Virus record (IMG/VR): IMGVR_UViG_3300027801_001565
DNA: 64,000 nucleotides
Reading direction: 5' to 3' (one strand)
From: a virus
Shown here: in pieces, positions 1 to 64,000 of the stretch
Position numbering within the stretch: position 1 is the first letter of the stretch
Layout: each line of letters begins with the position of its first letter
Program-made: the position numbers and the translations under genes
Notes under the pieces: model-generated
Databases searched by the model: none
Told to the model about the DNA's origin: nothing
The model's input: only the letters and a program-made list of their open reading frames with translations

Positions 1-616
1 CATCTAGGAGATCTTGAAGTTCTTGTTGAAGTGGCTCCAACTCGTCTTGTCTTTCTTCTGATTCTGCTTTAGACATGTCAGCCAGTTCGAGAGATAATAC
101 TTTAACATCTTCCCAAGTTTCTGTCTTTGCAACTCTGTCTAGAAAATTCTGTTCGTCAGCTGTAAATTTAAGACCTAGTAAGTGGCCTATTTTAAAGTGA
201 AGGTTAACTCTGTCTACGAATGGGAGTTTAGATAAGTCTCTTCCTTTAACACCAAAAAAGTCTTTGTCGAATAATTCTTGGTACCCTTTATGAAATGACT
301 TTGTTAGTCCAGGGTATTGGGCTTTAATTTTTCTTTCAATCCTTGCGTCTTCTATAATGTTGTAGAAGGCTTTAAGATTAGGAGTATCACAAACCGCATC
401 ATGCCATCCTTCCTCAGGAGTGTTACGAGCATGGCCAACTTCATGTCCAATAAACAAATCATATAGATCGTTTGACATCTCTTTCCAAACTGGAAGATAT
501 AATGTACGAGCCTTGACATCAAATGCCGCTGTACTCATCTTAGGATCATGTACAATACTGATGTCTTCAGTAGCTAATAGCTTGGCTAGTATTGTCTTTG
601 TTTCGATTTGATTCAT
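1..616 (-). CDS. CobT/VWA-associated metallopeptidase-like protein of T4-like phages (N-terminal part, runs off the window)
   Basis: Not in ORF track. Manual translation from ATG at 616: MNQIETKTILAKLLATEDISIVHDPKMSTAAFDVKARTLYLPVWKEMSNDLYDLFIGHEVGHARNTP; HExxH motif; GAGG Shine-Dalgarno upstream. Confidence 0.75.
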   Translation of the reverse strand, partial: MNQIETKTILAKLLATEDISIVHDPKMSTAAFDVKARTLYLPVWKEMSNDLYDLFIGHEVGHARNTPEEGWHDAVCDTPNLKAFYNIIEDARIERKIKAQYPGLTKSFHKGYQELFDKDFFGVKGRDLSKLPFVDRVNLHFKIGHLLGLKFTADEQNFLDRVAKTETWEDVKVLSLELADMSKAESEERQDELEPLQQELQDLLD

Positions 617-645
617 AAAGTCCTCACTTTGTTTGTTTTCTTCAT
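613..645 (-). CDS. Leader mini-cistron MKKTNKVRTL, stop overlaps next start (ATGA)
   Basis: Read directly; paralogous leaders at 45130-45165 and 45462-45492. Confidence 0.5.
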   Translation of the reverse strand: MKKTNKVRTL

Positions 646-656
646 TTTATAGTACT

Positions 657-685
657 ATTATGCACTCTTTAGAAGCTTAAGTCAA
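657..685 (-). promoter_or_regulatory. sigma70-type early promoter TTGACT-N17-CATAAT
   Basis: Consensus match with 17-nt spacer; near-identical context to promoters at 45177-45205 and 45502-45530. Confidence 0.8.
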
Positions 686-713
686 GCACTTTATGAAATC
701 TTTTCTCCTGTTA

Positions 714-726
714 TATCAGTAACTTA
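714..726 (+). promoter_or_regulatory. Putative IHF site TATCAGTAACTTA
   Basis: Matches WATCARNNNNTTR; same 12-mer ATCAGTAACTTA recurs at 45570-45581 upstream of another early promoter. Confidence 0.5.
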
Positions 727-2269
727 CGTCAAAAGTTATAGATATTTGCCTTCCACCTGCTCCATATCCAGGGATTATCTCGAATTCATTGTCGAAAAGG
801 TCCTGAATCTGTATGCCAAGGCGTGTTGTTGGGTTAATCCAATTACCGTAGTTGATTGAGAATACTGATACATCATCAATTGGCCTGCCAATATAGTCCA
901 GTCCCTTATCAAATTCGCCTGCGTACTCAAATGACACATCACCATATGGTGCCTTTGTAACTGTCCAAGCAAACATTGTTCTATACTTAGCCTGAGAGGA
1001 TACATCTGTATCAATCAATCCAACATAAGCAAAGAACTCACCAACGTCTGTCATGTATGTTTTTCTAATGTTCATACCTCTAGAAATGTAGTTGCCTGTA
1101 TTAACATACTGCTGATTAGCGCTGTCATAATCTATACCTTCAGAGAAGTCATAATAGAATACTGATACAAGATCCCAACCAACTGTTAGTCCAATTGCTT
1201 CCTCACTTGATAAATCGGGGCTTGCTACAACATAGTCATCACCGTATCGTTCGTAAAGACTAGGACGCCTAACACTATTACCTAATGATATATTAAACTT
1301 ACCTAGCTTAGTACCAACTCTAATTGTGTGATCTCCTTCCTCAGTTCTAATACCTAACCCTACATTATTATAATCGTAATTCAAGTAACCAGCTACTGTG
1401 TCTCGCCAGTAGCCTAGCGTTGCTGTATCGTATGACTCTCTTTGTGCTGTTATACCTACAAGTAGTCCTGGCATTATCTCTTTGTTTACATCACTATATA
1501 TTCTATCTGATTTAGATTCCCAGCCCGTATTATGTTTGGAATCATCTAAGGTATATCCGAATGTAAAGATATCATTTCTTAATGAGGTATCTACTTTGTA
1601 TCCTTCTTGACTACAATCGTTTGAGGGAGTCCACCCTACCCAACAATTATCATAATCATATTTGTATTCTTGGTAACTAGAAACTAGTGTCCAGTCTTTG
1701 TACTCTCGTTTTGTTTTAAACGATATTGTTTCAAAGAAGTCTTCTTCTTCATTGTCTGTTCTTACTGAACCATTAGATCCTTTGTATGCTGATAGTTGAA
1801 AGTTCTCATGTCCTACTACTAGGTTAACTAAACCATCACCGCCTTTATAAAAAACAGATCTATCGAAGTTGTCCTCAATAAGAACTACACCTCCCATAGA
1901 TGAGCTACCATATAATGCTGTTGGTCCTTGGTATATTTTATACGATTGGAATAAAGGAATATCTAATCCTATATTATACCAACCGGAACCTGGATCGTTT
2001 ACAGGGATCCCGTTTCTATATACTGCTGTATGTTTTGCGTCTGTGCCATTTAGTTTTGGTGCCATGAAGCCACCAACACCACCGGGGGTGTATAACATCG
2101 TAGGGTGTAGTGCTTCTATTGCAGATGAATCCGTTTCCGGATCTGAGTCTGTAACAGATATCGTTGCGCCTACAACTATTACTTCTTCTATGTCTGAGGC
2201 GTATACTGTTGTCGTAAAAAATCCTACAAGCAATAATGCAAGTAGGAGTTTAGTGTTATTAACGTTCAT
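716..2269 (-). CDS. TonB-dependent outer-membrane receptor (compact, BtuB-like)
   Basis: Signal peptide; TonB-box-like IEEVIVVG; plug motifs (HTAVYRNGIPVND, QGPTALYGSSSMGGVV); C-terminal DLFDNEF..GRQISITFDVSY with terminal aromatic residue. Confidence 0.85.
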   Translation of the reverse strand: MNVNNTKLLLALLLVGFFTTTVYASDIEEVIVVGATISVTDSDPETDSSAIEALHPTMLYTPGGVGGFMAPKLNGTDAKHTAVYRNGIPVNDPGSGWYNIGLDIPLFQSYKIYQGPTALYGSSSMGGVVLIEDNFDRSVFYKGGDGLVNLVVGHENFQLSAYKGSNGSVRTDNEEEDFFETISFKTKREYKDWTLVSSYQEYKYDYDNCWVGWTPSNDCSQEGYKVDTSLRNDIFTFGYTLDDSKHNTGWESKSDRIYSDVNKEIMPGLLVGITAQRESYDTATLGYWRDTVAGYLNYDYNNVGLGIRTEEGDHTIRVGTKLGKFNISLGNSVRRPSLYERYGDDYVVASPDLSSEEAIGLTVGWDLVSVFYYDFSEGIDYDSANQQYVNTGNYISRGMNIRKTYMTDVGEFFAYVGLIDTDVSSQAKYRTMFAWTVTKAPYGDVSFEYAGEFDKGLDYIGRPIDDVSVFSINYGNWINPTTRLGIQIQDLFDNEFEIIPGYGAGGRQISITFDVSY

Positions 2270-2292
2270 TTTTCTCCTAATTTATTTTATTA

Positions 2293-2742
2293 TTATTTAG
2301 ATAGAGATTCTATCCATTTTTTACATCCTTTGATTCCGTAACCAAAAGAAGCACCTGCTTCACCGCAGGGATAATGCTTAAGATAAGCTTCCCTGTCTGT
2401 AAGTCCTCGATTTCTCTTTTTCCTAGGGAGGTCCATCCATTGACAATACTGTCCTGTTCCATCCACATAAAAACATGTGTTGTATGTAGGCCAGGATGTC
2501 TTTCTCGATGGTTTGTTTATTGGGCTGATGGGAGGTATAATTACTGTCCCGTCAGGCAAAATAATTGTTGCATGGTTTGGGACTCTTTTATCCTGTTTAA
2601 ATTCATTAACAAGAACACCCCCAATAATAGATCCTATGATGAGGTTATTAAATTCTGCATCTGCTTGTGCTGGTTGCGAAAATACACCTACTAGTAGTCC
2701 TAGTAATGCGCCTGCAATAAAAGTTCCGTATCGTAGTCTCAT
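2293..2742 (-). CDS. Secreted/membrane hypothetical protein with glycine-zipper-like segment
   Basis: Signal peptide ending AQA; IIGSIIGGVLV. Confidence 0.6.
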   Translation of the reverse strand: MRLRYGTFIAGALLGLLVGVFSQPAQADAEFNNLIIGSIIGGVLVNEFKQDKRVPNHATIILPDGTVIIPPISPINKPSRKTSWPTYNTCFYVDGTGQYCQWMDLPRKKRNRGLTDREAYLKHYPCGEAGASFGYGIKGCKKWIESLSK

Positions 2743-2879
2743 TATTTATCCGCCTTATCTTTTAGGAGTTTTTCAATTCTCCTTTGCTGTTCCTTTATCT
2801 TTTCTGCTTGGTGCATTATTGTGAGGAACTCTTTATCTACTTCGCTCCTTTGTGGAAACTCTATTACTTTATCAGCCAT
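2742..2879 (-). CDS. Small hypothetical protein (45 aa, MADKVIEFPQR...)
   Basis: Manual ORF with AGGAG SD; TAATG overlap with next gene. Confidence 0.6.
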   Translation of the reverse strand: MADKVIEFPQRSEVDKEFLTIMHQAEKIKEQQRRIEKLLKDKADK

Positions 2880-2919
2880 ATATTCTCTCCTTTATTTACT
2901 ATAAGACTAAGTATACTAT

Positions 2920-3522
2920 CTATTTAACCTTTTGTAAAGTACTCTTCGTTGTTTTTGGTCCTTTACTTTTCTTGTTAGCAGCTTTGTTTCTAAGTTCTAA
3001 ACGCTTCGTAACTTGGTCTGGTGTCATCCAATAATCCTTACCTCTTATCATCTCTTCAATTTCTTTGTCTGTAAGGAAGTCCTTGTACACTTGTTTAAAG
3101 AGTTGAGTAGCCCATTTGTTATCTGCCATTACACTCTCTAGTTGTTCATGTCCTTTACCCCAATTACCTGAGCTGTAAGTATGGAACATGAAGTGAGAAT
3201 GATCTGATATCTCACATACATCTGCACATAAGAATATTAGAGTGGCTGCTGACATACACATGCCTTCTACCGAGGCAACTACTGTTGCTGGGCATTGGGA
3301 TATAGATCTCATTAACTGAATAGCTGTAAATATTTCACCACCAGATGAATTGATGTGAATAATAACCGCATCGTTCTCACCGGCTTGTCTCATTAACTGG
3401 TTCCAATCCTGATACTCTTTAGCATCTGTAATTGTACCTGTTAGATAAAAGTCGTATACTCGTGCCAGTGGACGTTCATATGCGTTTTGTAATTGTAGGG
3501 CTTTATTGTTAGACTCGTTCAT
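2920..3522 (-). CDS. ClpP-like serine protease
   Basis: INSSGGEIFTA, GMCMSAAT (catalytic Ser), FMFH (His), DYWMTPDQ. Confidence 0.85.
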   Translation of the reverse strand: MNESNNKALQLQNAYERPLARVYDFYLTGTITDAKEYQDWNQLMRQAGENDAVIIHINSSGGEIFTAIQLMRSISQCPATVVASVEGMCMSAATLIFLCADVCEISDHSHFMFHTYSSGNWGKGHEQLESVMADNKWATQLFKQVYKDFLTDKEIEEMIRGKDYWMTPDQVTKRLELRNKAANKKSKGPKTTKSTLQKVK

Positions 3523-3862
3523 AATATCTCGTTACCGCCTTAATCTTTTCAATCTGTGTATCAATGATAGCCACTCTGTTAGGCCAATGTATATATTCCT
3601 TTTCAGGATTCTTTTGCAAATTGTAAAGTAGAGGAAGAACAAGATCTTCTACGTCACGAAGTTTAGTTGCCACGTCGGACTCAATTAACGCTCTGTGTTC
3701 GTTAACCATTCCAGAGTTATCAGCTTGTAGAATTTTTGCTTCTAACTGCGTGAGTTTATCTAGTAATTTATCTGTTTCAATAGAAGGAGCAATAGCCTGT
3801 TGAGGGTTTAAATTCTCTGGTTCGTCTACTGCTGTAAAGCCAAAATCGAAAGCGTCTGCCAT
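3509..3862 (-). CDS. Conserved T4-like phage hypothetical protein
   Basis: FDFGFTAVDE...LPLLYNLQKNPEKEYIHWPNR; late promoter upstream. Confidence 0.7.
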   Translation of the reverse strand: MADAFDFGFTAVDEPENLNPQQAIAPSIETDKLLDKLTQLEAKILQADNSGMVNEHRALIESDVATKLRDVEDLVLPLLYNLQKNPEKEYIHWPNRVAIIDTQIEKIKAVTRYYERV

Positions 3863-3882
3863 GATGTCTCCTTATTATATAT

Positions 3883-3890
3883 TATTTATA
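3883..3890 (-). promoter_or_regulatory. T4-type late promoter TATAAATA
   Basis: Exact gp55 consensus in an intergenic gap. Confidence 0.7.
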
Positions 3891-3891
3891 A

Positions 3892-4461
3892 CTACTTCTT
3901 AGGAGAAGATAGCCTTTGGTATTTCTTAATCTTTTTATCTATAGACTTAAGAGCTCTTTTAATTTTCTCTTTAGACGCTCTCATAGTAAAGTTCTGTCCG
4001 AGCATGTGATCGTATTCATGTTGTATTACTCTTGATGTAATACCTTCATACGTCTCCATCTTTTCTTCACCTAACTCGTCCCAATACTTAATCATACATA
4101 CTGTAGGTCTTGAAATCATTAACCACAGTCCCGGGAACGATAAGCATCCTTCTTTCATTGCTTCTGTCTCTTTACCTACACCCATGATCTCTGGGTTAAA
4201 GAATGCCTTTTGCATTCCATCAGGTTGTCCGTCGCCAATTACAAACACCTTGGCGTCTATGCCAACTTGGTTAGCAGACAATCCTACTCCACCTAGTTCA
4301 GCCATTCTCTCTAACAAACGAGCCTTTAGTGCAGGTGCATCGTTGCCTTCAAATACATAAGGAGTAGGAGGTGTTCTAAGTTGAGGGTCTGCAAAGTTTA
4401 TAAGCTCTAGTGGATCTACTTCCGTTGCTTCTTGTACTTCTGTCAATTCCATTTCTTCCAT
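3892..4461 (-). CDS. def: Peptide deformylase
   Basis: GVGLSANQVG, EGCLS and QHEYDHMLG motifs. Confidence 0.95.
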   Translation of the reverse strand: MEEMELTEVQEATEVDPLELINFADPQLRTPPTPYVFEGNDAPALKARLLERMAELGGVGLSANQVGIDAKVFVIGDGQPDGMQKAFFNPEIMGVGKETEAMKEGCLSFPGLWLMISRPTVCMIKYWDELGEEKMETYEGITSRVIQHEYDHMLGQNFTMRASKEKIKRALKSIDKKIKKYQRLSSPKK

Positions 4462-4463
4462 AA

Positions 4464-4823
4464 TTAATTTCCTATTGTTGGTCGTTTATCGTCTTCAATT
4501 ATTCCGTCGTAACCTTTGAATCTATAGTATACTGTTATCTCTTCGCCTGACTTAATAGGCATAGTAGCATACAATGTTCTGTCACCTGCATCAGTAGTAA
4601 TAAAACAGTTTGGATTCTCACTATGATTTATAAAACCTCCGAGGGGCGTTCTAATCCATTCATGTCTGTCTCTGCTGTGTACTAACACATGGGTCTCACC
4701 AAAGACCGTACCGGCATCAAAAGATTGCTCTGCATGTAATCCTAAACCTTCGATCTTACTCTTCTTAATTGTAAGCCCTATAGGAAGTGGTCTGTATGTT
4801 GCGTTGGTATTAATTTTCATCAT
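4464..4823 (-). CDS. Minimal SET-domain protein (lysine methyltransferase-like)
   Basis: GLGLHA, FINHSENPN, GEEITVYY SET motifs. Confidence 0.85.
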   Translation of the reverse strand: MMKINTNATYRPLPIGLTIKKSKIEGLGLHAEQSFDAGTVFGETHVLVHSRDRHEWIRTPLGGFINHSENPNCFITTDAGDRTLYATMPIKSGEEITVYYRFKGYDGIIEDDKRPTIGN

Positions 4824-5139
4824 CCAACTTAGCTATATATTGTTGGTAACCACCAATTGATTCTCCGTCTACTATTATCTGTGGGAAGGTTCGAGCAGTT
4901 GGAAACTTCTCAAAAAACTCTTCCTCAGTATAGTCTGCATCTAACATGAAGTATTCATGGTCTATGTTTCTTTGTTTGGAAATATTCTTAGCTGCATCAC
5001 AATATGTGCATCTAGACTTTCCATATATTTCTACCTTCATTTTTATCTCCTTCTTAAAAATCTTATCCCAATTATCTGAGTACGCCTTATCGTTGGCGTT
5101 CCTTCTTTTGGAACCCTTACCACCGTGCCACTGGCTCAC
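4810..5139 (-). CDS. Glutaredoxin with in-frame N-terminal basic peptide (second start likely at 5040)
   Basis: CTYC, TFPQI, IGGY; AGGAGA SD before MKVEIY at 5040. Confidence 0.85.
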   Translation of the reverse strand: MSQWHGGKGSKRRNANDKAYSDNWDKIFKKEIKMKVEIYGKSRCTYCDAAKNISKQRNIDHEYFMLDADYTEEEFFEKFPTARTFPQIIVDGESIGGYQQYIAKLDDEN

Positions 5140-6809
5140 TTACTAATAACAGAATAGTTCTGTCTCTTCTCAAACCTAATAACAGATCTAAATTTATCAA
5201 ACAACTGATCACCCTTGTGTGAGATTACAAATACATTCGTATCATCACCTATAGTGTTCAACAGTTGCATCACATAGTCTGTTCCATTGTTATCTAAACT
5301 ACTATCAAACACTTCATCTAATAGTAGTATGTTTGTACTAGCGCTGTTCTTCATCTTAGCAATCGTTCGCCATGTAAACACTAGGGCTAAATCTATTCTT
5401 TGTTTCTCACCTTCACTAAAAGATGCGTAACTAAATTTGTCTCTGTGTCTAGACTTAATAGTCTCTTTAAATGTGCCGTCTAAATCAAACTGCACAAAGA
5501 AGTCCATCGCTGCTAAATATTTGTTTACAAGTTTATTTATTATAGGTAGATAGGCTTTTATGATTTTTGTTTTAATACCGGTATCCTTCAGCATAGACTG
5601 TGCGACGCTGTAGTACTGGCCTGTTTCACTTAGCTCTGTTCTGTTTACTGTTTTAGTTATAGCTTCTTTAGCTAATGTTTTTAATTTCTTTCTTTCGTCT
5701 GTAATGTTACCTACTTTAGTTTCAGTATCATTTAATTCTAGTTGTAGTCGCTGTTGTATTCTTTGTTGTGTAATGATCTCATTATTAGACTCCATAATCT
5801 TACTGTCCAACTCTGAAACCTTTGCTACAAGAACTTCAACCTCATCATACTTTATATTCAATTCTGTAAGAGCACTATCAAGAGCTGAGATCTTTGACTT
5901 ATCTCTTGTAGTTATAGTCTCCTTGTGTTCGTGTTCTATGCCTTGCTGACATGTAGGACACTCTTCATTTGAATCAAAGAATTCTATTTGCTTTCTGTGT
6001 GAACTGATTTGTCCTTCAAATTTTGTTCTATATCCTTCAAGTTGTCTTTTCTTTTCTGAAACAGTACCAATCGCCTGCTTTGCCTCTGTTGTCTGTCGAA
6101 CCTCATCTTGAGCCGTCTTGATCGCATTATCAGTTTCCTTTATTGTTTCTACGATTGCTTTAACCTTAGAGGACTTATCGTCTTCTAGTGTCTTGATATA
6201 CTGTTCTTGTATTGTAGCTTTTTGTTTGGCTACAGTCAAGTCTCCTTCAACTATTCTTTTCTTATTTTCCAAGTCTGCTAGTTTAGTTTTTAAAACATCG
6301 TTCATAGATGAGAATATACTAATGTCTAATATGTCCTCAATTATCTCACGTCGAGCACCCAGGTGTAACTGCATGAAGGGAGTGAATGATGCACTACCTA
6401 ACATAACAATCTGAGTAAACGATTTATAGTTAAGTTTTAAAATAGACTCTTCCAAATACTTCTGGAAGTCTCTTATGTTAGCGTTCTTATCTAACTGATC
6501 GCCGTTAATCTCGATGTCGAAAATCTTTGGGATCTCGCCACGCCTAATGAGATAATTCTTACTGCCTATACTAAATTCTATTTCTACTAACAGCTTCTTC
6601 TTATTTATAGAATTAATTAATTGGGGCTTGGATACAGATCTAAATGGCTTGTTAAACAATGCGAACGTTAATGCATCTAACATTGTACTCTTACCACTGC
6701 CGTTCTCTCCTAGTATTAATGTGCTAGGTGAATGATCAAACTTTATTTCTGTCCATGCGTTGCCAGTAGATAGAAAGTTTTTCCATCTTAAATTTTTAAA
6801 TATTATCAT
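5136..6809 (-). CDS. gp46: Recombination endonuclease subunit, SbcC/Rad50-like (T4 gp46)
   Basis: Walker A GENGSGKS, CPTC zinc hook, FSEGEK signature, LLDEVFD. Confidence 0.97.
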   Translation of the reverse strand: MIIFKNLRWKNFLSTGNAWTEIKFDHSPSTLILGENGSGKSTMLDALTFALFNKPFRSVSKPQLINSINKKKLLVEIEFSIGSKNYLIRRGEIPKIFDIEINGDQLDKNANIRDFQKYLEESILKLNYKSFTQIVMLGSASFTPFMQLHLGARREIIEDILDISIFSSMNDVLKTKLADLENKKRIVEGDLTVAKQKATIQEQYIKTLEDDKSSKVKAIVETIKETDNAIKTAQDEVRQTTEAKQAIGTVSEKKRQLEGYRTKFEGQISSHRKQIEFFDSNEECPTCQQGIEHEHKETITTRDKSKISALDSALTELNIKYDEVEVLVAKVSELDSKIMESNNEIITQQRIQQRLQLELNDTETKVGNITDERKKLKTLAKEAITKTVNRTELSETGQYYSVAQSMLKDTGIKTKIIKAYLPIINKLVNKYLAAMDFFVQFDLDGTFKETIKSRHRDKFSYASFSEGEKQRIDLALVFTWRTIAKMKNSASTNILLLDEVFDSSLDNNGTDYVMQLLNTIGDDTNVFVISHKGDQLFDKFRSVIRFEKRQNYSVISK

Positions 6810-7867
6810 AGAGTGTCCTGTGCCTCAATGTATAACGACTGTAATAGATTCTTAACTCTATGTTTATCTAAGTCTGTCTCTACTTGGTCTACATAATCTT
6901 TTAATAGTGTCATTGTATCCTCCAAGTCTATGTCCTCACCTAATGCCTCGTCCTCAAACTCTGAAAAGTCTTCAATAATTTTTAAGTCTATTAGGTTACA
7001 TGCGTATAGCTTGTCTACGAAATGATCAAACCTTGTGAAGTCTGTCTTCTTACTTACAATTAGTTTAACACAACCGCCGACAATAGAGTTAAAATCAAAA
7101 TTGCTAATATCATTGACACCTTCGAAATCGTTATCGTTGTAATAAATTTTGTGGAAGAGTCTAAACGGGTTGTCGCTGTAAGTAAGATCTCTTTTAACCG
7201 TGTCGAAAACGGCAAATCCCCTGGGATCGTTATAGTCAGACCAAGTAATTTCATAAGGGTTTCCCATATATGTAATGTTGCCTCGACTATGACGGTGATG
7301 GAAGTGGCCACTAACGACAAGATCAAACATGTTAACAGAACTAGGATCCATCCCATGAAGATTAGGCATTCCAGGAAGCATGTCATAACCCGCGAACTCA
7401 AAATGTCCGAAGCAAGTCTTTGCATCGGTTCCTTGTATTGCTTTAATTGTTTCATCATAATTTTCACCACATATCCATGGGAGAAATAATACCTTCTCCC
7501 GATCTAACATTATCTCAGTTGCTTCCTGATACAATGTAACGTTATCGTATCCCCCTAACAATAAGTTAGGAGAGTTTACATCATTTGTATTTTTAAAATA
7601 TGTATCATGATTGCCTGGAATCATATGTACATCAATGCCTAGCGATGATGCCTTATCAAAGAAGTATCTCTTACAAGACTGTAATGTATTAAAGTTTATA
7701 TACTTACGTCTATCAAACACATCTCCAAGATGGCAAATTGTTTTTATATCTTGCTCAACTAATTGAGGAAAGAAAAATTCATCATAAAATTTGGCAAAGT
7801 AAGCATCGAAAGCTAGGCTATCTGAGCGTGCACCAAAGTGTGTGTCTGTTACAAGAGCAACCTTCAT
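6806..7867 (-). CDS. gp47: Recombination endonuclease subunit, SbcD/Mre11-like (T4 gp47)
   Basis: TDTHFG, LGDVFD, GNHD, SGHFH phosphoesterase motifs. Confidence 0.97.
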   Translation of the reverse strand: MKVALVTDTHFGARSDSLAFDAYFAKFYDEFFFPQLVEQDIKTICHLGDVFDRRKYINFNTLQSCKRYFFDKASSLGIDVHMIPGNHDTYFKNTNDVNSPNLLLGGYDNVTLYQEATEIMLDREKVLFLPWICGENYDETIKAIQGTDAKTCFGHFEFAGYDMLPGMPNLHGMDPSSVNMFDLVVSGHFHHRHSRGNITYMGNPYEITWSDYNDPRGFAVFDTVKRDLTYSDNPFRLFHKIYYNDNDFEGVNDISNFDFNSIVGGCVKLIVSKKTDFTRFDHFVDKLYACNLIDLKIIEDFSEFEDEALGEDIDLEDTMTLLKDYVDQVETDLDKHRVKNLLQSLYIEAQDTL

Positions 7868-7870
7868 AGA

Positions 7871-8326
7871 TTACGCCTCGTATATCGCGCTGTTAGCTCC
7901 GTGTTCACGAACCTCACAAGACGTAGCGAAACATCTACCACCACTCTTTTCAGATACCAAGTTGTCTGCAAAATGAAATGCCTGCTCAGCAAACTTCTCA
8001 CAACCTACGCCATTCATAACTCTCACTTCTGAAAGTCCTCTAGCTTCTGTTTGTAAAAAGAATTCCATTTCAGGATCGTCTTTTGCTACTGCGTGCTTGT
8101 GATCAAAGTTATCTTTTAGCCATGCTTTAAGTTCTTTCAAGTCTCCAAAGTCGACTACCCAATTTTTGTCATCTAAAATATTACAACCAAATGTAAATTT
8201 AAAAGATAAAGCATAGCCGTGTAGTAAACTACAATGGCTGTGTAATGCTAGTGGTTGTCTAAACATACAGGATAATCCTTCTTCGTGTCCGTATGTCTTA
8301 GTTGATAAGTATTTAAATTCTTTCAT
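7871..8326 (-). CDS. queD: 6-carboxy-5,6,7,8-tetrahydropterin synthase
   Basis: HCSLLHGY, VVDFGDLK, FDH, CEKFAE, EHGANSAIY. Confidence 0.9.
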   Translation of the reverse strand: MKEFKYLSTKTYGHEEGLSCMFRQPLALHSHCSLLHGYALSFKFTFGCNILDDKNWVVDFGDLKELKAWLKDNFDHKHAVAKDDPEMEFFLQTEARGLSEVRVMNGVGCEKFAEQAFHFADNLVSEKSGGRCFATSCEVREHGANSAIYEA

Positions 8327-9387
8327 TATGTAAGCTCCTTATATAGATTAGTAGCTGAAAAGTATTCTTTTTCCAGCTTATCTCTGTTTGTTTCAATGGC
8401 CGTTTGTACTGCCTGGTGTTCAAAGTTTGTCATCAAGTCTGTTATCTTCTGACATAACTCTTCCTTATGGTCCTGGTATGTCCTCCAATCTTCAGCCCAA
8501 TCTGATGGGTATTTAAATATGTCATCATACATTTCCATATAAGAAAGTCTATTAGGAACTAATGGAATCCCACCGCCTCTTAATATCTCATAACAGCTGA
8601 TGCCTAATGTCTCTTGATTGTTTGCTGAGAATACCATTTTAGATTCTTCGATAAGTCTGTTGTATTCTGGTTTTGTAAGATTGTAATCATTACAATTAAT
8701 AAATTGGTATTGAGGTAATTCCTCTGCCAGATCTAGAAATATATCTAGTTGTTTTTCTGGTGCGTTTCTGTGAGGGAATAGAATAATATCTTTCTTTTCT
8801 GTACCTGGATTTATATGTGTATTAAGATACTCCATAGGCCATCCTGTTCTTACAATTTTACTTCTTAAATATTCCTCATCTTGTTGTCCATCAAACATTA
8901 CAGTAGCAAACATACCAATGTGAAATTGAGATGCAAAATAGTTTCTATCGAAAGCATCAAACATAGCATACTCTGTATGTCTAACCCACTTCTTATTTCC
9001 TATACGTCTACCTAAGAAGTCATGTGCATCGTAACTACCTGCGTGCCATAAACCATGTGTAGTTATATCAACGTTCAATAACTCTGCCATGTATTTAAGT
9101 TGTAACACACCAGGGTGCCAAGCATCTGCAAAGACAAAGTGATCTCCATCTTCTACTTTTTCTTTCTGAAAAAGATCTGCTATAATTTTAACTTGTTCAG
9201 ACTTATAAATGTTCGTGCCTGCAAAGTCTAAGAAGGCACCGGGAGTGGTGCCATTTGCTATGTCTTCTGGTCCTTCTATAACAGTAACGTCCTGTCCTGT
9301 TCTATCAGATATTGACTGGGGGAACTCGTCTTTCCACTGAGCTGTATATCTAGTCTCTACATATTCTAAATCAACTAAATAAATCAT
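8326..9387 (-). CDS. GT-B fold glycosyltransferase-like protein
   Basis: C-terminal FPHRNAPEKQ...ETLGISCYE...GGIPLVPNRLSYMEM resembles the GT4-type E-x7-E nucleotide-sugar binding region. Confidence 0.7.
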   Translation of the reverse strand: MIYLVDLEYVETRYTAQWKDEFPQSISDRTGQDVTVIEGPEDIANGTTPGAFLDFAGTNIYKSEQVKIIADLFQKEKVEDGDHFVFADAWHPGVLQLKYMAELLNVDITTHGLWHAGSYDAHDFLGRRIGNKKWVRHTEYAMFDAFDRNYFASQFHIGMFATVMFDGQQDEEYLRSKIVRTGWPMEYLNTHINPGTEKKDIILFPHRNAPEKQLDIFLDLAEELPQYQFINCNDYNLTKPEYNRLIEESKMVFSANNQETLGISCYEILRGGGIPLVPNRLSYMEMYDDIFKYPSDWAEDWRTYQDHKEELCQKITDLMTNFEHQAVQTAIETNRDKLEKEYFSATNLYKELT

Positions 9388-9772
9388 TTTCTATTATCCC
9401 TCCATTCTCATTATCCTCGTATACTTCAACTCTAACAGGTCTGTTAGGATACTGTTCTTCTATATAATTTATAAGAGCTTCACCTATCATTTCACAAGAC
9501 TGGTGGTCTAGTTCGAGGACTGCGGTAGAGCTGTCTACTTCGTCATAAAGTCTTTCTAGTTCACGTTTAAATTGTATGAACTCTACATCTCTGTCGTTAT
9601 GTTCTACACCGAGTGTTACATAGAAATGGAACATGTGTCTGTGAGGATATCCTAAAAAGCTAACATCGTCCCATTCACCTGTAGCATACTTAGGATTTGT
9701 ATCTGCTCCTGGGAAAAAATGTACTCCCTCTTTTTGGAAGCTTACTTTTATGAAGCGGTTCTTATAAGCCAT
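9371..9772 (-). CDS. QueD-like T-fold protein, DpdL-like (putative CDG decarboxylase)
   Basis: LGYPHRHMF (LxxxHRHxF), SCEM, VYEDNENG; inside deazaguanine cluster. Confidence 0.65.
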   Translation of the reverse strand: MAYKNRFIKVSFQKEGVHFFPGADTNPKYATGEWDDVSFLGYPHRHMFHFYVTLGVEHNDRDVEFIQFKRELERLYDEVDSSTAVLELDHQSCEMIGEALINYIEEQYPNRPVRVEVYEDNENGGIIENDLFS

Positions 9773-10305
9773 GTTGGTTCCTCTCTGTTTGTATATTTAG
9801 CAAAGTCAATTTTGTATTTGTTGTAATACCTGCGATAAGAGTTGACTACACTCTCACCTTTTACATCGTCTGGCATTGCCAACGGTAATCCTTTTACATC
9901 TGCCTCACTAGCAAATGGAATATTTTTAGGTGCGTACTTCAAAAGATGTTCTAATTTTTCTTGTGTTAAGTGAGTACGCCCATACCTGTGAGTATATTCT
10001 TTAGATAGTTTATACCATAGATCATATAGATAATTATAATTGGCAGAGCTACTTCTAACCCAGATACCATCTGGGTGGTTAACATGGCTTGCCTTATATA
10101 ATGTAGATTCCATATTGTTATTACTATGTCTCCATCGCTTGATAGCTCTACCGTTTTTTGTTTTGTCTCCATATAAATCTCCGTCTAATACTCTATGTGC
10201 TGTAGACATTAGTTGTGCGTATTCAATTACCATTTTAACAACATGCTTATCACAATGTTGTTCTGCACATAGTAGTGGGTTTTCATTAAGTAAAAATATG
10301 TTCAT
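9748..10305 (-). CDS. Pyrimidine-dimer DNA glycosylase (DenV/endonuclease V-like)
   Basis: MNIF..HCDKHVVKMVIEYAQLMSTAHR, HVNHP, EYTHRYGRTH, AMPD, YRRYY. Confidence 0.8.
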   Translation of the reverse strand: MNIFLLNENPLLCAEQHCDKHVVKMVIEYAQLMSTAHRVLDGDLYGDKTKNGRAIKRWRHSNNNMESTLYKASHVNHPDGIWVRSSSANYNYLYDLWYKLSKEYTHRYGRTHLTQEKLEHLLKYAPKNIPFASEADVKGLPLAMPDDVKGESVVNSYRRYYNKYKIDFAKYTNREEPTWLIRTAS

Positions 10306-11576
10306 TCAAATAAATCCTCTAAACTACTAGGTGCCTCCGTACCAACAGCCATGCTCTTCATACTGCCACCTAAATACTGGTTGTTTTCCCAGGCATCGTA
10401 TTCTTCACGATTAGTTACATTGTACAAGTTTCTGAACTGTCCGTCAAGTTTTAACTTACCCGTAAACTTCAATAAGGTATCCTTGTCTAACATCATAGAT
10501 TCTAAGTGTGCCATAAAGTTTCTAATGGACATTAGGATAAATGCTGTCCTAACATAGATCCAAGTGTTTAAGTTGCCATATTTCTCTTTAGCTTTTAAGG
10601 AAGGTGTGTTCATAAGCTCGTGAAATTCGTCTAGATCTACGCCCAATTGGACTGTTTCCTGCACGTTATTGTACATTTCACGATACAAATTAGACATTTT
10701 CCTATTGAACTTAGTTGTGCCTTTACCCATGTAATATAAACCCGTCTCAACCGCCCTGCTGTGTGTAGTAGAGTCATATGATATTTCTACATTGTCATAC
10801 AAACCGTTCTGACAAAAGACTAAGTAAGGAAGCATACGTCTGATACTACCTACTCCCAAGACGTGTAAGTGCATGATCTCTTGTGGCCATATCTTAGCAA
10901 TCTCAGAGGCAATAAAGGCTCTTTTAACATCTTCTAATGGGCCGGTGCCTAGAGCCGCTGCTCCCATTGCAACACCACCAATTCTATCGTGCCATTCTGA
11001 TGGTACTTCTTCCATTAGAAGCTCATACCATCTAAGGTATGTATCAATACAGTTACCCTGTAGGATAATATAAGGTTTACATGTACTACCTGCTTTATCA
11101 AATATTTCTAATTGTCTTTTAACATTTCTACCTGTCTTACGAGCCAGTTCTTCATAGTTCTCAAAGTCAAAGAACCTAGCCTTTGTATCGTTTCTATCTG
11201 ACTTACCGCCTGTAAGGATAACAGGTATCTCATCAAAGCACATGCCAACGTCTGCCCACTTGGCTTGGTTCTCATATACTTTATCTTTTAATTCATCTGT
11301 AATTACCATACCTTGGGTAACAATCTGTAGTCCACCTGAGTCTGCGTGGATCTCATTTACATGAGGCTTATATACTGTGAACCTTTCACCAAAGCTTGAC
11401 TCTGTATGTGCGTTGTAAAGCATAGAAAACTTGTGGCTATGTACATCAGTTACTAACTTGTCTATAAGCATGTTTATTATCTGGGAGTTTGTCTCGTCTT
11501 TTGCTACACTAGGATTACTAAATCTCATATAGCTAGTACCCGAAACAACATAGTCTAGTTTTCTATTTTTAATCAT
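10302..11576 (-). CDS. dpdA: DNA 7-deazaguanine transglycosylase (TGT-fold, DpdA family)
   Basis: ADSGGLQ, FDEIP, ILQG, HLHVLGVG, SYDSTTH; lacks the tRNA-TGT CxCxxC zinc site; clustered with folE/queD/queE. Confidence 0.8.
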   Translation of the reverse strand: MIKNRKLDYVVSGTSYMRFSNPSVAKDETNSQIINMLIDKLVTDVHSHKFSMLYNAHTESSFGERFTVYKPHVNEIHADSGGLQIVTQGMVITDELKDKVYENQAKWADVGMCFDEIPVILTGGKSDRNDTKARFFDFENYEELARKTGRNVKRQLEIFDKAGSTCKPYIILQGNCIDTYLRWYELLMEEVPSEWHDRIGGVAMGAAALGTGPLEDVKRAFIASEIAKIWPQEIMHLHVLGVGSIRRMLPYLVFCQNGLYDNVEISYDSTTHSRAVETGLYYMGKGTTKFNRKMSNLYREMYNNVQETVQLGVDLDEFHELMNTPSLKAKEKYGNLNTWIYVRTAFILMSIRNFMAHLESMMLDKDTLLKFTGKLKLDGQFRNLYNVTNREEYDAWENNQYLGGSMKSMAVGTEAPSSLEDLFE

Positions 11577-12082
11577 GATCTAAGAATCTCAATTAACACC
11601 TTAGCTTCTGCTGTTGCATCGTCTAAAGCATTGTGGTTATTTGCCTTGGGCAATCTTTTATTCAATACATTCATAAGAGTTCGTAAACAAGATATGTCCC
11701 AGAACTTCCAGGGTATGTCTACGTTCACTGCTTTCATTGCACTCTCTAATATAACAATATCAAAGTTGGCACCGTAACCCCATGCTGGGAATGATTGTGT
11801 GCCGTACCAAGACACAAATTTGTCTAGTGCTTCTTGTAGATCAACAGGATCTTTTTGCCAAGCCTCTCTAGCCTCGACAGTTTGTTCTTGCCACCACTTA
11901 ATTGTACCAGGATCTATGTGTAGTCCTGCCTCTTTACATGACTTAGCATCTACATTAATATAAAACGTATCTACAATTTCCATGTTGTCAATTAGTACTG
12001 CCCCAATAGATACAATACATGCGTTAGGTTCTGTACTTAGAGTTTCTAAGTCAATTACTACATGTTTTTTAGATGTGTCCAT
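11573..12082 (-). CDS. DEDDh 3'-5' exonuclease (DexA-like)
   Basis: IDLETL, GANFD, HNALDDA. Confidence 0.85.
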   Translation of the reverse strand: MDTSKKHVVIDLETLSTEPNACIVSIGAVLIDNMEIVDTFYINVDAKSCKEAGLHIDPGTIKWWQEQTVEAREAWQKDPVDLQEALDKFVSWYGTQSFPAWGYGANFDIVILESAMKAVNVDIPWKFWDISCLRTLMNVLNKRLPKANNHNALDDATAEAKVLIEILRS

Positions 12083-12761
12083 TGCCTATTTCCTGTAATT
12101 TAATATTGTCCATAAATTCTTGTTTAAGATGTATGTTAGTTTTTAACTCACCTTTAACAACCGTTGTTTGTGTAGAACTATTACTTGCCATTATGCCTCT
12201 GTTCTCACAGCAACCATGTCTCGCTCTAATGTAAACTGCTACACCCTTACTTTGTGTAAGTTTCTCAATACGTTCTGCTATCATTTCTGTTAGCTCTTCT
12301 TGTAAGTGTCCGCGATTTGATAAGTGCTGAGCAACTCTTGTGTACTTGGACAAACCAATAACAAAGTCACCTGGCAAACACCCTATGTAACATACACCAC
12401 TCACTGGTTGGTGATGATGTGAACACATGGATTTAATATTCATTCGTACAACAATTAGTTGATCGTACTGGCCTTCGTTAGGGAAAGAAGCTATCCTAGG
12501 ATCTGGTAAATACCTACCACTCATTATCTCATTAATATACATCTTTGCCAAACGATTAGCTGTACCTTCTGAATTTGGATCATTGTCTGTGTCTATAATA
12601 AGACTACTTAATACTCCTTGAAACTTACTTGCCAACTCGTCTATAAGTTGTTGTCTCTCATAGTCATCTAATATATATTCTGAAATATTATCAGCGGCAA
12701 AGTAACGTTTACCGTCTGCCTTTAGTCTTGTCTTAATTATCTCGCTCATTAAATCTGTCAT
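12069..12761 (-). CDS. folE: GTP cyclohydrolase I
   Basis: SMCSHHHQP, GLSKYTR, LQEELT, HGCCENRG; start re-called to MTDLM (TAATG overlap). Confidence 0.95.
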   Translation of the reverse strand: MTDLMSEIIKTRLKADGKRYFAADNISEYILDDYERQQLIDELASKFQGVLSSLIIDTDNDPNSEGTANRLAKMYINEIMSGRYLPDPRIASFPNEGQYDQLIVVRMNIKSMCSHHHQPVSGVCYIGCLPGDFVIGLSKYTRVAQHLSNRGHLQEELTEMIAERIEKLTQSKGVAVYIRARHGCCENRGIMASNSSTQTTVVKGELKTNIHLKQEFMDNIKLQEIGNGHI

Positions 12762-13183
12762 TATTTTTTCTCCCACGGAAATACTAACCATTGTGTGTTA
12801 TTATACAGAGTCTTACCTACAAAGTCAAGCTCCATTGTACCAATTTTATCATAAAGTACCGCCCATTGGCTAGTAGGCATGTACTCTTTTATCTGTTGTA
12901 TTGTTAACCCAGAGTCACATATATCATCTACAAATATCAGCTCGTCTACGTTCTCTTCTAAGTTAAGTAGAGTTGGTACATCTTTATCGCTACCATCTCT
13001 TGTCTGCCATTGTAGAGCTGTAAAAGGTATGTCTAACATCTGAGATATCATAACCCCTGGTATAAGTCCACCTCTACTAATGCCTATTACTCTTTTATAT
13101 TCTCTCTCACCTATTCGTAATGCCAACAACTGGACAATCTTTTCCATCTGACTCCAGTTGATATACATTTTAGGCTCACTCAT
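12761..13183 (-). CDS. Purine phosphoribosyltransferase (Gpt-like)
   Basis: GISRGGLIPG, FVDDICDSGLT (PRPP-binding loop), WLVFPWE; start re-called to MSEPK. Confidence 0.88.
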   Translation of the reverse strand: MSEPKMYINWSQMEKIVQLLALRIGEREYKRVIGISRGGLIPGVMISQMLDIPFTALQWQTRDGSDKDVPTLLNLEENVDELIFVDDICDSGLTIQQIKEYMPTSQWAVLYDKIGTMELDFVGKTLYNNTQWLVFPWEKK

Positions 13184-13392
13184 ATTTTTACCGCCAGTAC
13201 AACTAGGATACATAGCTGAATTATAATAACCAACAGTAACTCTAATGCTAAAATTGTGTGATACCATATCCATCTTGTTTTATATGCTGTATCTATTGAT
13301 ACGTCTGCTGGATCTGGATCTAGCCATTGTTCCTTCGGTATCGCTATCGGTGAGGTGCCTCCCCACATTACTTCTTTAAATCGTTTCCACAT
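13180..13392 (-). CDS. Small membrane protein
   Basis: C-terminal hydrophobic helix; tightly packed between queE and the PRTase. Confidence 0.65.
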   Translation of the reverse strand: MWKRFKEVMWGGTSPIAIPKEQWLDPDPADVSIDTAYKTRWIWYHTILALELLLVIIIQLCILVVLAVKI

Positions 13393-13393
13393 T

Positions 13394-14281
13394 TTATGTC
13401 CCCCATGCGTTGCCGAAGAGATCTATATGTAATCGAGGACTAAATTTATATCCAGTCTTCATACATGCCTCTGCTACGTCTTTTGCTGTTAGTGCTTGTT
13501 GTTCCATTGTTGCGCCTTCTGGCATACAATATACCGAATGTATCTGTACCCCACTTTTCTGATACTGTAGAACAAAATAGTCTACCTCAGTAAAGTCTTC
13601 TATATCACGAACAACAAATTTGTTATATAGAAAGCTGTTATATACCTGATTCATTGTAACCAGTGCGTCTGGAATACATGCCTCGTCTTGCTTTTCACCA
13701 CTAAGGCTTAGCTTAGGAGATGTACTCCATGTTACATGTACTTTATCGTGGTTCGCATTAAAAAACTCTACTAGTGCTGGTGTAACCTTTTGTGTGCCAT
13801 TAGTTTCAAACGTTACATTCTTTAATCCTATGTTCATACACATTTGTATGAGCTCAGGCCATACTCTCTGCCAGCCTAACAAAGGTTCACCACCTGTAAT
13901 AACTAAATGTATGTCTTCCTTCTCATCAAACTTCCCATTAGGTAGTAGGCTGACGATATGTTCAAATACCTCATCAGAAGTCTTTGTCATTTGTAGATGC
14001 TTATATTTCATAGCCCATGAAGCAGAACTATCACATCCAACAGGTGTAACTGGAAGTTCTGATATGTCTTTGTAAGCGTCTGGATGATTTTTATCGCCCT
14101 TAGGATCTAACATGTAGGGCATCTGATCTGTAGCAAGGTAGTTGCCACGTTCCTGTCCAAAGCCTGCACACTCAAAGTTGCAACCGAAAGTTCTCAAGAA
14201 TACACTAGGGACTCCTACGAATCTGCCTTCGCCTTGGATGCTATAAAAAGCTTCGCTGTATCTAAGTTTTGATTGTTTCAT
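13394..14281 (-). CDS. queE: 7-carboxy-7-deazaguanine synthase (radical SAM)
   Basis: FYSIQGEG..G.PSVFLRTFGCNFEC..GCDS, ITGGEPL, FETNGT, SPKL, SPRLH. Confidence 0.93.
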   Translation of the reverse strand: MKQSKLRYSEAFYSIQGEGRFVGVPSVFLRTFGCNFECAGFGQERGNYLATDQMPYMLDPKGDKNHPDAYKDISELPVTPVGCDSSASWAMKYKHLQMTKTSDEVFEHIVSLLPNGKFDEKEDIHLVITGGEPLLGWQRVWPELIQMCMNIGLKNVTFETNGTQKVTPALVEFFNANHDKVHVTWSTSPKLSLSGEKQDEACIPDALVTMNQVYNSFLYNKFVVRDIEDFTEVDYFVLQYQKSGVQIHSVYCMPEGATMEQQALTAKDVAEACMKTGYKFSPRLHIDLFGNAWGT

Positions 14282-14289
14282 AATATGGT

Positions 14290-14318
14290 ATTATATATAA
14301 GTCCTAGGTAGAAGTCAA
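14290..14318 (-). promoter_or_regulatory. sigma70-type promoter TTGACT-N17-TATAAT, 8 nt before queE ATG
   Basis: Direct sequence match. Confidence 0.75.
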
Positions 14319-14980
14319 GACATAAATTCGTCGTTTGGTTGACCGTTTTCTTCAATTACTTTCTCGGTGGGGTTAAGTGCCTCTGCTTCTGCCTCTGCTG
14401 CTGCCAAAGCCTCTGCTGCTTTAATTTTTTCGTCTAAGTATTTAGGTCTACGTTTAGGCATCTTCTTGCCTTCGTTCTGTTTGTCTGCTTTAATATTATC
14501 TGCTTCAGCTTGTTCAATAATATTTCTCATATAACCTAAGTAGTCGTTAGTGTGTTCAGTACCGTCTGCACTATTCTCTAGAATCTGTTCAATGTCTAAC
14601 GATTTAATGTACTTGAACTTTGTTTCCATCTGACGCTTCTCTTTCTGAATACGTCTAATGAATGCGTAGTATGTTATTTGTGTGAAGTAAGCAAAGGGAT
14701 TAGATGATTTTGCTGGATCAAAGTTGTGCATATATGTAAGACAGTTTTCAATGCCGTCTAGGATCATTTCATCTCTGAATGTATAGTTTACAAAGTTTGC
14801 CTTGTAAGCTAAATGGTTTGCAATCTTAACAAAACATTCTCCGATGTAGTTTGTTACACGTGGTTTTTCTTCACCACTCTCTTCTGCTTCCAACCTGGAA
14901 GTACGGTACTCAGATATCCTTGCTAAGAATTCTTTGTTGTCAATGTAATGTGCCGAGTTTGGGTCACGTCTTTTAGCCAT
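14315..14980 (-). CDS. gp55: Late transcription sigma factor (T4 gp55)
   Basis: HYIDNKEF, YIGECFVKIA, NPFAYFTQI.YYAFIRRI.KEK. Confidence 0.96.
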   Translation of the reverse strand: MAKRRDPNSAHYIDNKEFLARISEYRTSRLEAEESGEEKPRVTNYIGECFVKIANHLAYKANFVNYTFRDEMILDGIENCLTYMHNFDPAKSSNPFAYFTQITYYAFIRRIQKEKRQMETKFKYIKSLDIEQILENSADGTEHTNDYLGYMRNIIEQAEADNIKADKQNEGKKMPKRRPKYLDEKIKAAEALAAAEAEAEALNPTEKVIEENGQPNDEFMS

Positions 14981-14992
14981 AATATATACTCC

Positions 14993-15400
14993 TTAATGTA
15001 TTTGTTTTTTATCTATTGCTTCTGCATAATCTAGTAATTCTTCTAGCTCCTCAAAACTATTTTCTTCTTGGGGAGCCTCTTCTTCTTCACCGATAAAACT
15101 ACCGGTCCAGTTTGTTGATTCAAGATAAATCTGATCAACCATTCTATGATAACCTTCATGGAAACTTAGTTGTAATTCTGCTGTTGTAATAACATGCTGA
15201 GAATCTATTGTAAATGTTTGTCCTTCGGCAATTGCTATCCAAGGCCTAAGATTAATCTGTTCACCTATTAGTCCAGGGATATTAGATACATGGCTTACTA
15301 ATTCTATTGGGTGTGTTATCTCTATAGAATCAGGGCCGAGCTCTACCTTACCTACTAGTGTGGTACCGTTTGCTAATTTAACTATGATAGGTTCAGACAT
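14993..15400 (-). CDS. Conserved hypothetical protein between uvsW and gp55
   Basis: IIVKLANG...LRPW; synteny with T4-like phages. Confidence 0.65.
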   Translation of the reverse strand: MSEPIIVKLANGTTLVGKVELGPDSIEITHPIELVSHVSNIPGLIGEQINLRPWIAIAEGQTFTIDSQHVITTAELQLSFHEGYHRMVDQIYLESTNWTGSFIGEEEEAPQEENSFEELEELLDYAEAIDKKQIH

Positions 15401-16859
15401 CTAATTTTACCAGTTTATAATCGAAACCTTCTTCGTTATAAATCTTGATCCTCTCAATTAAGTGATACAAAGTATAATTCTTTTTGGACTTCCATGATAA
15501 ATCATCACCAATATCAAACAAATTACATCTAGTCTTCTGTCCACCTCGTCTGAGTCCTCTACCTATACTCTGTAAATTTCTTATCCTGCTCTTACTAGGT
15601 GAAGCGAAAACAATATTATGTAAGTTCCTTATATTTATACCTGTAGAAAACGTTCCGTATGATGCAACTATTATAGCATCTTTTTCCTTCTCTGTCAATG
15701 CCCGAATTCCTTCTCTGGTTTCCGTGTCAGTACCACCATAGACAAAGAACACTTTCCTATCACCTTTAGCAGATTGTTTAATCATATCGTATATAACCTT
15801 TCCATGTTTTTCTACATACTGGAATAACACTAGAGTATTACCGTCTTGTGCCAAAGTAAGGTTCTTAATTATATTGTTCCTTGCCTCACATTTAACGATC
15901 CAATCTATCTCTTCCTGGTATGTTGACTTAGAGAGTATTTTCTTATCCTCATCCTTATGGTTTATTGTACAACATATAATCTTTAGCTCTGCTAGTTGTT
16001 TGTCGTCCATTAACTTTTTAGTTGTTGTAACTTTATGTGTCTGTCCAAACACACCTTCTAATACTAGTTTATGAGTCTTTGTGCCATCTAGAGTACCCGT
16101 AGTTCCTATTCTATAAGGTGTATTAACACACTTGTTCATAAGAGTTGTTAGGGATTTAGCCTTAAATAAATGTGCCTCGTCTCCATACATAACATCAAAT
16201 TCTGCAAACCAACTCTTAGGATACTTGTAGATAGATTGCCATGTACTTATTGTAACAGGGAAGTCATTAGTCTTTTCTTTACCGCCATATATTTTATGGC
16301 AGTTGTCTTGTACCTTCCAGCCATTTGCTGTAGAATAGTCTGCAAAGTCACCGTACATTTGTTCTACCAGTGATGTAGTAGGTACAATAATTAATTGTTT
16401 CCTACCCTTTATCTGATGATAACGAATGAGGCTGTAAATGATAAGAGACTTACCACTAGCAGTAGGAGATAGTAGTAGAGTCCTTCCAGTTTTAATAGAG
16501 TGGGTGACTGCTTCTTTTTGATAGTCCCGAATCTCGATATCTTTTTCATCGCTTTGTAATTTAAGCTCCTTAGTAAATTTTTCTATGTCAAGTGTTTCGC
16601 CTATTTCAGGCATGTTAACTTCTATTGGGTACTCTAATGTTTGAGCAAACTCTTTCAAGTAAGGTAGTAATCCAATGTACAATTCTTTGGTGTACATACT
16701 ATATAATCTAGCCTTGCCGTCCCACATTCTGTTTCTATACATGGGCATAAACTTGGCACCCGGTACATCGAATGTAAAGAAGTCGTTTATCTCAGAGTCG
16801 GTACTTAAATCAGTATCAACATGTAGATAAACCTCATCTTTCTTGGTAACTGTTATCAT
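15393..16859 (-). CDS. uvsW: RNA-DNA/DNA helicase
   Basis: SPTASGKS, GDEAH, QSIGRGLR. Confidence 0.95.
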   Translation of the reverse strand: MITVTKKDEVYLHVDTDLSTDSEINDFFTFDVPGAKFMPMYRNRMWDGKARLYSMYTKELYIGLLPYLKEFAQTLEYPIEVNMPEIGETLDIEKFTKELKLQSDEKDIEIRDYQKEAVTHSIKTGRTLLLSPTASGKSLIIYSLIRYHQIKGRKQLIIVPTTSLVEQMYGDFADYSTANGWKVQDNCHKIYGGKEKTNDFPVTISTWQSIYKYPKSWFAEFDVMYGDEAHLFKAKSLTTLMNKCVNTPYRIGTTGTLDGTKTHKLVLEGVFGQTHKVTTTKKLMDDKQLAELKIICCTINHKDEDKKILSKSTYQEEIDWIVKCEARNNIIKNLTLAQDGNTLVLFQYVEKHGKVIYDMIKQSAKGDRKVFFVYGGTDTETREGIRALTEKEKDAIIVASYGTFSTGINIRNLHNIVFASPSKSRIRNLQSIGRGLRRGGQKTRCNLFDIGDDLSWKSKKNYTLYHLIERIKIYNEEGFDYKLVKLDV

Positions 16860-17299
16860 ATAATTCCGTTAGTAAACTTGGTCCATTCAATGGCGTTTTT
16901 AATATCGAATGATCTACTATTAATAGACTTCATTATATAATCGCATTGTGTAAGACATGTATTAATGTACTCAACTTTATCTGTTAGTCTAATTACATCT
17001 GCATCTGTATCTAGGTACTCATTCATCTGATTATTCAAAGGAGCGTTTCCTAAGTACTGATCCCAGCCTAAATTGTTAAGTTCTTTTTGGTCCAACTCAC
17101 CGCGAAAGTACTTCCACTTCACACGCCTGAGACTTAATAGATCTGATTGAGACTTTCTAAGTTGTAATTTAAATGTTGTTAATTGGTTCAGGTATTTTGA
17201 GTGTAGTTCTGGTATTCGTGTAGATTCCTGTCCTAGGTTAAGTTCATTAACCTTACAGTCTATACTCCATTCATCTTGTATTTCGTTAAGCGTTTTCAC
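16856..17299 (-). CDS. uvsY: Recombination mediator
   Basis: IPELHSKY, IKNAIEWTKF; adjacent to uvsW. Confidence 0.9.
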   Translation of the reverse strand: MKTLNEIQDEWSIDCKVNELNLGQESTRIPELHSKYLNQLTTFKLQLRKSQSDLLSLRRVKWKYFRGELDQKELNNLGWDQYLGNAPLNNQMNEYLDTDADVIRLTDKVEYINTCLTQCDYIMKSINSRSFDIKNAIEWTKFTNGII

Positions 17300-17324
17300 A
17301 CATCACCTTCTTTATAATATATAC

Positions 17325-17353
17325 ATTATACGACTATTGACTGCTTATGTCAA
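17325..17353 (-). promoter_or_regulatory. Perfect sigma70 promoter TTGACA-N17-TATAAT for uvsY-uvsW-gp55
   Basis: Exact consensus. Confidence 0.85.
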
Positions 17354-17375
17354 CGTTTAATTGTACCGTTTGGTA

Positions 17376-17948
17376 CTAAGGAGTTTCAAGTGTGAAAGAG
17401 GTATATCTAAACATAGCCACTCCCACCATATACTCCGTGGAACCAGTTGATATCTCAAAATCTAGTCCCTGAATACTTACAGGAAACGCGTCCTTAAAGT
17501 TTATCTTTTGTATTGGGTTGTTGTTTGAATCTAAGATCATTAGTGTAGCATCACTATATGATGTAGAGCCTCCATCCGAGTCTGGGAATCTATATCCCTG
17601 TGATAGTCCGTAAGCTGCGTGTTGTTTAGAATCTTCTGGAAACCCCAACCCAACCATCCAATTGTATAGCTCTTTATAGTTAATCATGTCCTCTTGTATA
17701 AGGAATCTAATCATTAACTGTCCAAATTCTATCTTCTCGCCTGGGTGAGGTATGTCTACTAGTGGTGTTGATTGTACGGCAGGCATCATATTCATCTCTG
17801 GAATGTTAGCTGCTTGGCAAAAATATGAAACGTTTGGAATATTGTGGACTTGGAACTTAAAACCATTAGGTCGTAAGTAATCTAGCTCGTTAGGATTGTT
17901 TGAGGACCACGATGCTTCTGTTACATTTGTTATGTTGGTTGTTGTCAT
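17376..17948 (-). CDS. gp3: Tail completion/tube terminator protein (T4 gp3-like)
   Basis: YLRPNGFKF, YFCQAANIP, NYKELYNWM, SDATLMILDSNNNP, FKDAFPVS. Confidence 0.85.
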   Translation of the reverse strand: MTTTNITNVTEASWSSNNPNELDYLRPNGFKFQVHNIPNVSYFCQAANIPEMNMMPAVQSTPLVDIPHPGEKIEFGQLMIRFLIQEDMINYKELYNWMVGLGFPEDSKQHAAYGLSQGYRFPDSDGGSTSYSDATLMILDSNNNPIQKINFKDAFPVSIQGLDFEISTGSTEYMVGVAMFRYTSFTLETP

Positions 17949-17957
17949 TTCTTATTC

Positions 17958-18332
17958 CTAGTTGAACCCTACACTAATACCACAACCACATGAGGATGAC
18001 TGTTGAGGATTCCTATATTCAAATCCCTCATTAAGTCCTTCAACCTTCCAAGCAATAGTAGTGCCTTCTAAATACATTTCTGACATAGGATCAAGCCAAA
18101 GAGTAAAATCACCAAAGTCTATTGGTATATCTGCATCTTCACCTTTTTCTGCATAATTAAATTCGTATGCAAAACCAGCACAACCTCCACCTGTTAAACC
18201 AAATCTAACTCCTGCAACTCCTTTGTCCTTAATCTTCTTTACGACTTCTACTAATGCGTCTTCTGTAAAGTCAACAATAGGACCACGTGAAGTGGCTATC
18301 ATCATTGGGTCAAACGTTTTCGGTTGTGTCAA
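17958..18332 (-). CDS. iscA: A-type Fe-S carrier (IscA/HesB)
   Basis: GGGCAGFAY and SSCGCG.S. Confidence 0.92.
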   Translation of the reverse strand: MTQPKTFDPMMIATSRGPIVDFTEDALVEVVKKIKDKGVAGVRFGLTGGGCAGFAYEFNYAEKGEDADIPIDFGDFTLWLDPMSEMYLEGTTIAWKVEGLNEGFEYRNPQQSSSCGCGISVGFN

Positions 18333-18759
18333 GGTCCGGTCCTCCGTTGTGTAATCTATGGGCTTTCTTTTCGTCCCAATGTGTTAGTGCTTTTTTAATA
18401 CTATCTTCTGCTAATACAGAACAATGTAACTTAATAGGCGGTAACTCTAATGCGTCTGCTATATCTTTATCTTTAATTAATAGAGCCTCAGTCATTGTTA
18501 AGCCTTTAAGCATTTCAACAAACATTGTAGAACTAGCTATTGCTGAACCACAACCGTAAGTTTTAAATTTAACATCCTCTATGATGTCTGTATCAGGATT
18601 TACTTTTAAATCTAGTTTCATAACGTCACCGCATGCTGGTGCTCCAGCCATGCCTGTAGCTACATTTGGGTCTTTAGGATCGAACCTACCTACGCCATGT
18701 GCCGCTGGATTATCTAAAACATCTTGAAATCTCTGTACTACTTTATCTGAATATGCCAT
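18310..18759 (-). CDS. iscU: Fe-S cluster scaffold
   Basis: GAPACGDVM, FKTYGCGSAIASS, LPPIKLHCSVLAED. Confidence 0.96.
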   Translation of the reverse strand: MAYSDKVVQRFQDVLDNPAAHGVGRFDPKDPNVATGMAGAPACGDVMKLDLKVNPDTDIIEDVKFKTYGCGSAIASSTMFVEMLKGLTMTEALLIKDKDIADALELPPIKLHCSVLAEDSIKKALTHWDEKKAHRLHNGGPDLDTTENV

Positions 18760-18779
18760 TTTTACTTCCTCTTATACTG

Positions 18780-18813
18780 TATTTATAATACTTTATATGT
18801 AACCAGATGTCAA
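18780..18813 (-). promoter_or_regulatory. Overlapping sigma70 (TTGACA-N17-TATTAT) and late (TATAAATA) promoters for iscU
   Basis: -35 at 18808-18813, -10 at 18785-18790, late box at 18780-18787. Confidence 0.65.
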
Positions 18814-18832
18814 TAGGGATAAATACCTTTTG

Positions 18833-18840
18833 TATAAATA
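18833..18840 (+). promoter_or_regulatory. Late promoter TATAAATA for the plus-strand small gene
   Basis: Exact consensus; followed by a hairpin and a CA tract. Confidence 0.65.
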
Positions 18841-18888
18841 ATAACGTACCATTAAGGTACGTCATACACACACACACAGGAGAACAAT

Positions 18889-19110
18889 ATGACAAACACA
18901 ACCAATAAATCAGGCTTTGAGATCAGAGCAGAATTACTTAATCAAGCACATCGCATGTTAAGTGAGAACAATCAAAGAGAAGCTGATGAAATATATGCTC
19001 ACAACGACAGTTATCCAAATGATAAAAAAGGGCTTAAAGTTAGCCCAATTTTAGCTAGAGATATAGTAGTTGTTGCTAAAGAGCTTAACGAGTTTGTTAC
19101 CCAACAATAA
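18889..19110 (+). CDS. Small conserved phage hypothetical protein
   Basis: AGGAGA SD; SGFEIRAELL...AKELNEFV; own promoter and terminator. Confidence 0.75.
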   Translation: MTNTTNKSGFEIRAELLNQAHRMLSENNQREADEIYAHNDSYPNDKKGLKVSPILARDIVVVAKELNEFVTQQ

Positions 19111-19126
19111 ACTCTGATAGTCAAAG

Positions 19127-19155
19127 AAAAGGGCTACTTTCGTAGCCCTTTTTTT
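19127..19155. terminator. Bidirectional intrinsic terminator
   Basis: AAAA-GGGCTAC-TTTC-GTAGCCC-TTTTTTT between convergent genes. Confidence 0.85.
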
Positions 19156-19157
19156 AT

Positions 19158-19433
19158 TCAGTCCTGTTTAGGATCTTGAAGTTCGTCGGTTTGTTCATCA
19201 ATCTCCGTGACTACTGTATCGACAACACCTTCAGCTGCGTCCGCTGCTGTAGATACAATGTCTGAAGCATCTCTAAGAACAGCACTACCAATGTTACCTG
19301 CTGTTTTGACAGATGTGTCTATAATGCTAGTAGTTACTTCCTTCCCACCTTCTATAACGGCTCCAATTGAAGCACATGATGGTAAGAATCCTACAAAACC
19401 GAGGACTGCAATAATAGTGAATAACTTATTCAT
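19158..19433 (-). CDS. Lipoprotein
   Basis: Signal peptide with lipobox LPSC; late promoter at 19479-19486. Confidence 0.75.
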   Translation of the reverse strand: MNKLFTIIAVLGFVGFLPSCASIGAVIEGGKEVTTSIIDTSVKTAGNIGSAVLRDASDIVSTAADAAEGVVDTVVTEIDEQTDELQDPKQD

Positions 19434-19492
19434 ATATTATACCTCGTTAATGTCTAAACGTTGTTGTAAAGACGCTACTATTTATAAAAGTC

Positions 19493-19520
19493 AAAAAAAC
19501 GGGCTACTTAGTAGCCCGTT
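19493..19520 (-). terminator. Intrinsic terminator after gp23
   Basis: Minus strand ACGGGCTAC-TAA-GTAGCCCGT followed by a T-run. Confidence 0.85.
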
Positions 19521-19545
19521 CTAATTCTATTCCTAGAAACCTAAA

Positions 19546-20811
19546 TTACATTAAGTTTGTAACTTTAACACTTCTGTAATACTGGTTACGGTCTGCGGTG
19601 AATGTATCACCATCAGTTGTTCCGTCAGCCTGCATTACGAATGGGTTAGCTATCATACCATATCGAGTTTTAAATCCGATTTTTGGTTGGAATGTAGCAG
19701 GATCGATTGCTCTTACCATCTGTAATGGAACGTAAGGGCAGTAGAAAAGACCTGCGTCATAAGGGCTTGTGCCTTTATAACCAGCTACATAGAACTGCGA
19801 TGCAGAACCACTGTTAGCTGAGTAAGGGTCAATATATACTTTATATCTACCGTTAAGTACACCAGCGAAAGTGTTGCCTGTGTCGTCAACATTTAGGTTA
19901 GTGTTCAAAGCTGGAGCGTAATCTAAAACACCGGCCATAGCCAAAGCACTAGCAACATCTGATGAACAGATGATGAAGTTACCTTTGCCACGTCTTGTGT
20001 CTTGAGCGATCACGTTAGCGTCACGTTCGATATTGAATAAAAGACCTTTAAATCTTTCTACAGACCATCTTCCGTTACTGTCGACATCTAAGTCGAATGT
20101 TCCGGCAGTTGCTGTGCTGGCAGAACCAGTTTTAGCTACTTTATAGATTGTTCTGATTACTTCTCTGTTGATTTCCGCTAGGATTTCTTGAGAGAGGATG
20201 TTTGAAAGTTCTGACTCTGCGTCTAGACCATGAACAGCTTTCAAATCTTGAGCTAGCTCTACGGTGTACTGAGCTTTTAACGCTCTGGACTTAGCCGTAA
20301 CTGTAGTCTTCTCGATTGAGAATGCCATTTCTTGTAGTGTAGTCGAATCGCCAAATCCTTCTGCTGTTGCCGTTGATACGCCATTTCCCGTGGTGTAAGT
20401 ACCGTCAACTGGATTAGATCCAGCGTGTGTACCTGCGCCTGAGAAGTCAGTGTCTGCTTCGTTGAATAAAGCTTCAGTTCCAGCTTGTGTGCTGTAATGA
20501 GACTTCATTGCAAAAATAAGTCCTGTAGGACCAGACATTGGTTGTACGCCGCATACGTCATATGCCATCAAATTAGGTAGTGCACGTCTTACGAGCGATA
20601 TTAATATCGGATCGTAGTTGTCGACGCCTGAACCAGTTTGGTTAGCGTGTGTAGCCTCGAAAAGAGCTGCTTTTTCCTCGCGGAGTGCTTTCTCTTGGTT
20701 TTCTAGGACTACTGTGGTTACAGCTCTCTTATAAGGATCTGAAATTTCTTGTAATTCCGGATGCTCGAGTACTGGTTGCCACTTCTTTTGTAGTTCTTCT
20801 GAAAGATACAT
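19546..20811 (-). CDS. gp23: Major capsid protein
   Basis: LISLVRR..PNL.AYDVCGVQPM.GPTGLIFAM; FQPKIGFKTRYG. Confidence 0.98.
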   Translation of the reverse strand: MYLSEELQKKWQPVLEHPELQEISDPYKRAVTTVVLENQEKALREEKAALFEATHANQTGSGVDNYDPILISLVRRALPNLMAYDVCGVQPMSGPTGLIFAMKSHYSTQAGTEALFNEADTDFSGAGTHAGSNPVDGTYTTGNGVSTATAEGFGDSTTLQEMAFSIEKTTVTAKSRALKAQYTVELAQDLKAVHGLDAESELSNILSQEILAEINREVIRTIYKVAKTGSASTATAGTFDLDVDSNGRWSVERFKGLLFNIERDANVIAQDTRRGKGNFIICSSDVASALAMAGVLDYAPALNTNLNVDDTGNTFAGVLNGRYKVYIDPYSANSGSASQFYVAGYKGTSPYDAGLFYCPYVPLQMVRAIDPATFQPKIGFKTRYGMIANPFVMQADGTTDGDTFTADRNQYYRSVKVTNLM

Positions 20812-20860
20812 CAGTTTCTCCTTGTTTATACGTTTGTATTATGTTTTATAATAACTCTAT

Positions 20861-20868
20861 TATTTATA
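20861..20868 (-). promoter_or_regulatory. Late promoter TATAAATA (gp23)
   Basis: Exact consensus; further copies at 22190-22203 (tandem), 26068-26075 and 28057-28064 precede gp22, gp19 and gp18. Confidence 0.8.
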
Positions 20869-20887
20869 AAATTGTTAATTTATAACC

Positions 20888-22141
20888 TTAACTTCCGAAC
20901 TTTTTGCTTTGAGTAATGCCTTGTACATATCTACTCATTACAGTGTTCTCAGTTAATGTTCCCTGATCAACGCTATCTTCTAGCTTTTCACTATCATCTG
21001 CTTTCGCTTTAGGAAAGTAATTTTCCTTGATAACATTTAGTTTCCTTGTATACATTTCCTTACTGTCAAACGTAATGTCTTCAATAAGTGATGCAAACTT
21101 TTCCACCTCTGTTTCAGCTAGATCGTCAACCACAGAACTAAAAATAGTTTGTTTAAGTAGTTGTTCTCTGTCTTCGCTGATTGCGACTGATTTATTAATC
21201 TCTTCATCTAATTTAGATTTTAACTCTTCAATCTCTTGCTGTTGATTAGTCAACACATCGAGTTTGTCTTCAGGTACATCAATATAATGTTCCGTGAATA
21301 CTTGCTGAAGGCCTTGTATAAAGCTCTCAGTAATTTCGTTGCGTAGTCCGTTCTCAATAGCTAGCTCGTTTTCAGCCATCCACTGCTCAGTTACATAACT
21401 GAGGTATTTGTCGATGTTTTCAACAAGTTTTTCTTTTGCCTCGTCGAAAGCTTTATTAGCTTCCTCTACCAACTCTGCTTCAATTCCTGAAACTTGTTGG
21501 TTTACTCTGGCCACAACTGTAGCTTCAAATAATGATGCTGCTTGTGTTTTAAATTCTTCTGAAAGATGTTCTTCGTCTGCAAATAAGTTAGCAATGTCTT
21601 CCTCGAACAAAGTATCTACTTCTAACTCTTCGTCTGATTCGTCTGTAATAACATCTTCTGCTACTACTTCTTCATCGGACTCTTCGTCTTCTGTAATTAC
21701 TTCGTCTTCACTCTCTTCACCGTCAACGATTTCTTCGCCATCTACATAAGTATCTTCTTCTAAAGCTTCATCTTCCGACTCTACTTCTTCTTGAGCTACA
21801 TTACCTTTAGACGATGCTTGTGCAACAACAGATTGTGTTGGTGTACTATCGTTATAGTTAGGTGCCTTACCGGCGCCTGAGTTTGAAGGACGAGGGGCAC
21901 TACCAGCTTTTGCTGATGCTTCTTTTCCTACCGCGCTAGTCAATCCGCCTTCAGGGTTCGCTGAACCGCTAAGGTCTTGCTGATCTGGATTTGGATTGGA
22001 GTTGCCTTGTAGGGGATTTGTAGCATCACCATTACTAGAATTATCTAGAGGACGATTTGCCGCTCCTTCTTCTAGTACTTCAACAGACTCGGATTTAACC
22101 TTGCCTTCTAGAAGTTCTCTGATTTTGGATTCTACTCCCAT
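20888..22141 (-). CDS. gp22: Prohead scaffold/core protein
   Basis: Acidic coiled coil; LSEEFK..A..FEA, YL.YV.E.W..EN.LA. Confidence 0.92.
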   Translation of the reverse strand: MGVESKIRELLEGKVKSESVEVLEEGAANRPLDNSSNGDATNPLQGNSNPNPDQQDLSGSANPEGGLTSAVGKEASAKAGSAPRPSNSGAGKAPNYNDSTPTQSVVAQASSKGNVAQEEVESEDEALEEDTYVDGEEIVDGEESEDEVITEDEESDEEVVAEDVITDESDEELEVDTLFEEDIANLFADEEHLSEEFKTQAASLFEATVVARVNQQVSGIEAELVEEANKAFDEAKEKLVENIDKYLSYVTEQWMAENELAIENGLRNEITESFIQGLQQVFTEHYIDVPEDKLDVLTNQQQEIEELKSKLDEEINKSVAISEDREQLLKQTIFSSVVDDLAETEVEKFASLIEDITFDSKEMYTRKLNVIKENYFPKAKADDSEKLEDSVDQGTLTENTVMSRYVQGITQSKKFGS

Positions 22142-22213
22142 TTTACTTCTCCTTTTAGGATTATGTTTAATTAATATAATCTAATAAACTATTTATATTT
22201 ATACAGATTTCTA

Positions 22214-22873
22214 TTAGAATTTAGACAGTTTATCTAAAAAATTGCTAAATACTTGTAACTTAGCTTCCTCTAGATTAGCACTAGACGTTCTCTGAATCAA
22301 CCCTTTCGATTCTTCGATGTCTTGTTCTGTCCACTTATTATTAATGAAGATCCATTCCCTTCCTTCCATTATACCGGAAACAAAAGCGTCTGGAGCGCTA
22401 GGATCCGCAACAATATCTGCTGCTGTGGCAAGCATAAAGTCGTTCTGTACTTCATTAATGCCATTCCTCTCTTTCAAAGAGCCCAATCCTCTGGAGCTAA
22501 CTCCAAGCTGAGCGCCTTCGCTAATAAGTTCTTTTACAATACGACCCATAGGCGTGTCCATCACTTTTGCCTTACCGATCCAATTGTTGCCGTCTTCCCG
22601 AAGGGAGACAATCATGTGTGATACACGATCTAAATTAACTGTAGGTCCTTCTGGGTGTCCCAGTTCTCCATAAGCTCTTTTAGTATCTACGTTTTCTCTA
22701 ACGTAACGATTGACTTCAGTTCGCATAATATCCTTGGGATACATACGGCCGTTTTTGTTTGTTAAATCTGATTGTAAAAACACACCTTCTATAAAGACAT
22801 TAGGTTTCTTAGGATCCTTAGTCTCTTCTGTGAGGTAGTTAATACTTTCGTTAAATTCTTTGATTAGTCTCAT
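22214..22873 (-). CDS. gp21: Prohead protease
   Basis: NKNGRMYP, GELGHP, GVSSRGLGS, DIVADPSAPDA. Confidence 0.97.
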   Translation of the reverse strand: MRLIKEFNESINYLTEETKDPKKPNVFIEGVFLQSDLTNKNGRMYPKDIMRTEVNRYVRENVDTKRAYGELGHPEGPTVNLDRVSHMIVSLREDGNNWIGKAKVMDTPMGRIVKELISEGAQLGVSSRGLGSLKERNGINEVQNDFMLATAADIVADPSAPDAFVSGIMEGREWIFINNKWTEQDIEESKGLIQRTSSANLEEAKLQVFSNFLDKLSKF

Positions 22874-22885
22874 TGTGACTCTCCG

Positions 22886-23311
22886 TTAACCTAGACTTCC
22901 ACCGTTATAAACACTACCTGAATCGTTGGTGTCTAATGGTGCGTCTTGGTGTTGTTGTGAACCATATCCAGAAACTTTAGCACAATCAACTATAACAGTA
23001 CCGCCAGCTCCGCCGGCTATAACTACTTCTATATCTGATGTTGCTTCTGAGTTGTCTGAAAATCCGTACATATCTATGTTACCGGACTCCGTAAGTTCGT
23101 ATAGTACGACGGAGTTACGTTGCACCTTAGCGGATGCCCCGGATGATAGTGTCCATTTAAGGCCTTTAATGTTAACTGCAGGGGAGTTCTGTGACTCTGA
23201 TGATTTCTTTAGTGTTGTTGCTAAAGCAATGGTACCGGTAGCTGCAGTCCCCCTTACAGATACTACACCCTGTACTTGGGTTAGTTTTAAATTATTTACT
23301 GTGACTGCCAT
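22886..23311 (-). CDS. Virion structural protein (hypothetical)
   Basis: Position in head cluster; beta-rich. Confidence 0.6.
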   Translation of the reverse strand: MAVTVNNLKLTQVQGVVSVRGTAATGTIALATTLKKSSESQNSPAVNIKGLKWTLSSGASAKVQRNSVVLYELTESGNIDMYGFSDNSEATSDIEVVIAGGAGGTVIVDCAKVSGYGSQQHQDAPLDTNDSGSVYNGGSLG

Positions 23312-23333
23312 GATTGTTTCCTATGTTAGTTGT

Positions 23334-23624
23334 TTAATATTTTTTCTTGTGGTTCATGTGTGGGCCTTCTTCTAAGATCTCCACATTGGAATCATTCACA
23401 TCAACTGTTTCTATACCGTGTTCAAACATTACTGAATAACTCGATACTCTACCAAATTCATCTGGTGCAGAATGTTCACCATGTATTGGTGTACCTTCTT
23501 TCCATTCTTTGTGCATTATTTTTGAAGCACAAAGATGTTTGTCTCCTTCTAAAGAGCCTGCTGCTACTCCATCTACTGGAGTCTCTACAATAACTCTTTC
23601 TCTATATTCTTTAAGTGTTTTCAT
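23334..23624 (-). CDS. Head-cluster hypothetical protein (prohead core region)
   Basis: Start re-called to MKTLKEYRE; HLCA..I.H..W.EG..IHGEH. Confidence 0.6.
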   Translation of the reverse strand: MKTLKEYRERVIVETPVDGVAAGSLEGDKHLCASKIMHKEWKEGTPIHGEHSAPDEFGRVSSYSVMFEHGIETVDVNDSNVEILEEGPHMNHKKKY

Positions 23625-23892
23625 CTTCGACTGGTCTCCCTGTAGTTGTATCAATATCCACAAGCGCATCATCCAATGAGACTCCAGTAGGTTCCATATT
23701 AGGATCTACACTCTTGGAGAAAACAGCCTGTGCTTTCTCTTGTCTCAAAGTATCTAACGCATCAGTAGTTCTAGAGTGCATTAAATCAGCGAACTGACTC
23801 TGTGCATCTGCTGAATTACCTGAGATTATGTTGTTTAACATATCTGTTGTAGTTACCTCAACCTCTTGTTCTGTTGTTGTTTCTTCTGTCAT
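23611..23892 (-). CDS. Prohead core protein (gp67-like)
   Basis: Directly after portal; start re-called to MTEET. Confidence 0.6.
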   Translation of the reverse strand: MTEETTTEQEVEVTTTDMLNNIISGNSADAQSQFADLMHSRTTDALDTLRQEKAQAVFSKSVDPNMEPTGVSLDDALVDIDTTTGRPVEDENT

Positions 23893-23893
23893 T

Positions 23894-25492
23894 TTATTCT
23901 CCATTATCTGGGCCTGGTGGAGGAGTATCTCCGCCTGGTACATCATTACTTATATCACCTTCAGGTGCCGGTTGATCCGTCGGCACTTGTTGTAAGGGAC
24001 TCCATTGATACTGCCTACTGTACTGTGGCTCTGCCATAATCTCAGTTTCTATTGTATCAATCTCTTCATCTGTTAAGTTAAGCACATTCTTTTGAATGTA
24101 ACGCTTACTAAAAAATGTTCCTATATAAGCAGCTAGTCCGTTTAATACTTCTACTCTGCTTCTCAAAATCTCTTGTTCTTTAGACTCTGTGTAATAAGCA
24201 TCTGTGGCAAACTCAAATTCTATATCATCTTTGATGTCTGTCCAATCTTCTTCTGTAATAACACCTTTTAGTAAGAGCTGTGTATGCAAAAGATCGCTTA
24301 ACAATACTGAGAACTTTCTCCTTAACTTGATGATGAATTTTGTAAACTTCATCTCGTCTCGGTTTATCTCAGCAGCTCTACCAAAATTAAGTCCTGCTTG
24401 TTGTTCTAAACGTGATACAGGAATGTTTAATGACTGATACAATTTACGTTGAAAATATACTACGTCTTCAATCTGCCCTAGGTTTTGTCCTGCTGGCAAT
24501 GTATCAATACTTGTTCCTGTTCCACCTTCTCTTCTGGGTAACCAAAAGTCTTCAAGCATGGACATAAACTTCTTATCATCTCGGATCTCGCCTGTGTTAG
24601 CATCGTATACTAACTTGTTTCTATACCGATCCATGATGTCTTTCATGTACTGTTCAGCCTTCATCTTAGGAAGGTTACCAACATCTACATAAAATATTCT
24701 TCTTTCAGGAGCTCTTGTAATCCTATAAATTACAACTGCGTTCTCCATCATTCTTAACTGGTTTGCTGGCCTAATTGCCTTATGCAAATATGATAACGCT
24801 ATATTCTTATCGTGATCTACTAAACCACTTGGTGCGTATGCTATAGCGTCCTTCGTAATCTTCAGCCCTTGCTGATTTTCCGGTGCAACATATGCGCCTG
24901 GTTTTGAGGTAACCCCTTTATCATTATAGATAAAGAACTCCTCAATCTCTTTAATAAACAATATGCCTGAAGGATTCTTTTCCTTCTTAACTTCTCGTAC
25001 CTTTCTAATCTTTCTAGGGTCAATGTATCTTACATCTTTAATCCCTGCCTTGGGATTCTCTAGATCGATTACTTTATGAAAGAATAACTTACCGTCTATA
25101 TACCAACGTCTAAAATAATCTTGAGCTTTATCTTTAAAGTCCAACATCATTTTGATGTCATCAAATTCCTTCATAATAGACTTACGAACTGACGAAGACA
25201 ACTTGACGTTGTCTAGGTTAAGTTCCACTGGAGACTCGTTCTCCAACTGAGCAATGCTCTCATTAATAATATCTTCAATAGCTGTATCAACGTCTGCCAT
25301 CCCGGCTATGTCACGATACCTCTTAATTAATTCAGACTCGGTTTGGGCAACGCCCTCCAAATCCATGTAGGTACCGTAGTAACCGCCTGCGCGTATACTC
25401 TCAATAGCACCGTCTTCGGAAGGGGCAACAAACGATTTCTCGTTTGAAGCCTTATCCTCTTTCCGCTTAATCTCAAATCCAAATAAATCCAT
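23894..25492 (-). CDS. gp20: Portal protein
   Basis: YLHKAI.PANQLRMME.A.VIYRITRAPERRIFY.DVGNLPK; EDFWLPRREGG. Confidence 0.98.
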   Translation of the reverse strand: MDLFGFEIKRKEDKASNEKSFVAPSEDGAIESIRAGGYYGTYMDLEGVAQTESELIKRYRDIAGMADVDTAIEDIINESIAQLENESPVELNLDNVKLSSSVRKSIMKEFDDIKMMLDFKDKAQDYFRRWYIDGKLFFHKVIDLENPKAGIKDVRYIDPRKIRKVREVKKEKNPSGILFIKEIEEFFIYNDKGVTSKPGAYVAPENQQGLKITKDAIAYAPSGLVDHDKNIALSYLHKAIRPANQLRMMENAVVIYRITRAPERRIFYVDVGNLPKMKAEQYMKDIMDRYRNKLVYDANTGEIRDDKKFMSMLEDFWLPRREGGTGTSIDTLPAGQNLGQIEDVVYFQRKLYQSLNIPVSRLEQQAGLNFGRAAEINRDEMKFTKFIIKLRRKFSVLLSDLLHTQLLLKGVITEEDWTDIKDDIEFEFATDAYYTESKEQEILRSRVEVLNGLAAYIGTFFSKRYIQKNVLNLTDEEIDTIETEIMAEPQYSRQYQWSPLQQVPTDQPAPEGDISNDVPGGDTPPPGPDNGE

Positions 25493-25527
25493 AATTTTAT
25501 ATCCTGTTTCCCATTACTGGGGCCAAC

Positions 25528-26049
25528 CTATGTGTTTGTATAATGCTGGTACTGGAAAGTAACAGTAAATTCTTCAATTACATCGTTTTGTGCATATTGT
25601 AATGCAATCTCAGACATGTTAATCGGAAATGCATCATGTAAAAGATACGTTCCTAATGGTAATGGTTTATCATTTCTGTCTAAATGTTCGACTGTTAAGT
25701 CCACTTGATATTCAGCTGGTGTCAATGCTTCAGCACCGTTGTCTACCTTGTCATTCATTATTTCCATCCATTTTTCAAAGGGCCCTCTCAAAGACTGATT
25801 AGTATCATTAATGATAGTAATTGTCCATGGATCAAAAATCCTTTCGCCTGCTAATTTAACTTCCCTACCTCGGTATTGTACAATAGCTGGGTTTACTGTA
25901 GAAGCTGGTATCGCTGCTCCAGAAACCAATACAGAGTAGTCGTTTTTAAGGCCCGCTGCTGCTAATGTAGGGAATACCAAAAGTACACGAAACTGATTGG
26001 GACGTGCGCCGCCCTGTCCTAGTTTCGATTTAAAATCTGCTATGTTCAT
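25528..26049 (-). CDS. gp19: Tail tube protein
   Basis: GGARPNQF, GER.FDPWTITIIND, IEEFTVTFQY. Confidence 0.95.
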   Translation of the reverse strand: MNIADFKSKLGQGGARPNQFRVLLVFPTLAAAGLKNDYSVLVSGAAIPASTVNPAIVQYRGREVKLAGERIFDPWTITIINDTNQSLRGPFEKWMEIMNDKVDNGAEALTPAEYQVDLTVEHLDRNDKPLPLGTYLLHDAFPINMSEIALQYAQNDVIEEFTVTFQYQHYTNT

Positions 26050-26077
26050 CTTTATCTCCTTTACTTATATTTATACG

Positions 26078-27991
26078 TTAGCCGCCGATCTCTTCGAAAG
26101 CTACGCCTGTTCTGGTTGCTATAAAATTCAAAGTGATAAAGTTAACTGACTTGGCAGGTTTGATGAAAATATCAGCTATAAAATTATTGCTGTCGATAAC
26201 TTCAGCAGTATTATTAGATGTATTACATATTACCTTAAAGTCGTATATTCCTCTACGTCCTTGAACGTCCCTTAAGAATGGTGTTATAATAGATGTAAAC
26301 TGTGCTCTTGTAAATGCATCATTGAATTCAAACAACTGATATTTAGCTGCTGTTGCAATGGCTTTTTCAAGTACAATAAACAATCTTCTGACATTAATTC
26401 TATCAAAAGCACTAGGTGCTCCTAATAGTGTTTTGTCGCCGAACAATACAATCCCGTTTCCAGGGCTGTTAATTATTGGGTTAACTCCAATCTTATACAA
26501 ATTGTCTCTATTAGTCTTGTTGGGGTTCCAGGCTAGCTTTACTGCATTCCTGATCTGTCCACGATTAAAACCTGCTGGTGAATACCATGGATCACGTTCT
26601 TGGTCTGTTGTTACACATAGTCCTGCAACGTCTCCGTTTAATGGTACCCATCTATACGCATCGTTGTAGCGATCATACATGTATTTCCAGTTACTATCCA
26701 TTACACTATAACTAGTGGATGCTAATGCACCTTTGTCACCTGTTATAGATGTCTCTTCATTATTACTGTTATTAACAACAGAAGCTTGTAGAGGTGAATG
26801 GAATGAGATACAGTCTTTTCTGACTTTAGAAATATTGTCTTGTACATACTTTTGGTCTACTAAAGAGTGGCCTGCTGTAAGTACTAAAGCAATATCTGTT
26901 TGTTCTTTATCATTAAATAAAGCGTATCCAGTTTGGATATCACCTGAAGATGCTGCTGCTGTAATACCACCAGTTAAACTTACTGTAGCTTCTGCTGCTG
27001 TAAATTTACTAGTGAATGTTGTTCCAGATGCTGTTGATCCGAATGTTGCGTCGCCTGCTGGATGATCTGTCCAATAAATAAAGTCTGACTGTCTATTAAC
27101 GACATCTTTATAGTAAATTGAACCACCGTCTAATGCTTTAGCATCTGATGCTTTTGAAACGCCTTCAAATCTTTCTAGAACAGTATTAACTGTGCCTGAA
27201 AACAAGCCGTCTTCGTCAATAACAACAATGTGGAATGCGTCATTTGAGCCGCCTTCTGTTGTTACTCTTTGGCTACTATAAGGTGCGCCGTCAAATTCAT
27301 TTGCATAAGTCCAGCCTGCTGATAAGACTGCTGTAGCTGTTGCTCCAGACCCACCGCCACCACTAAAGGATATTGTAGGTGCTGATGTGTAGCCGTTGCC
27401 GTTATTAGTAACAACAATAGCTGTTACCGCTCCACCTGAAACAGTTGCTGTACCAGTAGCTGTAACTCCACCAGCCGGAGCTGCTGAAAATGTTACTGTT
27501 GGTGAACTAGTATAAGCAGATCCGCCTGCTGTTACTGTGCCGGATGCTATTGAGTTGGTATCGAAATTACTAGAATCTGCGAATGCAACTTTTAAGCTGT
27601 TTCCTATAGCGCCTGGGTACTTAGCGGCAAACATTCCGTTTGTGCCAGATCCTGTGCTATGATTATTTGTGTAGTCGTCTGCATTAGCAATAAGGACCGC
27701 TGATCCTGATGCTACTGCGTTACGGGCTGCTGTTCCTACAGCTCTAACTACTTTAAGGTTGTTACCATATGCCAAGAACGATGCTGCAGTAAAAAAGTCT
27801 ACTGCTGTAGCGTTATCGGGACGGTAAAAACGTTGTACGAGATTATTCTCTGAACTAATTGTTGTGATCTCTTGAGTTGGACCCCACTGGAAGTTACCTA
27901 CCATAGCACCTGTTGTGGTTGCTACGGCTGGGACTACACTAGTAAGATCTGTTTCTTTAACAAGAACACCTGGTGATAGCTGAAATGCCAT
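26078..27991 (-). CDS. gp18: Tail sheath protein
   Basis: [32 protein letters not shown]. Confidence 0.98.
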
Positions 27992-28122
27992 GTTTTTTCT
28001 CCTCGGTTTATATTATCTTATGAATGATACACAAGTTTTTTTTAATATCATCCAACTATTTATAAGATTTTTGTTTTATACTTCTCGGTAAGTGTAGACA
28101 CATAATTAGCATTGTGTACACA

Positions 28123-29775
28123 CTACCTATTGATAAGATCCTTAAGTTTTTTCTGCAATGCTACTGGATTATATTCGTCTTCCAGTAACCATACATCGCC
28201 ACCTAATACCTCAAACTCTGGTTCTCCGCCATCATATCTTATGAAAGGAGTTAGATTAGATTCTATCTCTCCAATCTGTGTTCCATATAAACCTTCTCTT
28301 GTGTTGACATCTACCATGTCTTTAAAGAACGATTGTCCACTTAGCCACCCAAAAAGAACCATACACATAACTAAATCATCGTGATAACCTTCGTCTGCTT
28401 GATACGATTGACTCTTCTCAACAAAGGTTGATATCTCTGATATTATATGCTCATCAAAGATCAATAATTTTTGTTCCTCAAGTAAAGATTTGAATGTAAA
28501 ACACCCCTGTCTTTTAACTTGTTTAGATGTATTGACACCTAATTTAGTACTCTTTCCGAAACCTGGACTAACATACTGCCTTTGATTCTCGGTTACAGTA
28601 CTAAGTATGTTATCGTATTCTACTTCTCCATGTAGAATCTCTACTACCTGTTGGCCAATGTCATTAGTTTCAACTAAGACAAACGCATCGTTGTAGTCTC
28701 TACCCAACTTTCCTATTATATCTGGAAACAACATAGGGGCTATTTTATTATCTCTAAACTTAGCCACTACCTCATAAGGCATTGCTGTAATATCTACAAC
28801 AACACACGCTGAATAGTCTCCACCTATACCTCTAGCAGTATCTGCTACAATAGTATAGTAATGTTTTTCTTTTGGTTCTACATATATATCTAAACCATTC
28901 TTTTGATATATTGGTTCTTTTGAACTCAATCTACCAATTGTTGTAGCATTTATTAAAGTATTTGTAGACCCTAGAAACTCACATAAAACTTCTTGATTGA
29001 ATTTAACCTCACCCAAGAGGCCTTTCTGCTCTTCCAACCACTTCTCATCTCTTCCAGGAATCTCATAGTAAGGTATGAACATGTTTTTAAACCCGTTCGT
29101 ACCCTTCTCAGATTCGTTCCAAAATTTCCAAAAGTGATTATACCCTAGTGGTGTGGACGTTAATAGTATTTTTGTTGTCTCACCCGCTGAAATTGTAGGG
29201 TATACAGATGTAAAGAACTCATCCGCTATGTTGTTAGGTATGATTGCTGCCTCATCAATGTACAACCAGTTAACTGATTTACCTCGAATTGCTGATGCTG
29301 TTGTAGCTGCTGATAATACTTTACTATTATTCTCTAACTCAACGTCACCCTTGTTCCATACCCTAACACCTTGTTGCATCCAAAGTGGTAGATTTTCGTA
29401 CATTATCTGGTACCTGTTAAGTACCTCTCTAGCAGCTGATGCTTTGTTAGCCATGATGGCTACTGTTTTGTCTTCTTGAAATATTGTGTAATGTAATATA
29501 CACGCAGCTGCTGTTACAGTTTTCCCTTGCTGTCTCCCTTCCATTAAAATTACTTTTCTCTCATCCATAATGAGATCCACTTTGCCTTTTTGGCACGGGA
29601 ATAATTTAAATGGTTGTAATCCTTTGTCTAGTGTAACGATCTTTACATAGTTTTCTATAAAGTATTTTGTATCGTTCTGACATTTAATATATTCTTCGAT
29701 TTCATGTTGTGTGAAATCATGTTTGTAAGCTAATGGTTTAAGATTAGGATTGCCGTGATACGATGATGCTTCCAT
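28123..29775 (-). CDS. gp17: Terminase large subunit
   Basis: RQQGKT, YIDEAA, STPLG.NHF, HDDLVM. Confidence 0.98.
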   Translation of the reverse strand: MEASSYHGNPNLKPLAYKHDFTQHEIEEYIKCQNDTKYFIENYVKIVTLDKGLQPFKLFPCQKGKVDLIMDERKVILMEGRQQGKTVTAAACILHYTIFQEDKTVAIMANKASAAREVLNRYQIMYENLPLWMQQGVRVWNKGDVELENNSKVLSAATTASAIRGKSVNWLYIDEAAIIPNNIADEFFTSVYPTISAGETTKILLTSTPLGYNHFWKFWNESEKGTNGFKNMFIPYYEIPGRDEKWLEEQKGLLGEVKFNQEVLCEFLGSTNTLINATTIGRLSSKEPIYQKNGLDIYVEPKEKHYYTIVADTARGIGGDYSACVVVDITAMPYEVVAKFRDNKIAPMLFPDIIGKLGRDYNDAFVLVETNDIGQQVVEILHGEVEYDNILSTVTENQRQYVSPGFGKSTKLGVNTSKQVKRQGCFTFKSLLEEQKLLIFDEHIISEISTFVEKSQSYQADEGYHDDLVMCMVLFGWLSGQSFFKDMVDVNTREGLYGTQIGEIESNLTPFIRYDGGEPEFEVLGGDVWLLEDEYNPVALQKKLKDLINR

Positions 29776-30275
29776 TATTCAACTTCACCTTCTATTGTCT
29801 TAAGGTTTTCATCCTTAAGAGCTCTTAGTAACTCCTTAGTACTGCCTACGAATAAATTGTTTGTGGTGCCTGTAGCGCCTAATTGTTTGGCCCTAGGATC
29901 TGATGCTGAGATACGTTTACTTTTCTCTTGTATCTCTAACATGTCCTTAGCTGTGTCCTGTAAGTTTTTAATTAACCCACCTGCTACTTCAAATGCACGT
30001 GGTTGATCTGAGTTTCTGGCAATGTGTAGTATGCCTTCAATAGCCTCAGCGTTATATGCCTCTGCCTGTTTTAAAATAGACCTAGCATATTGCAAATCTT
30101 CTTCTTGTTGTTGTTGGTGTAACGCTGCCTTATCCTCTTCTGTCATTACAACAGCAGGAACAGGGCGTTCTGTTTGTATTTTTCTTAGGTTCTCTTCTAA
30201 AGCTTTGGTTACTTTCTTAGTGTCAAAAGTTTCATCCAAGTCTTTAAACGTATTAGGTTTCGAAGGTTTCATCAA
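29775..30275 (-). CDS. gp16: Terminase small subunit
   Basis: PRAFEVAGGLIK, NNLFVGST.EL. Confidence 0.92.
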   Translation of the reverse strand: MMKPSKPNTFKDLDETFDTKKVTKALEENLRKIQTERPVPAVVMTEEDKAALHQQQQEEDLQYARSILKQAEAYNAEAIEGILHIARNSDQPRAFEVAGGLIKNLQDTAKDMLEIQEKSKRISASDPRAKQLGATGTTNNLFVGSTKELLRALKDENLKTIEGEVE

Positions 30276-31041
30276 AAGTCTCCATAAATGTATAGTCGTC
30301 CAAAGGCGTAGCAGTTAAAGGATTAACGGAAGTTGTAAGTGTTCCTTTATCGTTTAATGTAGTGCTAAATAGTCCTTGTGGATCATTATAAACACGGGCA
30401 ATGGCAGTTTTAATAACTTCATCACTACCAACGTGGCTGTAAAAATTCAATCTCATTGTAAAATTCAATGTCCATACTACACTTAGTCTGTTTTCAAAGG
30501 CTCCCTCATACTCGTCCTCATATCCAACATTGTCTAGTGTAATTTTAATATCTCGTTTGATTCCCATTTCAGGTAAATCGTTTATTGTAACGTTAAAGTC
30601 TGGGTTGAAGTATGGAAGTACTTGTTCCAATGCTTGTAACCCATCATCTTGGTTCTTCGCAAATATATATAAAGATAAATTCATGTTAAACGGAGTGGAA
30701 TTAAATGCTACTCTTACAGTATTAACATCGTCTCCTACACCAACTGATTTGTTCTTTTGTATTACTGCTGTCTTTCTTGCTGGATCGTATTGTAATCCTT
30801 GTATTTCAAACCCCATACGAGGTAATGTAATAGCCACTTCGCCTGCTGTACTTGTATCTGTTACCCTTGCTATCCTTGTCATAAACTTTTGTTTAGTAGA
30901 ATATGCTAATGGTATGCGTAATGTCTGAGCTACTTCGCCAGCTGCGTTCTTTCTTTCAATATTTATATTATTAAATATAGTACCAAAAGCAATGATAGCC
31001 TTTCTTATGTGACTATGGTAAAATTGTTGTCCCTTAAACAT
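30253..31041 (-). CDS. gp15: Tail sheath stabiliser/completion protein
   Basis: FYH..IRK.I.AFGT.FNNI, LPRMGFE, EQVLPYFNP. Confidence 0.93.
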   Translation of the reverse strand: MFKGQQFYHSHIRKAIIAFGTIFNNINIERKNAAGEVAQTLRIPLAYSTKQKFMTRIARVTDTSTAGEVAITLPRMGFEIQGLQYDPARKTAVIQKNKSVGVGDDVNTVRVAFNSTPFNMNLSLYIFAKNQDDGLQALEQVLPYFNPDFNVTINDLPEMGIKRDIKITLDNVGYEDEYEGAFENRLSVVWTLNFTMRLNFYSHVGSDEVIKTAIARVYNDPQGLFSTTLNDKGTLTTSVNPLTATPLDDYTFMETFDETFET

Positions 31042-31115
31042 CTAAAAAGCTCCGTAGGTCTTATAAATTACTGTGTAATGGATATTAAGGCATACTGTAT
31101 TAGCACTATTACTCA

Positions 31116-31859
31116 TTAGTTAATCTCTCCAAACGGGTTCTTCTCACTAAAGTCTAATATACCTTCAAGTGTTAATAGCCTATCAAAGTCTGCGTTGTCT
31201 ATAGGTTCAGACGTTGATGCTGAGAATGCTTCATTAAGTAATGATCCACTATCTTCCAAAGTAAATAACCCACCATCTTCTAAAAATATCTGATACTCTA
31301 ACATGTCCTGAGAGTACTTCGTTTCTATAGCATCTATTGCTGCTATACCAGTATCTAAATCTTCTGAGCTGTACTCGAATAGTTCAACTGTTATTTTAAA
31401 TACATAAATGTTACCTGCCTGGTAAAAGGGATTTTGGAATTCAACATGCTTAATCTCAAAAAGGGATTTTGTTTTGTCAAAGTATATTAAATCGCCTTCA
31501 GAAGGTCTGGCTGTTTGTGTAAATGCGCCGCCAGTAACTTGGACCATGTCTTCCCATCGTCTCTTAGCTAGTATAAAGGTAGCTTGATCTCGGACTTCCA
31601 TTCCGAAACGTGTAAATATGTCGCCCTGTCCCTCGTACCCATTTACGTTGTCGAGATACATTTCCAAAGGATAGGCTGATGTGAATCTAGATAAGGTATC
31701 CTCATCAAAGATTGTGTTTTTGTTTACTATAGTTCTTGGTAGGTAGAATGTATCGTGGCCGTATATTTTAAGGCTCTCGATAATAAGATCTTCAATAAGA
31801 CGCTGTTCGCCTGTATTGCCTATCCCACCACCATTTTGAAAAAAGAAATTTGTAGGCAT
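31116..31859 (-). CDS. gp14: Neck protein
   Basis: EQRLIEDLIIESLKIYG, RPSEGDLIY, DFSEKNPFGE. Confidence 0.95.
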   Translation of the reverse strand: MPTNFFFQNGGGIGNTGEQRLIEDLIIESLKIYGHDTFYLPRTIVNKNTIFDEDTLSRFTSAYPLEMYLDNVNGYEGQGDIFTRFGMEVRDQATFILAKRRWEDMVQVTGGAFTQTARPSEGDLIYFDKTKSLFEIKHVEFQNPFYQAGNIYVFKITVELFEYSSEDLDTGIAAIDAIETKYSQDMLEYQIFLEDGGLFTLEDSGSLLNEAFSASTSEPIDNADFDRLLTLEGILDFSEKNPFGEIN

Positions 31860-31863
31860 GTTT

Positions 31864-32841
31864 TTACCCTATCATAAACGAAGGAGGTAGCTCGTACTTT
31901 TTCTGCATCTCTAACTCTATCTGCTCTATCTCTCTAATAGCTTCGTTATAAATTGTCTCACCGTTTAATGTAACTCCGCCAGGCATTTGTACGCCAGCGA
32001 ACTTCTTGAGGTTCTCACCCCATTGTCTTTTAATTAGTGCTGTTGAATATTTCTTAAGAAACATATCATCATACACTTCATTGTATGTCGCAGGATCTAC
32101 AATAGCATATGCTTCTGCTACAATAAAGTCCCCGATGTTATATGTTTTGTCCCAATCGGTATCTACATATAGTCTGTTGGTTTTTCTGTTCCAACGTATT
32201 TGTCTTTGACTTACTAGTAACTGCTCTAATGTTGACAGATGAGATCTTACCATTGTATAGTAGATCATGTCCGCGCCCATTAAGTTATATAAGTCATTCA
32301 TTCTAAACTGATACATAAGATCAAACAGTTGTCCGTCTTTAGTAGCATTTGTAGCTGCTCCACCGAAATTAAATACTTTTGTTATTCCGATAATACCGTT
32401 ACCTATAGGTAGATATCCGTTTTCAATATCCCCTTTCTGATAAAAGTCATTAGCTGCTATAGTAGCAGTGGCACCTGATAGATGCCCTGTTACCGTCTCA
32501 CTTGCAACATAGGTGCCAGTCTGGGCGTTCTCAAAGTAAAGGAATTGTCCAGTAACATCAGTAGAATCAAACTTGGACAATGCCCCGCTTGTTCCACCTG
32601 TTAGTATGTCTCCCCTTACGAAGTTCCCGCCCAGATTAGCTGATAATTTAAGACTCGATCCAGTGACTTGATGTTTAACGTATGTTCTTTCCACACCATC
32701 GAAATGATACTCTTGGAAGAACTGAAGGGCATCATCAACTCTATCTGATACTTGGCCCTCTTCTACGTTAATCTCAATAACAGGATGCCCTAGTCTCCTA
32801 AGGCAATACTCTGTTAATTCTGTCCTACTTGATAAAGCCAT
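31864..32841 (-). CDS. gp13: Neck protein
   Basis: YCLRRLGHPVIEINV, LIKRQWGENLKKF.GVQMPGGVTLNG. Confidence 0.95.
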   Translation of the reverse strand: MALSSRTELTEYCLRRLGHPVIEINVEEGQVSDRVDDALQFFQEYHFDGVERTYVKHQVTGSSLKLSANLGGNFVRGDILTGGTSGALSKFDSTDVTGQFLYFENAQTGTYVASETVTGHLSGATATIAANDFYQKGDIENGYLPIGNGIIGITKVFNFGGAATNATKDGQLFDLMYQFRMNDLYNLMGADMIYYTMVRSHLSTLEQLLVSQRQIRWNRKTNRLYVDTDWDKTYNIGDFIVAEAYAIVDPATYNEVYDDMFLKKYSTALIKRQWGENLKKFAGVQMPGGVTLNGETIYNEAIREIEQIELEMQKKYELPPSFMIG

Positions 32842-32850
32842 TGCTTATTC

Positions 32851-34782
32851 CTAGTTTAATAATGTTCCAGCTGCATTGTATATCGAAGTACCTGTAAGTG
32901 TGGCTGTTGAGCCTTCACCTGGTGTATGTGAAACAGTAATACCGTTTCCACCTGATACTTGCGTCATAAAGTTACCTGTTGTATCCGTACCTAATGCAAC
33001 ACTATTGGCTGCTATAGTTGTACTTATACTTATATTACCTGTACCATCAAAGTTTGCAGTACCTGTTACATCGCCGCTTACTGCTATTGCTCTAGCTGTT
33101 GCCAGTGCCGTAGCTGTTGCTGCTAATCCAGATGTTGACTGGTTACCGGCTGCGTTAACACCTGGCAAGTTGATCGCTGCAGTACCATCAAATGATACCC
33201 CACCAATTGTTCTTGCTGTTGCTAATGCCGTAGCACCTGCTGCTAATGTTGAAGTTGCTGCGTTACCACTTGTTGCTTGGTTACCGGTTGCGTTAACACC
33301 TGGCAAGTTAATATTTGCAGAACCATTAAATGATACCCCGCCTATTGTTCTTGCTGTTGCTAGTGTTGTTGCTGTGCCTGCGTTACCAGTAGCTGTCCCA
33401 GCTGAACCACTTACATTACCTGTAACATCACCTGTTACGTCACCAACTAAGGTAGCGTTAAGGGTTTTGTTAAAGTTCCATCTATCGTCGGCTGAGGTAT
33501 AAGTTAATGTTGCTGCTGCTCCATCGACTGTTAGTCCTCCACCGTTAGCTGCTGCTGCGTTTGCCGCACCTTGAGCTACTGTGATGTTTAGATCTGCAAC
33601 TGTTAAAGTTGAAGAGCTAACTGTTGTTGTAGTTCCGGAAACTGTAAAGTCTCCTGTTACTGTTAAGTTATCTGATACTTGTACATTACCACTTCCATTA
33701 CCTGCTAATACTAAATTAGTATCTGTAGATTTTGATGTAAGTGAATCTGCCGCTAAGCCTGAACCAAATGTAATTGCATTACCTGCTGAGTTTGTGATAT
33801 TGCTACCGTCCTCAATTTGTAATGTGCTTTTAACAGAAACAAGCCCTGAACCAGTAGCGTCTAATTCGACATTACCTGATCCTGATGTTTGTACTGATAC
33901 GTTTTGGTTAGCATCAGCTGAGATACTAATTGTACCTGAGTTATCTTCAATAACCTTTTGTCCATTAACATACAATGAACCAGGACCTACGAATACGTCC
34001 TTCCATTGAAGTGATGAACTACCAAGACTAAATGTATCATCAGTGCTTGGGAATAGGCCTGTTGAAGTCATACTCATAACTTCTGTTCCGGCTGCGTCGA
34101 ATCTAATAGTATCTTCGTCTGCTGACTCTTCTACCTGTATTTTCGTATCGCCGTCTGCATCTTTTAAACCCTTCGCTATGATTGTGTCAAAGGTTGGTGT
34201 TGCAGTTGTTACTAAACTTTGATCTATTGCCTTCACCGCTGCTAAATCAGATAACTCGCTATCCATAAGAGCGCCTGCTGCTGTAACATTTGTTGTATCT
34301 GTTACGTCTGCTGCTGCTTCAATGGCATCTAGTTTGCTATGATCTGCTGCTGTAAAGTCATTAGTTGTTAATCCCCCATCACCTACGGTGTATGTGGTGT
34401 TAGTATCTGTTGCGTTAAGTGTTGTCCCAGTTATAGACAGGTTGCTGCCTAAATCTAAGAACGCTGTAGCGCCAGCGCTATCGTCCCAGAAGACAATTTG
34501 ATCGTCGTCTGGATCTGATAAGGATTCTAATCCTAAGTGGGATAGGTTAACCGTAACTGCTCCGCCTGTTCCTCCACCTGAAAGTCCTGTGCCTGCAGTA
34601 ACACCCGTAATATCTCCAGCTTGTATCTCTGAAAATTTTGCGAGTCTATGTCCGCCTGCTGTTGAACCGTCATGTACGAGGACTGTATCTAGCGTAGTAT
34701 CTACGGAAAGCTCACCCACGGCACCTGTAAACGAACCGTTTTGACTCGTTGTGCCTCTTCTAAATTGTACCTGTGTTGGCAT
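32851..34782 (-). CDS. Fibre protein with Mtd_N-like N-terminus
   Basis: QVQFRRGT..GELSVDT..VHDGSTAGG; Gly/Thr/Ala-rich shaft; duplicated TARTIGGVSFxG..INLPGVN. Confidence 0.8.
   Translation of the reverse strand: MPTQVQFRRGTTSQNGSFTGAVGELSVDTTLDTVLVHDGSTAGGHRLAKFSEIQAGDITGVTAGTGLSGGGTGGAVTVNLSHLGLESLSDPDDDQIVFWDDSAGATAFLDLGSNLSITGTTLNATDTNTTYTVGDGGLTTNDFTAADHSKLDAIEAAADVTDTTNVTAAGALMDSELSDLAAVKAIDQSLVTTATPTFDTIIAKGLKDADGDTKIQVEESADEDTIRFDAAGTEVMSMTSTGLFPSTDDTFSLGSSSLQWKDVFVGPGSLYVNGQKVIEDNSGTISISADANQNVSVQTSGSGNVELDATGSGLVSVKSTLQIEDGSNITNSAGNAITFGSGLAADSLTSKSTDTNLVLAGNGSGNVQVSDNLTVTGDFTVSGTTTTVSSSTLTVADLNITVAQGAANAAAANGGGLTVDGAAATLTYTSADDRWNFNKTLNATLVGDVTGDVTGNVSGSAGTATGNAGTATTLATARTIGGVSFNGSANINLPGVNATGNQATSGNAATSTLAAGATALATARTIGGVSFDGTAAINLPGVNAAGNQSTSGLAATATALATARAIAVSGDVTGTANFDGTGNISISTTIAANSVALGTDTTGNFMTQVSGGNGITVSHTPGEGSTATLTGTSIYNAAGTLLN
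33130..33365 (-). repeat. Internal tandem duplication in fibre gene (LATARTIGGVSFxGxxxINLPGVNAxGNQ x2)
   Basis: DNA repeat gcgttaacacctggcaagtt...tgataccc...attgttcttgctgttgcta seen twice. Confidence 0.8.
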
Positions 34783-34799
34783 GATTTTCTCCTAATATT

Positions 34800-35054
34800 T
34801 TAATATGTTCCGCCGTCTATGCTAGATCCATCGTCTAACGCAGAAGCTGATATTGTACCTGAAATATTCCCTACTGGAATATCCCCTGAAATGTTACCAG
34901 CTGTTGCTAGCATGAGTTCTGTACCGCCTGCGGTACTTCCATCGTGGACCCTAATAGAATTGTTTGTAGTGTTAATAGAAAGTTCCCCAACTGCACCGGT
35001 GAACGAATTGTTCTGGGTGCTGGTTCCTCTTCTAAACTGTACTGTAACTGCCAT
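34800..35054 (-). CDS. Small Mtd_N-like fibre module ending IDGGTY
   Basis: VQFRRGT..GELSINT..VHDGSTAGG, paralogue of the 32851 gene N-terminus. Confidence 0.75.
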   Translation of the reverse strand: MAVTVQFRRGTSTQNNSFTGAVGELSINTTNNSIRVHDGSTAGGTELMLATAGNISGDIPVGNISGTISASALDDGSSIDGGTY

Positions 35055-35077
35055 AAGTTTCTCCTAGTAGTATGTTA

Positions 35078-35386
35078 TTATACGCTGCCAAGATCTTCAG
35101 TTGCCAGTCTATACTTTATGTTCGTTGATAGATCGTAAATTAAGTCTAGGTACTCGCCAAACGCATCAGTACTTAAAGCCGAAGCCACGCTTCCATAATC
35201 CCCTGTAGGGAATGTGAGAGCAAGATCTTGTTCGCCGAAGTTAGCAACTTTGATTATTGCATCATTGCTGTCTCTTGCATAAAGTGTTTTATCTACGGTG
35301 TTGATCGCTACTTCACCTACGACTAGATCACTAGTTGTTGGTACTGAACCGCTCGTTTCCGATCTTTTTAATTTAATTACTGCCAT
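35078..35386 (-). CDS. Small fibre-associated virion protein
   Basis: IKLKRS..P..L..GEVAIN..D..LY N-terminal module. Confidence 0.7.
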   Translation of the reverse strand: MAVIKLKRSETSGSVPTTSDLVVGEVAINTVDKTLYARDSNDAIIKVANFGEQDLALTFPTGDYGSVASALSTDAFGEYLDLIYDLSTNIKYRLATEDLGSV

Positions 35387-35411
35387 TTGTCTTTTCCTAT
35401 TTACTTAATGT

Positions 35412-35771
35412 TTACTTTGTGTCTTTAAGTTTAGGATTAGGAATCATCGGTAACGGTCCGTCTACTTTAGGGTTGTAACCATTGGGCCTTGGAGCCCTTA
35501 CCGTTTCCGGTATTCTTGGTTTATCTACAACCTTTGCCTTCTCATCATATGAGAAGTTAGTTTCCTTTACGTTAGCCTCCGGAGCTTTTGGCTCCGGGAC
35601 TTCCCTCAATTCCTGTAGTTCCTTTGTCTGTATCTGTATTGATTCAGTTAAAGCAACTACTTCCTGCTCTTTTAGACTTAATCTAGTTTTGAATAATAAG
35701 TTTTCTTGGGTCAACTCGTTAATCTTGTTCGCTAAGTTATTAATATATTCATTGACTAATTTTTCATCCAT
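35412..35771 (-). CDS. Coiled-coil hypothetical protein
   Basis: Heptad N-terminus, Pro-rich C-terminus. Confidence 0.6.
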   Translation of the reverse strand: MDEKLVNEYINNLANKINELTQENLLFKTRLSLKEQEVVALTESIQIQTKELQELREVPEPKAPEANVKETNFSYDEKAKVVDKPRIPETVRAPRPNGYNPKVDGPLPMIPNPKLKDTK

Positions 35772-35807
35772 TTCAATTACCTTAGTATTGTTTGTTAATA
35801 ATAATTA

Positions 35808-37217
35808 CTAGTAAGTACCGCCGTCAAGAGCACCAAATGCTGGTGTTCCGTCTGCGCCAGCTATCATTACTTGACCTGCTGAACCTGCTGCTGTTACTTG
35901 TAAAGCTCCTGAACCATTACCATACATAACACCTTTAGATGTAAATGTACTAGCTCCAGTACCACCGTCTGCTACTAACAAGTCTGTAATTCCTGTAATA
36001 GTACCACCTGTGATAGTAGTGTTACTATCCTCAAGGTGAGCTACAAGTGTTGCCACTGCATAGCCTGTACCACTAGTGTTAACAGTAGTTGTTGGTGCTT
36101 CTTGTAGGTCTTTAAATATTTTCCATTTACCACTATCGTTAGCATCTCTGAATAAACCACCGTGTATATCTTGCGATCCACTAGTGTCCATCAAACCATA
36201 CAAACCAATGTCGACGACATCGCTTGCACCGTTACCTGTAGCAAGAGAGATCAATGGATCTGCTACTGCTAAAGTTGTAGAGTTTACTGTTGTAGTTGTA
36301 CCTGAAACTGTTAGGTTACCTGAAACAGTAGCGTTTCCGCCAATTGTTACATCGTCTGGTAATCCAATAGTGATTGTGTTGTTTGAAACTGTTGTTTCAA
36401 TTTCGTTTGCTGTACCCACGAAGTTAAGTGTGTCAGTACCTACTGTTACAACATCATCTGAACCAGTGTCGCCACCGATTGTTAATGATGAACTTGTAGA
36501 TGCTGTCGAAACACTTGTAATACGTCCTTGTGCGTCAACTGCGATAACAGGAATAAGTGAAGCTGAACCATATGATCCTGCTGACACTGCTGTGTTATCC
36601 AAGCTGTGTGTTACTGCGTTTCCGGAAACTACTGATGTAATACCAGTTCCACCTGAAAGGGTGAATGTTTCTGAGTCTGTAATTGCACCAGTTCCAGAAT
36701 CACCGGCAATGCCGACGTCTGTCATGTGAGCTTGTGCGTCTACATAATCCTTAACAGCACCTGAGGTAGGGATAATTGTATCACTATCTGTAAGTGTTGT
36801 TTGGAATTCTGTAGCTGTAATCGTACCGTCTGAAAGTGATCCGAACGTGACTTGACCTGTCATGTTAGCTGTTGCGCCTGCAATGCTGCCAGTTACGTCG
36901 CCAGTTATGTCGCCAGTTACATTACCTGTTAAGGCTGCTGTTACTGTGCCAGCTGCTATGTTACCACTGCCGTCTCTTTTTACAAGAGTTGAAGCTGTGT
37001 TAGCATTTGTTGCTGCGTCTACGATGTCTGTGTAAAACTTACCACCGAGCTTTTGAATAACAGCGTTACCGCCACTATCAATCGACTCAGTATAAAGTAT
37101 AGCACCTGCACCGGAGTTCGATCTATCTTCTGCGTAGGCCAATTCCCCTTCGAGTAGGTCTGAAGTAGCTGGAGCTGTTGAACCAGTACTTCTCTTAATC
37201 TGAATTGTTGTTGCCAT
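35808..37217 (-). CDS. Fibre protein ending LDGGTY
   Basis: IQIKRS..P..L.EGELAY; GNLTVSGTTTTVNSTT; DGGTGASTFT. Confidence 0.8.
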   Translation of the reverse strand: MATTIQIKRSTGSTAPATSDLLEGELAYAEDRSNSGAGAILYTESIDSGGNAVIQKLGGKFYTDIVDAATNANTASTLVKRDGSGNIAAGTVTAALTGNVTGDITGDVTGSIAGATANMTGQVTFGSLSDGTITATEFQTTLTDSDTIIPTSGAVKDYVDAQAHMTDVGIAGDSGTGAITDSETFTLSGGTGITSVVSGNAVTHSLDNTAVSAGSYGSASLIPVIAVDAQGRITSVSTASTSSSLTIGGDTGSDDVVTVGTDTLNFVGTANEIETTVSNNTITIGLPDDVTIGGNATVSGNLTVSGTTTTVNSTTLAVADPLISLATGNGASDVVDIGLYGLMDTSGSQDIHGGLFRDANDSGKWKIFKDLQEAPTTTVNTSGTGYAVATLVAHLEDSNTTITGGTITGITDLLVADGGTGASTFTSKGVMYGNGSGALQVTAAGSAGQVMIAGADGTPAFGALDGGTY

Positions 37218-37291
37218 TTGTCTATTCTCCTAGTTAAATGTCTAATTAATTTTGCATGTTATAATATAAAGCTTTATAATATATACGTTAA

Positions 37292-37549
37292 TTAAAACGT
37301 TCCACCATCAATAGCTGCAATGGATGCTGCAACAGCGCTTGCTGGTGATGCCTCCCAATTACCGCTTGTTGAATCGTATACCAAAGTATAACCATTCTGT
37401 ACGTCCGTCGTGTCTACTCCCTGCAAGTTATCAATCTTTTGTGCCGTAGCAACTTGAGATTGGCTTGTAGATGTAGTTATAACTCTGGTAGATCCAGTAC
37501 CTACTGAAACTTTTACATTGTTACTTCCTACGCTTACATTAACTGCCAT
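37292..37549 (-). CDS. Small virion protein ending IDGGTF
   Basis: L.GVDT..NG.TLVYDS..G.W short fibre motif. Confidence 0.7.
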   Translation of the reverse strand: MAVNVSVGSNNVKVSVGTGSTRVITTSTSQSQVATAQKIDNLQGVDTTDVQNGYTLVYDSTSGNWEASPASAVAASIAAIDGGTF

Positions 37550-37561
37550 TTGTATTCTCCT

Positions 37562-37891
37562 TTAAGCTCTGGTAACATTTGGTGTTACTGTAACCAGGCC
37601 TTCCAAAACTCTTAAAGTCTCTGTCGAACTTGCTATCTCGACATCGTAAACGTATCGGCCTGCTTTAACTGCTGCCGTTTCCGTCGCCGTGAGTGATAAA
37701 GTAACTACGCCAGTCGCATCTACTTTTGCTGTAGTAAAACTAGTAGCAGTTGTAGCATCGTATGACTTTCTCATTTGACTTGTTACTGTGTAGTAAGTCA
37801 GGTCTTTGGCTGATAAATCGTCGTTAGTAAGGTTAACAGTCATATTGAATGTTGTACCTTGGTCTAAAACAATGTTTGTCATTACTGCCAT
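37562..37891 (-). CDS. BppU-N-like small virion adaptor protein
   Basis: DQGTTF, QMRKSY, GRYVYDVEI, RVLEG.VTVTP.VTR. Confidence 0.7.
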   Translation of the reverse strand: MAVMTNIVLDQGTTFNMTVNLTNDDLSAKDLTYYTVTSQMRKSYDATTATSFTTAKVDATGVVTLSLTATETAAVKAGRYVYDVEIASSTETLRVLEGLVTVTPNVTRA

Positions 37892-37923
37892 TGGTGAGTT
37901 CTCTTTAAATTACTTGTTCTTCT

Positions 37924-37935
37924 TATTTATAAATA
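37924..37935. promoter_or_regulatory. Palindromic bidirectional late promoter TATTTATAAATA
   Basis: TATAAATA on both strands between divergent fibre genes and the GT cassette. Confidence 0.75.
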
Positions 37936-37938
37936 ATA

Positions 37939-38616
37939 ATGATTACAATGAAAACTATTTTAACTTTAAAATATGGCACCAAATATAGTGCTGAAGACGT
38001 GAATTCGATATACGAACATACCGATGGTGTGTACGATTACATCTGTGTAACCGATGATCCCTCAGGGCTTAACCCTAACATTAAAGTTATTTATATAGAA
38101 CACGAACCCGAAGGTAATATGGAGAAGCTTAAACTTTTTCAGATTAAGGCTGATGAGGGGGAGACTATATTATATTTAGATCTTGATGTACGAATACAAA
38201 AGAATATAGATCATCTATTCGACTACTGCCAGCACTATCCAGTAATCGCATACACTTGGTGGAAGGATAAGGGTATTGATGAAATGCCAATAGATGAGTT
38301 TCCATACCACGCCAGCGAACCTTTAAGCAATTTTAACTCTAGTATTATGTTGTGGAAAGATGCAACGCATATTTGGAATCATTATTGTGAGAAACAAGAC
38401 GAATATATAGTTAAGTATCCTCACGGAGATGATACATTTTTATACCATGAGGGATTTACCTTTGAACACTTACCCGATAAAGAGGTGTATTCATACATGT
38501 TCTCAGGTAGAAAATACAGACCTGAATATACAATATGTCTACTAAATGGGCAAGACAGATACCCGGAGATTGAGAAAGAATATGATGAACTTTGTTTGCA
38601 TAAAATGGGGCGATAA
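37939..38616 (+). CDS. GT-A glycosyltransferase (paralogue 1; start probably 37948)
   Basis: LKYGTKYS, CVTDD, YLDLD (DxD), FNSSIMLW, GDDTFL. Confidence 0.8.
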   Translation: MITMKTILTLKYGTKYSAEDVNSIYEHTDGVYDYICVTDDPSGLNPNIKVIYIEHEPEGNMEKLKLFQIKADEGETILYLDLDVRIQKNIDHLFDYCQHYPVIAYTWWKDKGIDEMPIDEFPYHASEPLSNFNSSIMLWKDATHIWNHYCEKQDEYIVKYPHGDDTFLYHEGFTFEHLPDKEVYSYMFSGRKYRPEYTICLLNGQDRYPEIEKEYDELCLHKMGR

Positions 38617-39343
38617 ATACGAGCCTGCATATGTAAATAACCTGTATCGTATGGTACAGAACAATTACAAGCATGACTTTACATTTACCTGCTTCACCGA
38701 CGATCCCGTTGGATTGGATTGCGACACAAAACCTATACCCGATATAGATCCTCTTCACCCTAAGTACTGGTTTGGAATAGAGAACTACTGCTGGGATAGA
38801 TCCAAGTTCCTTGTATTCAACTCGCATAACTGGTTGGGGTATAATGGAAAGTGGTGTTATATGGATCTTGATATAATAATTCATAATGATATATCAGATC
38901 TAAACGAACTAGCATTGAAACCTAGAATAGCACACTCCAATTGGCAGGATCCTAAACAGTTACATGATAGGAAATTCATAGACATCAGAGGGACTTATCA
39001 TAATTCTAGTCTCATGTGCTGGAACAGAGATCAATGTGAACACATATTCTGGGACGTAATTCAAGAAGAGCAACAAATATTCAGAACGTTCTTTAAGGGT
39101 ACAGACAATTATCATTTCTGGAGACAGAGAGAGTTTTGGAATAACATACCTCACGATTGGTTGTACAGTTATAACCATGGTCTTAAATATCCAGATGATT
39201 TAGAGCGTTATAAATATAGAGAAGACTGTAAGATATGTATCTTTAATGTAAATAAGATTAAAGGCCAGACTCCACAGTATGAGATAAATGAAATAGATGA
39301 TGAACAACTTTTGAGACATTGGCATGGTAACACTAATAGCTAA
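38582..39343 (+). CDS. GT-A glycosyltransferase (paralogue 2)
   Basis: CIKWGDKY..YVNNL, CFTDD, YMDLD, NSSLMCW, GTDNY; start re-called to MMNFV. Confidence 0.82.
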   Translation: MMNFVCIKWGDKYEPAYVNNLYRMVQNNYKHDFTFTCFTDDPVGLDCDTKPIPDIDPLHPKYWFGIENYCWDRSKFLVFNSHNWLGYNGKWCYMDLDIIIHNDISDLNELALKPRIAHSNWQDPKQLHDRKFIDIRGTYHNSSLMCWNRDQCEHIFWDVIQEEQQIFRTFFKGTDNYHFWRQREFWNNIPHDWLYSYNHGLKYPDDLERYKYREDCKICIFNVNKIKGQTPQYEINEIDDEQLLRHWHGNTNS

Positions 39344-40835
39344 TCAGCTAGACGCTAAATATAGTCAATCACATATAAATGCTTTTTATACACAAGCAAA
39401 AAAACTGATTGCTGATCCTTTTGACTTTGTTGTCTTTGTAAACCAAACAGAAATGAGTCTGCTAAACACAACCAAAAAGAAAGACGGGTACCTACAAGGG
39501 ATTACATTCCATGTACCTAAGTACGGTAAAGACTGGATTGAAATTGATATTATCCAGCATACCAAACCAGGCGAGCGTAGTCTACTTGTAACACCAAACG
39601 TTATATTAAACAATCCTGAATCGTTCTTTAGTTATAAGTCAAAGGGTATTGACAAACTATATCTTGAAGACGGAAATCTGTGTTACTTCTGCCACCGTAA
39701 TGAAAAGGTTGAAGGCATATTATCTAAGTGGAATGAGATGGAAGACTCAATGACGTTTGACAACCACTCCTTTGAAGATGCGTTCTTTAGTAACATTGTA
39801 CCAGACTTTTCGTTTATACAAAATACAAATCACAACTACCCAGAAAAGACTGAGGGCGACATAGTTGTATTGCCTTATTGGTATTCAGATTTCTCTAAAG
39901 AACAATTAGAATTAAATTACAACAGAGAGGCAGATCTATATCCTTGGCTACCCGAAAGAGTAGAGATTGAAGCAATAGGACCTACTGGACATTTAACTAC
40001 TGATATTGTTGAAGATGCTTTTACTGTAGACTTTTGTGAGAAGGCAAGACTAAAAAGAATTAAAATGGTAGGACTTACACAAGATCCTACTGATAACCCA
40101 GAGTTGTTTGACATAATACAATACCTAATGGGTAACTGGGGCGTTGCAGTTGACCTTGAAACTGATGGTATTAATAACGACATGGGATGGTGGCGTACAT
40201 TGGGTATGTTATACTTTACAATAACAAATAATATAGCTAACATTACATTTAATATTAACACCTCACACCCAGACGAAAAGATACTACGACATGCAGACGA
40301 GTTACTTAAGCAGGGTTGCAGAGTCTTTTGGAGTTACACACAAACATCGTTGACGCAAGAGAATGATGTTGTAAGAGCTAAAGAGTTATCTAAAAGACAT
40401 CTTTTTACAGGTTTCATATATAATGATAAAATCGAACCAGAGAAAGTGGTTATAGAACCGAAGGAAACCAGTGAAATGCCAGACTATAATCTCATTACAC
40501 TTGACACTCTACAGACAGTTAAACAAGACGACATATATAAAGAGAGAAAGATAAAATTTGCTCCACATGTTAAATGTGAAGGTAAGATTAATAATCAATT
40601 TTATTTAAGTGCTAAAGGAAATGTATTTCCGTGTAAGCATGTAGCAAACAATATTATCTCAGCAGACAGATCTCCAGAACATAGGACGGAGTTAATGTAT
40701 AGTTGGGACAAGAACAATATTTGTAATTATACATTAGAAGATATTTTTACTAATGATTTTTACAAAGGGTATTTTAATAATTTATTAAAGTTGAACCCGA
40801 TAGTTATTCATAATGAACAGGAAGGCATATGTTAA
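39324..40835 (+). CDS. Degenerate GT-A domain fused to degenerate radical-SAM/SPASM-like domain
   Basis: N-terminus echoes GT paralogues (KYSQSHINAFY..FDFVVF) without DxD; C-terminal KC..FYLSAKGNVFPC..LEDIF; no CxxxCxxC. Confidence 0.55.
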   Translation: MVTLIANQLDAKYSQSHINAFYTQAKKLIADPFDFVVFVNQTEMSLLNTTKKKDGYLQGITFHVPKYGKDWIEIDIIQHTKPGERSLLVTPNVILNNPESFFSYKSKGIDKLYLEDGNLCYFCHRNEKVEGILSKWNEMEDSMTFDNHSFEDAFFSNIVPDFSFIQNTNHNYPEKTEGDIVVLPYWYSDFSKEQLELNYNREADLYPWLPERVEIEAIGPTGHLTTDIVEDAFTVDFCEKARLKRIKMVGLTQDPTDNPELFDIIQYLMGNWGVAVDLETDGINNDMGWWRTLGMLYFTITNNIANITFNINTSHPDEKILRHADELLKQGCRVFWSYTQTSLTQENDVVRAKELSKRHLFTGFIYNDKIEPEKVVIEPKETSEMPDYNLITLDTLQTVKQDDIYKERKIKFAPHVKCEGKINNQFYLSAKGNVFPCKHVANNIISADRSPEHRTELMYSWDKNNICNYTLEDIFTNDFYKGYFNNLLKLNPIVIHNEQEGIC

Positions 40836-41047
40836 AAGTTAAAGATGGTACGGTGATTGAAGGTAGTTTTAATGATGAGGAATTCATTCCTATTGTAGTC
40901 AACTCAGAATTCTCCACACTATTAGTTCAAATAGATTTAGAAAATTTCGAACCAAAGTGTGTTGAAATTACAATGTTGCTTGCAGGTGAAGGCAAACAAT
41001 ACGGTACAGATTATGTTATTGTTAGGAGAGCAGTAAGTGAGAGTTAA
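40829..41047 (+). CDS. Small hypothetical protein
   Basis: ORF overlaps both neighbours in the operon. Confidence 0.6.
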   Translation: MLKVKDGTVIEGSFNDEEFIPIVVNSEFSTLLVQIDLENFEPKCVEITMLLAGEGKQYGTDYVIVRRAVSES

Positions 41048-41849
41048 TATTGTATGTGCCAAGTGGGGGACAAAATATGGTCCTCACTTTGTAAACAAAT
41101 TAAAGAATATGGCAAAAAGAAACTGTGATCCAAAACACGATTTCCATTTCTATTGTTATACTGATGACTCCGAAGGCTTTGATGATGACATTAAGGTTAT
41201 AGACTTCCCAGATATTCCAAACATACACCCGAAGTATTGGTTCCAAAAAGACGAATTTAAATATGGCATGGCACGATGTTGGGATAGACCTAAAACATTT
41301 GTATTCAATACGCACAACTTTGCTGAAGATAAACCTACAGGACGTTTTGTTTTCTTTGACTTAGATGTAATCATACAGAATGACATAGAGCCTTTACTTA
41401 CATACAACATGGAACGGCCTACTAAGTTAAGATCTTGGTGGCAAGATCCTCGTCCAATGAAGACTCGTAGATTTAAATTGGCACATGGTGCATACACAAA
41501 TGGCAGTTGTCAAGTATGGAGCGACGATCAGGCAGAATGTATATGGGACGATGTATTAAAACACCAGGAACAGATATGGTTTACATATACAGACGGTACA
41601 GACAATTATCACTCTTGGAGATGGGGAGACTGGGGTAAGAAACTATGGGATCACTTCCCGGCAGACTATGCTTACTCGTATAACCGAGGCCGTAGTTGGG
41701 ACGATGACGATTTAGAAGTTGACATTTACAGAGAGACTCCAATTGTATGTGTATTTAATATTGATCTACTACCGTTTGAGGATGCTAGTAGAGGACACAC
41801 AAAACAAGATGAGTTAGCAGACCCTGCGTTATTGAGGCATTGGGTATAA
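41037..41849 (+). CDS. GT-A glycosyltransferase (paralogue 3)
   Basis: CAKWGTKYG..FVNKL, CYTDD, FFDLD, GTDNY, YSYNRG. Confidence 0.82.
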   Translation: MRVNIVCAKWGTKYGPHFVNKLKNMAKRNCDPKHDFHFYCYTDDSEGFDDDIKVIDFPDIPNIHPKYWFQKDEFKYGMARCWDRPKTFVFNTHNFAEDKPTGRFVFFDLDVIIQNDIEPLLTYNMERPTKLRSWWQDPRPMKTRRFKLAHGAYTNGSCQVWSDDQAECIWDDVLKHQEQIWFTYTDGTDNYHSWRWGDWGKKLWDHFPADYAYSYNRGRSWDDDDLEVDIYRETPIVCVFNIDLLPFEDASRGHTKQDELADPALLRHWV

Positions 41850-42538
41850 TGCACATAGAGTATTTAAATATCTATACGGTTAAACATGGTACCAAATACG
41901 GCTCCGCGCATGTTAACAAGATATTAGAATCCTGTAAGCAGAATTTGTCTTACAAGTTTACGTTTCATTGTTTAACTGAAAGTCCTAAAGGATTAGATGA
42001 AGACATAGTAGTCATTCCTCTTCCTAAAGATAACAAGTTAGAAAAATGGTGGAATAAGATGTACTTGTTTGATAGCAACGTTGTAAGACAGAAGGGTGAG
42101 AATCTTTTCTTTGACTTAGATGTTATCATACAAAAAGACATAGATGATATAGCTAATTTCGATCCTGAGGATTGCTTAGCTTTTGGCCAAACACATTGGC
42201 ATGATTTAGAAACTATGGCAAAGAACACAGAGCATGTTCCTCATAGATTCACAGATTTAAATAGTAGTGTATTAAGATGGAACGATAACCTGGATACAGA
42301 AAATATATCGTTATATTTTAAAGCACATTTGGAAAAGGTCCTATGGTACTATAGGGGGATAGATAACTTCTTCATGCACAAGGGTGTAGCAAGAATTAAA
42401 TATTTTCCAATAGGGTGGTTTTATAGTTACAATCACGGGTACATATATCCGCATGATGTAGAAAAACAAGTGTACAGACAGATACCATATGTTTGTTTAT
42501 TTGATTCAATGGGAAGAAAAGAAGATGTTAAATTTTAA
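41840..42538 (+). CDS. GT-A glycosyltransferase (paralogue 4)
   Basis: VKHGTKYG, WWNKMYLF, FFDLD, NSSVLRW, GIDNF. Confidence 0.82.
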   Translation: MGIMHIEYLNIYTVKHGTKYGSAHVNKILESCKQNLSYKFTFHCLTESPKGLDEDIVVIPLPKDNKLEKWWNKMYLFDSNVVRQKGENLFFDLDVIIQKDIDDIANFDPEDCLAFGQTHWHDLETMAKNTEHVPHRFTDLNSSVLRWNDNLDTENISLYFKAHLEKVLWYYRGIDNFFMHKGVARIKYFPIGWFYSYNHGYIYPHDVEKQVYRQIPYVCLFDSMGRKEDVKF

Positions 42539-43193
42539 TTTTTTAAACAGTATGCAATATTGGGGAGAGGGTTTAGCCAAAGTCGAGCATGAAATGAAAC
42601 ACAAGCACGATGACTTTAGGCAGGCGCTTAATCCGAATACTATGGAAGGGGCTATTTGGTTAGTTGAAGAGCTAAAGAAAAGCCTAGACAATTACATGAA
42701 AGACGAGCAGTTTAATATTCTTATATTAAATAGCTGGTTAGGAGTTCCTTTAGTTCCACTGCTGTGTGAGAACTTGTCCGTAGGAGAAATGCACCTAGTT
42801 GACATCGATAAAGAAGCTTTAGAGCTCTCTAAGGTCTTTAACAAGCATTATAGCACTGAAGAATACATAAAATTAAATCATTGGAACTTAGATGTTCCCT
42901 TCGCTTTTGATGAACTTAATCAATTGAATGTTGATATTGTAATTACAATGGGAGCAGAACAGATGTTTCCATTACAGGATTTAAAAACAGCAAACAAACA
43001 TGCAGTATTTGCTTGTCAATCATCTAATGTTATTGAAGAGATGTATGGTATCAACTGTGTGGATAGTGAGAAGGCTCTTATTGAGAACGTGGGTCTTAAA
43101 GATACCATGTACTCAGGTAAAACAAAACAATTTTACTATGATTGGAATGGTAAAGTATACTTCGATAGGTTTATGGCAATTGGCACAAAATAA
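42525..43193 (+). CDS. Class I SAM-methyltransferase-like protein
   Basis: ILILNSWLG (degenerate motif I), LVDID, YFDRFMAIG.K; start re-called to MLNFN. Confidence 0.6.
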   Translation: MLNFNFLNSMQYWGEGLAKVEHEMKHKHDDFRQALNPNTMEGAIWLVEELKKSLDNYMKDEQFNILILNSWLGVPLVPLLCENLSVGEMHLVDIDKEALELSKVFNKHYSTEEYIKLNHWNLDVPFAFDELNQLNVDIVITMGAEQMFPLQDLKTANKHAVFACQSSNVIEEMYGINCVDSEKALIENVGLKDTMYSGKTKQFYYDWNGKVYFDRFMAIGTK

Positions 43194-43413
43194 AAAACTG
43201 AACGCAGCTTTAAAAGAAGCATCCTTCGATACTTTTATAGGAGCAATAATAATGTTCCCTTTAAGTGTATTCATAATAAAAGTTTGTATAGAGTACGCTG
43301 AAACCACAGCATTTATGGCTGCGTTAATTAACTTTATATCTTTAACTGGAGTAGCCATCGTGAGGAAAACCCTAGTGAGGCTAAGGTTCTCCAAGTACGA
43401 TGTGTTTGATTAG
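43180..43413 (+). CDS. Small two-helix membrane protein
   Basis: ALKEASFDTFIG...IVRKTLVRLRF; start uncertain (TTG). Confidence 0.5.
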   Translation: MAQNKKLNAALKEASFDTFIGAIIMFPLSVFIIKVCIEYAETTAFMAALINFISLTGVAIVRKTLVRLRFSKYDVFD

Positions 43414-43589
43414 TCTCGTTCGCCGATCTTTTTAAACTTACGTCTAGATTTACTAAACTGTTTTAAAGGACTCTTAAAGACTTTGTCATTGTATTGAACC
43501 AAGTGTCCAGTCTTTTTGTTAACGTGATATATTCCATTTGTTATATTCACGCCATCCCAGTCAGTTACTTCTTGTAATATCTCAATCAT
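43410..43589 (-). CDS. Small hypothetical protein (59 aa)
   Basis: Manual ORF MIEILQEVTDWDG...FSKSRRKFKKIGERD with GGAG SD. Confidence 0.65.
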   Translation of the reverse strand: MIEILQEVTDWDGVNITNGIYHVNKKTGHLVQYNDKVFKSPLKQFSKSRRKFKKIGERD

Positions 43590-44694
43590 TTCTATCTCCT
43601 ATACCCCAGTCAATTACTACTGGGAAACGTGGAACACCATCTGGTGTCTTCTCAAAATATCTAACAGTAACCCAAGTAGGTTTTACTTCCTGTTCAAGTA
43701 ATGCTTTTAATACAGCCTGTTGTCCTCTAACTCCACTACCGAAAGTTCTACCATCGCCTAACTCTAGTTCAAAGTGTTTGGCATATCCCGCCCAGTTACC
43801 TGAACCCTCTAGTACTTTAACAACATTAAACTCTTCGGTAACAAACTCTTTTCGTTTAAGTAGATTCTTACTTCTTTTATTCTCATAAGGTGTGTCGTTA
43901 CGAACCATTTGTCCTTCGTATCCTTGCTCTGTGTATTCTGAATATAAAGTATCTAGTTCGTCTTGGCTATCACACCATGTTGTTGTAACTAATTTAATAC
44001 AATCACTGCTACGCCAAGCCATAAAGTCTTCATTAAGAAAGGCATCTCTATCTGAAAATGATTCGTTGTCTAAATCTACCATATCATATACATGATACTG
44101 AACAAGTTTTTCTGCCATTTCTTGTTCTTCCTGTGAAGGTTTTATTTTACGAACTAGACTTGTAATCTTGTTGAAGTCTGATTTTAGTGCGTGATTATAA
44201 AGTTCACCATCTAATATAACATCAGGCCACTCTTCAAAGAAAGCTTTTAGATCATTGTATATGTGATTACAAGTTGTAATCTCTTTTCCTGCTCTTGTAT
44301 AAAGGCCGTCTTTTCTTGCAATACATCTAATACCATCTAACTTAGGTTGACTGAAACCATTAGACTGAGGTCTTTTAGTGTAGTCATGTGCTAGTTGGGG
44401 TTTAAACTTATCGTAAGAATCAACAAGTGAGATGTCTTCAAAGTATTCTTTTTCTACTTTCTTATCCCACATTGCTTGAGCTTCTTTTTGTGCTTGTTCA
44501 GCATCTGTAGTAGCATTTGCTTTACCTTCGTTCTTGCCGTAAGCATCTTTCCAACCACTAGTAACTAGTTTGCCGTCTTTAATGCCTGCAATAGTTCTAG
44601 TAGCATTCATCACACCATTAGAATATTCGACTGTTAGTTCACGAATGTTTCCGTTCGTGTCTCTTTTGTATAGTTTGTTTAAAGGAAATATCAT
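43582..44694 (-). CDS. ATP-dependent DNA ligase
   Basis: QPKLDGIRC (KxDG), LDGELY, YEGQMVR, LLKRK, RFPV; start re-called to MIFPL. Confidence 0.93.
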   Translation of the reverse strand: MIFPLNKLYKRDTNGNIRELTVEYSNGVMNATRTIAGIKDGKLVTSGWKDAYGKNEGKANATTDAEQAQKEAQAMWDKKVEKEYFEDISLVDSYDKFKPQLAHDYTKRPQSNGFSQPKLDGIRCIARKDGLYTRAGKEITTCNHIYNDLKAFFEEWPDVILDGELYNHALKSDFNKITSLVRKIKPSQEEQEMAEKLVQYHVYDMVDLDNESFSDRDAFLNEDFMAWRSSDCIKLVTTTWCDSQDELDTLYSEYTEQGYEGQMVRNDTPYENKRSKNLLKRKEFVTEEFNVVKVLEGSGNWAGYAKHFELELGDGRTFGSGVRGQQAVLKALLEQEVKPTWVTVRYFEKTPDGVPRFPVVIDWGIGDRND

Positions 44695-44852
44695 AGTATG
44701 TAGACTCCATTTGAAAATACTGTCTGCCAAACAGCTAGGGCTAGTAGTACTAGGATTCCTGCTGCAAGTAATTTAACTAAAAACATTAACATTCCTGGTA
44801 AAAATTTAAATGCCAAAAAGCCTATTGCTAACAATCCGATTAGTTCTAACAT
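44691..44852 (-). CDS. Small membrane protein (53 aa)
   Basis: Manual ORF MLELIGLLAIGFLAFKFLPG...; overlapping start/stop on both sides. Confidence 0.6.
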   Translation of the reverse strand: MLELIGLLAIGFLAFKFLPGMLMFLVKLLAAGILVLLALAVWQTVFSNGVYIL

Positions 44853-45130
44853 TAAGCCACCTCTAACATTGAGTAAGGAACATTGACTTTTGAAAGTCCT
44901 CTTCCTTGCCAGTTCATTTCAACAACACATTTCTTAGGGTTCATCTTAACAATCACCGCAGAAGTAGATTTAGTCTTTTGAACTACATTTACTTTCTGTC
45001 CAACTGAAAATTGATGACACTTGTTCCATGTCGTTGAGCCGCTTTTCAACTGATTTGCAAAGTTCACAATCTGAGTCAATTCATCTTGATTCATTGTTGA
45101 CATTTCTATTTTTAAAGTTTGAATATTCAT
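44852..45130 (-). CDS. Early hypothetical protein (SH3/KOW-like)
   Basis: FSVGQKVNV..VIVKMNPKKCVVE..VPYSML; early promoter upstream. Confidence 0.7.
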   Translation of the reverse strand: MNIQTLKIEMSTMNQDELTQIVNFANQLKSGSTTWNKCHQFSVGQKVNVVQKTKSTSAVIVKMNPKKCVVEMNWQGRGLSKVNVPYSMLEVA

Positions 45131-45165
45131 TATTTAGTCCTCACTATTTTTGTTTGTTTCTTCAT
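45130..45165 (-). CDS. Leader mini-cistron MKKQTKIVRTK, TAATG-coupled to next gene
   Basis: Read directly. Confidence 0.5.
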   Translation of the reverse strand: MKKQTKIVRTK

Positions 45166-45176
45166 TTTATACCGTT

Positions 45177-45205
45177 ATTATAGCACCCTAGGGACCATAA
45201 GTCAA
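45177..45205 (-). promoter_or_regulatory. Early promoter TTGACT-N17-TATAAT
   Basis: Direct match; repeated module. Confidence 0.85.
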
Positions 45206-45213
45206 GCATTATT

Positions 45214-45492
45214 TTAAAAGAGTTCCAATTGAGTTGAAGTAACTTCTACCTTTAATTGGTTCATTGCGTTACTGTTTAGGTAAGCAGTTTTCCATCCACC
45301 TGACGGCCATTTAGCATAACCAATCAAGTAGTAATCTGCCTTAATAGTAGGGTGAGCGGTTGCTTTCCCAGCATCTATTTGTAACACTTCACCTGTTAAA
45401 ACACCAGCTCCTGATGTCCATGTTATAGTTTGCCCTACATTCGCCCAATTACTTACTCTCATATTCTCACCTTTTATTGTTTGTTTCTTCAT
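45214..45492 (-). CDS. Early hypothetical protein (starts at MKKQT 45492 or MRVSN 45462)
   Basis: The longer ORF-track start lies upstream of the promoter, so it was re-called. Confidence 0.65.
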   Translation of the reverse strand: MKKQTIKGENMRVSNWANVGQTITWTSGAGVLTGEVLQIDAGKATAHPTIKADYYLIGYAKWPSGGWKTAYLNSNAMNQLKVEVTSTQLELF

Positions 45493-45501
45493 TATACCGT
45501 T

Positions 45502-45530
45502 AGTATAGCAAGCATAGGACCAAAAGTCAA
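45502..45530 (-). promoter_or_regulatory. Early promoter TTGACT-N17-TATACT
   Basis: Direct match; repeated module. Confidence 0.8.
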
Positions 45531-45568
45531 GCACTTTATGAAAAGATTTCAACTCTTTTTAGGTGTTA

Positions 45569-45581
45569 AATCAGTAACTTA
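45569..45581 (+). promoter_or_regulatory. Putative IHF site AATCAGTAACTTA
   Basis: Matches WATCARNNNNTTR; twin of 714-726. Confidence 0.5.
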
Positions 45582-46238
45582 GGAGAGATGATCTGCGGAT
45601 TCGCCCGAGATATCCTCAATCATGTTGCGCCACATGTCGATTTGAGGGATAACATAGGCTAATGTGATGCGTGGTTCGTGTGTTCCAGCACAATGATAGT
45701 ACACTTTCTCGGGTTCTCTGCCCTTGCCGTAGTATCCTACCTTACAAGACCAACCACCAGGATCATCCATAGTGACTATCTCATGTGTTTTGGCGTCCCT
45801 GTACTTAAAGAAGCCGCCTCCCTTCTCTGTATATGATAGAAGGATATTATAACCAGAGGCGTTCCAGTTATTGTGCCACCCCATATAACCATCAACTGGA
45901 TAGTATACATGAACTGCCTCATTTCTAGCTCCTAGAAACTCCAATAGTGTAGATGACATTTGTTCGTGTTTAACTCTAAAGTTGTCAGGGCATAGGTGTT
46001 TTAGTCCCATTAGATCAAAGCTTCTAGAGATTTCGGGATAGCCTACATGTGCGCCATCCTTTTGTAATATCTTAGCTAAATACTCAGGTCCACAACAATA
46101 CTCCATATCAACTTTAGTGTCGTTCTTTTCGTTTTCGTCTGATAACTTATTCAATGGTTCCAAGTCTTGACTAAAAAACCAATCGCTGTAGGGCGTAAGA
46201 ATATCTAAGAGTTCATCACTTATATCGGTAAATATCAT
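45579..46238 (-). CDS. 2OG-Fe(II)/cupin-like oxygenase
   Basis: YYPVDGYMGWHNN (HxN), YYHCA, distal R in PRITLAY. Confidence 0.6.
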   Translation of the reverse strand: MIFTDISDELLDILTPYSDWFFSQDLEPLNKLSDENEKNDTKVDMEYCCGPEYLAKILQKDGAHVGYPEISRSFDLMGLKHLCPDNFRVKHEQMSSTLLEFLGARNEAVHVYYPVDGYMGWHNNWNASGYNILLSYTEKGGGFFKYRDAKTHEIVTMDDPGGWSCKVGYYGKGREPEKVYYHCAGTHEPRITLAYVIPQIDMWRNMIEDISGESADHLS

Positions 46239-47368
46239 AGTGGTGCACTCCTTGAATTGTGATCTTTACTAAACATTAATTTTTCTGCCGTATATTGTTC
46301 TTGCCATGTGTAATCATATCGTGTAGATTTGTTCTCTATTATATTAAGATCGTTGTCAACAAAGCCTACTGCTGTTATGTTATCACACTCTTTAATTATT
46401 ATATCTAATGATTGCCAAGAGTCGTCTGGAAACAATTCAAAAGCTGGCATACCCATGACTGCATCTCCTACACCTGTTTTAGGATCATTGTAATCATAAC
46501 CTTTATCTTCTAGCCACTTAATAAAACCTGATTCTTCATCCATCCTATATAAATCTAATTCATTGCCAGGACCTGTAAGACATATTTGTACTTCGCCTAC
46601 CATAATACAATGTTGAGATATGCCGGTCTCATCTATGTATTCGTCTCCATCTTCAAACACCTCTCTAAGTGTTTTTCCTGTTTGTGCATAGTATGGAACG
46701 AGTGCGCCCCATAGTATTCCTGACTTTCCCCAGTCATTACTATGTTTGTCTTCATAATAATATTTTATTCTCTCCTTGCGTTTAACTCCATCCCAACAGA
46801 AACTGTTGTAGCTTATTCCTGTCCAACCATATGATTCAAAATCTCCATGCCCAGGTGATATGGCGTGTACATAATTTTCTATTTCATGGCAGGCATTATT
46901 AAGGCAATGTGTAGCCCAACGAGTATGGTTATCCATAATCTCATACCACTTACTTACACTCCATGTTTGTCCTATAAGTACCTCGAAGTGATGATGTAGT
47001 TGATTAAAATCATCACGAAATAAATCGGGAGTCCAACAACGCTCAGGTGTAAAGTGTTGTGTTATAGTAGGAAAGTCTGTTAGTCGGGTATTAATAACTT
47101 CAATAGCATCATTAAGTTCATCACATATCTGTTGTACGTTACGACTCCATGGCTGATCTTTTGTTTTAGGAAAGCCTTTATTCATAAAACGTTTATCTAG
47201 AAGTGCGTATGATGTTTGATTATCTATACCTATATAGTTGGATATAAGTGTTTTCTTCCAAAACTGAGATATATGCTTATCATTAATATTCCAATACATG
47301 GTGAAAGCACTCTCACCATTAGAATACTCTACAAAGAATCGTTCATTATCAAGTGTCTGTCCAATCAT
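46235..47368 (-). CDS. Hypothetical protein with His/Glu motifs
   Basis: FNQLHHHFE, LNNACHEIE, YAQTGKT. Confidence 0.65.
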   Translation of the reverse strand: MIGQTLDNERFFVEYSNGESAFTMYWNINDKHISQFWKKTLISNYIGIDNQTSYALLDKRFMNKGFPKTKDQPWSRNVQQICDELNDAIEVINTRLTDFPTITQHFTPERCWTPDLFRDDFNQLHHHFEVLIGQTWSVSKWYEIMDNHTRWATHCLNNACHEIENYVHAISPGHGDFESYGWTGISYNSFCWDGVKRKERIKYYYEDKHSNDWGKSGILWGALVPYYAQTGKTLREVFEDGDEYIDETGISQHCIMVGEVQICLTGPGNELDLYRMDEESGFIKWLEDKGYDYNDPKTGVGDAVMGMPAFELFPDDSWQSLDIIIKECDNITAVGFVDNDLNIIENKSTRYDYTWQEQYTAEKLMFSKDHNSRSAPL

Positions 47369-48114
47369 AGACGACCCTTTCTATTCCCAGCAGTTACTTC
47401 ATGTTGAGGTATAGTGTAGTGATAGAAAACTATATCTTCGTCTTCTAACTCTTCCGGGTTGTGTCCGTTGATAAAGTTCCATTTAACATGTAAGTCTTCT
47501 CCCCATCTCACACCATGATCGCTATAAGTTAAAAGCTTCCACATGGTGAAGGTGTCCCACTTACGAGCTGCCTTAGGATAGTCTCCAATTGGAATTGTCT
47601 CGTCCTGCTGTTTAACATACTCTCCCCACCAAGAATCCATTAGTCTAATTGTCTTTGGATTATTTCTGTATATAAACATGCCACAGTGCATTGTCATCTC
47701 TTCCGTATTAGAGAGTTTCGTTAGCGCTGCGTTGTATGGTCTAATCTTTGTGAACAACAAATCTAAATCATCTGGGAGTTGATCAAACACATCTGCAACT
47801 GCCTCATCCTGACATACCATATCGGCATCCAAGTAACAAGTCTTACCCTTGTATGGTGTTTGTCCTAACGCCCATAGTTTAGCTCTTATATGTTTAGGAA
47901 CTTCCCAATGTACAATATAGTCTGCGTGGTTCCAATCGCTTGGTTGTATCCAAGATTCATCATCTGTATAGACTGTAATGTGTGCTTCAGGCCAAAACAA
48001 TTTAACTGACTCTGCACATTCAATAGCTGCTTTATAAAATCTAATAGACTTAGATGCTACTATAATAAATCCATTATCAGGGAAGTCCTCAGGCTTTCTT
48101 AGCATCTTCACCAA
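47365..48114 (-). CDS. GT8-like GT-A glycosyltransferase
   Basis: RAKLWALGQTPY..TCYLDAD, HCGMFIY, WDTFT, WNF, FYHYT. Confidence 0.78.
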   Translation of the reverse strand: MVKMLRKPEDFPDNGFIIVASKSIRFYKAAIECAESVKLFWPEAHITVYTDDESWIQPSDWNHADYIVHWEVPKHIRAKLWALGQTPYKGKTCYLDADMVCQDEAVADVFDQLPDDLDLLFTKIRPYNAALTKLSNTEEMTMHCGMFIYRNNPKTIRLMDSWWGEYVKQQDETIPIGDYPKAARKWDTFTMWKLLTYSDHGVRWGEDLHVKWNFINGHNPEELEDEDIVFYHYTIPQHEVTAGNRKGRL

Positions 48115-48631
48115 TAACTCCTATCAGCTTAAGTTCTTCGGCTAGTAGTATGCTAGTTAACGCTTGCACTTCTAAAGGCGTTTTAGCTTTACGAACTAGT
48201 TTCTTGAGGGTATTGTTTTTAGAGCTTTTAAGCATTGGTATTTCAAATGCTTCAAGCTTTACATTGAATAGTTGTTCTTGTTTGGCTCTTACAATTTCAG
48301 CTTCGCGTCTTTGTAAGCGTTTCTTGATGTGTTCATCTCTACGCCTGACACCTTCTGCTGTATTAGCATCAATGACGTCTTCGCCATATTCTTCTAGTAC
48401 TGCTGAGTAGTCTGGGTTTGTTCCATCTTTATCTTGTATTGATGCGGTAGCTTTTCTACCGTCTGGATACTCAATAGTAACGATGAGATGTTTGTGTTCC
48501 TTACTAGACCAGTAAGGATCTATAAATTTGTATTTACGTTCTTTTGGTGCTTCGGGTTCAGACTCAATAAACTTCTTGTCGGTCTTAATAACCTTAGCTT
48601 CTAAAGGAATGCTCTTCTTCGGCTTTGCCAT
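48089..48631 (-). CDS. Hypothetical protein
   Basis: ORF with SD, first gene after a late promoter. Confidence 0.65.
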   Translation of the reverse strand: MAKPKKSIPLEAKVIKTDKKFIESEPEAPKERKYKFIDPYWSSKEHKHLIVTIEYPDGRKATASIQDKDGTNPDYSAVLEEYGEDVIDANTAEGVRRRDEHIKKRLQRREAEIVRAKQEQLFNVKLEAFEIPMLKSSKNNTLKKLVRKAKTPLEVQALTSILLAEELKLIGVIGEDAKKA

Positions 48632-48652
48632 AATATCTCCATAATGTAAACT

Positions 48653-48660
48653 TATTTATA
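48653..48660 (-). promoter_or_regulatory. Late promoter TATAAATA for the 48631-45579 operon
   Basis: Exact consensus in intergenic gap. Confidence 0.7.
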
Positions 48661-48667
48661 CTGCTAG

Positions 48668-49990
48668 TTAAGCAGTTCTCAACCACAGCCTTACCGTTCC
48701 TACCGTTGAACTAGAGCTTTGTATTGTATCGCCTGCGTATGTGCCTGCGTATGCTCCAGTATAGTTACCTGCGTATGTACCTGAATAGTAACCTGTATAT
48801 GTTCCGGCGTATGTACCTGCATAAGCAGATGTTCCTACATATGCTCCAGAATATGAACCTGAGTAAGCTCCTGCGTATGTTCCGGAATAACTCTTAGCAC
48901 CTGTGTAATACCCTGTGTAATAACCTGTGTAATAACCTGTGTAAGAAGTACCTGCATAACCTGAGTAATCATGAGCATAAGAGCCTGCGTAAGCTCCCGC
49001 GTAAGCTCCTGCGTATGCTGAGGTTCCTACATATGCTCCAGTATAGTTACCAGTATAGCTGCCTGCGTATGCTCCTGAATAACTCTTAGCACCTGTATAT
49101 GCTCCTGCATAGCTACCTGAGTATGTGCCTGCGTATGCTCCAGTATAGTTACCGGTATATGTACCTGAATAACTACCTGTGTAATTTTGTGATGTTACGT
49201 TTTTAGATGTATCTGTGAAACCACCTGCGTCTCCCATCTGTACCCATGTGCCTGAGCCAGGAGCAGATGATTGTAAAGTGTAAGTCCCTTTACCTTGTCC
49301 ATCCATTATTCTGTTTCTAAAATTTGGAACTAGTTGTTCCATTTCGGCAACGGACATTTCTTTAATTCCGTTTGAACCTTCTACTTTAACTGGTTTGAAA
49401 TTTGAAACTGCTGCTGTTGTAGCTGCTGTTTTCTGCCAAATATACATTGTTGCTGTTGTGCCGTCTACCTGAGTATCGTCTAATTGATATCTAGATGTCC
49501 ACGTACCACCTGATGGTGTAGATGAATTTAATGAATACTGTCCAACTGTATAGTCACTACCTGAAACCATTGAAGCTACAGTTTTGTCTATAATATCTGT
49601 ATCTAGTTGTCCGTCTGTAAACTCGTTTAATCCCGTTGTACCTGATGTTAAGTAACCTATAGGCCTGTTGGTAACACTCTCTGATGCTGTTGCACTAACT
49701 TGTTTAGCTGTGTAAGTAGTTACAGTAGAAGATGCACCGTCTGTTGGATGTGTTCCAACTGCGTCATCTCTTTTAGTATCTGTAATTGAACCAATGGTTG
49801 TACCGGAGCCTGAGCCGTCTGTTGTTACATTAAGTTCCCCTGTACCTGTTCCATTACTATTATCAGCAAAGTCCTTTGTCAGAATTGCTGAGAAATATTG
49901 TTCTATTTCATTATCTGACATTTCTTGCAGACCCTGGAAGTTTGAACTACTAACTGGATATGAAGATGCTTTGACTTTTAATGGGATCAT
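48668..49990 (-). CDS. Virion-associated protein with Tyr-x-Gly-x tetrapeptide repeats
   Basis: About 35 YxG units near the C-terminus; in the structural gene block. Confidence 0.75.
   Translation of the reverse strand: MIPLKVKASSYPVSSSNFQGLQEMSDNEIEQYFSAILTKDFADNSNGTGTGELNVTTDGSGSGTTIGSITDTKRDDAVGTHPTDGASSTVTTYTAKQVSATASESVTNRPIGYLTSGTTGLNEFTDGQLDTDIIDKTVASMVSGSDYTVGQYSLNSSTPSGGTWTSRYQLDDTQVDGTTATMYIWQKTAATTAAVSNFKPVKVEGSNGIKEMSVAEMEQLVPNFRNRIMDGQGKGTYTLQSSAPGSGTWVQMGDAGGFTDTSKNVTSQNYTGSYSGTYTGNYTGAYAGTYSGSYAGAYTGAKSYSGAYAGSYTGNYTGAYVGTSAYAGAYAGAYAGSYAHDYSGYAGTSYTGYYTGYYTGYYTGAKSYSGTYAGAYSGSYSGAYVGTSAYAGTYAGTYTGYYSGTYAGNYTGAYAGTYAGDTIQSSSSTVGTVRLWLRTA
48728..49183 (-). repeat. 12-bp-period coding repeat (Y[TSAV]G[ASTNY])
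   Basis: e.g. acctgtgtaata x3; higher-order duplication of YTGAKSYSG..YVGTSAYAG. Confidence 0.9.
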
Positions 49991-50000
49991 TGTTGTTTCC

Positions 50001-50534
50001 TTAGTTTACTCTGGTGCCTGATGCGTCATATACTACCACTGGAACTAATCTATTCCATTTGGTAGCAGCCACACCGACTAGTTTTAATGAGTGGCCTGAT
50101 GCTAAATCAACGGAAGCGTTTGTTGCTCCTGCGTCAATAGATTCGCCAGTTGTTGGGTATATCTTAATAGTGTTTGCTGAGTCATTAAGTATTGTTATTT
50201 CTAACCCTGCTGCTGTATCAGGTAGTTTAACACCTTGATTTGCTGTTGCAGTGGTTACAATATTGTATGTTGATGTAAGGCCTGTGGCTGCTGCCTGATC
50301 TGTTCCAGCTGCTGAAACAGTGGCAGAAGTACTTAGAGTACTTGAACCCGCTACCGAAATATTCGAAGACAGTGCTGCTGTAGTGCCAGTAAAGGCGCCA
50401 GAAGCGGCTAACGTTCCTGCTGCTATGTTAGAGCCTGACTCGTATTTATCGGTATTAAGATTTGTAAAGTTACCGTCTACTTCGTTGTTGGTAAGTGGAC
50501 TACCCTTTGCTGCTCTTAATGTTATAGTTGCCAT
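50001..50534 (-). CDS. Small virion/fibre protein
   Basis: ITLR..KGSPLTN.EVDGNFTNLN N-terminus; GVKLP..AG..I.I.N. Confidence 0.7.
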   Translation of the reverse strand: MATITLRAAKGSPLTNNEVDGNFTNLNTDKYESGSNIAAGTLAASGAFTGTTAALSSNISVAGSSTLSTSATVSAAGTDQAAATGLTSTYNIVTTATANQGVKLPDTAAGLEITILNDSANTIKIYPTTGESIDAGATNASVDLASGHSLKLVGVAATKWNRLVPVVVYDASGTRVN

Positions 50535-50783
50535 TTATGTTTCCTGCCTATTTGTTTTATTAACTAGAATATTAAGCATTTGCCTTATTTCAGTTATTTC
50601 TTTCTTTAAAGTATTTATATCATTCTCATACTCTAGAATTTTATTATTTCGACTTCTTTGCATCTTGTATGCCTCCAAGCCTGTATAATTTCTACTAAGT
50701 ATAGCCTTTGATTCCTTATCCCTTACGAGATCTCTTTCTCCGCTAATATTTATAACGTCTTTCTTAGGTTGTTCTTTTATCAT
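50535..50783 (-). CDS. Small coiled-coil protein conserved after VrlC-like genes
   Basis: LVRDKESKAIL...INTLKKEITEIRQML. Confidence 0.7.
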   Translation of the reverse strand: MIKEQPKKDVINISGERDLVRDKESKAILSRNYTGLEAYKMQRSRNNKILEYENDINTLKKEITEIRQMLNILVNKTNRQET

Positions 50784-50788
50784 GTGTA

Positions 50789-53700
50789 TTATGCCTGAAG
50801 AGCTATAGCCCTTAAGTCTTTAAACTTAGGTACTTGTGCTGTATTGGATGATAATGGTACAATTTTAACTGCAAAGGTTTTAAAGCCTGAGTGTGTAACA
50901 GTAGCAGTTGCTCCTGTTGCCGTCGCTCCACTACCACCACCGCCTGTAATTGTTATAGTAGGTGTACTTGTATAACCTCTTCCAGGGTTTGTAATAGTAA
51001 TTGAACTAACTGTTGTACCGCCGTTTAAATTTGCCTTTGCCGTCGCTCCAAAACCATTGCCGCCAGTTATAGAAACAGTTGGTACCGAGGAGTAACCAGA
51101 GCCTGCTGCTGTAACTGTTATTGCTGAAACAGTTTCTAAGTCGTATTCAAATTCTCCACTATTTAAACCATATGTACCGGAGCTTTTGATTGGTAAAGTG
51201 TACAAATATTCTGCAAAACCATCTGTTCTTTCGTATGGTGCTGTAGTTGATGATAGTTCTAACCAACTTAAATCTTCCTGGAAGTCTCCCTCATCTGCTG
51301 AGTTCATTAACTTACCATATACTTTAATGCTTCCTTCACTTGGAATTGAGGCATCAATATATACATTAAGATCTTCTGCGTCCATTCCGTCTTCTAGTAT
51401 TACACGTCTTGAAATGTACTTGGATTTAGCACTACCACCGGTCCTGCCGTCTTCACCTGTTGATACATTGTTAACATCATTTGCTACTAGTAGCATGTTT
51501 AACATATCCAAAGGAATCATTGGTGAGATGTTTCTTTGAGGTGTACTCATTATTAACTTCAACATTGCTGAAGCTTTAGATGCGTATGTTGTTACTTCGT
51601 TTGAATAACTGTAAATAGTTTTTTCATTTAATAGATTAAGTGTACTGTTAAATGTTAACGGTTCATACACTGGAGCTTGTTCTGCGTTACTAACAGCACC
51701 TGTTTTTGTTAGGGCTATGGATGCAATACATTGTGTTTCTGCGCCTGGCATTAATAGTGATGCGTTTAGCGCAATGTCATTAACTACCTTGTCTGTGAAT
51801 TTTTCGATTGAAGTATATCCTCTAGCTGAGCCTATCTTCATACCTGTTGTAAACTGTCCTGATCTCCAACTAACCTCGGCATACTTATGTAGGCTATTCC
51901 AGCCTTGTACAACACCTTGGTTAAGAGATACAGTTCCTGTTGCTTGTGTAGCTGAACCTGCTGAAATTGTTATAGTAGGTGCACTTAAATAACCTGATCC
52001 TGGATTAGTTACTGTTAATGCTGTTATAACATCTCCTGTAACAGTTGCTGTCATTGCTAATCCTGTTCCGTTTGTGCCTGTGTTTGTTACTGTAACAGTA
52101 GGTGTAAGTCCGCTATAACCTGTGCCTGCGTTTGTAATTGCTGGAGTAAAGCCAACAACCATATCGCCTGGTGTTAGTTGAACCATTGATGTAGGAACAT
52201 ATGTTCCAACTTCAGGTGTAATCCAATCAACTTTGGCATTTCTCACATACCCTGTTACTTTAGTATCTGTTTTAAAGTCTGCAACCTTAAGATTAAACAT
52301 CATGTCTTTTGATTGCTCAGGACTCCATGTTCTATCATTAGCCGAGCTAAACATCATACCAGCGTGTGGTTGTTTAGTTATTCTTTCTGATGTTCCGTAT
52401 TGGTTTTCACCCAACTCTGAGATCCACAATGTGTAATCTAGATTATCGTTCTCTGGTTTTGGAACAAAACAGTACTCTGTATCGTTTTGTAAATACACCA
52501 TGTCTCGGAATTTAAATGTTGTTGGTGTAAATGTTGTAACACCATCTGTTTCAGATGAAATATTAATCGATGTTCTTTCTAAATATCTAGATCCGTTTGG
52601 AACTACTTTAGGTCCAGGGACTCCATTAATTACTTCTCTTAATTCTACTGTTACTCCATCAGTTCCTGATGTAGGTCTTCCCTTGAAGAACAAATCAATT
52701 TCAGTTACAAACAATCCTCCGGCCATTCCGCCTACTGAAAATGTTTGTGCTAACGGATCGCCTCCCATATTAAATCCCCAGAAGTCGAAGCCCCAATCAA
52801 AGTTCTCTCCAAAATCGAATTGGAAGTCGTCAATAACAGGTTCTGGATCTGGAATTGGATCTGGAACTGGAATGAATATTGGCCAATCTATAATTGGCCA
52901 GCCGAATAGAGCAGGCGTGAAGAATAGCGGTGGATCGGGAGGAGCTGTGAATGTTTCAGGTGGCGCCGTGAATGTTACTGGCGTTATAATCTGTGTAAAG
53001 GTTACAACTTCAGTAAATGAAGCTACATTAGTAAACGTTACTACCGGTGCTGGTACAGGTGTTACTGGTGCCGGTACTTCAACAAATACCGTCTCTGTTA
53101 CTGTGTTGTCTATTATAGTAACAATAGGTGGGTTGTTTATAATAACCGGTGCCGGTGCTGGTGGGAGGGGTGACCCTGCTCCAATAGAAACACCTAAAGA
53201 CACATCTGTTGTTACTCTATCATCTGAAAATTGAGATGTATTAACGTTAGCAGTTTTCATTGCAACAATAGTGTCTTGCTTTGTCTGTGTTAGTCCTGAT
53301 GACTCATATATTGCTGTTGCTGATGTTACCGAAATCTTATCGTTATTTGTGGGACTGTCTGTTAGTTTAAATACTCTAGCACCTGTTCTAAATACCCCTT
53401 GAGGTATTAGGAAGTTAACTGCTACAACTCCAGCTGCGTCTGTCATAAGCACTTGGTTGCCAGTTGATAGTGTACAATTTGTCGTTACACTTTCACCATC
53501 GAAGAATGGATAAACTCTAGTATTAGGTTTTAATCTTCTTGCTTGAACTACAACCAATCTAGAACGCATAAATGGTGCAATGGCTGTATCAACTACCTTC
53601 TCTCCTAGGTTTTGTGTCTCAGTTGATGCCGAAATGTCTAATGCAATACCCTGTCTAACTTGGGTTTGTTGTGTTGTAGTGGTGGTAAATAGTGAAGAAC

Positions 53701-56700
53701 TTCCGTCTCCCCCGCCTGTTGAAAATGTATCTAAGGCCTGGGTTGTTGATGTAACATTTGCTACACCGGTGTCTTCCCAATCGCCCCATTGTGTGCCCCA
53801 AGCGTCTGCCATGTTTTCCCAAGCATCGTAGTTACCATCAAAGTTTACATTGACTGCTGGCCTAATAGCTGTGTCTACATAGTTGTCTACGTTAGGATTG
53901 AGTGTTATATCTCCGAAATAGTTAAATTGTAACTCTTTAGCTAAGTTCTCAAATTGACTTGCTTTGTTTTGTTCTATATACATTCTTTGAGAATACGGGA
54001 GTGATAATGAACTACCAGTTCTAACTAGAGTTGATACTGTGTTACTAGTGGGATTAGTGATACCTGAATGTACAAGAGTCTCAATGTTTTCTGTAACAAA
54101 GAACGGCCTCGCATGTTTGGCTTTACCATCAACTGCTATGTGGTAATCAGGATCTAATACTGCCCCTACGTTGTGGCCTGTGAAAGGATCCACTAATATG
54201 CCATTTTTAAATCTATCTGTTCCACTAGCATTAATAATTGTTTGATCTTTAGCATATGTCTCTAATAAGTTTAAAGATGCATAATACTCTAAGTTTTTAA
54301 TCCTAGATTCTAATCCACCAATGTCTTGCATTGTGAATCTTTTATTAGCTGCTTGTTTTACTACTACACCATAATCAGGCCTGTTTACTGTCTTGGCTAA
54401 TTGAGGTGAAACACATGGATATGGTGGCAATTTAATATTTGCCAAAGTCATTGATTGAGCAGGTTCAGGTGGTAACTTAGGCGTATTTGAATTTGCCCCT
54501 TCTACTATTCTGAAATTGCCGTCAAAGTCTAATACTACTCTAATATGTTTTCCAATGTAGTATTGTAAGTCTGTTGTAAATGTGCCTGTAGGTACTGGAT
54601 TTGTTAATCCTGAACCGGGTCTGTTAATTGTTTCAGATGCATCAGGGTTAACAGTAGCACCAGCTAACGTTGCTGAGGTTGCTGCTGTATTAATTGTTTT
54701 AGGTCTAAAGTCGATTGAATCTCTAAGATCTATATCGCCATATTTATTTGATCTATAAAGTGGAATGTCCTCTGTTCTGATTGTGCCGGATGCTGGTGTT
54801 GCAGTATCATCTACAGGGTAACTATCTACACTTGAGAACGTTGCTGTTGAAACTGTGTCCGTAAAGAACGACATCTTAACAACGATATATCTGTTTGTTG
54901 ATAAATTAATAGTACTTGTTGAATGTTTAAATAGTTTAGCTTGGCCAAAGTAGTTGTCTTGTTGACCTGTTATAAATCTAAACTGATCTGTTACATCTAC
55001 TTGTCCTGTTACATAGTCTGAATTGCTACCAATTGTAATAGATGATATTTTATATCCATCACAAACACCTAGGTTATATTCACCTGATGTTGAATTTACA
55101 TGTGTACCAGTATCAAGTTTAATGTATTTGTCTACTTGTAAAGCTTTAGCAATTGGTTGTGCGTTTGCTATTTGAGTATTAACATATACTCTTACATCTG
55201 CCGAACCCGCTCCTACTGTAATTGCTCCGCCTAGATCTATTGTTATAGATGTTGAACTGTTAACAGTAACCGAAGCATTTGTATTTGTTGATGTTAAGTC
55301 TATATAATCGCCGGCCGCGATTGTTGCTACATTTTGTACGAATCCGTCTTTACTAACAACAATAAAGTTGCTAACAATTTGAGAATCTGTTAATGTCCCA
55401 GAGTATGGGAATGTCTCACTTCCGGAAGTTGTTATTGTAACGTTACCACCAGATGTATCTAGTGTTACATCATACTCTTTCATGTATGTGTATGTGTAGT
55501 CTAATGAGCCAGCATCGGCTTCTAATGTTTTAATATTTTTATATGGAAGTTTGTAAACTAATTTGTTTACTTTTGTTTCGCTTAGTACAGCTTTACTACT
55601 TACTAATACAGCATTTGCTATACCTGGGTTTGCTGTTTCTGATCTAAGGCCTCTGACTGCTGTAAAATCACCTGAAGACATTTTAACATCATATAAGTAA
55701 ATTCTATATACTGCTGATGTTGCTCCGGCTGTTCCGCTAGTCCAACATATGTGTCTTGCTTTTGCTGTACCAACTTTTGTTCCTGCTGCTGAAGCAGCGC
55801 CGTCTTGTACTGCATTGTATAAGTCTACAACTGTTCCACCATCTACATCAAATACACCGTGTGTATGATTTACGCTTATATAATTACCATAAGCAGTAGA
55901 CAATGTTCTTGATTCTTCAGTCTCAAATGCTAATGATTTGTATATTGGAATTCTTTTTGTGCTTGATAGTTCTCTTTTAAAACCACCAACATATGAAATA
56001 CCTGGATCTATTCCAATAACAAGTGCTTTGTTTGTTCCGTTATTAGCAGCTGTATATAGGCCGCCATTTGTACCGTTATTAAGATGCTCTCTTATTGAAA
56101 CAGTATTACCCTTAACTAAGTAGTTGCCTGATTCGTCATAAGTCCTTCCAGCTAGGATTTTACCTACGCCTGATAGTGGATTGTCTTTAAGATTAATCCT
56201 TTGAATTTCTCCGCCAGTCCAATTAACATATGTGTAAAAGTTTTCTGGTTTTGTAGCTGTATCATCATATGATGCTAGAGTAACTGTATACTCTAAACGA
56301 TCTGCTCCAGGAGCATTAAAGTTAAACGATCCCTGTGCCGGATCTAATAAGCTATTATCTGTTGATGATTGTTTTACTGCCTCGCCTATTAGGAAGCCAA
56401 CATTTTTGGATTTCATTCCGTAGTATTTGTCGACTAAACAACTAATTTTATTTGTTTTAATAAATGCGCCACGTGCGTATATAACACCGGGTTCAAGTAT
56501 AACTCTACTTGTTTGTCCTGAATAGCCTGTAGCTGAATTTACAACTAGCGTATCGCCGTTGTATAAAGCGTAACCATATCCTGTAGTTGTTCCGTCTGAT
56601 GGAATGAGTGTTAGTGTTTCACTTGCCTGAAAAGTAGTCTTAGTAGATGTTATACTGCTTGTATTATATACTAAATACAAAGTTTTCATGTTAGGTGCGC

Positions 56701-57058
56701 CAGCAACAGTTCCTGTTTCAACTGCTGTTATCGTAGCTCGCAAGCCTGTCGTTCCACCCTGGACATCCATACCAACATAACCTTTTAAAGCTGTGTCAGT
56801 AATTGCAGCTGAAGCTGCGTCGGTATCTTGTATTTTAATATATGATACTCTTTGTACTGTCTCAGCACAACCTGTTACAACTGCTCCCTCTTGTAACAAG
56901 AACCCAAATCCCTTAGAGAATTGATCCTGTAGAATAGTTTGTAGTTGTGTTAGTTCCCTTGCCTGTACAGCGACGCCGGGTTTAAAAAGAATCCTATGAA
57001 ACTTTTTATCTTGACTAAAATCGTCGTAGTATGGTGATGCGTTTAAATTGAGTGCCAT
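50789..57058 (-). CDS. Large baseplate/virion structural protein (VrlC/DUF4815-like)
   Basis: PYYDDF..F.RILFKPG.AVQARELTQLQ, APGADR, RFKNG.LVD.F, DPLAQTF, DLRAIAL. Confidence 0.9.
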   Translation of the reverse strand: MALNLNASPYYDDFSQDKKFHRILFKPGVAVQARELTQLQTILQDQFSKGFGFLLQEGAVVTGCAETVQRVSYIKIQDTDAASAAITDTALKGYVGMDVQGGTTGLRATITAVETGTVAGAPNMKTLYLVYNTSSITSTKTTFQASETLTLIPSDGTTTGYGYALYNGDTLVVNSATGYSGQTSRVILEPGVIYARGAFIKTNKISCLVDKYYGMKSKNVGFLIGEAVKQSSTDNSLLDPAQGSFNFNAPGADRLEYTVTLASYDDTATKPENFYTYVNWTGGEIQRINLKDNPLSGVGKILAGRTYDESGNYLVKGNTVSIREHLNNGTNGGLYTAANNGTNKALVIGIDPGISYVGGFKRELSSTKRIPIYKSLAFETEESRTLSTAYGNYISVNHTHGVFDVDGGTVVDLYNAVQDGAASAAGTKVGTAKARHICWTSGTAGATSAVYRIYLYDVKMSSGDFTAVRGLRSETANPGIANAVLVSSKAVLSETKVNKLVYKLPYKNIKTLEADAGSLDYTYTYMKEYDVTLDTSGGNVTITTSGSETFPYSGTLTDSQIVSNFIVVSKDGFVQNVATIAAGDYIDLTSTNTNASVTVNSSTSITIDLGGAITVGAGSADVRVYVNTQIANAQPIAKALQVDKYIKLDTGTHVNSTSGEYNLGVCDGYKISSITIGSNSDYVTGQVDVTDQFRFITGQQDNYFGQAKLFKHSTSTINLSTNRYIVVKMSFFTDTVSTATFSSVDSYPVDDTATPASGTIRTEDIPLYRSNKYGDIDLRDSIDFRPKTINTAATSATLAGATVNPDASETINRPGSGLTNPVPTGTFTTDLQYYIGKHIRVVLDFDGNFRIVEGANSNTPKLPPEPAQSMTLANIKLPPYPCVSPQLAKTVNRPDYGVVVKQAANKRFTMQDIGGLESRIKNLEYYASLNLLETYAKDQTIINASGTDRFKNGILVDPFTGHNVGAVLDPDYHIAVDGKAKHARPFFVTENIETLVHSGITNPTSNTVSTLVRTGSSLSLPYSQRMYIEQNKASQFENLAKELQFNYFGDITLNPNVDNYVDTAIRPAVNVNFDGNYDAWENMADAWGTQWGDWEDTGVANVTSTTQALDTFSTGGGDGSSSLFTTTTTQQTQVRQGIALDISASTETQNLGEKVVDTAIAPFMRSRLVVVQARRLKPNTRVYPFFDGESVTTNCTLSTGNQVLMTDAAGVVAVNFLIPQGVFRTGARVFKLTDSPTNNDKISVTSATAIYESSGLTQTKQDTIVAMKTANVNTSQFSDDRVTTDVSLGVSIGAGSPLPPAPAPVIINNPPIVTIIDNTVTETVFVEVPAPVTPVPAPVVTFTNVASFTEVVTFTQIITPVTFTAPPETFTAPPDPPLFFTPALFGWPIIDWPIFIPVPDPIPDPEPVIDDFQFDFGENFDWGFDFWGFNMGGDPLAQTFSVGGMAGGLFVTEIDLFFKGRPTSGTDGVTVELREVINGVPGPKVVPNGSRYLERTSINISSETDGVTTFTPTTFKFRDMVYLQNDTEYCFVPKPENDNLDYTLWISELGENQYGTSERITKQPHAGMMFSSANDRTWSPEQSKDMMFNLKVADFKTDTKVTGYVRNAKVDWITPEVGTYVPTSMVQLTPGDMVVGFTPAITNAGTGYSGLTPTVTVTNTGTNGTGLAMTATVTGDVITALTVTNPGSGYLSAPTITISAGSATQATGTVSLNQGVVQGWNSLHKYAEVSWRSGQFTTGMKIGSARGYTSIEKFTDKVVNDIALNASLLMPGAETQCIASIALTKTGAVSNAEQAPVYEPLTFNSTLNLLNEKTIYSYSNEVTTYASKASAMLKLIMSTPQRNISPMIPLDMLNMLLVANDVNNVSTGEDGRTGGSAKSKYISRRVILEDGMDAEDLNVYIDASIPSEGSIKVYGKLMNSADEGDFQEDLSWLELSSTTAPYERTDGFAEYLYTLPIKSSGTYGLNSGEFEYDLETVSAITVTAAGSGYSSVPTVSITGGNGFGATAKANLNGGTTVSSITITNPGRGYTSTPTITITGGGGSGATATGATATVTHSGFKTFAVKIVPLSSNTAQVPKFKDLRAIALQA

Positions 57059-57061
57059 GTG

Positions 57062-58648
57062 TTAAAACCTAATCAGTGCCTTTATTTGTTCCACTTGTTC
57101 CGCAGATCTTAAAATTGGTGATCTGTTGTCTAAGTATATTACTTCGCCGGTTGCATTATCTACTTCCGGTGCTGTTAATGTATTTATACTCAGATCAGCC
57201 AAGTTCTGTGTAGTATTTGTTAATACTGAATTGACTGTTATTACGGGGTTTGTGGAGGTTAAATATATGTTTGTTCCTACTATTTGAATGACTTGAAAAT
57301 TACCGCCATCATCACTAGTCAACAAATCATCTATTGCATAACTTGAAGCACTAGGTACTCCAATAATATGGCATGTTGTTGCTGTGTTTGTTATATATGT
57401 AACTCCTGCTGGAGTTTTCATATTCTTAATTAATGCTATTTGTCTGAAGTCATTACCTAAAACTAAATCGTTGTTTGTATTGTCATCAAAAGATACTGTA
57501 ATACCTATACTACTAGCAAATAATTCTCTTACTGGATTAGAACCATGTCCACCTTGAGGTGATACTATAGCTCTTGCAGCTCCAAGTTGTCCAGGTGAAT
57601 CTGGTGCTGTGTTTGTAATAGTTATCGTAGCGTATGAGTATCCCGAACCAGGATTAGTAACTCTAATACCTGTAAGTGCTCCTGTTGCTGCGTTAACATA
57701 TGATGAACACTCTGCGCCGGTGCCATCTCCTGACACGCTAATTTGAACATCGTTAGCTGCGTAATCTTTACCAGGTGCTGTAATTACAACTCTATCTAAT
57801 GTGCCTTTAACTGAAGCACCCTCGACTGCACTCTGTAGTGCTGGAAGTGCGTCTGCATCTCCTAAGTTAACTGTGCCTGTTCCGCCGGCACCACCGCCAC
57901 CTGTAAATGCTACAAAGGCAAAACTATAACCACTACCTGAAGAGTTTACTGTAACTCCTGTAATGGCGCCGCCTGTTAGCGTTGCTGTGCCTGAGAAAGT
58001 ACCATCACCATCTCCTGATACAACTACTGTTGGCGAGCTTGTATAACCCGAGCCGCCGGCTGTAATTGAGATGCTATCTATTTCCCCGTTAACATCATGG
58101 GTTGGACTGCCTGTTAATTTTCTAACAGGTATGTAGTCTGCGTCTAAAAACTTTGTTTGATCTGAAGCAGATATCTGAAACATAAATTTCCAGTTATAAT
58201 TATCTGCGAGTTCAAATACCGATGTACCAGTACTAGATGGTTTTACCGTTGAAGGACCATTACTGTTGTTACTAATACATTTATAAACTTTATATTCATC
58301 TGTCATAATGAAAAATTTTGCATCTGCTAAACTAGAGGCCCCGGTATATGATTGAGATGAAGAAGTATAATTATCATCATACTCATCATATACCGTGCCT
58401 GAAGTCCAGTCATATCGTTTTGCCAATAGGCAAACGTCTGCTGAGTCAATTCTTTGGGTGAACATCATACCACGACGATATGTTGATATATATTTATCTG
58501 AATCAATAGGAGTTTCAGGTGACGTTTCATCGTCCCAAGAATTTGTCCTACCTACTGCAAAATGGAAATAGTCATTGTTGTTTCTTATATCTCTATAAAA
58601 AGAACGTGCTAGTTCTACTCTACCTAATCGTCGTAATACAAGTGCCAT
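57062..58648 (-). CDS. gp8: Baseplate wedge subunit
   Basis: W.SGTVYDEYDD, VYKCISN, WKFMF, GGHGSNP.REL, NDFRQI, Y.DNR.PI.R. Confidence 0.9.
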   Translation of the reverse strand: MALVLRRLGRVELARSFYRDIRNNNDYFHFAVGRTNSWDDETSPETPIDSDKYISTYRRGMMFTQRIDSADVCLLAKRYDWTSGTVYDEYDDNYTSSSQSYTGASSLADAKFFIMTDEYKVYKCISNNSNGPSTVKPSSTGTSVFELADNYNWKFMFQISASDQTKFLDADYIPVRKLTGSPTHDVNGEIDSISITAGGSGYTSSPTVVVSGDGDGTFSGTATLTGGAITGVTVNSSGSGYSFAFVAFTGGGGAGGTGTVNLGDADALPALQSAVEGASVKGTLDRVVITAPGKDYAANDVQISVSGDGTGAECSSYVNAATGALTGIRVTNPGSGYSYATITITNTAPDSPGQLGAARAIVSPQGGHGSNPVRELFASSIGITVSFDDNTNNDLVLGNDFRQIALIKNMKTPAGVTYITNTATTCHIIGVPSASSYAIDDLLTSDDGGNFQVIQIVGTNIYLTSTNPVITVNSVLTNTTQNLADLSINTLTAPEVDNATGEVIYLDNRSPILRSAEQVEQIKALIRF

Positions 58649-58659
58649 TTATATCCCTA

Positions 58660-59103
58660 TTAAGATATTGTTACTGTCCAAGTAATTGTCATTGAATCCG
58701 TTACTGCTTTGTTAACAACGGAAAAAACGGTTCTACATAACAACACACCACTAGAAGAGGCATTCAAAATACCTGCTTCTGTAACTGCGCCAGTGCCTGT
58801 GCCTGCTGCAAAACTAGCAACATAAGCAACTGCGTTAGCTGTAACTGTTGTTGATGTTAATGCAACTCTTGCTGCTTCTGTTCCTAATGTAGTGTCGCCA
58901 GCTGCTGCTGCTACTGCACCAGTACCAATGCCCATATGGCTCATTGCTGTTGCTGTTGCGTCTTTCATTCTTCCCGCTATATATGCTAGTCCAGTATCAA
59001 CCACTAAGTTATTAACTTCTCTGTGATCGATTACTTTACCTGCTTCGTTTTTAATTTCAATAGTAAGCTTACCTGTAGCTTTACTTACGTCTTCTTTAAA
59101 CAT
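58660..59103 (-). CDS. Virion structural protein
   Basis: NLVVDTG, GTGAVTEAGI.NA, RTVFSVVNK. Confidence 0.75.
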   Translation of the reverse strand: MFKEDVSKATGKLTIEIKNEAGKVIDHREVNNLVVDTGLAYIAGRMKDATATAMSHMGIGTGAVAAAAGDTTLGTEAARVALTSTTVTANAVAYVASFAAGTGTGAVTEAGILNASSSGVLLCRTVFSVVNKAVTDSMTITWTVTIS

Positions 59104-59133
59104 GTTAATCTCCTAAATCTATTATGTTTTTAT

Positions 59134-61677
59134 TTATGTAAACGTCCAACTAGTTCCAACAAGGTCCCCCGCTATATACGATGGATCCAAGTAGTCTTGG
59201 CTTACACCAAGTCCTGCGTCTGAAGTTGTTCCACTATCTACCACTGAGGGTAGGGTTAGTGCTTTAACAAAATGCTCTGTTGTCGCCGGTGTTTCTGTTA
59301 TTCCTTTACTTGTATTTATACTACCAAGAGTATCAGTTGCTCCCAGTGCTTCATTTATATTCTTACCAAAAGATATAATTTCTGAAGTTGTCGCTGTAGC
59401 TGTGGTATCAAATGCACCACTGTCAAATAGGCCTGATAGTATGATTGTTTTGGTGTAAGTTAAAGCATCGCTTACACTTACTCCGTCTTCTATTATCGGC
59501 CAGTACCCGAAGGCCATGCTGTCCGATGTAGTTGCTATGCTAGATAATACCTTACTATATTGTAACGTAAAGTTGTTATCTGTTGTAGCTGCTGTTTCTG
59601 ATAGAGCTTTAGCCATGCTCCAGAAAAATGCTGGGTTACCTCTATTATAATCATCTTCAAAATTACTATCTGATGAATCGTTCCAATAGCCTGTTAAGAC
59701 ATATGGTGAGGAGTCTGTATCAGCGGCTACTGCCACTGAGGTGAACGCTCCAGGTGCAACGTGTTTTGCTATCGTTTCACTTGATGTTGCTGCGTCTGTA
59801 TATGATGATGTAAATATAAACCCAAGAACGTCTGATGTTGTTGCTTGGTCTGTAGACTTGAATACATAATACAATGTGCCTGCCGTCGTAACAGTAAATT
59901 CTACATTAAAATCAACATAACTTTTTACTATTAAATCACCAAACACCTGCATCCCAGCTGGGTGAACGGCATTTTTAAGTGGTCGTTCCCAGGTTGTTTT
60001 TTCAATTCCTGATTTAATAACATAAGAAAATGGTTGGTATCTTTTATTATCTTGTAATACATTTACATCTGATAATTTACCTTGATCGTTTTTCCACTTA
60101 CCCTCATACTCGAATAGATATCCTGTAGTAAGTGTTATGGTTGCTACTTCACCTGCAGGAGATGTTATATTAATATCTACTGATGCTTTGGTGAATGTTG
60201 AACCTGGGTTAATAACTGCAAAAGTACTCGGTAGTCCTGCTGTAGTTATTGATGTTACTCGTATATAGGCATCATTAGATCCGCCTATGAAGGTGTAATC
60301 ATCATCAAAATATCCATTAACAGCATATGATTTACCGTCATCGCCTGCTTCGTTAATTGCAAATATTTGTCCTATCTTAAATCCTGCGTTAATTTCTGAG
60401 CCTGAATAACTTTTATATGCTACACCTGTAAGTACTCTAACAACATAACCATATATGTCTGATTCGTTATTTGCCGCTCCGTCATCTACAACATATGTTT
60501 TTACGTCATCAATATCAAATTCAATGTTTGGGGCTGCTGAGTAACCAGTTCCTGCATTATCTATTACAATGCTTGTAAGTTTGCCACCTGAAACTAGAGC
60601 GTGTGCTGTAGCTCCTGTGCCTGCGTCGCCGGCTGCTGGAAAAATTTCTATTACCGGGGCACTATTATATCCACCGCCTTGATTGGTTACGGTTATAGCT
60701 GTTAAACTACCACTCGAAACTGTTGATGTTGCAACTGCTCCTGCACCTGGGCCCTCGACTTCTAGTGTACTAGGATCATCGAACGCACATATTAACTCGT
60801 AACGTTGTAACGTTAGGCCGTTTGTTTGGTATGTATTCTTTTCAACTCTGGTTACACTAGCGTTTAGAGTTTTAGTTACTGTAACAGTACCTGTGGTTTC
60901 CTTAAATCTAATGTCAATCTTTTTACCTTCCAAGTCCAAAGGTTCTAAACTGCCACCGCCGTGTTCTGATTCTTGTATCTTAATTGCTCGTTCAACACTA
61001 TAGATACCGTCTGATGGTTTTAATGTATACTGATATGGATATATAATATCCACGTTCTCATCATACATAACTCTAAAGAATGTTTCTATTGATCGTTTAC
61101 TACCTTTAGACTCATAAAAATCTTTGGCTCTTTTATAAAATAAAGATCTATCTACTTTTAAAAGCTTAGGAAAGTCTGATGTTAGTGCTCCCCTCCATTT
61201 ATCTAAAAACTCTTCTGAAGCTAAATCTATGTCTTGTGTATGATTGTGTATTTTACTTGATGGACTGGTTACTTCGTCCATAAACTGATAATATTTTTCT
61301 ATGAACGTAGCAAATAACGGGTACTCATTTTGTACAATTTCAGGTAGTTGGTCTTTCTTAAGATAAAATGTATTGTTATCTTCTACTGCCACCGAGTCGT
61401 TTGCTGCGTCTAATATAGCCGATGCTGTTGCACCTGTTGCTGTAGTGTCTAAAGCATTAGGAGTTATTACAATAGTCGGAGTGGAAGTAAATCCAGTACC
61501 TTTATTTGTTATAACATAACTTGTTACCGCACCACTAAATGTAGTAGCCGTTGCTGTAGCACCTGTACCACCGCCGCCAGTTATTGAAATTGTTGGGGTG
61601 TTATTATATCCAGTTCCACCTGCGGTAACTGTTATAGACTTAACGAATCTATAAAATGAAGGGATATAATCTGCCAT
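59134..61677 (-). CDS. Baseplate wedge initiator (gp7-like)
   Basis: FIEKYYQF, FYESKGS..S...FFRV, LQDN..YQPFSYVIKS, VHPAG..VFG. Confidence 0.8.
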   Translation of the reverse strand: MADYIPSFYRFVKSITVTAGGTGYNNTPTISITGGGGTGATATATTFSGAVTSYVITNKGTGFTSTPTIVITPNALDTTATGATASAILDAANDSVAVEDNNTFYLKKDQLPEIVQNEYPLFATFIEKYYQFMDEVTSPSSKIHNHTQDIDLASEEFLDKWRGALTSDFPKLLKVDRSLFYKRAKDFYESKGSKRSIETFFRVMYDENVDIIYPYQYTLKPSDGIYSVERAIKIQESEHGGGSLEPLDLEGKKIDIRFKETTGTVTVTKTLNASVTRVEKNTYQTNGLTLQRYELICAFDDPSTLEVEGPGAGAVATSTVSSGSLTAITVTNQGGGYNSAPVIEIFPAAGDAGTGATAHALVSGGKLTSIVIDNAGTGYSAAPNIEFDIDDVKTYVVDDGAANNESDIYGYVVRVLTGVAYKSYSGSEINAGFKIGQIFAINEAGDDGKSYAVNGYFDDDYTFIGGSNDAYIRVTSITTAGLPSTFAVINPGSTFTKASVDINITSPAGEVATITLTTGYLFEYEGKWKNDQGKLSDVNVLQDNKRYQPFSYVIKSGIEKTTWERPLKNAVHPAGMQVFGDLIVKSYVDFNVEFTVTTAGTLYYVFKSTDQATTSDVLGFIFTSSYTDAATSSETIAKHVAPGAFTSVAVAADTDSSPYVLTGYWNDSSDSNFEDDYNRGNPAFFWSMAKALSETAATTDNNFTLQYSKVLSSIATTSDSMAFGYWPIIEDGVSVSDALTYTKTIILSGLFDSGAFDTTATATTSEIISFGKNINEALGATDTLGSINTSKGITETPATTEHFVKALTLPSVVDSGTTSDAGLGVSQDYLDPSYIAGDLVGTSWTFT

Positions 61678-63581
61678 TAGATTTCTTCAACATCCTGAGT
61701 TGCTGTTATTGCCACACCTATGTCTGTATTAATAAGTGATGAAGTCTTACTATCATCTAATATAAGAACTGTATTTCTAGATGGTTTTGCTACAACTGCT
61801 GCTGTAGATGTATCCGATGTTCTTATTAGAGCTTGTGTTGTTATATCCTTAATTGAATCATGAGGAGTAACGGTTATTCTTAAATGTGTTTCTGTTCCGT
61901 AAAGACTTGCCATTGTCATAGACGGTAAGGTTACTGTACCTGAATCGTAATCAATTGTTCCTATAGCTGATACAATATTACCCTCTGTATTAATTGCGTT
62001 TACTATACCTGTACCGGAATAAGTTGGAGCAATAACTGTTGCTGCTGGTGTATCAGATAAGTATACTTTGTGTATAACGTTGTTAACTGTTATATTAAAG
62101 TAGCTACTCTTAAGTTCCCTTGGTTGTAATTTCTGATTAAACTTTGCTTCGTATAAGTAAGGGCTATTTAATTTCGGCTTGATTCTTTTTTGTAATCCTA
62201 ATTGTATATTAATTGAAATTATAGAATCTGATACAGCTTTTATTCCATCGTGGAGTTTAGTGTAATAGAAACTCTTATTTAATTTGTTTAGACTTGTATT
62301 AAAATAATTGTTTACTGATGTTTTAGCAGCTACTTCCATTTCACCTTTTGTGAGTACGGTAATTTTAGGATCGTATGTAACGCCAATTCCAAGTTTAATA
62401 TATGTGTACTCAGGATCAACGAACGTTGGCATAATTGCTATCGGTGTTTTAGGATCGATAATGGTAGATTTTATATTCTCTTTATCTTGCTCTGTAATAA
62501 TTTGTCCTGCCACAGGATTTAACGAGATGAAAACTCTACCATACATTGGGGGATCGTTCTTTTCGCCACCCCATACTGCACATGATTGTATGTTTGAGTT
62601 ACTTGATAAGATTAGTGTTTTATAATCTTGCTCTGTTACTGCCCTGTCTCTTGTAGCATTAAACCTTGGCGCGTTGTGTCTGATCTCATCAATTTTTTCT
62701 GATGTGTTACCACCCGATGAGTTACTAACTGTTGTTATGGATACGGTTTCACCGGCAACTGCTATTCTACTATTTGCTGAAAACGTCTTAGCGTTATTAG
62801 CCCCTGGGCCGGATGCTACAATATAATCTATAAGTATTAAATTTCCTGCGTCTAGTTTTTTACCTATAACACCGTCGCCGAATCTTAATTGAGATAGTGC
62901 GTCTATTCCTTCCTCTACCCAATATATTTTAGAATCATTTTTAACATCTAATATCTTGTCAGATTTTAACCATGTGGAAACTGTAAGATCTGATAATGAC
63001 TCTTGTACCATTGCTCGTATAGTAGTCGTGTCTACTTTTGAGTTAGGAATAACATATGGTCCTTGAGGTTTTGCTGATGATACTGAAAACTTATTAGATA
63101 CCCTCGTCCCTTCTCGTATAAGTAGGTTATTCCAAACGAATTGTGTGTTACTACCTGACACCGATGCGTTAACTGTAACGTCTTCAACTGGTTGGAACGA
63201 ATAAGATTTACCATCTACTGATGCTCCAAAAGATGCGTTTCTAGATAGTGTAACTGATGTGCCATTGAATGATGCAGGAACTGTAACAACTAAATTAATT
63301 GTTGCTGTTGATCCTAAATAAGATCTAGGTGTGTATCCTAATGACTTAGCAATTGATACAACAGACTCTCTTTTAATAGCCGTGTCAATAAAACTTTCGT
63401 TTGTTAACATGTGCGCCAACATACCATTGTAATGGGTGTTGTACGCTAACAAATCTATAAGCACTGACATGCCAGACCCTTCAAAATTATAATCTTGAAA
63501 CTCTGTTTGAGCGCTTAGAAATGTTTTTAAATTTGTTTTTATTTGATCAAAATCTAATTCTGATACGTTTAATTGTGCCAT
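61677..63581 (-). CDS. gp6: Baseplate wedge subunit
   Basis: LDFDQIK.NLK, DYNFEGSG, LAYNTHY, RAVT.QDY, WGGE.NDPP.YG.VFIS. Confidence 0.95.
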   Translation of the reverse strand: MAQLNVSELDFDQIKTNLKTFLSAQTEFQDYNFEGSGMSVLIDLLAYNTHYNGMLAHMLTNESFIDTAIKRESVVSIAKSLGYTPRSYLGSTATINLVVTVPASFNGTSVTLSRNASFGASVDGKSYSFQPVEDVTVNASVSGSNTQFVWNNLLIREGTRVSNKFSVSSAKPQGPYVIPNSKVDTTTIRAMVQESLSDLTVSTWLKSDKILDVKNDSKIYWVEEGIDALSQLRFGDGVIGKKLDAGNLILIDYIVASGPGANNAKTFSANSRIAVAGETVSITTVSNSSGGNTSEKIDEIRHNAPRFNATRDRAVTEQDYKTLILSSNSNIQSCAVWGGEKNDPPMYGRVFISLNPVAGQIITEQDKENIKSTIIDPKTPIAIMPTFVDPEYTYIKLGIGVTYDPKITVLTKGEMEVAAKTSVNNYFNTSLNKLNKSFYYTKLHDGIKAVSDSIISINIQLGLQKRIKPKLNSPYLYEAKFNQKLQPRELKSSYFNITVNNVIHKVYLSDTPAATVIAPTYSGTGIVNAINTEGNIVSAIGTIDYDSGTVTLPSMTMASLYGTETHLRITVTPHDSIKDITTQALIRTSDTSTAAVVAKPSRNTVLILDDSKTSSLINTDIGVAITATQDVEEI

Positions 63582-63588
63582 AGTTCCT

Positions 63589-63993
63589 TTACCTTAACCT
63601 AGATAATGTTAGTGTTAGTATTGCTGGTTCAGGTACACCGACAATTTTAAAATAGATACTTACTTCATAAACCTGTAAATCATAATTTGATGTAACAACT
63701 ACGTCTTCAAGTTCTACTCTAGGTTCAAAGTTTTCTATTGTGTTATATATTCTTTTCTTAATAAGACCCGGTGTAAAAGCATCCATTGGTTCAAACAATG
63801 ACTTATGAATATCAGAGCCTATCTCTGGGTGAAACGGCCTTTCATAAGGCATAGTAGACAACAATATTTTTATTGATTGCTTTACTGAATTGACGTCTAT
63901 CTTTTTATCTATATCATCCGAGAAGAAGTTCTTGCCAAATGCAAGGTCTAAATCTGTGTATAGTCTCGATACTTTTCTTTTAACTAGTGCCAT
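63589..63993 (-). CDS. gp25: Baseplate wedge subunit
   Basis: YTDLDL.F, ERPFHPEIGS, IENFEPRV. Confidence 0.93.
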   Translation of the reverse strand: MALVKRKVSRLYTDLDLAFGKNFFSDDIDKKIDVNSVKQSIKILLSTMPYERPFHPEIGSDIHKSLFEPMDAFTPGLIKKRIYNTIENFEPRVELEDVVVTSNYDLQVYEVSIYFKIVGVPEPAILTLTLSRLR

Positions 63994-64000
63994 ATTAGTA

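What the first reader, a model, noticed from the sequence alone, without database searches (positions are those of the whole stretch)
716..2269. Phage-encoded compact TonB-dependent receptor
Seen: complete-looking TBDR (signal peptide, TonB box, plug, terminal aromatic strand) of only 517 aa in a lytic-type genome. Known: TBDRs import B12/siderophores and are frequent phage receptors. Inference: nutrient-uptake auxiliary gene (B12 or iron, fitting IscU/IscA and radical SAM demand), or a decoy/TonB sink for superinfection exclusion. The short length may mean trimmed loops or fewer strands.
Basis: partly seen in the sequence, partly recalled or inferred. Interest (0 to 1): 0.7.

Follow-up and report, generated by a model that had tools for sequence, protein, structure and literature searches.

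The report
Phage-made miniature vitamin B12 gate
An uncultured marine T4-like phage carries an intact, unusually small copy of the bacterial outer-membrane vitamin B12 import gate (BtuB), part of a gene family found here only in phages, and it most likely lets infected cells take up extra B12 for the phage's own B12-dependent enzymes.

Summary
Window 716-2269 (-) is an intact 517-aa gene with a signal peptide, a TonB box, a plug domain (Pfam PF07715 above cut-off) and a complete 22-strand barrel. The AlphaFold2 model has pLDDT 89.5. It aligns to E. coli BtuB at Z 37.2 over 485 of 493 mature residues. It is about 100 residues shorter than BtuB because its outer loops and plug are trimmed, not because strands are missing.

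It belongs to a single-clade family under purifying selection (dN/dS 0.1-0.24). The family has 282 loci in IMG/VR, in T4-like and PA5oct-like jumbo marine phages. I found no relative in 185,579 cellular species genomes or in 50,697 GenBank phage records.

The outward-facing loops and the TonB box are the best-conserved parts, which argues for a working, ligand-specific transporter.

Records carrying the gene usually also carry cobalamin-type radical SAM enzymes (7 of 11, against 1 of 9 sister records). In three loci that enzyme gene starts 11 nt after the transporter's stop codon.

Best reading (about 0.5): an early-expressed corrinoid importer that uses the host's TonB. An iron or haem importer and superinfection exclusion remain possible. 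The scan had already noted this same stretch in an overlapping window. I class it as a new variant of a known kind.

The parts
716..2269 (-). Gene for the compact BtuB-like TonB-dependent transporter (517 aa, P0001; stop codon at 716-718)
   Evidence: ORF and translation. Pfam Plug above cut-off. Family profile against E. coli BtuB: E 5e-26 and hhalign probability 99.2%. AF2 model pLDDT 89.5. VIA-align Z 37.2, rmsd 2.4 A, 485 residues aligned to BtuB 2gsk_A.
2198..2269 (-). Signal peptide, residues 1-24, with predicted cleavage VYA|SD
   Evidence: Read from the sequence. All 50 homologues have a hydrophobic N-terminus followed by a small-x-small site and then [DE][IV]EE. The model has low pLDDT here. 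No signal-peptide predictor was available.
2165..2197 (-). TonB-box region, residues 25-35 (SDIEEVIVVGA)
   Evidence: Family consensus xEIEEVIVVGA; E28, V32 and G34 are at least 90% conserved. Mean conservation is 0.70, against 0.52 for barrel strands. The region is disordered in the model, as expected for a Ton box.
1871..2164 (-). Plug (hatch) domain, residues 36-133; about 109 mature residues against 132 in BtuB
   Evidence: PF07715 matches residues 61-128. The plug aligns with BtuB plug residues 40-131. The motif NDPGSGW is invariant or nearly so.
719..1858 (-). 22-strand beta-barrel, residues 138-517, with very short outer loops (L2 9, L3 12, L4 4, L5 6, L8 4, L9 7 residues)
   Evidence: DSSP strand list of the model. 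The barrel superposes on BtuB along its full length. BtuB loop ranges for comparison come from PMC7360065. Loop L2 (SVRTDNxExD) aligns with the BtuB L2 stretch QAQTDN-D. C209 and C219 are invariant and bracket L3.
2293..2742 (-). Upstream 149-aa secreted small protein (P0207): signal peptide, glycine-zipper helix, Cys-rich tail. It ends 23 nt before the transporter's ATG and is probably co-transcribed.
   Evidence: Translation and sequence. Homologues sit directly upstream of the transporter in 23 loci, all of genomic setting A, and are absent from the other settings. No Pfam or PHROG match.
2742..2879 (-). 45-codon ORF whose TAA overlaps the ATG of the small secreted protein (TAATG); first cistron of the putative unit
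   Evidence: Read from the sequence.
2910..2938 (-). Sigma-70-like promoter match (TTTACA-17-TATACT, 10 of 12) upstream of the three-gene unit; hints at early expression
   Evidence: Consensus scan only. The region has 24 such sites against 17.9 +/- 3.5 in shuffles, so this is weak evidence.
2..616 (-). Start of the downstream 'peptidase' gene (phrog_459), which precedes cobS in related genomes; it marks the conserved T4-like backbone beside the variable gene island
   Evidence: PHROG match E 1.8e-79. Same gene order in L001 and L012. Cyanophage P-HM2 has gp47-gp46-peptidase-cobS without the transporter.

Best explanation
The gene encodes a working, phage-specific, miniature BtuB-type TonB-dependent outer-membrane transporter. 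After infection it is probably transcribed early. The protein would be exported by Sec, inserted into the host outer membrane by BAM, and energised by the host TonB-ExbB-ExbD through its conserved TonB box. It would then bring a corrinoid (cobalamin or a close relative) into the periplasm. The host inner-membrane system would carry the corrinoid further, and it would load the phage's own cobalamin-dependent (class B) radical SAM enzymes. A riboswitch-free phage copy would escape the B12 repression and the transcription shut-off that affect a host btuB. Shown here: gene integrity, fold, family membership, phage-only distribution in the searched collections, purifying selection, conserved outer loops and TonB box, and co-occurrence and adjacency with B12-type radical SAM genes. 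Inferred: the substrate, TonB dependence, expression timing, and use of host partners.
For: The fold is complete: AF2 pLDDT 89.5, and Z 37.2, rmsd 2.4 A, 485 of 493 mature residues aligned to E. coli BtuB. Bacteroides B12 transporters come next (Z about 33), then haem transporters (Z about 31).

By sequence, the family profile hits BtuB at E 5e-26, while the next non-BtuB structure scores 6.5e-5. hhalign gives probability 99.2%, and loop L2 'TDNxExD' aligns with the BtuB L2 stretch 'TDN-D'. The ten nearest long cellular relatives all have TIGR01779 (TonB-B12) as their best family.

The gene is under constraint: dN/dS is 0.10-0.24 in 12 informative pairs. Outer loops (mean conservation 0.63; L2 0.76, L11 0.75) and the TonB box (0.70) are more conserved than barrel strands (0.52) or periplasmic turns (0.37).

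B12 link: the neighbouring radical SAM family carries an N-terminal B12-binding domain, and its profile hits the cobalamin-dependent methylases TokK (1.6e-9) and CysS (2e-5). That family is present in 7 of 11 transporter-bearing records, against 1 of 9 sister T4-like records without the transporter (Fisher p = 0.028). Both near-complete transporter-bearing genomes (G001 with 3 copies, G030) have it; the complete sister genome G013 has none. In L025, L030 and L032 the B12-radical SAM gene starts 11 nt after the transporter's stop codon.

The family is one clade, held in two deep phage lineages.
Against: The score on the BtuB equivalog model is only 35.6 bits against a cut-off of 599.7. Loops L4, L5 and L8 are almost absent here, and published work holds L2-L5 important for high-affinity B12 binding in E. 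coli BtuB (PMC7360065). The binding mode, and possibly the substrate, must therefore differ.

Most PF02310 matches on the radical SAM proteins fall below Pfam's cut-off.

The association runs one way only: 20 of 22 other phage records with this radical SAM family lack the transporter. IscU presence tracks the transporter too, so co-occurrence alone does not separate B12 from iron.

The records compared are related to each other, so the Fisher test overstates independence. The phage records examined carry no TonB, ExbB or BtuF. The host is unknown. No experiment exists.
Confidence: 0.5

Rival explanations
1. It is an importer for an iron complex, haem or another metal chelate.
For: IscU is present in both complete transporter-bearing genomes (G001, G030) and absent from the sister records G012, G013 and G015. 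In G030, IscU lies about 350 bp from the transporter gene. G001 has 9 radical SAM matches against 3 in G013. The window encodes IscU and IscA. Haem transporters ChuA, ShuA and PhuR are the next structural and sequence neighbours after the BtuBs.
Against: BtuB is much the best match by sequence (E 5e-26 against 6.5e-5 for PhuR) and by structure (Z 37 against 31). The nearest cellular relatives are all BtuB-like. Between the two conserved L7 motifs the family has no histidine, which haem receptors carry there (from memory of the FRAP/NPNL literature; alignment).
Confidence: 0.17
2. It is a superinfection-exclusion or competition device. An abundant TonB-box protein would titrate the host's TonB, or replace host receptors. 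That would block TonB-dependent entry of rival phages and bacteriocins without offering the long loops they usually dock on.
For: The TonB box is highly conserved. The loops that phages and colicins bind on BtuB-type receptors are trimmed. Phage-encoded blockers of TonB-dependent receptors are known, for example T5 Llp on FhuA, which appears as PDB 8a60.
Against: A TonB sink needs only the N-terminus, yet the whole barrel is under purifying selection and the remaining outer loops L2, L7 and L11 are the most conserved parts. This reading does not explain the adjacency to B12-radical SAM genes.
Confidence: 0.1
3. It is a transporter for some other scarce molecule, such as another cofactor or a precursor for the phage's deazaguanine or tailoring pathways. 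It would be derived from a BtuB-like ancestor but with changed specificity.
For: Large divergence from BtuB (18% identity). The plug apex motifs are remodelled (NDPGSGW against LAGVSGS in BtuB). Loops L4 and L5 are missing. These phages carry many unusual biosynthetic genes.
Against: No specific candidate ligand is supported. The only recurrent neighbour with a clear cofactor need is the B12-type radical SAM enzyme.
Confidence: 0.15

Closest known systems
E. coli BtuB, the outer-membrane cobalamin transporter (PDB 1NQE-1NQH, 2GSK; TIGR01779)
   Same: Same architecture: TonB box, plug and 22-strand barrel. It is the best match by sequence profile (E 5e-26; hhalign 99.2%) and by structure (Z 37.2). 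The L2 'TDN..D' motif, the L7 'PNLxxxYG...NPxLxPE' motif and the L11 'FDxxFE...GYxxxGR' motif are shared.
   Different: About 100 residues shorter (517 against 614 precursor residues). Loops L2, L4, L5, L8 and L9 are cut down and the plug is about 23 residues shorter. Identity is 18%. It scores far below the equivalog cut-off. No cobalamin riboswitch lies upstream. It is encoded by phages, and no cellular copy was found.
TonB-dependent transporters carried as extra genes by temperate phages of ammonia-oxidising bacteria (bioRxiv 10.64898/2026.05.02.722434)
   Same: These are also phage-borne TonB-dependent transporters proposed to aid nutrient uptake.
   Different: Those are described as siderophore- or haem-family receptors of ordinary type in temperate phages. 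This one is a phage-only compact BtuB-like clade in T4-like and jumbo phages of lytic type. I did not compare the sequences.
Other phage-encoded outer-membrane proteins: a SusC-like receptor (UniProt A0A8D9FQQ5, uncultured marine phage) and porin/OmpA-like proteins in BFVD
   Same: They are phage genes for host outer-membrane beta-barrels. The SusC-like protein shares the TonB-dependent transporter fold.
   Different: The SusC-like protein is 805 aa with TM-score 0.59/0.41 and 11% identity, so it belongs to a different subfamily. No member of the compact family turned up in BFVD.
cobS/'peptidase' pair of T4-like cyanophages (for example P-HM2)
   Same: It sits at the same genomic place, and cobS is named for cobalamin. 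In the window's lineage the transporter lies directly upstream of this conserved pair.
   Different: cobS is a cytoplasmic AAA+ protein of unproven role and is present in phages without the transporter. The adjacency looks like insertion into a variable gene island. In four other genomic settings the transporter is not beside cobS.

Membership tests
TonB-dependent transporter superfamily | N-terminal plug domain (Pfam PF07715) | tested here: met
   26.7 bits against a cut-off of 23.9, residues 61-128. The L030 homologue scores 29.3 bits.
TonB-dependent transporter superfamily | 22-strand beta-barrel enclosing the plug | tested here: met
   The AF2 model has 22 strands. 485 residues superpose on BtuB at rmsd 2.4 A, Z 37.2. 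This rests on a prediction, not a solved structure.
TonB-dependent transporter superfamily | Pfam barrel model (TonB_dep_Rec) detectable | tested here: not met
   Only Plug was reported at E <= 0.01. The barrel is too divergent or too short for the Pfam model, although the C-terminal half aligns with BtuB.
TonB-dependent transporter superfamily | TonB box near the mature N-terminus | tested here: met
   The motif [DE][IV]EE[VI][IV]V[VI]G follows the signal peptide directly and is conserved in 50 sequences. This shows the motif only.
TonB-dependent transporter superfamily | Transport depends on TonB-ExbB-ExbD and the proton-motive force | not testable with these tools
   The host is unknown. 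The phage records encode no TonB_C or ExbB, so host proteins would be needed.
TonB-dependent transporter superfamily | C-terminal aromatic residue (signal for outer-membrane insertion) | tested here: inconclusive
   The window protein ends in Y. Family members end in L, Y, H, I, R, N or K, often with the aromatic residue at the second-to-last position.
BtuB (cobalamin transporter, TIGR01779 equivalog) | Score above the curated equivalog cut-off | tested here: not met
   35.6 bits against 599.7. The nearest cellular relatives are also below the cut-off, though TIGR01779 is their best family.
BtuB (cobalamin transporter, TIGR01779 equivalog) | Calcium-binding aspartate cage in loops L2 and L3 | tested here: inconclusive
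   Loop L2 'TDNxExD' (N173, E175 and D177 invariant) aligns with BtuB 'TDN-D', residues 192-195 of the mature protein. L3 is shorter, closed by two invariant cysteines, and carries a conserved ND. The five-aspartate cage is described in PMC7360065. The identity of the BtuB calcium ligands is from my memory.
BtuB (cobalamin transporter, TIGR01779 equivalog) | Long loops L2-L5 that enclose the substrate | tested here: not met
   Model loops: L2 9, L3 12, L4 4, L5 6 residues. BtuB: 21, 15, 14 and 11 (PMC7360065).
BtuB (cobalamin transporter, TIGR01779 equivalog) | Cobalamin riboswitch control (common but not universal) | tested here: not met
   No Rfam family reaches its threshold anywhere in the window.
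BtuB (cobalamin transporter, TIGR01779 equivalog) | Binds and transports cobalamin | not testable with these tools
   No corrinoid ligand is offered by the structure tools. There is only indirect support from B12-type radical SAM neighbours.
Phage auxiliary (host-like) gene | Host-type gene embedded among phage core genes and maintained by selection | tested here: met
   Flanked by gp47/gp46 and by peptidase/cobS/gp45/gp44. 282 IMG/VR loci. dN/dS 0.1-0.24.

The most novel reading that the evidence does not exclude
Marine lytic phages from two deep lineages (T4-like and PA5oct-like jumbo) maintain their own exclusive lineage of the smallest natural TonB-dependent transporters seen in this study. 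They would install it in the dying host's outer membrane to take scarce cobalamin from seawater for phage-encoded B12-dependent radical SAM chemistry. That would be a vitamin-uptake auxiliary gene acting at the cell surface, and a natural minimal scaffold for studying TonB-dependent transport.
Probability: 0.45. Interest if true: 0.8.

Novelty: new variant of a known kind. Interest (0 to 1): 0.72.

Why it matters
If the reading holds, three things follow.

1. Phage auxiliary genes would extend to active nutrient import across the outer membrane during lytic infection. Viral infection would be tied to the marine B12 economy, in which the vitamin is scarce and many bacteria cannot make it.

2. 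These proteins show how far a TonB-dependent transporter can be pared down: 493 mature residues, with outer loops L4, L5 and L8 almost gone, while 22 strands, a plug and a TonB box remain. That helps define the minimal transport machine and the real role of the loops.

3. A receptor without long loops may be hard for rival phages and bacteriocins to use, which is a testable trade-off.

4. The tight link to cobalamin-type radical SAM genes also marks those unstudied phage enzymes as important.

Tried and rejected
**Searches that found nothing**
- PHROGs gave no family for the transporter.
- tblastn of the transporter against 50,697 GenBank phage records found no match. The neighbouring B12-radical SAM protein also found none.
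- A motif scan of 185,579 cellular species genomes found no relative. It used only two conserved patterns, so very divergent cellular copies could be missed.
- No whole genome is held for the window. The B12-radical SAM genes that earlier notes place upstream of the window could therefore not be checked directly.
- Rfam and tRNA scans found no riboswitch and no tRNA.
- TonB_C, ExbB and BtuF families are absent from the phage records examined.

**NrdJ idea rejected**
- The ribonucleotide reductase in related genomes scores below the NrdJ cut-off and sits beside NrdB, so it is class I. It is also present in sister phages without the transporter.

**Uninformative predictions**
- Complex prediction of the transporter with the upstream small secreted protein gave no verdict.
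- The fold of that small protein came out at pLDDT 54 and says nothing.

**Host search**
- The window's IscU is closest to SAR86 among cellular genomes, at only 64-65% against about 60% for the rest.
- SAR86 receptors are long (740-860 aa) and only weakly similar to this protein. The host stays unknown.
- Two higher IscU hits (79% and 74%), in contigs binned as 'Saprospiraceae' and 'Synechococcus', may be phage DNA binned by mistake.

**Literature**
- Seven searches found no paper on a phage-encoded compact BtuB.
- The Polarivirus skadi paper annotates a 'TonB-dependent receptor' protein among structural genes (PMC10504331). No GenBank phage record matched my protein, so that is not this family.
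- Two BtuB calcium-site papers were not held.

**Other**
- Adjacency to cobS was considered as a B12 clue and set aside. It reflects insertion into a variable gene island.
Full report
**1. The observation**

The minus-strand ORF at 716..2269 is intact. It encodes 517 aa, starts at ATG with an AGGAG 6 nt upstream, and ends in TGA. By inspection the product begins with a signal peptide (residues 1-24, cleavage VYA|SD). The stretch SDIEEVIVVGA follows, which has the form of a TonB box. Pfam finds the TonB-dependent receptor Plug domain above its curated cut-off (26.7 against 23.9 bits). NCBIfam gives only a weak match to the BtuB model (35.6 bits against a cut-off of 599.7), and PHROGs gives nothing.

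The window is a T4-like phage. It encodes gp23, gp20, gp18, the large terminase, UvsW, gp46 and gp47. Its gp46 is 47-48% identical to those of the OM43 phage Melnitz and of cyanomyoviruses.

**2. Fold**

I folded the protein with an alignment of 50 homologues (A1). AlphaFold2 gave a confident model (pLDDT 89.5, pTM 0.88). Only the signal peptide and TonB box are disordered. The plug spans residues 36-133 and 22 barrel strands span 138-516.

Foldseek ranks the E. coli BtuB entries first (TM-score 0.75 on the query). VIA-align gives Z 37.2, rmsd 2.4 A, with 485 of the 493 mature residues aligned to BtuB residues 16-594. Bacteroides B12 transporters follow at Z about 33 and haem transporters at Z about 31.

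The protein is therefore a complete transporter, not a fragment or a barrel with fewer strands. The missing 100 or so residues come mostly from the outer loops. The model has L2 9, L3 12, L4 4, L5 6, L8 4 and L9 7 residues. BtuB has 21, 15, 14, 11, 17 and 13 (loop ranges from PMC7360065). The plug is also about 23 residues shorter.

**3. Sequence relationship to BtuB**

The family profile hits E. coli BtuB at E 5e-26. The next unrelated solved receptor, the haem receptor PhuR, scores 6.5e-5. hhalign against the BtuB sequence taken from E. coli K-12 gives probability 99.2% over almost the full length.

In that alignment the most conserved outer loop of the phage family, L2 (SVRTDNxExD; N173, E175 and D177 invariant), lies on the BtuB stretch QAQTDN-D. 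That is residues 189-195 of mature BtuB, within the loop that forms part of the calcium site beside the B12 pocket. The five-aspartate cage and the roles of the loops are described in PMC7360065. The exact ligand residues are from my memory.

Loop L3 is short and bracketed by two invariant cysteines, C209 and C219, which probably form a disulfide. The ten nearest long cellular relatives all have TIGR01779 (TonB-B12) as their best NCBIfam family, although all fall below its cut-off.

**4. A phage-only family**

The word-indexed search found 60 homologues, all 491-576 aa when full length and 33-51% identical. The exhaustive search found 23 representatives below E 1e-30, all compact or fragments. 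Scores then jump to about E 1e-11 for ordinary receptors of 600 aa or more.

A motif scan of one genome from each of 185,579 bacterial and archaeal species found no relative. The same kind of scan of IMG/VR found 282 loci. None of 50,697 GenBank phage records has the gene. BFVD holds only a distant 805-aa SusC-like phage protein.

In a maximum-likelihood tree the compact family is one clade (support 100) against the nearest cellular receptors and E. coli BtuB. It splits into a T4-like clade (99) and a jumbo-phage clade (98).

I clustered the neighbouring genes in 86 loci. This gave five genomic settings, labelled A to E.

- Setting A is the window's arrangement: gp47, gp46, glutaredoxin/SET, peptide deformylase, an unknown gene, a ClpP-like gene, the small secreted protein, then the transporter, then 'peptidase' and cobS.
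- Settings B, C and D are three other positions in T4-like genomes.
- Setting E is in jumbo phages whose terminase is 58% identical to that of Pseudomonas phage PA5oct.

Cyanophage P-HM2 has gp47, gp46, peptidase and cobS with no transporter between them. The gene therefore sits in a variable island, and its adjacency to cobS should not be over-read.

**5. Evidence that it works as a transporter**

dN/dS is 0.10-0.24 in twelve informative pairs. I computed conservation per structural element across the 50 sequences, as the mean frequency of the commonest residue in each column.

| Element | Conservation |
|---|---|
| TonB box | 0.70 |
| Plug | 0.65 |
| Outer loops, mean | 0.63 |
| Loop L2 | 0.76 |
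| Loop L11 | 0.75 |
| Loop L7 | 0.70 |
| Barrel strands | 0.52 |
| Periplasmic turns | 0.37 |

A surface protein kept only as a decoy, or one under attack by other phages, would be expected to vary most in its outer loops. Here they vary least, which points to a defined ligand. Part of the L7 and L11 conservation is generic to these transporters. L2 is BtuB-like.

**6. What it imports**

Earlier notes from this scan said the same phage genome encodes B12-binding radical SAM enzymes outside my window (e1-5660642, e1-5660643). I could not read that DNA, so I tested relatives instead.

- The 99%-complete relative G001 shares the window's gene order and has 79% gp46 identity. It encodes three members of one radical SAM family (A3), one of them 4 kb from the transporter.
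- These proteins combine an N-terminal B12-binding-type domain with a radical SAM core. The B12-domain matches are mostly below Pfam's cut-off, but the jumbo-phage copy scores 42 bits, above it.
- The family profile hits the cobalamin-dependent methylases TokK (1.6e-9) and CysS (2e-5) in the PDB.
- The family is present in 7 of 11 transporter-bearing records. Most of these are 13-62% complete fragments.
- It is present in 1 of 9 sister T4-like records that lack the transporter. The complete genome G013 has none. Fisher p = 0.028, but the records are related, so this overstates independence.
- A second complete transporter-bearing genome, G030, also has the family.
- In L025, L030 and L032 the B12-type radical SAM gene starts 11 nt after the transporter's stop codon.

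The reverse does not hold. Of 22 other phage records with this radical SAM family, 20 lack the transporter, so the transporter is an optional extra. Its presence probably depends on the host.

The ribonucleotide reductase in these genomes is class I with NrdB, and it is shared with phages that lack the transporter.

IscU tracks the transporter too. It is present in G001 and G030, absent from G012, G013 and G015, and adjacent to the transporter in G030. Co-occurrence alone therefore cannot exclude iron or haem. The preference for a corrinoid rests on the protein's own BtuB affinity and on the direct adjacency to the B12-type enzyme.

**7. Mechanism proposed**

A sigma-70-like site at 2910-2938 precedes a three-gene unit: a 45-codon ORF, the small secreted protein and the transporter. 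This is weak evidence, since such sites are only slightly more common here than in shuffled sequence. There is no riboswitch.

I propose the following sequence of events.

1. The gene is expressed early.
2. The protein is exported by Sec and inserted by BAM.
3. It is energised by the host's TonB, since the phage records encode no TonB, ExbB or BtuF.
4. A corrinoid is taken up and passed to the host's inner-membrane system.
5. The corrinoid loads the phage's class B radical SAM enzymes.

A phage copy would bypass B12 repression of the host's btuB. OM43 hosts of the related phage Melnitz have such a riboswitch-controlled btuB (PMC9004378). A phage copy would also bypass the shut-off of host transcription. 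Trimmed loops save coding space and may remove docking sites for rival phages and bacteriocins. All of these steps are inference.

**8. Host**

The host is unknown. The window's IscU is closest, among cellular genomes, to SAR86 (64-65% against about 60% for others). SAR86 genomes hold many long TonB-dependent receptors, none close to this family.

**9. Comparison and novelty**

Phage-borne TonB-dependent transporters have been reported as extra genes in temperate phages of ammonia oxidisers (bioRxiv 10.64898/2026.05.02.722434). JGI's automatic annotation already labels some members of the present family 'outer membrane cobalamin receptor'.

I found no paper describing this compact, phage-only clade or its link to B12-type radical SAM genes. 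The library lacks most subscription journals.

The protein works like BtuB and descends from BtuB-like receptors. It fails the equivalog threshold and lacks the long loops, so I class it as a new variant of a known kind. The scan had already noted this same stretch in an overlapping window (e1-5660667).

**10. Confidence**

| Reading | Confidence |
|---|---|
| Real, functional outer-membrane TonB-dependent-type transporter | about 0.85 |
| Corrinoid importer serving phage B12 enzymes | about 0.5 |
| Iron or haem importer | about 0.17 |
| Another ligand | about 0.15 |
| Exclusion device or TonB sink | about 0.1 |

Noticed in passing
window 2293-2742 (-); also L012:9552-9992, L001:9554-9982, L030:9348-9947: A family of small secreted proteins (120-199 aa) sits directly upstream of the transporter in 23 loci of one genomic setting only. 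Each has a signal peptide, the conserved glycine-zipper helix ADTSDVIAGIIFGGILGSEIQK, a PxGTII motif and a Cys-rich YPCG...C tail. It has no Pfam or PHROG match, and its role is unknown.
   Followed up: partly
G030 (IMG/VR 3300017727_001923) 90078-92281: In this complete 149-kb phage genome with terminal repeats, an IscU gene lies about 350 bp from the transporter gene on the opposite strand. IscU is present in the transporter-bearing complete genomes and absent from the sister genomes without the transporter.
   Followed up: partly
L177 (JAKVCT010000429.1, 3.3 kb) and L178 (NYUU01000001.1, 30 kb): Contigs binned as 'Saprospiraceae' and 'Synechococcus' MAGs carry IscU genes 79% and 74% identical to the phage's. 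That is far above any true cellular hit (65% or less). These contigs may be phage DNA binned by mistake.
   Followed up: no
IMG/VR, loci L260-L339: The B12-type radical SAM family (A3) is widespread in viral contigs. At least 584 stretches matched, including jumbo phages of 300-330 kb and two records that IMG/VR classes as proviruses. G001 alone has three paralogues. The substrate is unknown.
   Followed up: partly
L003, L004, L069 and similar (jumbo-phage setting): Marine PA5oct-like jumbo phages carry the transporter between an unknown 344-aa P-loop-like protein and a DEAD-box helicase. Nearby lie a SAM synthetase, a phosphoribosyltransferase, a nucleoside phosphorylase, ThyX, a phosphopantetheinyl transferase and a DNA ligase.
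   Followed up: no
window 2920-4823 (-): The variable island upstream of the transporter also holds a ClpP-like protease (weak Pfam match), a peptide deformylase, a SET-domain protein and two unknown ORFs. All of them are conserved in the same order in related contigs.
   Followed up: no
alignment A1, last columns: The C-terminal residue of the family is not a fixed aromatic. T4-like members end in L, Y, H or I. Many jumbo-phage members end in Y followed by R, N or K. This is unusual for proteins that depend on the C-terminal insertion signal.
   Followed up: no

Follow-up and report, generated by a model that had tools for sequence, protein, structure and literature searches.

In Cellulophaga phage phiST all G is replaced by dDG, and the combination of FolE, QueD, QueE, DpdL and DpdA without QueC constitutes the published dDG pathway (Cui, Hutinet et al., NAR 2023, PMC10516641). 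dDG is the only experimentally anchored outcome for FolE, QueD, QueE and DpdL without QueC, and no dDG was obtained when DpdL and DpdA of phiST or of Acidovorax phage ACP17, whose dpdL and dpdA were cloned in the same study without product, were expressed in E. coli (PMC10516641). Another described system is that of the T4-like Vibrio phages nt-1 and its close relative KVP40: nt-1 has ArcS and its DNA carries dPreQ0 and dG+ (Hutinet et al. 2019, PMC6884629). The DpdA2 of nt-1 inserts preQ0 in E. coli, and the DpdA2 enzymes examined to date modify a small share of G (PMC10516641, Discussion).

Sugars are added to phage DNA, and to deazapurines, in other settings. The alpha- and beta-glucosyltransferases of T4 are GT-B enzymes that act on hydroxymethylcytosine DNA, presumably for its protection. 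In the pathways to huimycin and the dapiramicins, HuiG attaches a sugar to the 2-amino group of a 7-deazapurine (PMC7439116), and in tubercidin biosynthesis the coupling of 7-carboxy-7-deazaguanine (CDG) to PRPP by TubE precedes decarboxylation (PMC6112128). In the literature searched, we found no description of a glycosylated deazaguanine in DNA.

Here we analyse an operon of an uncultured marine T4-like phage (IMG/VR record IMGVR_UViG_3300027801_001565). By sequence comparison, its deazaguanine gene set without queC corresponds to a known one, and its glycosyltransferase (GT) and purine phosphoribosyltransferase (PRTase) lie outside the published pathways that were found.

Results

A ten-gene operon between gp47 and gp55

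The window, which is the whole 64-kb stretch of DNA that was analysed, contains ten minus-strand ORFs at 7871–14281 that overlap or abut, confirming the operon described in the original prediction. The features, in the direction of transcription, are as follows:

14315–14980, minus strand: flanking gene for the late sigma factor gp55 (phrog_234, 7e-59)
14290–14318, minus strand: sigma70-type promoter upstream of queE, TTGACT-17-TATAAT (11/12 consensus positions)
13394–14281, minus strand: QueE-like radical-SAM CDG synthase, 295 aa (phrog_2076)
13180–13392, minus strand: 70-aa ORF with a hydrophobic helix at the C-terminus (translation)
12761–13183 (probable start), minus strand: Gpt-like type I purine PRTase (PF00156, phrog_8995, PRPP loop)
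12069–12791, minus strand: FolE, GTP cyclohydrolase I (PF01227, phrog_2197)
11573–12082, minus strand: DEDDh 3'-5' exonuclease, Rv2179c-like (PF16473, phrog_255)
10302–11576, minus strand: DpdA2-type DNA guanine transglycosylase, 424 aa (phrog_10773, hhalign to KVP40.0122)
9748–10305, minus strand: DenV-like DNA glycosylase homologue of the Pyr_excise family (phrog_624)
9371–9772, minus strand: DpdL, a QueD-like T-fold protein and proposed CDG decarboxylase (LGYPHRHMF signature)
8326–9387, minus strand: GT4-like GT-B glycosyltransferase, 353 aa (AlphaFold model, Foldseek)
7871–8326, minus strand: QueD (CPH4 synthase), CxxxHGY variant (PF01242, phrog_2389)
6806–7867 and 5136–6809, minus strand: flanking gp47 and gp46, SbcCD-like recombination nuclease (Pfam; phrog_100, 6.5e-109)

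The sole intergenic gap is the 33 bp between gp55 and queE, which holds the promoter. Across nearly all relatives its hexamers keep a constant distance to the queE start, with variable spacer sequences, and this sigma70-type promoter is the one originally proposed. About 50 marine IMG/VR contigs share the entire operon in synteny, with DpdA identities of 57–100%. The T4 gene order gp46-gp47-a-gt-gp55 matches that of the window, including its orientation, but the earlier equation of the locus with that of alpha-gt holds for position only; the window GT has no detectable sequence similarity to T4 alpha-gt.

CDG synthesis, DpdL and a DpdA2-type transglycosylase

The genes for CDG synthesis are well represented by family matches. 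QueE matches phrog_2076 at 6.8e-54 and is 42% identical to the QueE of Synechococcus phage BUCT-ZZ01, with matches to the NCBIfam QueE models that are all below cut-offs; FolE matches PF01227 at 1.9e-39 as well as phrog_2197; and QueD matches PF01242 at 1e-12 and phrog_2389 at 2e-37, with a CSLLHGY motif that is common to the QueD proteins of BUCT-ZZ01 and ACP17. The T-fold protein, which had been counted among the unexplained extra enzymes, carries LGYPHRHMF, fitting the DpdL signature LxxxHRHxF, and is 46% identical to ACP17 DpdL and 33% identical to phiST DpdL; it thus belongs to the published dDG set. With FolE, QueD and QueE present and DpdL as the proposed CDG decarboxylase, the branch point is CDG, as originally claimed. 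The missing queC had also been taken as a sign of new chemistry, but a DpdL set without QueC is the published dDG route (PMC10516641), so this absence is not evidence for novelty.

The transglycosylase aligns over its full length with KVP40.0122 (hhalign probability 100, E 7e-54, 406 columns, 32% identity), and tblastn finds counterparts in BUCT-ZZ01 (8e-105) and ACP17 (1e-58, 33% identity). D79-S-G-G and Y-D268-S-T-T are invariant, and its Atlas neighbours are of TGT or DpdA families. A DpdA3 type as in phiST was considered and ruled out: no relation to phiST DpdA3 was found, and the alignment is with the DpdA2 type of KVP40 and nt-1.

Comparison with phiST shows FolE, QueD, QueE, an LxxxHRHxF DpdL and a DNA transglycosylase without QueC on both sides, with DpdA3 in phiST and a DpdA2-type enzyme here. 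A DEDDh exonuclease likewise lies next to queD in phiST, similar to that of the window at motif level only; phiST has no GT or PRTase, but has a MazG-like gene and a record-annotated ATPase matching PF13238. KVP40 resembles the window as a T4-like phage with a full-length DpdA2 homologue next to folE. However, KVP40.0122 sits between folE and queC, genes for QueC (exsB) and a glutamine amidotransferase-type protein adjoin DpdA2, and the region fetched shows no DpdL, whereas the window has DpdL, GT and PRTase and no QueC in the operon. The cluster of ACP17, with contiguous QueD, FolE, DpdA, GT, DpdL and QueE, is similar, but lacks the PRTase, DenV-like and exonuclease genes; in the parts of Cui et al. 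(PMC10516641) consulted, no discussion of the ACP17 GT was found.

A glycosyltransferase linked to DpdL

The GT gene encodes a 353-aa GT-B glycosyltransferase of GT4-like type. Its AlphaFold model (pLDDT 86, pTM 0.84) matches BshA, MshA and PglA in the PDB (Foldseek E 1e-8 to 1e-7, TM ~0.6), and the best viral structural match is the ACP17 GT (TM 0.82, 36% identity). E259 and E267, in EX7E-like spacing, are invariant, as are R207 and K212. The family, with 542 cluster representatives at E <1e-30, occurs together with DpdL in seven lineages of cultured phages. All full-length phage homologues in GenBank (E <1e-17), those of ACP17, X1/BUDD, PA5oct-like phages, Phosso and BCSR5, lie within about 4 kb of DpdL, and the BUCT-ZZ01 GT follows the same pattern at E 5e-6 and 63% query coverage. 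Among the metagenomic GT contexts sampled, FolE, PTPS or QueE is found in 5/6, three of these five also having a DpdL-motif ORF. Sugar-related genes accompany the GT in some clusters: an NAD epimerase/dehydratase (PF01370, 1e-49) lies between GT and QueD in a syntenic marine relative, a GT-A gene (L149) and a polysaccharide deacetylase (L146) occur in GT clusters, and BUCT-ZZ01 has a second GT-B-like gene. The operon of this window contains no sugar-activating gene.

The phosphoribosyltransferase and other members

The PRTase matches PF00156 at 28.7 bits (cut-off 26.3), phrog_8995 at 2e-30 and, under its cut-off, the xanthine PRT model NF006613 at 1e-20, and contains the PRPP loop VDDICDSGLT. 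Its start is most likely at 13183 (140 aa), since the ATG there shares an ATGA with the stop codon that ends the 70-aa ORF; the longest ORF extends to 13273. Gpt-like homologues occur in the BUCT-ZZ01 and PA5oct clusters. The original prediction of extra enzymes thus stands for the GT-B and PRTase proteins, which are outside the published deazaguanine pathways that were found, and not for the T-fold protein.

The 70-aa ORF has no family match; closer relatives have a counterpart in place (53–92% identity) and none was detected in distant relatives. The exonuclease matches PF16473 at 2.7e-40 and phrog_255, with a homologue in the BUCT-ZZ01 cluster. The DenV-like protein, an Atlas lead that matches phrog_624 at 1.8e-51, has more than 1900 homologues, of which those 60–64% identical pass Pfam Pyr_excise (PF03013); its AlphaFold model is unusable (pLDDT 48). 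In several relatives its gene is missing from the operon or relocated outside it; the gene, a member of a very widespread repair family, is probably a passenger.

A divergent QueC-like gene in relatives

Neither queC nor queF is found in the operon or elsewhere within the 64-kb window. The claim of a pathway without queC holds to this extent, but not for the whole genome, since a divergent QueC-family gene, about 56 kb from the operon beside nrdB, is present in 6/6 relatives whose sequence extends far enough. Its product has a PP-loop (SGGFDS) and the QueC zinc motif, but QueC models match the C-terminal 55 residues only, at 34.5 bits against an equivalog cut-off of 150. This gene could change the route proposed below. 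Its sole phage homologue in GenBank is in Ralstonia phage RsoM2USA, which is not among the results of the DpdL or GT searches. Because no QueC match exists in the complete genomes of BUCT-ZZ01, ACP17, PA5oct and Phosso, all with DpdL and GT, and only a sub-threshold one in a fifth complete cultured phage genome with both, the QueC-like gene is probably not a pathway member.

Discussion

The reading that we favor, to which we give slightly less than even confidence, is that this early-expressed operon exchanges guanine in the DNA of the phage itself for a base of the 7-deazaguanine type, to which a sugar is then most likely attached. FolE, QueD and QueE, whose family assignments are solid, would convert GTP into CDG, and DpdL would decarboxylate CDG to 7-deazaguanine, by analogy with phiST, where DpdL without QueC accompanies dDG in DNA. 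The DpdA2-type enzyme, judged from its homology to the preQ0-inserting nt-1/KVP40 type, would then exchange G in DNA for the deazapurine. The GT may transfer a sugar from a nucleotide-sugar to deazaguanine that is already in DNA or still to be inserted; it is this protein, through its genomic linkage, that makes the whole case for a sugar-decorated base. At C7, unsubstituted 7-deazaguanine lacks an evident hydroxyl or amine as a handle, which speaks against such a step, but the exocyclic N2 would be an acceptor with natural-product precedent: HuiG indicates that N2 glycosylation of a 7-deazapurine is chemically and enzymatically feasible. The huimycin and dapiramicin clusters resemble the operon in gene content, combining GCH-I/QueD/QueE-type genes with a glycosyltransferase, although huimycin is an actinomycete secondary metabolite, a preQ0-derived free base made with QueC and without DNA. 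While the T4 glucosyltransferases act on hydroxymethylcytosine, the genomic partners of the window GT are deazaguanine genes; no gene of the thymidylate-synthase/hydroxymethylase family is present in two complete relatives, which thus lack the usual pre-replication hydroxymethyl-pyrimidine acceptor. The PRTase might, speculatively, recycle exchange-released guanine to GMP/GTP for the first step, or make a deazapurine nucleotide.

A simpler system of the phiST kind, in which DpdA inserts unsubstituted 7-deazaguanine and the GT targets protein, lipid or another DNA feature, or aids DpdL or DpdA non-catalytically, seems to us rather unlikely. dDG is the one anchored product of the gene set, 7-deazaguanine offers no obvious glycosylation handle, and DpdL occurs without GT in several phages (phiST, RHph_I1_18 and others), so that the GT is dispensable for dDG production. 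Against this, the GT family is nearly restricted to DpdL clusters among very distant phages, retains its two EX7E-spaced glutamates and invariant basic residues, and is accompanied by nucleotide-sugar tailoring genes. A nucleotide-level route, which is compatible with a sugar step, we regard as unlikely: the PRTase would join CDG or 7-deazaguanine to PRPP, DpdL would decarboxylate the resulting nucleotide, 7-deaza-dGTP for incorporation by the polymerase would come from host kinases together with the ribonucleotide reductase of the phage, and DpdA would only top up or repair. TubE provides the model, as it takes CDG and PRPP, rejects 7-deazaguanine, and leaves decarboxylation to the nucleotide; the tubercidin/toyocamycin clusters (TubE/ToyH) likewise encode a phosphoribosyltransferase with FolE/QueD/QueE homologues, a likeness of gene content, although they use a UbiD-family decarboxylase rather than a T-fold protein and their product is a free nucleoside antibiotic. 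The PRTase is present in three DpdL-GT lineages, the phiST cluster has its MazG-like pyrophosphohydrolase and ATPase, and DpdL with DpdA alone made no dDG in E. coli. However, no PRTase match was found in the fetched cluster regions of ACP17, X1 and Phosso, DpdA is kept in all marine-clade clusters, the PRTase is closest to guanine/xanthine salvage enzymes, for which guanine recycling fits equally, and RNA would also take up deaza-GTP.

It is highly improbable, in our view, that the QueC-like ATPase completes a preQ0-/ADG-type branch or another amide, so that the base is a 7-cyano- or 7-amido-type deazaguanine and DpdL has a different role. Its motifs are present in every testable relative, and QueC-family enzymes are established activators of the CDG carboxylate toward amides, with published abstracts naming the role of QueC in 7-deazaguanine biosynthesis and deazaguanylation, a protein-nucleobase conjugation in type IV CBASS. 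The partial, low-scoring match, the distant position adjoining nrdB, the phages that share the DpdL-GT module without a QueC match, and the absence of RsoM2USA from the DpdL and GT results all argue otherwise.

Under the favored reading of a sugar-decorated deazaguanine, the modification would shield phage DNA against host nucleases, as other deazaguanines do; PA5oct shares the DpdL-GT-PRT module and is resistant to restriction enzymes with G-containing sites. Because a GT and a purine salvage enzyme are unaccounted for by published pathways, the genome of this phage may contain a purine that bears a sugar and has not been described so far.

A ten-gene operon in the alpha-gt slot of a marine T4-like phage

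The window belongs to an uncultured, T4-like marine myophage, whose gp46 shares about 47% identity with the gp46 proteins of Methylophilales phage Melnitz and cyanophage P-HM2. The features of the locus are as follows.

Features of the modification locus
Upstream flank: UvsW, a 135-aa ORF and gp55 (phrog_234, 7e-59)
14281-7871, minus strand: operon of ten ORFs whose neighbours overlap or abut (queE, 70-aa ORF, phosphoribosyltransferase [PRTase], folE, exonuclease, dpdA, DenV-like gene, dpdL, glycosyltransferase [GT], queD)
12800-12828, minus strand: sigma70-type site TTGACT-17-TATAAT within the 3' end of the PRTase gene
Downstream flank: gp47 and gp46

The original prediction placed an overlapping operon with its own sigma70 promoter in the slot that T4 uses for alpha-gt, and all of this holds. 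The ORF coordinates confirm ten overlapping or abutting minus-strand genes between gp47 and gp55, and the T4 arrangement gp46-gp47-a-gt-gp55 agrees with the window in both order and orientation. The 33-bp gap between gp55 and queE contains TTGACT-17-TATAAT, and a hexamer pair matching 10-12 of the 12 consensus positions lies at the same distance from queE in nearly all relatives, with differing spacers, so that it looks like a real early or middle promoter. In several loci from relatives (L005, L007, L008, L009, L016 and L029), the gap is expanded by about 0.6 kb to approximately 620-650 bp, with the promoter still directly before queE. A possible internal promoter is the site at 12800-12828, an 11/12 match shortly before the start of folE. 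Megablast found no near DNA match to the operon among GenBank phages; about 50 marine T4-like contigs carry it.

The deazaguanine core and DpdL, a proposed decarboxylase

Three products of the operon belong to the early 7-deazaguanine pathway: FolE (PF01227, 2e-39), QueE (phrog_2076, 7e-54) and QueD (PF01242, 48.5 bits against a cut-off of 22.4; phrog_2389, 2e-37). The QueD motif reads CSLLHGY, in which the final His of CxxxHGH is replaced by Tyr, and its TIGR03367 score falls under the cut-off of that model; this type of variant is common to the QueD proteins of Synechococcus phage BUCT-ZZ01 and phage ACP17. The 133-aa T-fold protein carries LGYPHRHMF, in agreement with the LxxxHRHxF signature that DpdL, a proposed decarboxylase of 7-carboxy-7-deazaguanine (CDG), has in place of the QueD motif CxxxHGH (PMC10516641). 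The DpdL motif is kept in the relatives and in ACP17, X1 and Phosso, and in tblastn comparisons the protein shares 46% identity with the DpdL of ACP17 (7e-27) and 33% with that of phiST (2e-7). By this signature and its homology to named DpdLs, the T-fold protein is a DpdL and thereby a putative CDG decarboxylase.

DpdL genes also occur in other arrangements. In Vibrio phage Bakedbeans (L153:5212-6363), an annotated ORF of 383 aa has a DpdL-like match in its C-terminal third; this may be a DpdL fused to another domain or an annotation artefact, and the phage gave no GT homologue. In the T4-like Rhizobium phage RHph_I1_18 (L152), genes for PTPS, FolE and DpdL adjoin the gp46/gp47 homologues and are followed by a macro-domain (Appr-1-p processing) gene, with no GT. 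Here too DpdL does without a GT, and the locus lies in a broadly similar genomic setting.

A QueC-like gene elsewhere in the genomes of relatives

The absence of queC was initially regarded as the main oddity of the operon, a view that did not survive comparison with the literature: FolE, QueD, QueE, DpdL and DpdA without QueC constitute the published route to 2'-deoxy-7-deazaguanosine (dDG), which replaces all G in phiST (PMC10516641), so the absence is accounted for. The description of the pathway as queC-less is correct for the operon and for the window, in which no QueC-like sequence was found. It cannot be stated for the whole genome, because all six long IMG/VR relatives carry a gene for a divergent QueC-like PP-loop protein of 227 aa, directly upstream of nrdB and about 56 kb from the operon (L056:1015-1698 in relative G001, and likewise in G002-G006; PP-loop ATPase family). 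The protein has the motifs SGGFDS and SC..CGECFWC..R..GF, the latter being the C-terminal zinc motif of QueC; similarity to QueC models is confined to the C-terminal 55 residues and reaches 34.5 bits, far under the 150 bits that TIGR00364 sets as its cut-off. Two tandem paralogues are present in G002 and G004, and the sole GenBank phage homologue is that of Ralstonia phage RsoM2USA. No QueC match was found in the complete cultured genomes of BUCT-ZZ01, ACP17, PA5oct and Phosso, and X1 gave a 16-bit match only. A role as a general partner of DpdL and GT was rejected on the strength of the four complete genomes that lack the gene, and because of this absence from cultured DpdL-GT phages it appears specific to the clade of the window. 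QueF is absent from the complete relatives.

A DpdA2-type transglycosylase

The 424-aa DpdA matches KVP40.0122 from end to end (hhalign probability 100, E 7e-54, 406 columns), a gene flanked by folE and queC/exsB. In E. coli, preQ0 is inserted by the DpdA2 of phage nt-1, which we take to be a close relative of KVP40, and we infer that KVP40.0122 is the orthologue of nt-1 DpdA2. D79-S-G-G-L-Q and Y267-D268-S-T-T are invariant in 11 DpdA sequences, down to 35% identity; they presumably correspond to the DSGG and (F/Y)DS catalytic-aspartate motifs of TGT. Searches of PDB sequences (phmmer and profile search) gave chance matches only, with no TGT among them, so that the assignment rests on DpdA2 homology and these motifs. 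On this sequence basis, the dpdA product is a DpdA2-type DNA guanine transglycosylase with a predicted base-exchange activity.

The DpdA3 subfamily, which includes phiST and CP220 and is associated with complete G replacement, was considered and rejected: hhalign against phiST CGPG_00065/gp042 gave a probability of 0.2, and no Cellulophaga or Campylobacter phages are among the 71 tblastn matches to the DpdA of the window. Given the full-length match to KVP40.0122 and the unrelated DpdA3 of phiST, the system pairs DpdL with a DpdA2-type enzyme. The DpdA2 enzymes tested to date modify only a small share of G (PMC10516641).

A GT-B glycosyltransferase linked to DpdL

The AlphaFold model of the 353-aa GT (pLDDT 86) retrieves BshA, MshA, PglA and glycogen synthase in Foldseek (E 1e-8 to 1e-7, TM 0.57-0.64). 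As modeled, the protein has a GT-B fold with two Rossmann-like domains, and its nearest enzymes are the retaining GT4 members BshA, MshA and PglA. Residues E259 and E267, spaced as in EX7E, are invariant together with K198, R207 and K212; by analogy, the glutamates and the basic residues would serve the nucleotide-sugar diphosphate site. Since the sequence is too divergent to reach the Pfam gathering score (Glycos_transf_1, 15.5 bits against 26.4; best PDB profile match a putative GT, E 0.14), family membership rests on fold and motif. Orthology to T4 alpha-gt was rejected (BLASTP E 4.7): the two genes share the genomic slot but no detectable sequence similarity.

Every full-length GT homologue in GenBank phages (E < 1e-17) has a DpdL gene no more than a few kb away, mostly as its direct neighbour. 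The lineages concerned are ACP17, Xanthomonas phages X1 and BUDD, the PA5oct group, Sinorhizobium phage Phosso and Burkholderia phage BCSR5; the GT of BUCT-ZZ01 is a weaker match (E 5e-6 over 63% of the query) with the same DpdL pattern. In a library of 1.8 billion proteins, the family comprises 542 cluster representatives at E < 1e-30. Six of their contexts were sampled: FolE, PTPS or QueE adjoin the GT in five, three of which also have an ORF with the DpdL motif, and the remaining contig does not extend far enough for a verdict. All of the marine clade retains the GT, in its most distant members as a divergent 406-aa homologue (hhalign probability 98.6).

The genes accompanying the GT differ between clusters. 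In the most distant members of the clade, an NAD-dependent nucleotide-sugar epimerase/dehydratase is located between the GT homologue and queD, as seen in one syntenic relative from the marine set (311 aa, L040:9981-10916; PF01370, 1.4e-49), which points to different sugars in sister phages. Other clusters carry a GT-A, a polysaccharide deacetylase with methyltransferases, or a second GT-B-like gene. Just upstream of dpdA in BUCT-ZZ01, a 447-aa ORF (L001:6659-8002) has weak Glyco_trans_1_4 and Glycos_transf_1 matches, so that in this cultured phage dpdA and dpdL may lie between two GT-B genes.

Phosphoribosyltransferase, exonuclease and DenV-like genes

The favoured start of the PRTase is the ATG at 13183, which forms an ATGA overlap with the stop codon of the 70-aa ORF. 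With its domain (PF00156, 28.7 bits against a cut-off of 26.3) and the PRPP loop VDDICDSGLT, the product is a predicted type I purine phosphoribosyltransferase of the Gpt/XGPRT-like kind. Its nearest family is xanthine-guanine PRT, at an NF006613 score of 73.8 bits that lies under the equivalog cut-off of 138 and gives no substrate call. Homologues are present in the BUCT-ZZ01 and PA5oct clusters, and none was found within the fetched cluster regions of ACP17, X1 and Phosso.

The DEDDh exonuclease (PF16473) recurs in the clade of the window and in BUCT-ZZ01. A DEDDh exonuclease also flanks the deazaguanine cluster of Cellulophaga phage phiST (L156:1402-2325, 4415-5002, 5299-5796), which holds genes for a MazG-like pyrophosphohydrolase and for an annotated ATPase matching PF13238.

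The DenV-like protein shares 99% identity with one from Tara Oceans; its family counts over 1900 members, most of them marine. Homologues at 64% and 60% identity match PF03013 (Pyr_excise) at 29.4 and 28.5 bits against a cut-off of 23, and its Atlas neighbours carry this domain in 10-13% of members. The protein itself had no Pfam match at E up to 10 and no phmmer match to PDB sequences, and its AlphaFold model (pLDDT 48) was too poor for the fold search. In several relatives the gene has been relocated away from the operon or is missing from the retrieved locus. From these sequence relationships and positions, we read it as a probable repair passenger. The annotated "glycosylase" beside the DpdL of Phosso is unrelated to it and was rejected as a relative.

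Proposed pathway and alternative explanations

In the scheme that we propose, FolE, QueD and QueE would convert GTP to CDG, DpdL would decarboxylate CDG to 7-deazaguanine, the DpdA2-type enzyme would exchange this base into phage DNA, and the GT would then add a sugar. Deazaguanine DNA modification through DpdL and DpdA is very probable, whereas the whole scheme including glycosylation has close to an even chance of being correct. Its last step is put forward tentatively: the GT may place the sugar on the 7-deazaguanine inserted by DpdA, for example at the exocyclic N2 or as a C-glycoside at the electron-rich C7/C8. The former has a counterpart in huimycin and the dapiramicins, where a sugar is found on the 2-amino group of a 7-deazapurine and a cluster-encoded GT is proposed to attach it (PMC7439116). 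The sugar would vary between lineages, because the sister clusters contain an epimerase/dehydratase, a GT-A, a deacetylase or a second GT. The idea of a new sugar-decorated base keeps its footing in a real, DpdL-linked GT that the published dDG route does not cover, and loses the absence of queC and the T-fold protein, both already explained. No description of a glycosylated deazaguanine in DNA was found in the literature. PA5oct, which has the same DpdL-GT-PRT module as the window, resists restriction enzymes with G-containing sites.

The leading alternative is that the operon makes plain dDG and that the GT has some other target. The published route would deliver this base with the enzymes of the operon, and the consistent placement of the GT beside DpdL argues the other way; this explanation seems rather unlikely. 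Hydroxymethyl-pyrimidines are disfavoured as the GT substrate, since no gene of the thymidylate-synthase/hydroxymethylase family (PF00303) was found in two complete relatives and the usual pre-replicative acceptor is therefore missing. The PRTase can be read in two ways. It may recycle guanine, one of which is freed per inserted deazapurine, to GMP and GTP, the substrate of FolE. Alternatively, it would serve a nucleotide route compatible with either glycosylation or plain dDG, which we regard as improbable. This route has a precedent in tubercidin biosynthesis, in which TubE joins CDG, not 7-deazaguanine, to PRPP and decarboxylation then occurs on the nucleotide (PMC6112128). The MazG-like gene and the PF13238-matching ATPase of the phiST cluster also speak for it, and such nucleotide-level functions sit oddly with a purely post-replicative model.

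Implications for phage DNA hypermodification

The glycosylated DNA bases known to us are all pyrimidines: glucosyl- or arabinosyl-hydroxymethylcytosine, base J and glycosylated 5-hydroxycytosine. If our scheme is correct, a deazapurine bearing a sugar would add a new class to the DNA hypermodifications and be the first glycosylated purine analogue in any genome. Sugars differing by lineage would resemble the situation in T-even phages, whose hydroxymethylcytosine carries glucosyl or arabinosyl groups. Expression of phiST or ACP17 DpdL with DpdA in E. coli yielded no dDG, and the authors considered that further enzymes may be needed (PMC10516641); the scheme would explain this failure and name the missing parts. 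It would also matter for defences based on restriction, CRISPR and glycosylases, and for the sequencing and PCR of such DNA. The GT module is common, with its 542 cluster representatives and about 50 marine T4-like contigs carrying the operon, and because it is present in cultured phages (ACP17, PA5oct, BUCT-ZZ01, X1 and Phosso), the prediction is directly testable by mass spectrometry. Even if the base were plain dDG, DpdA2-type enzymes and abundant marine T4-like phages would become part of the known range of the DpdL pathway.
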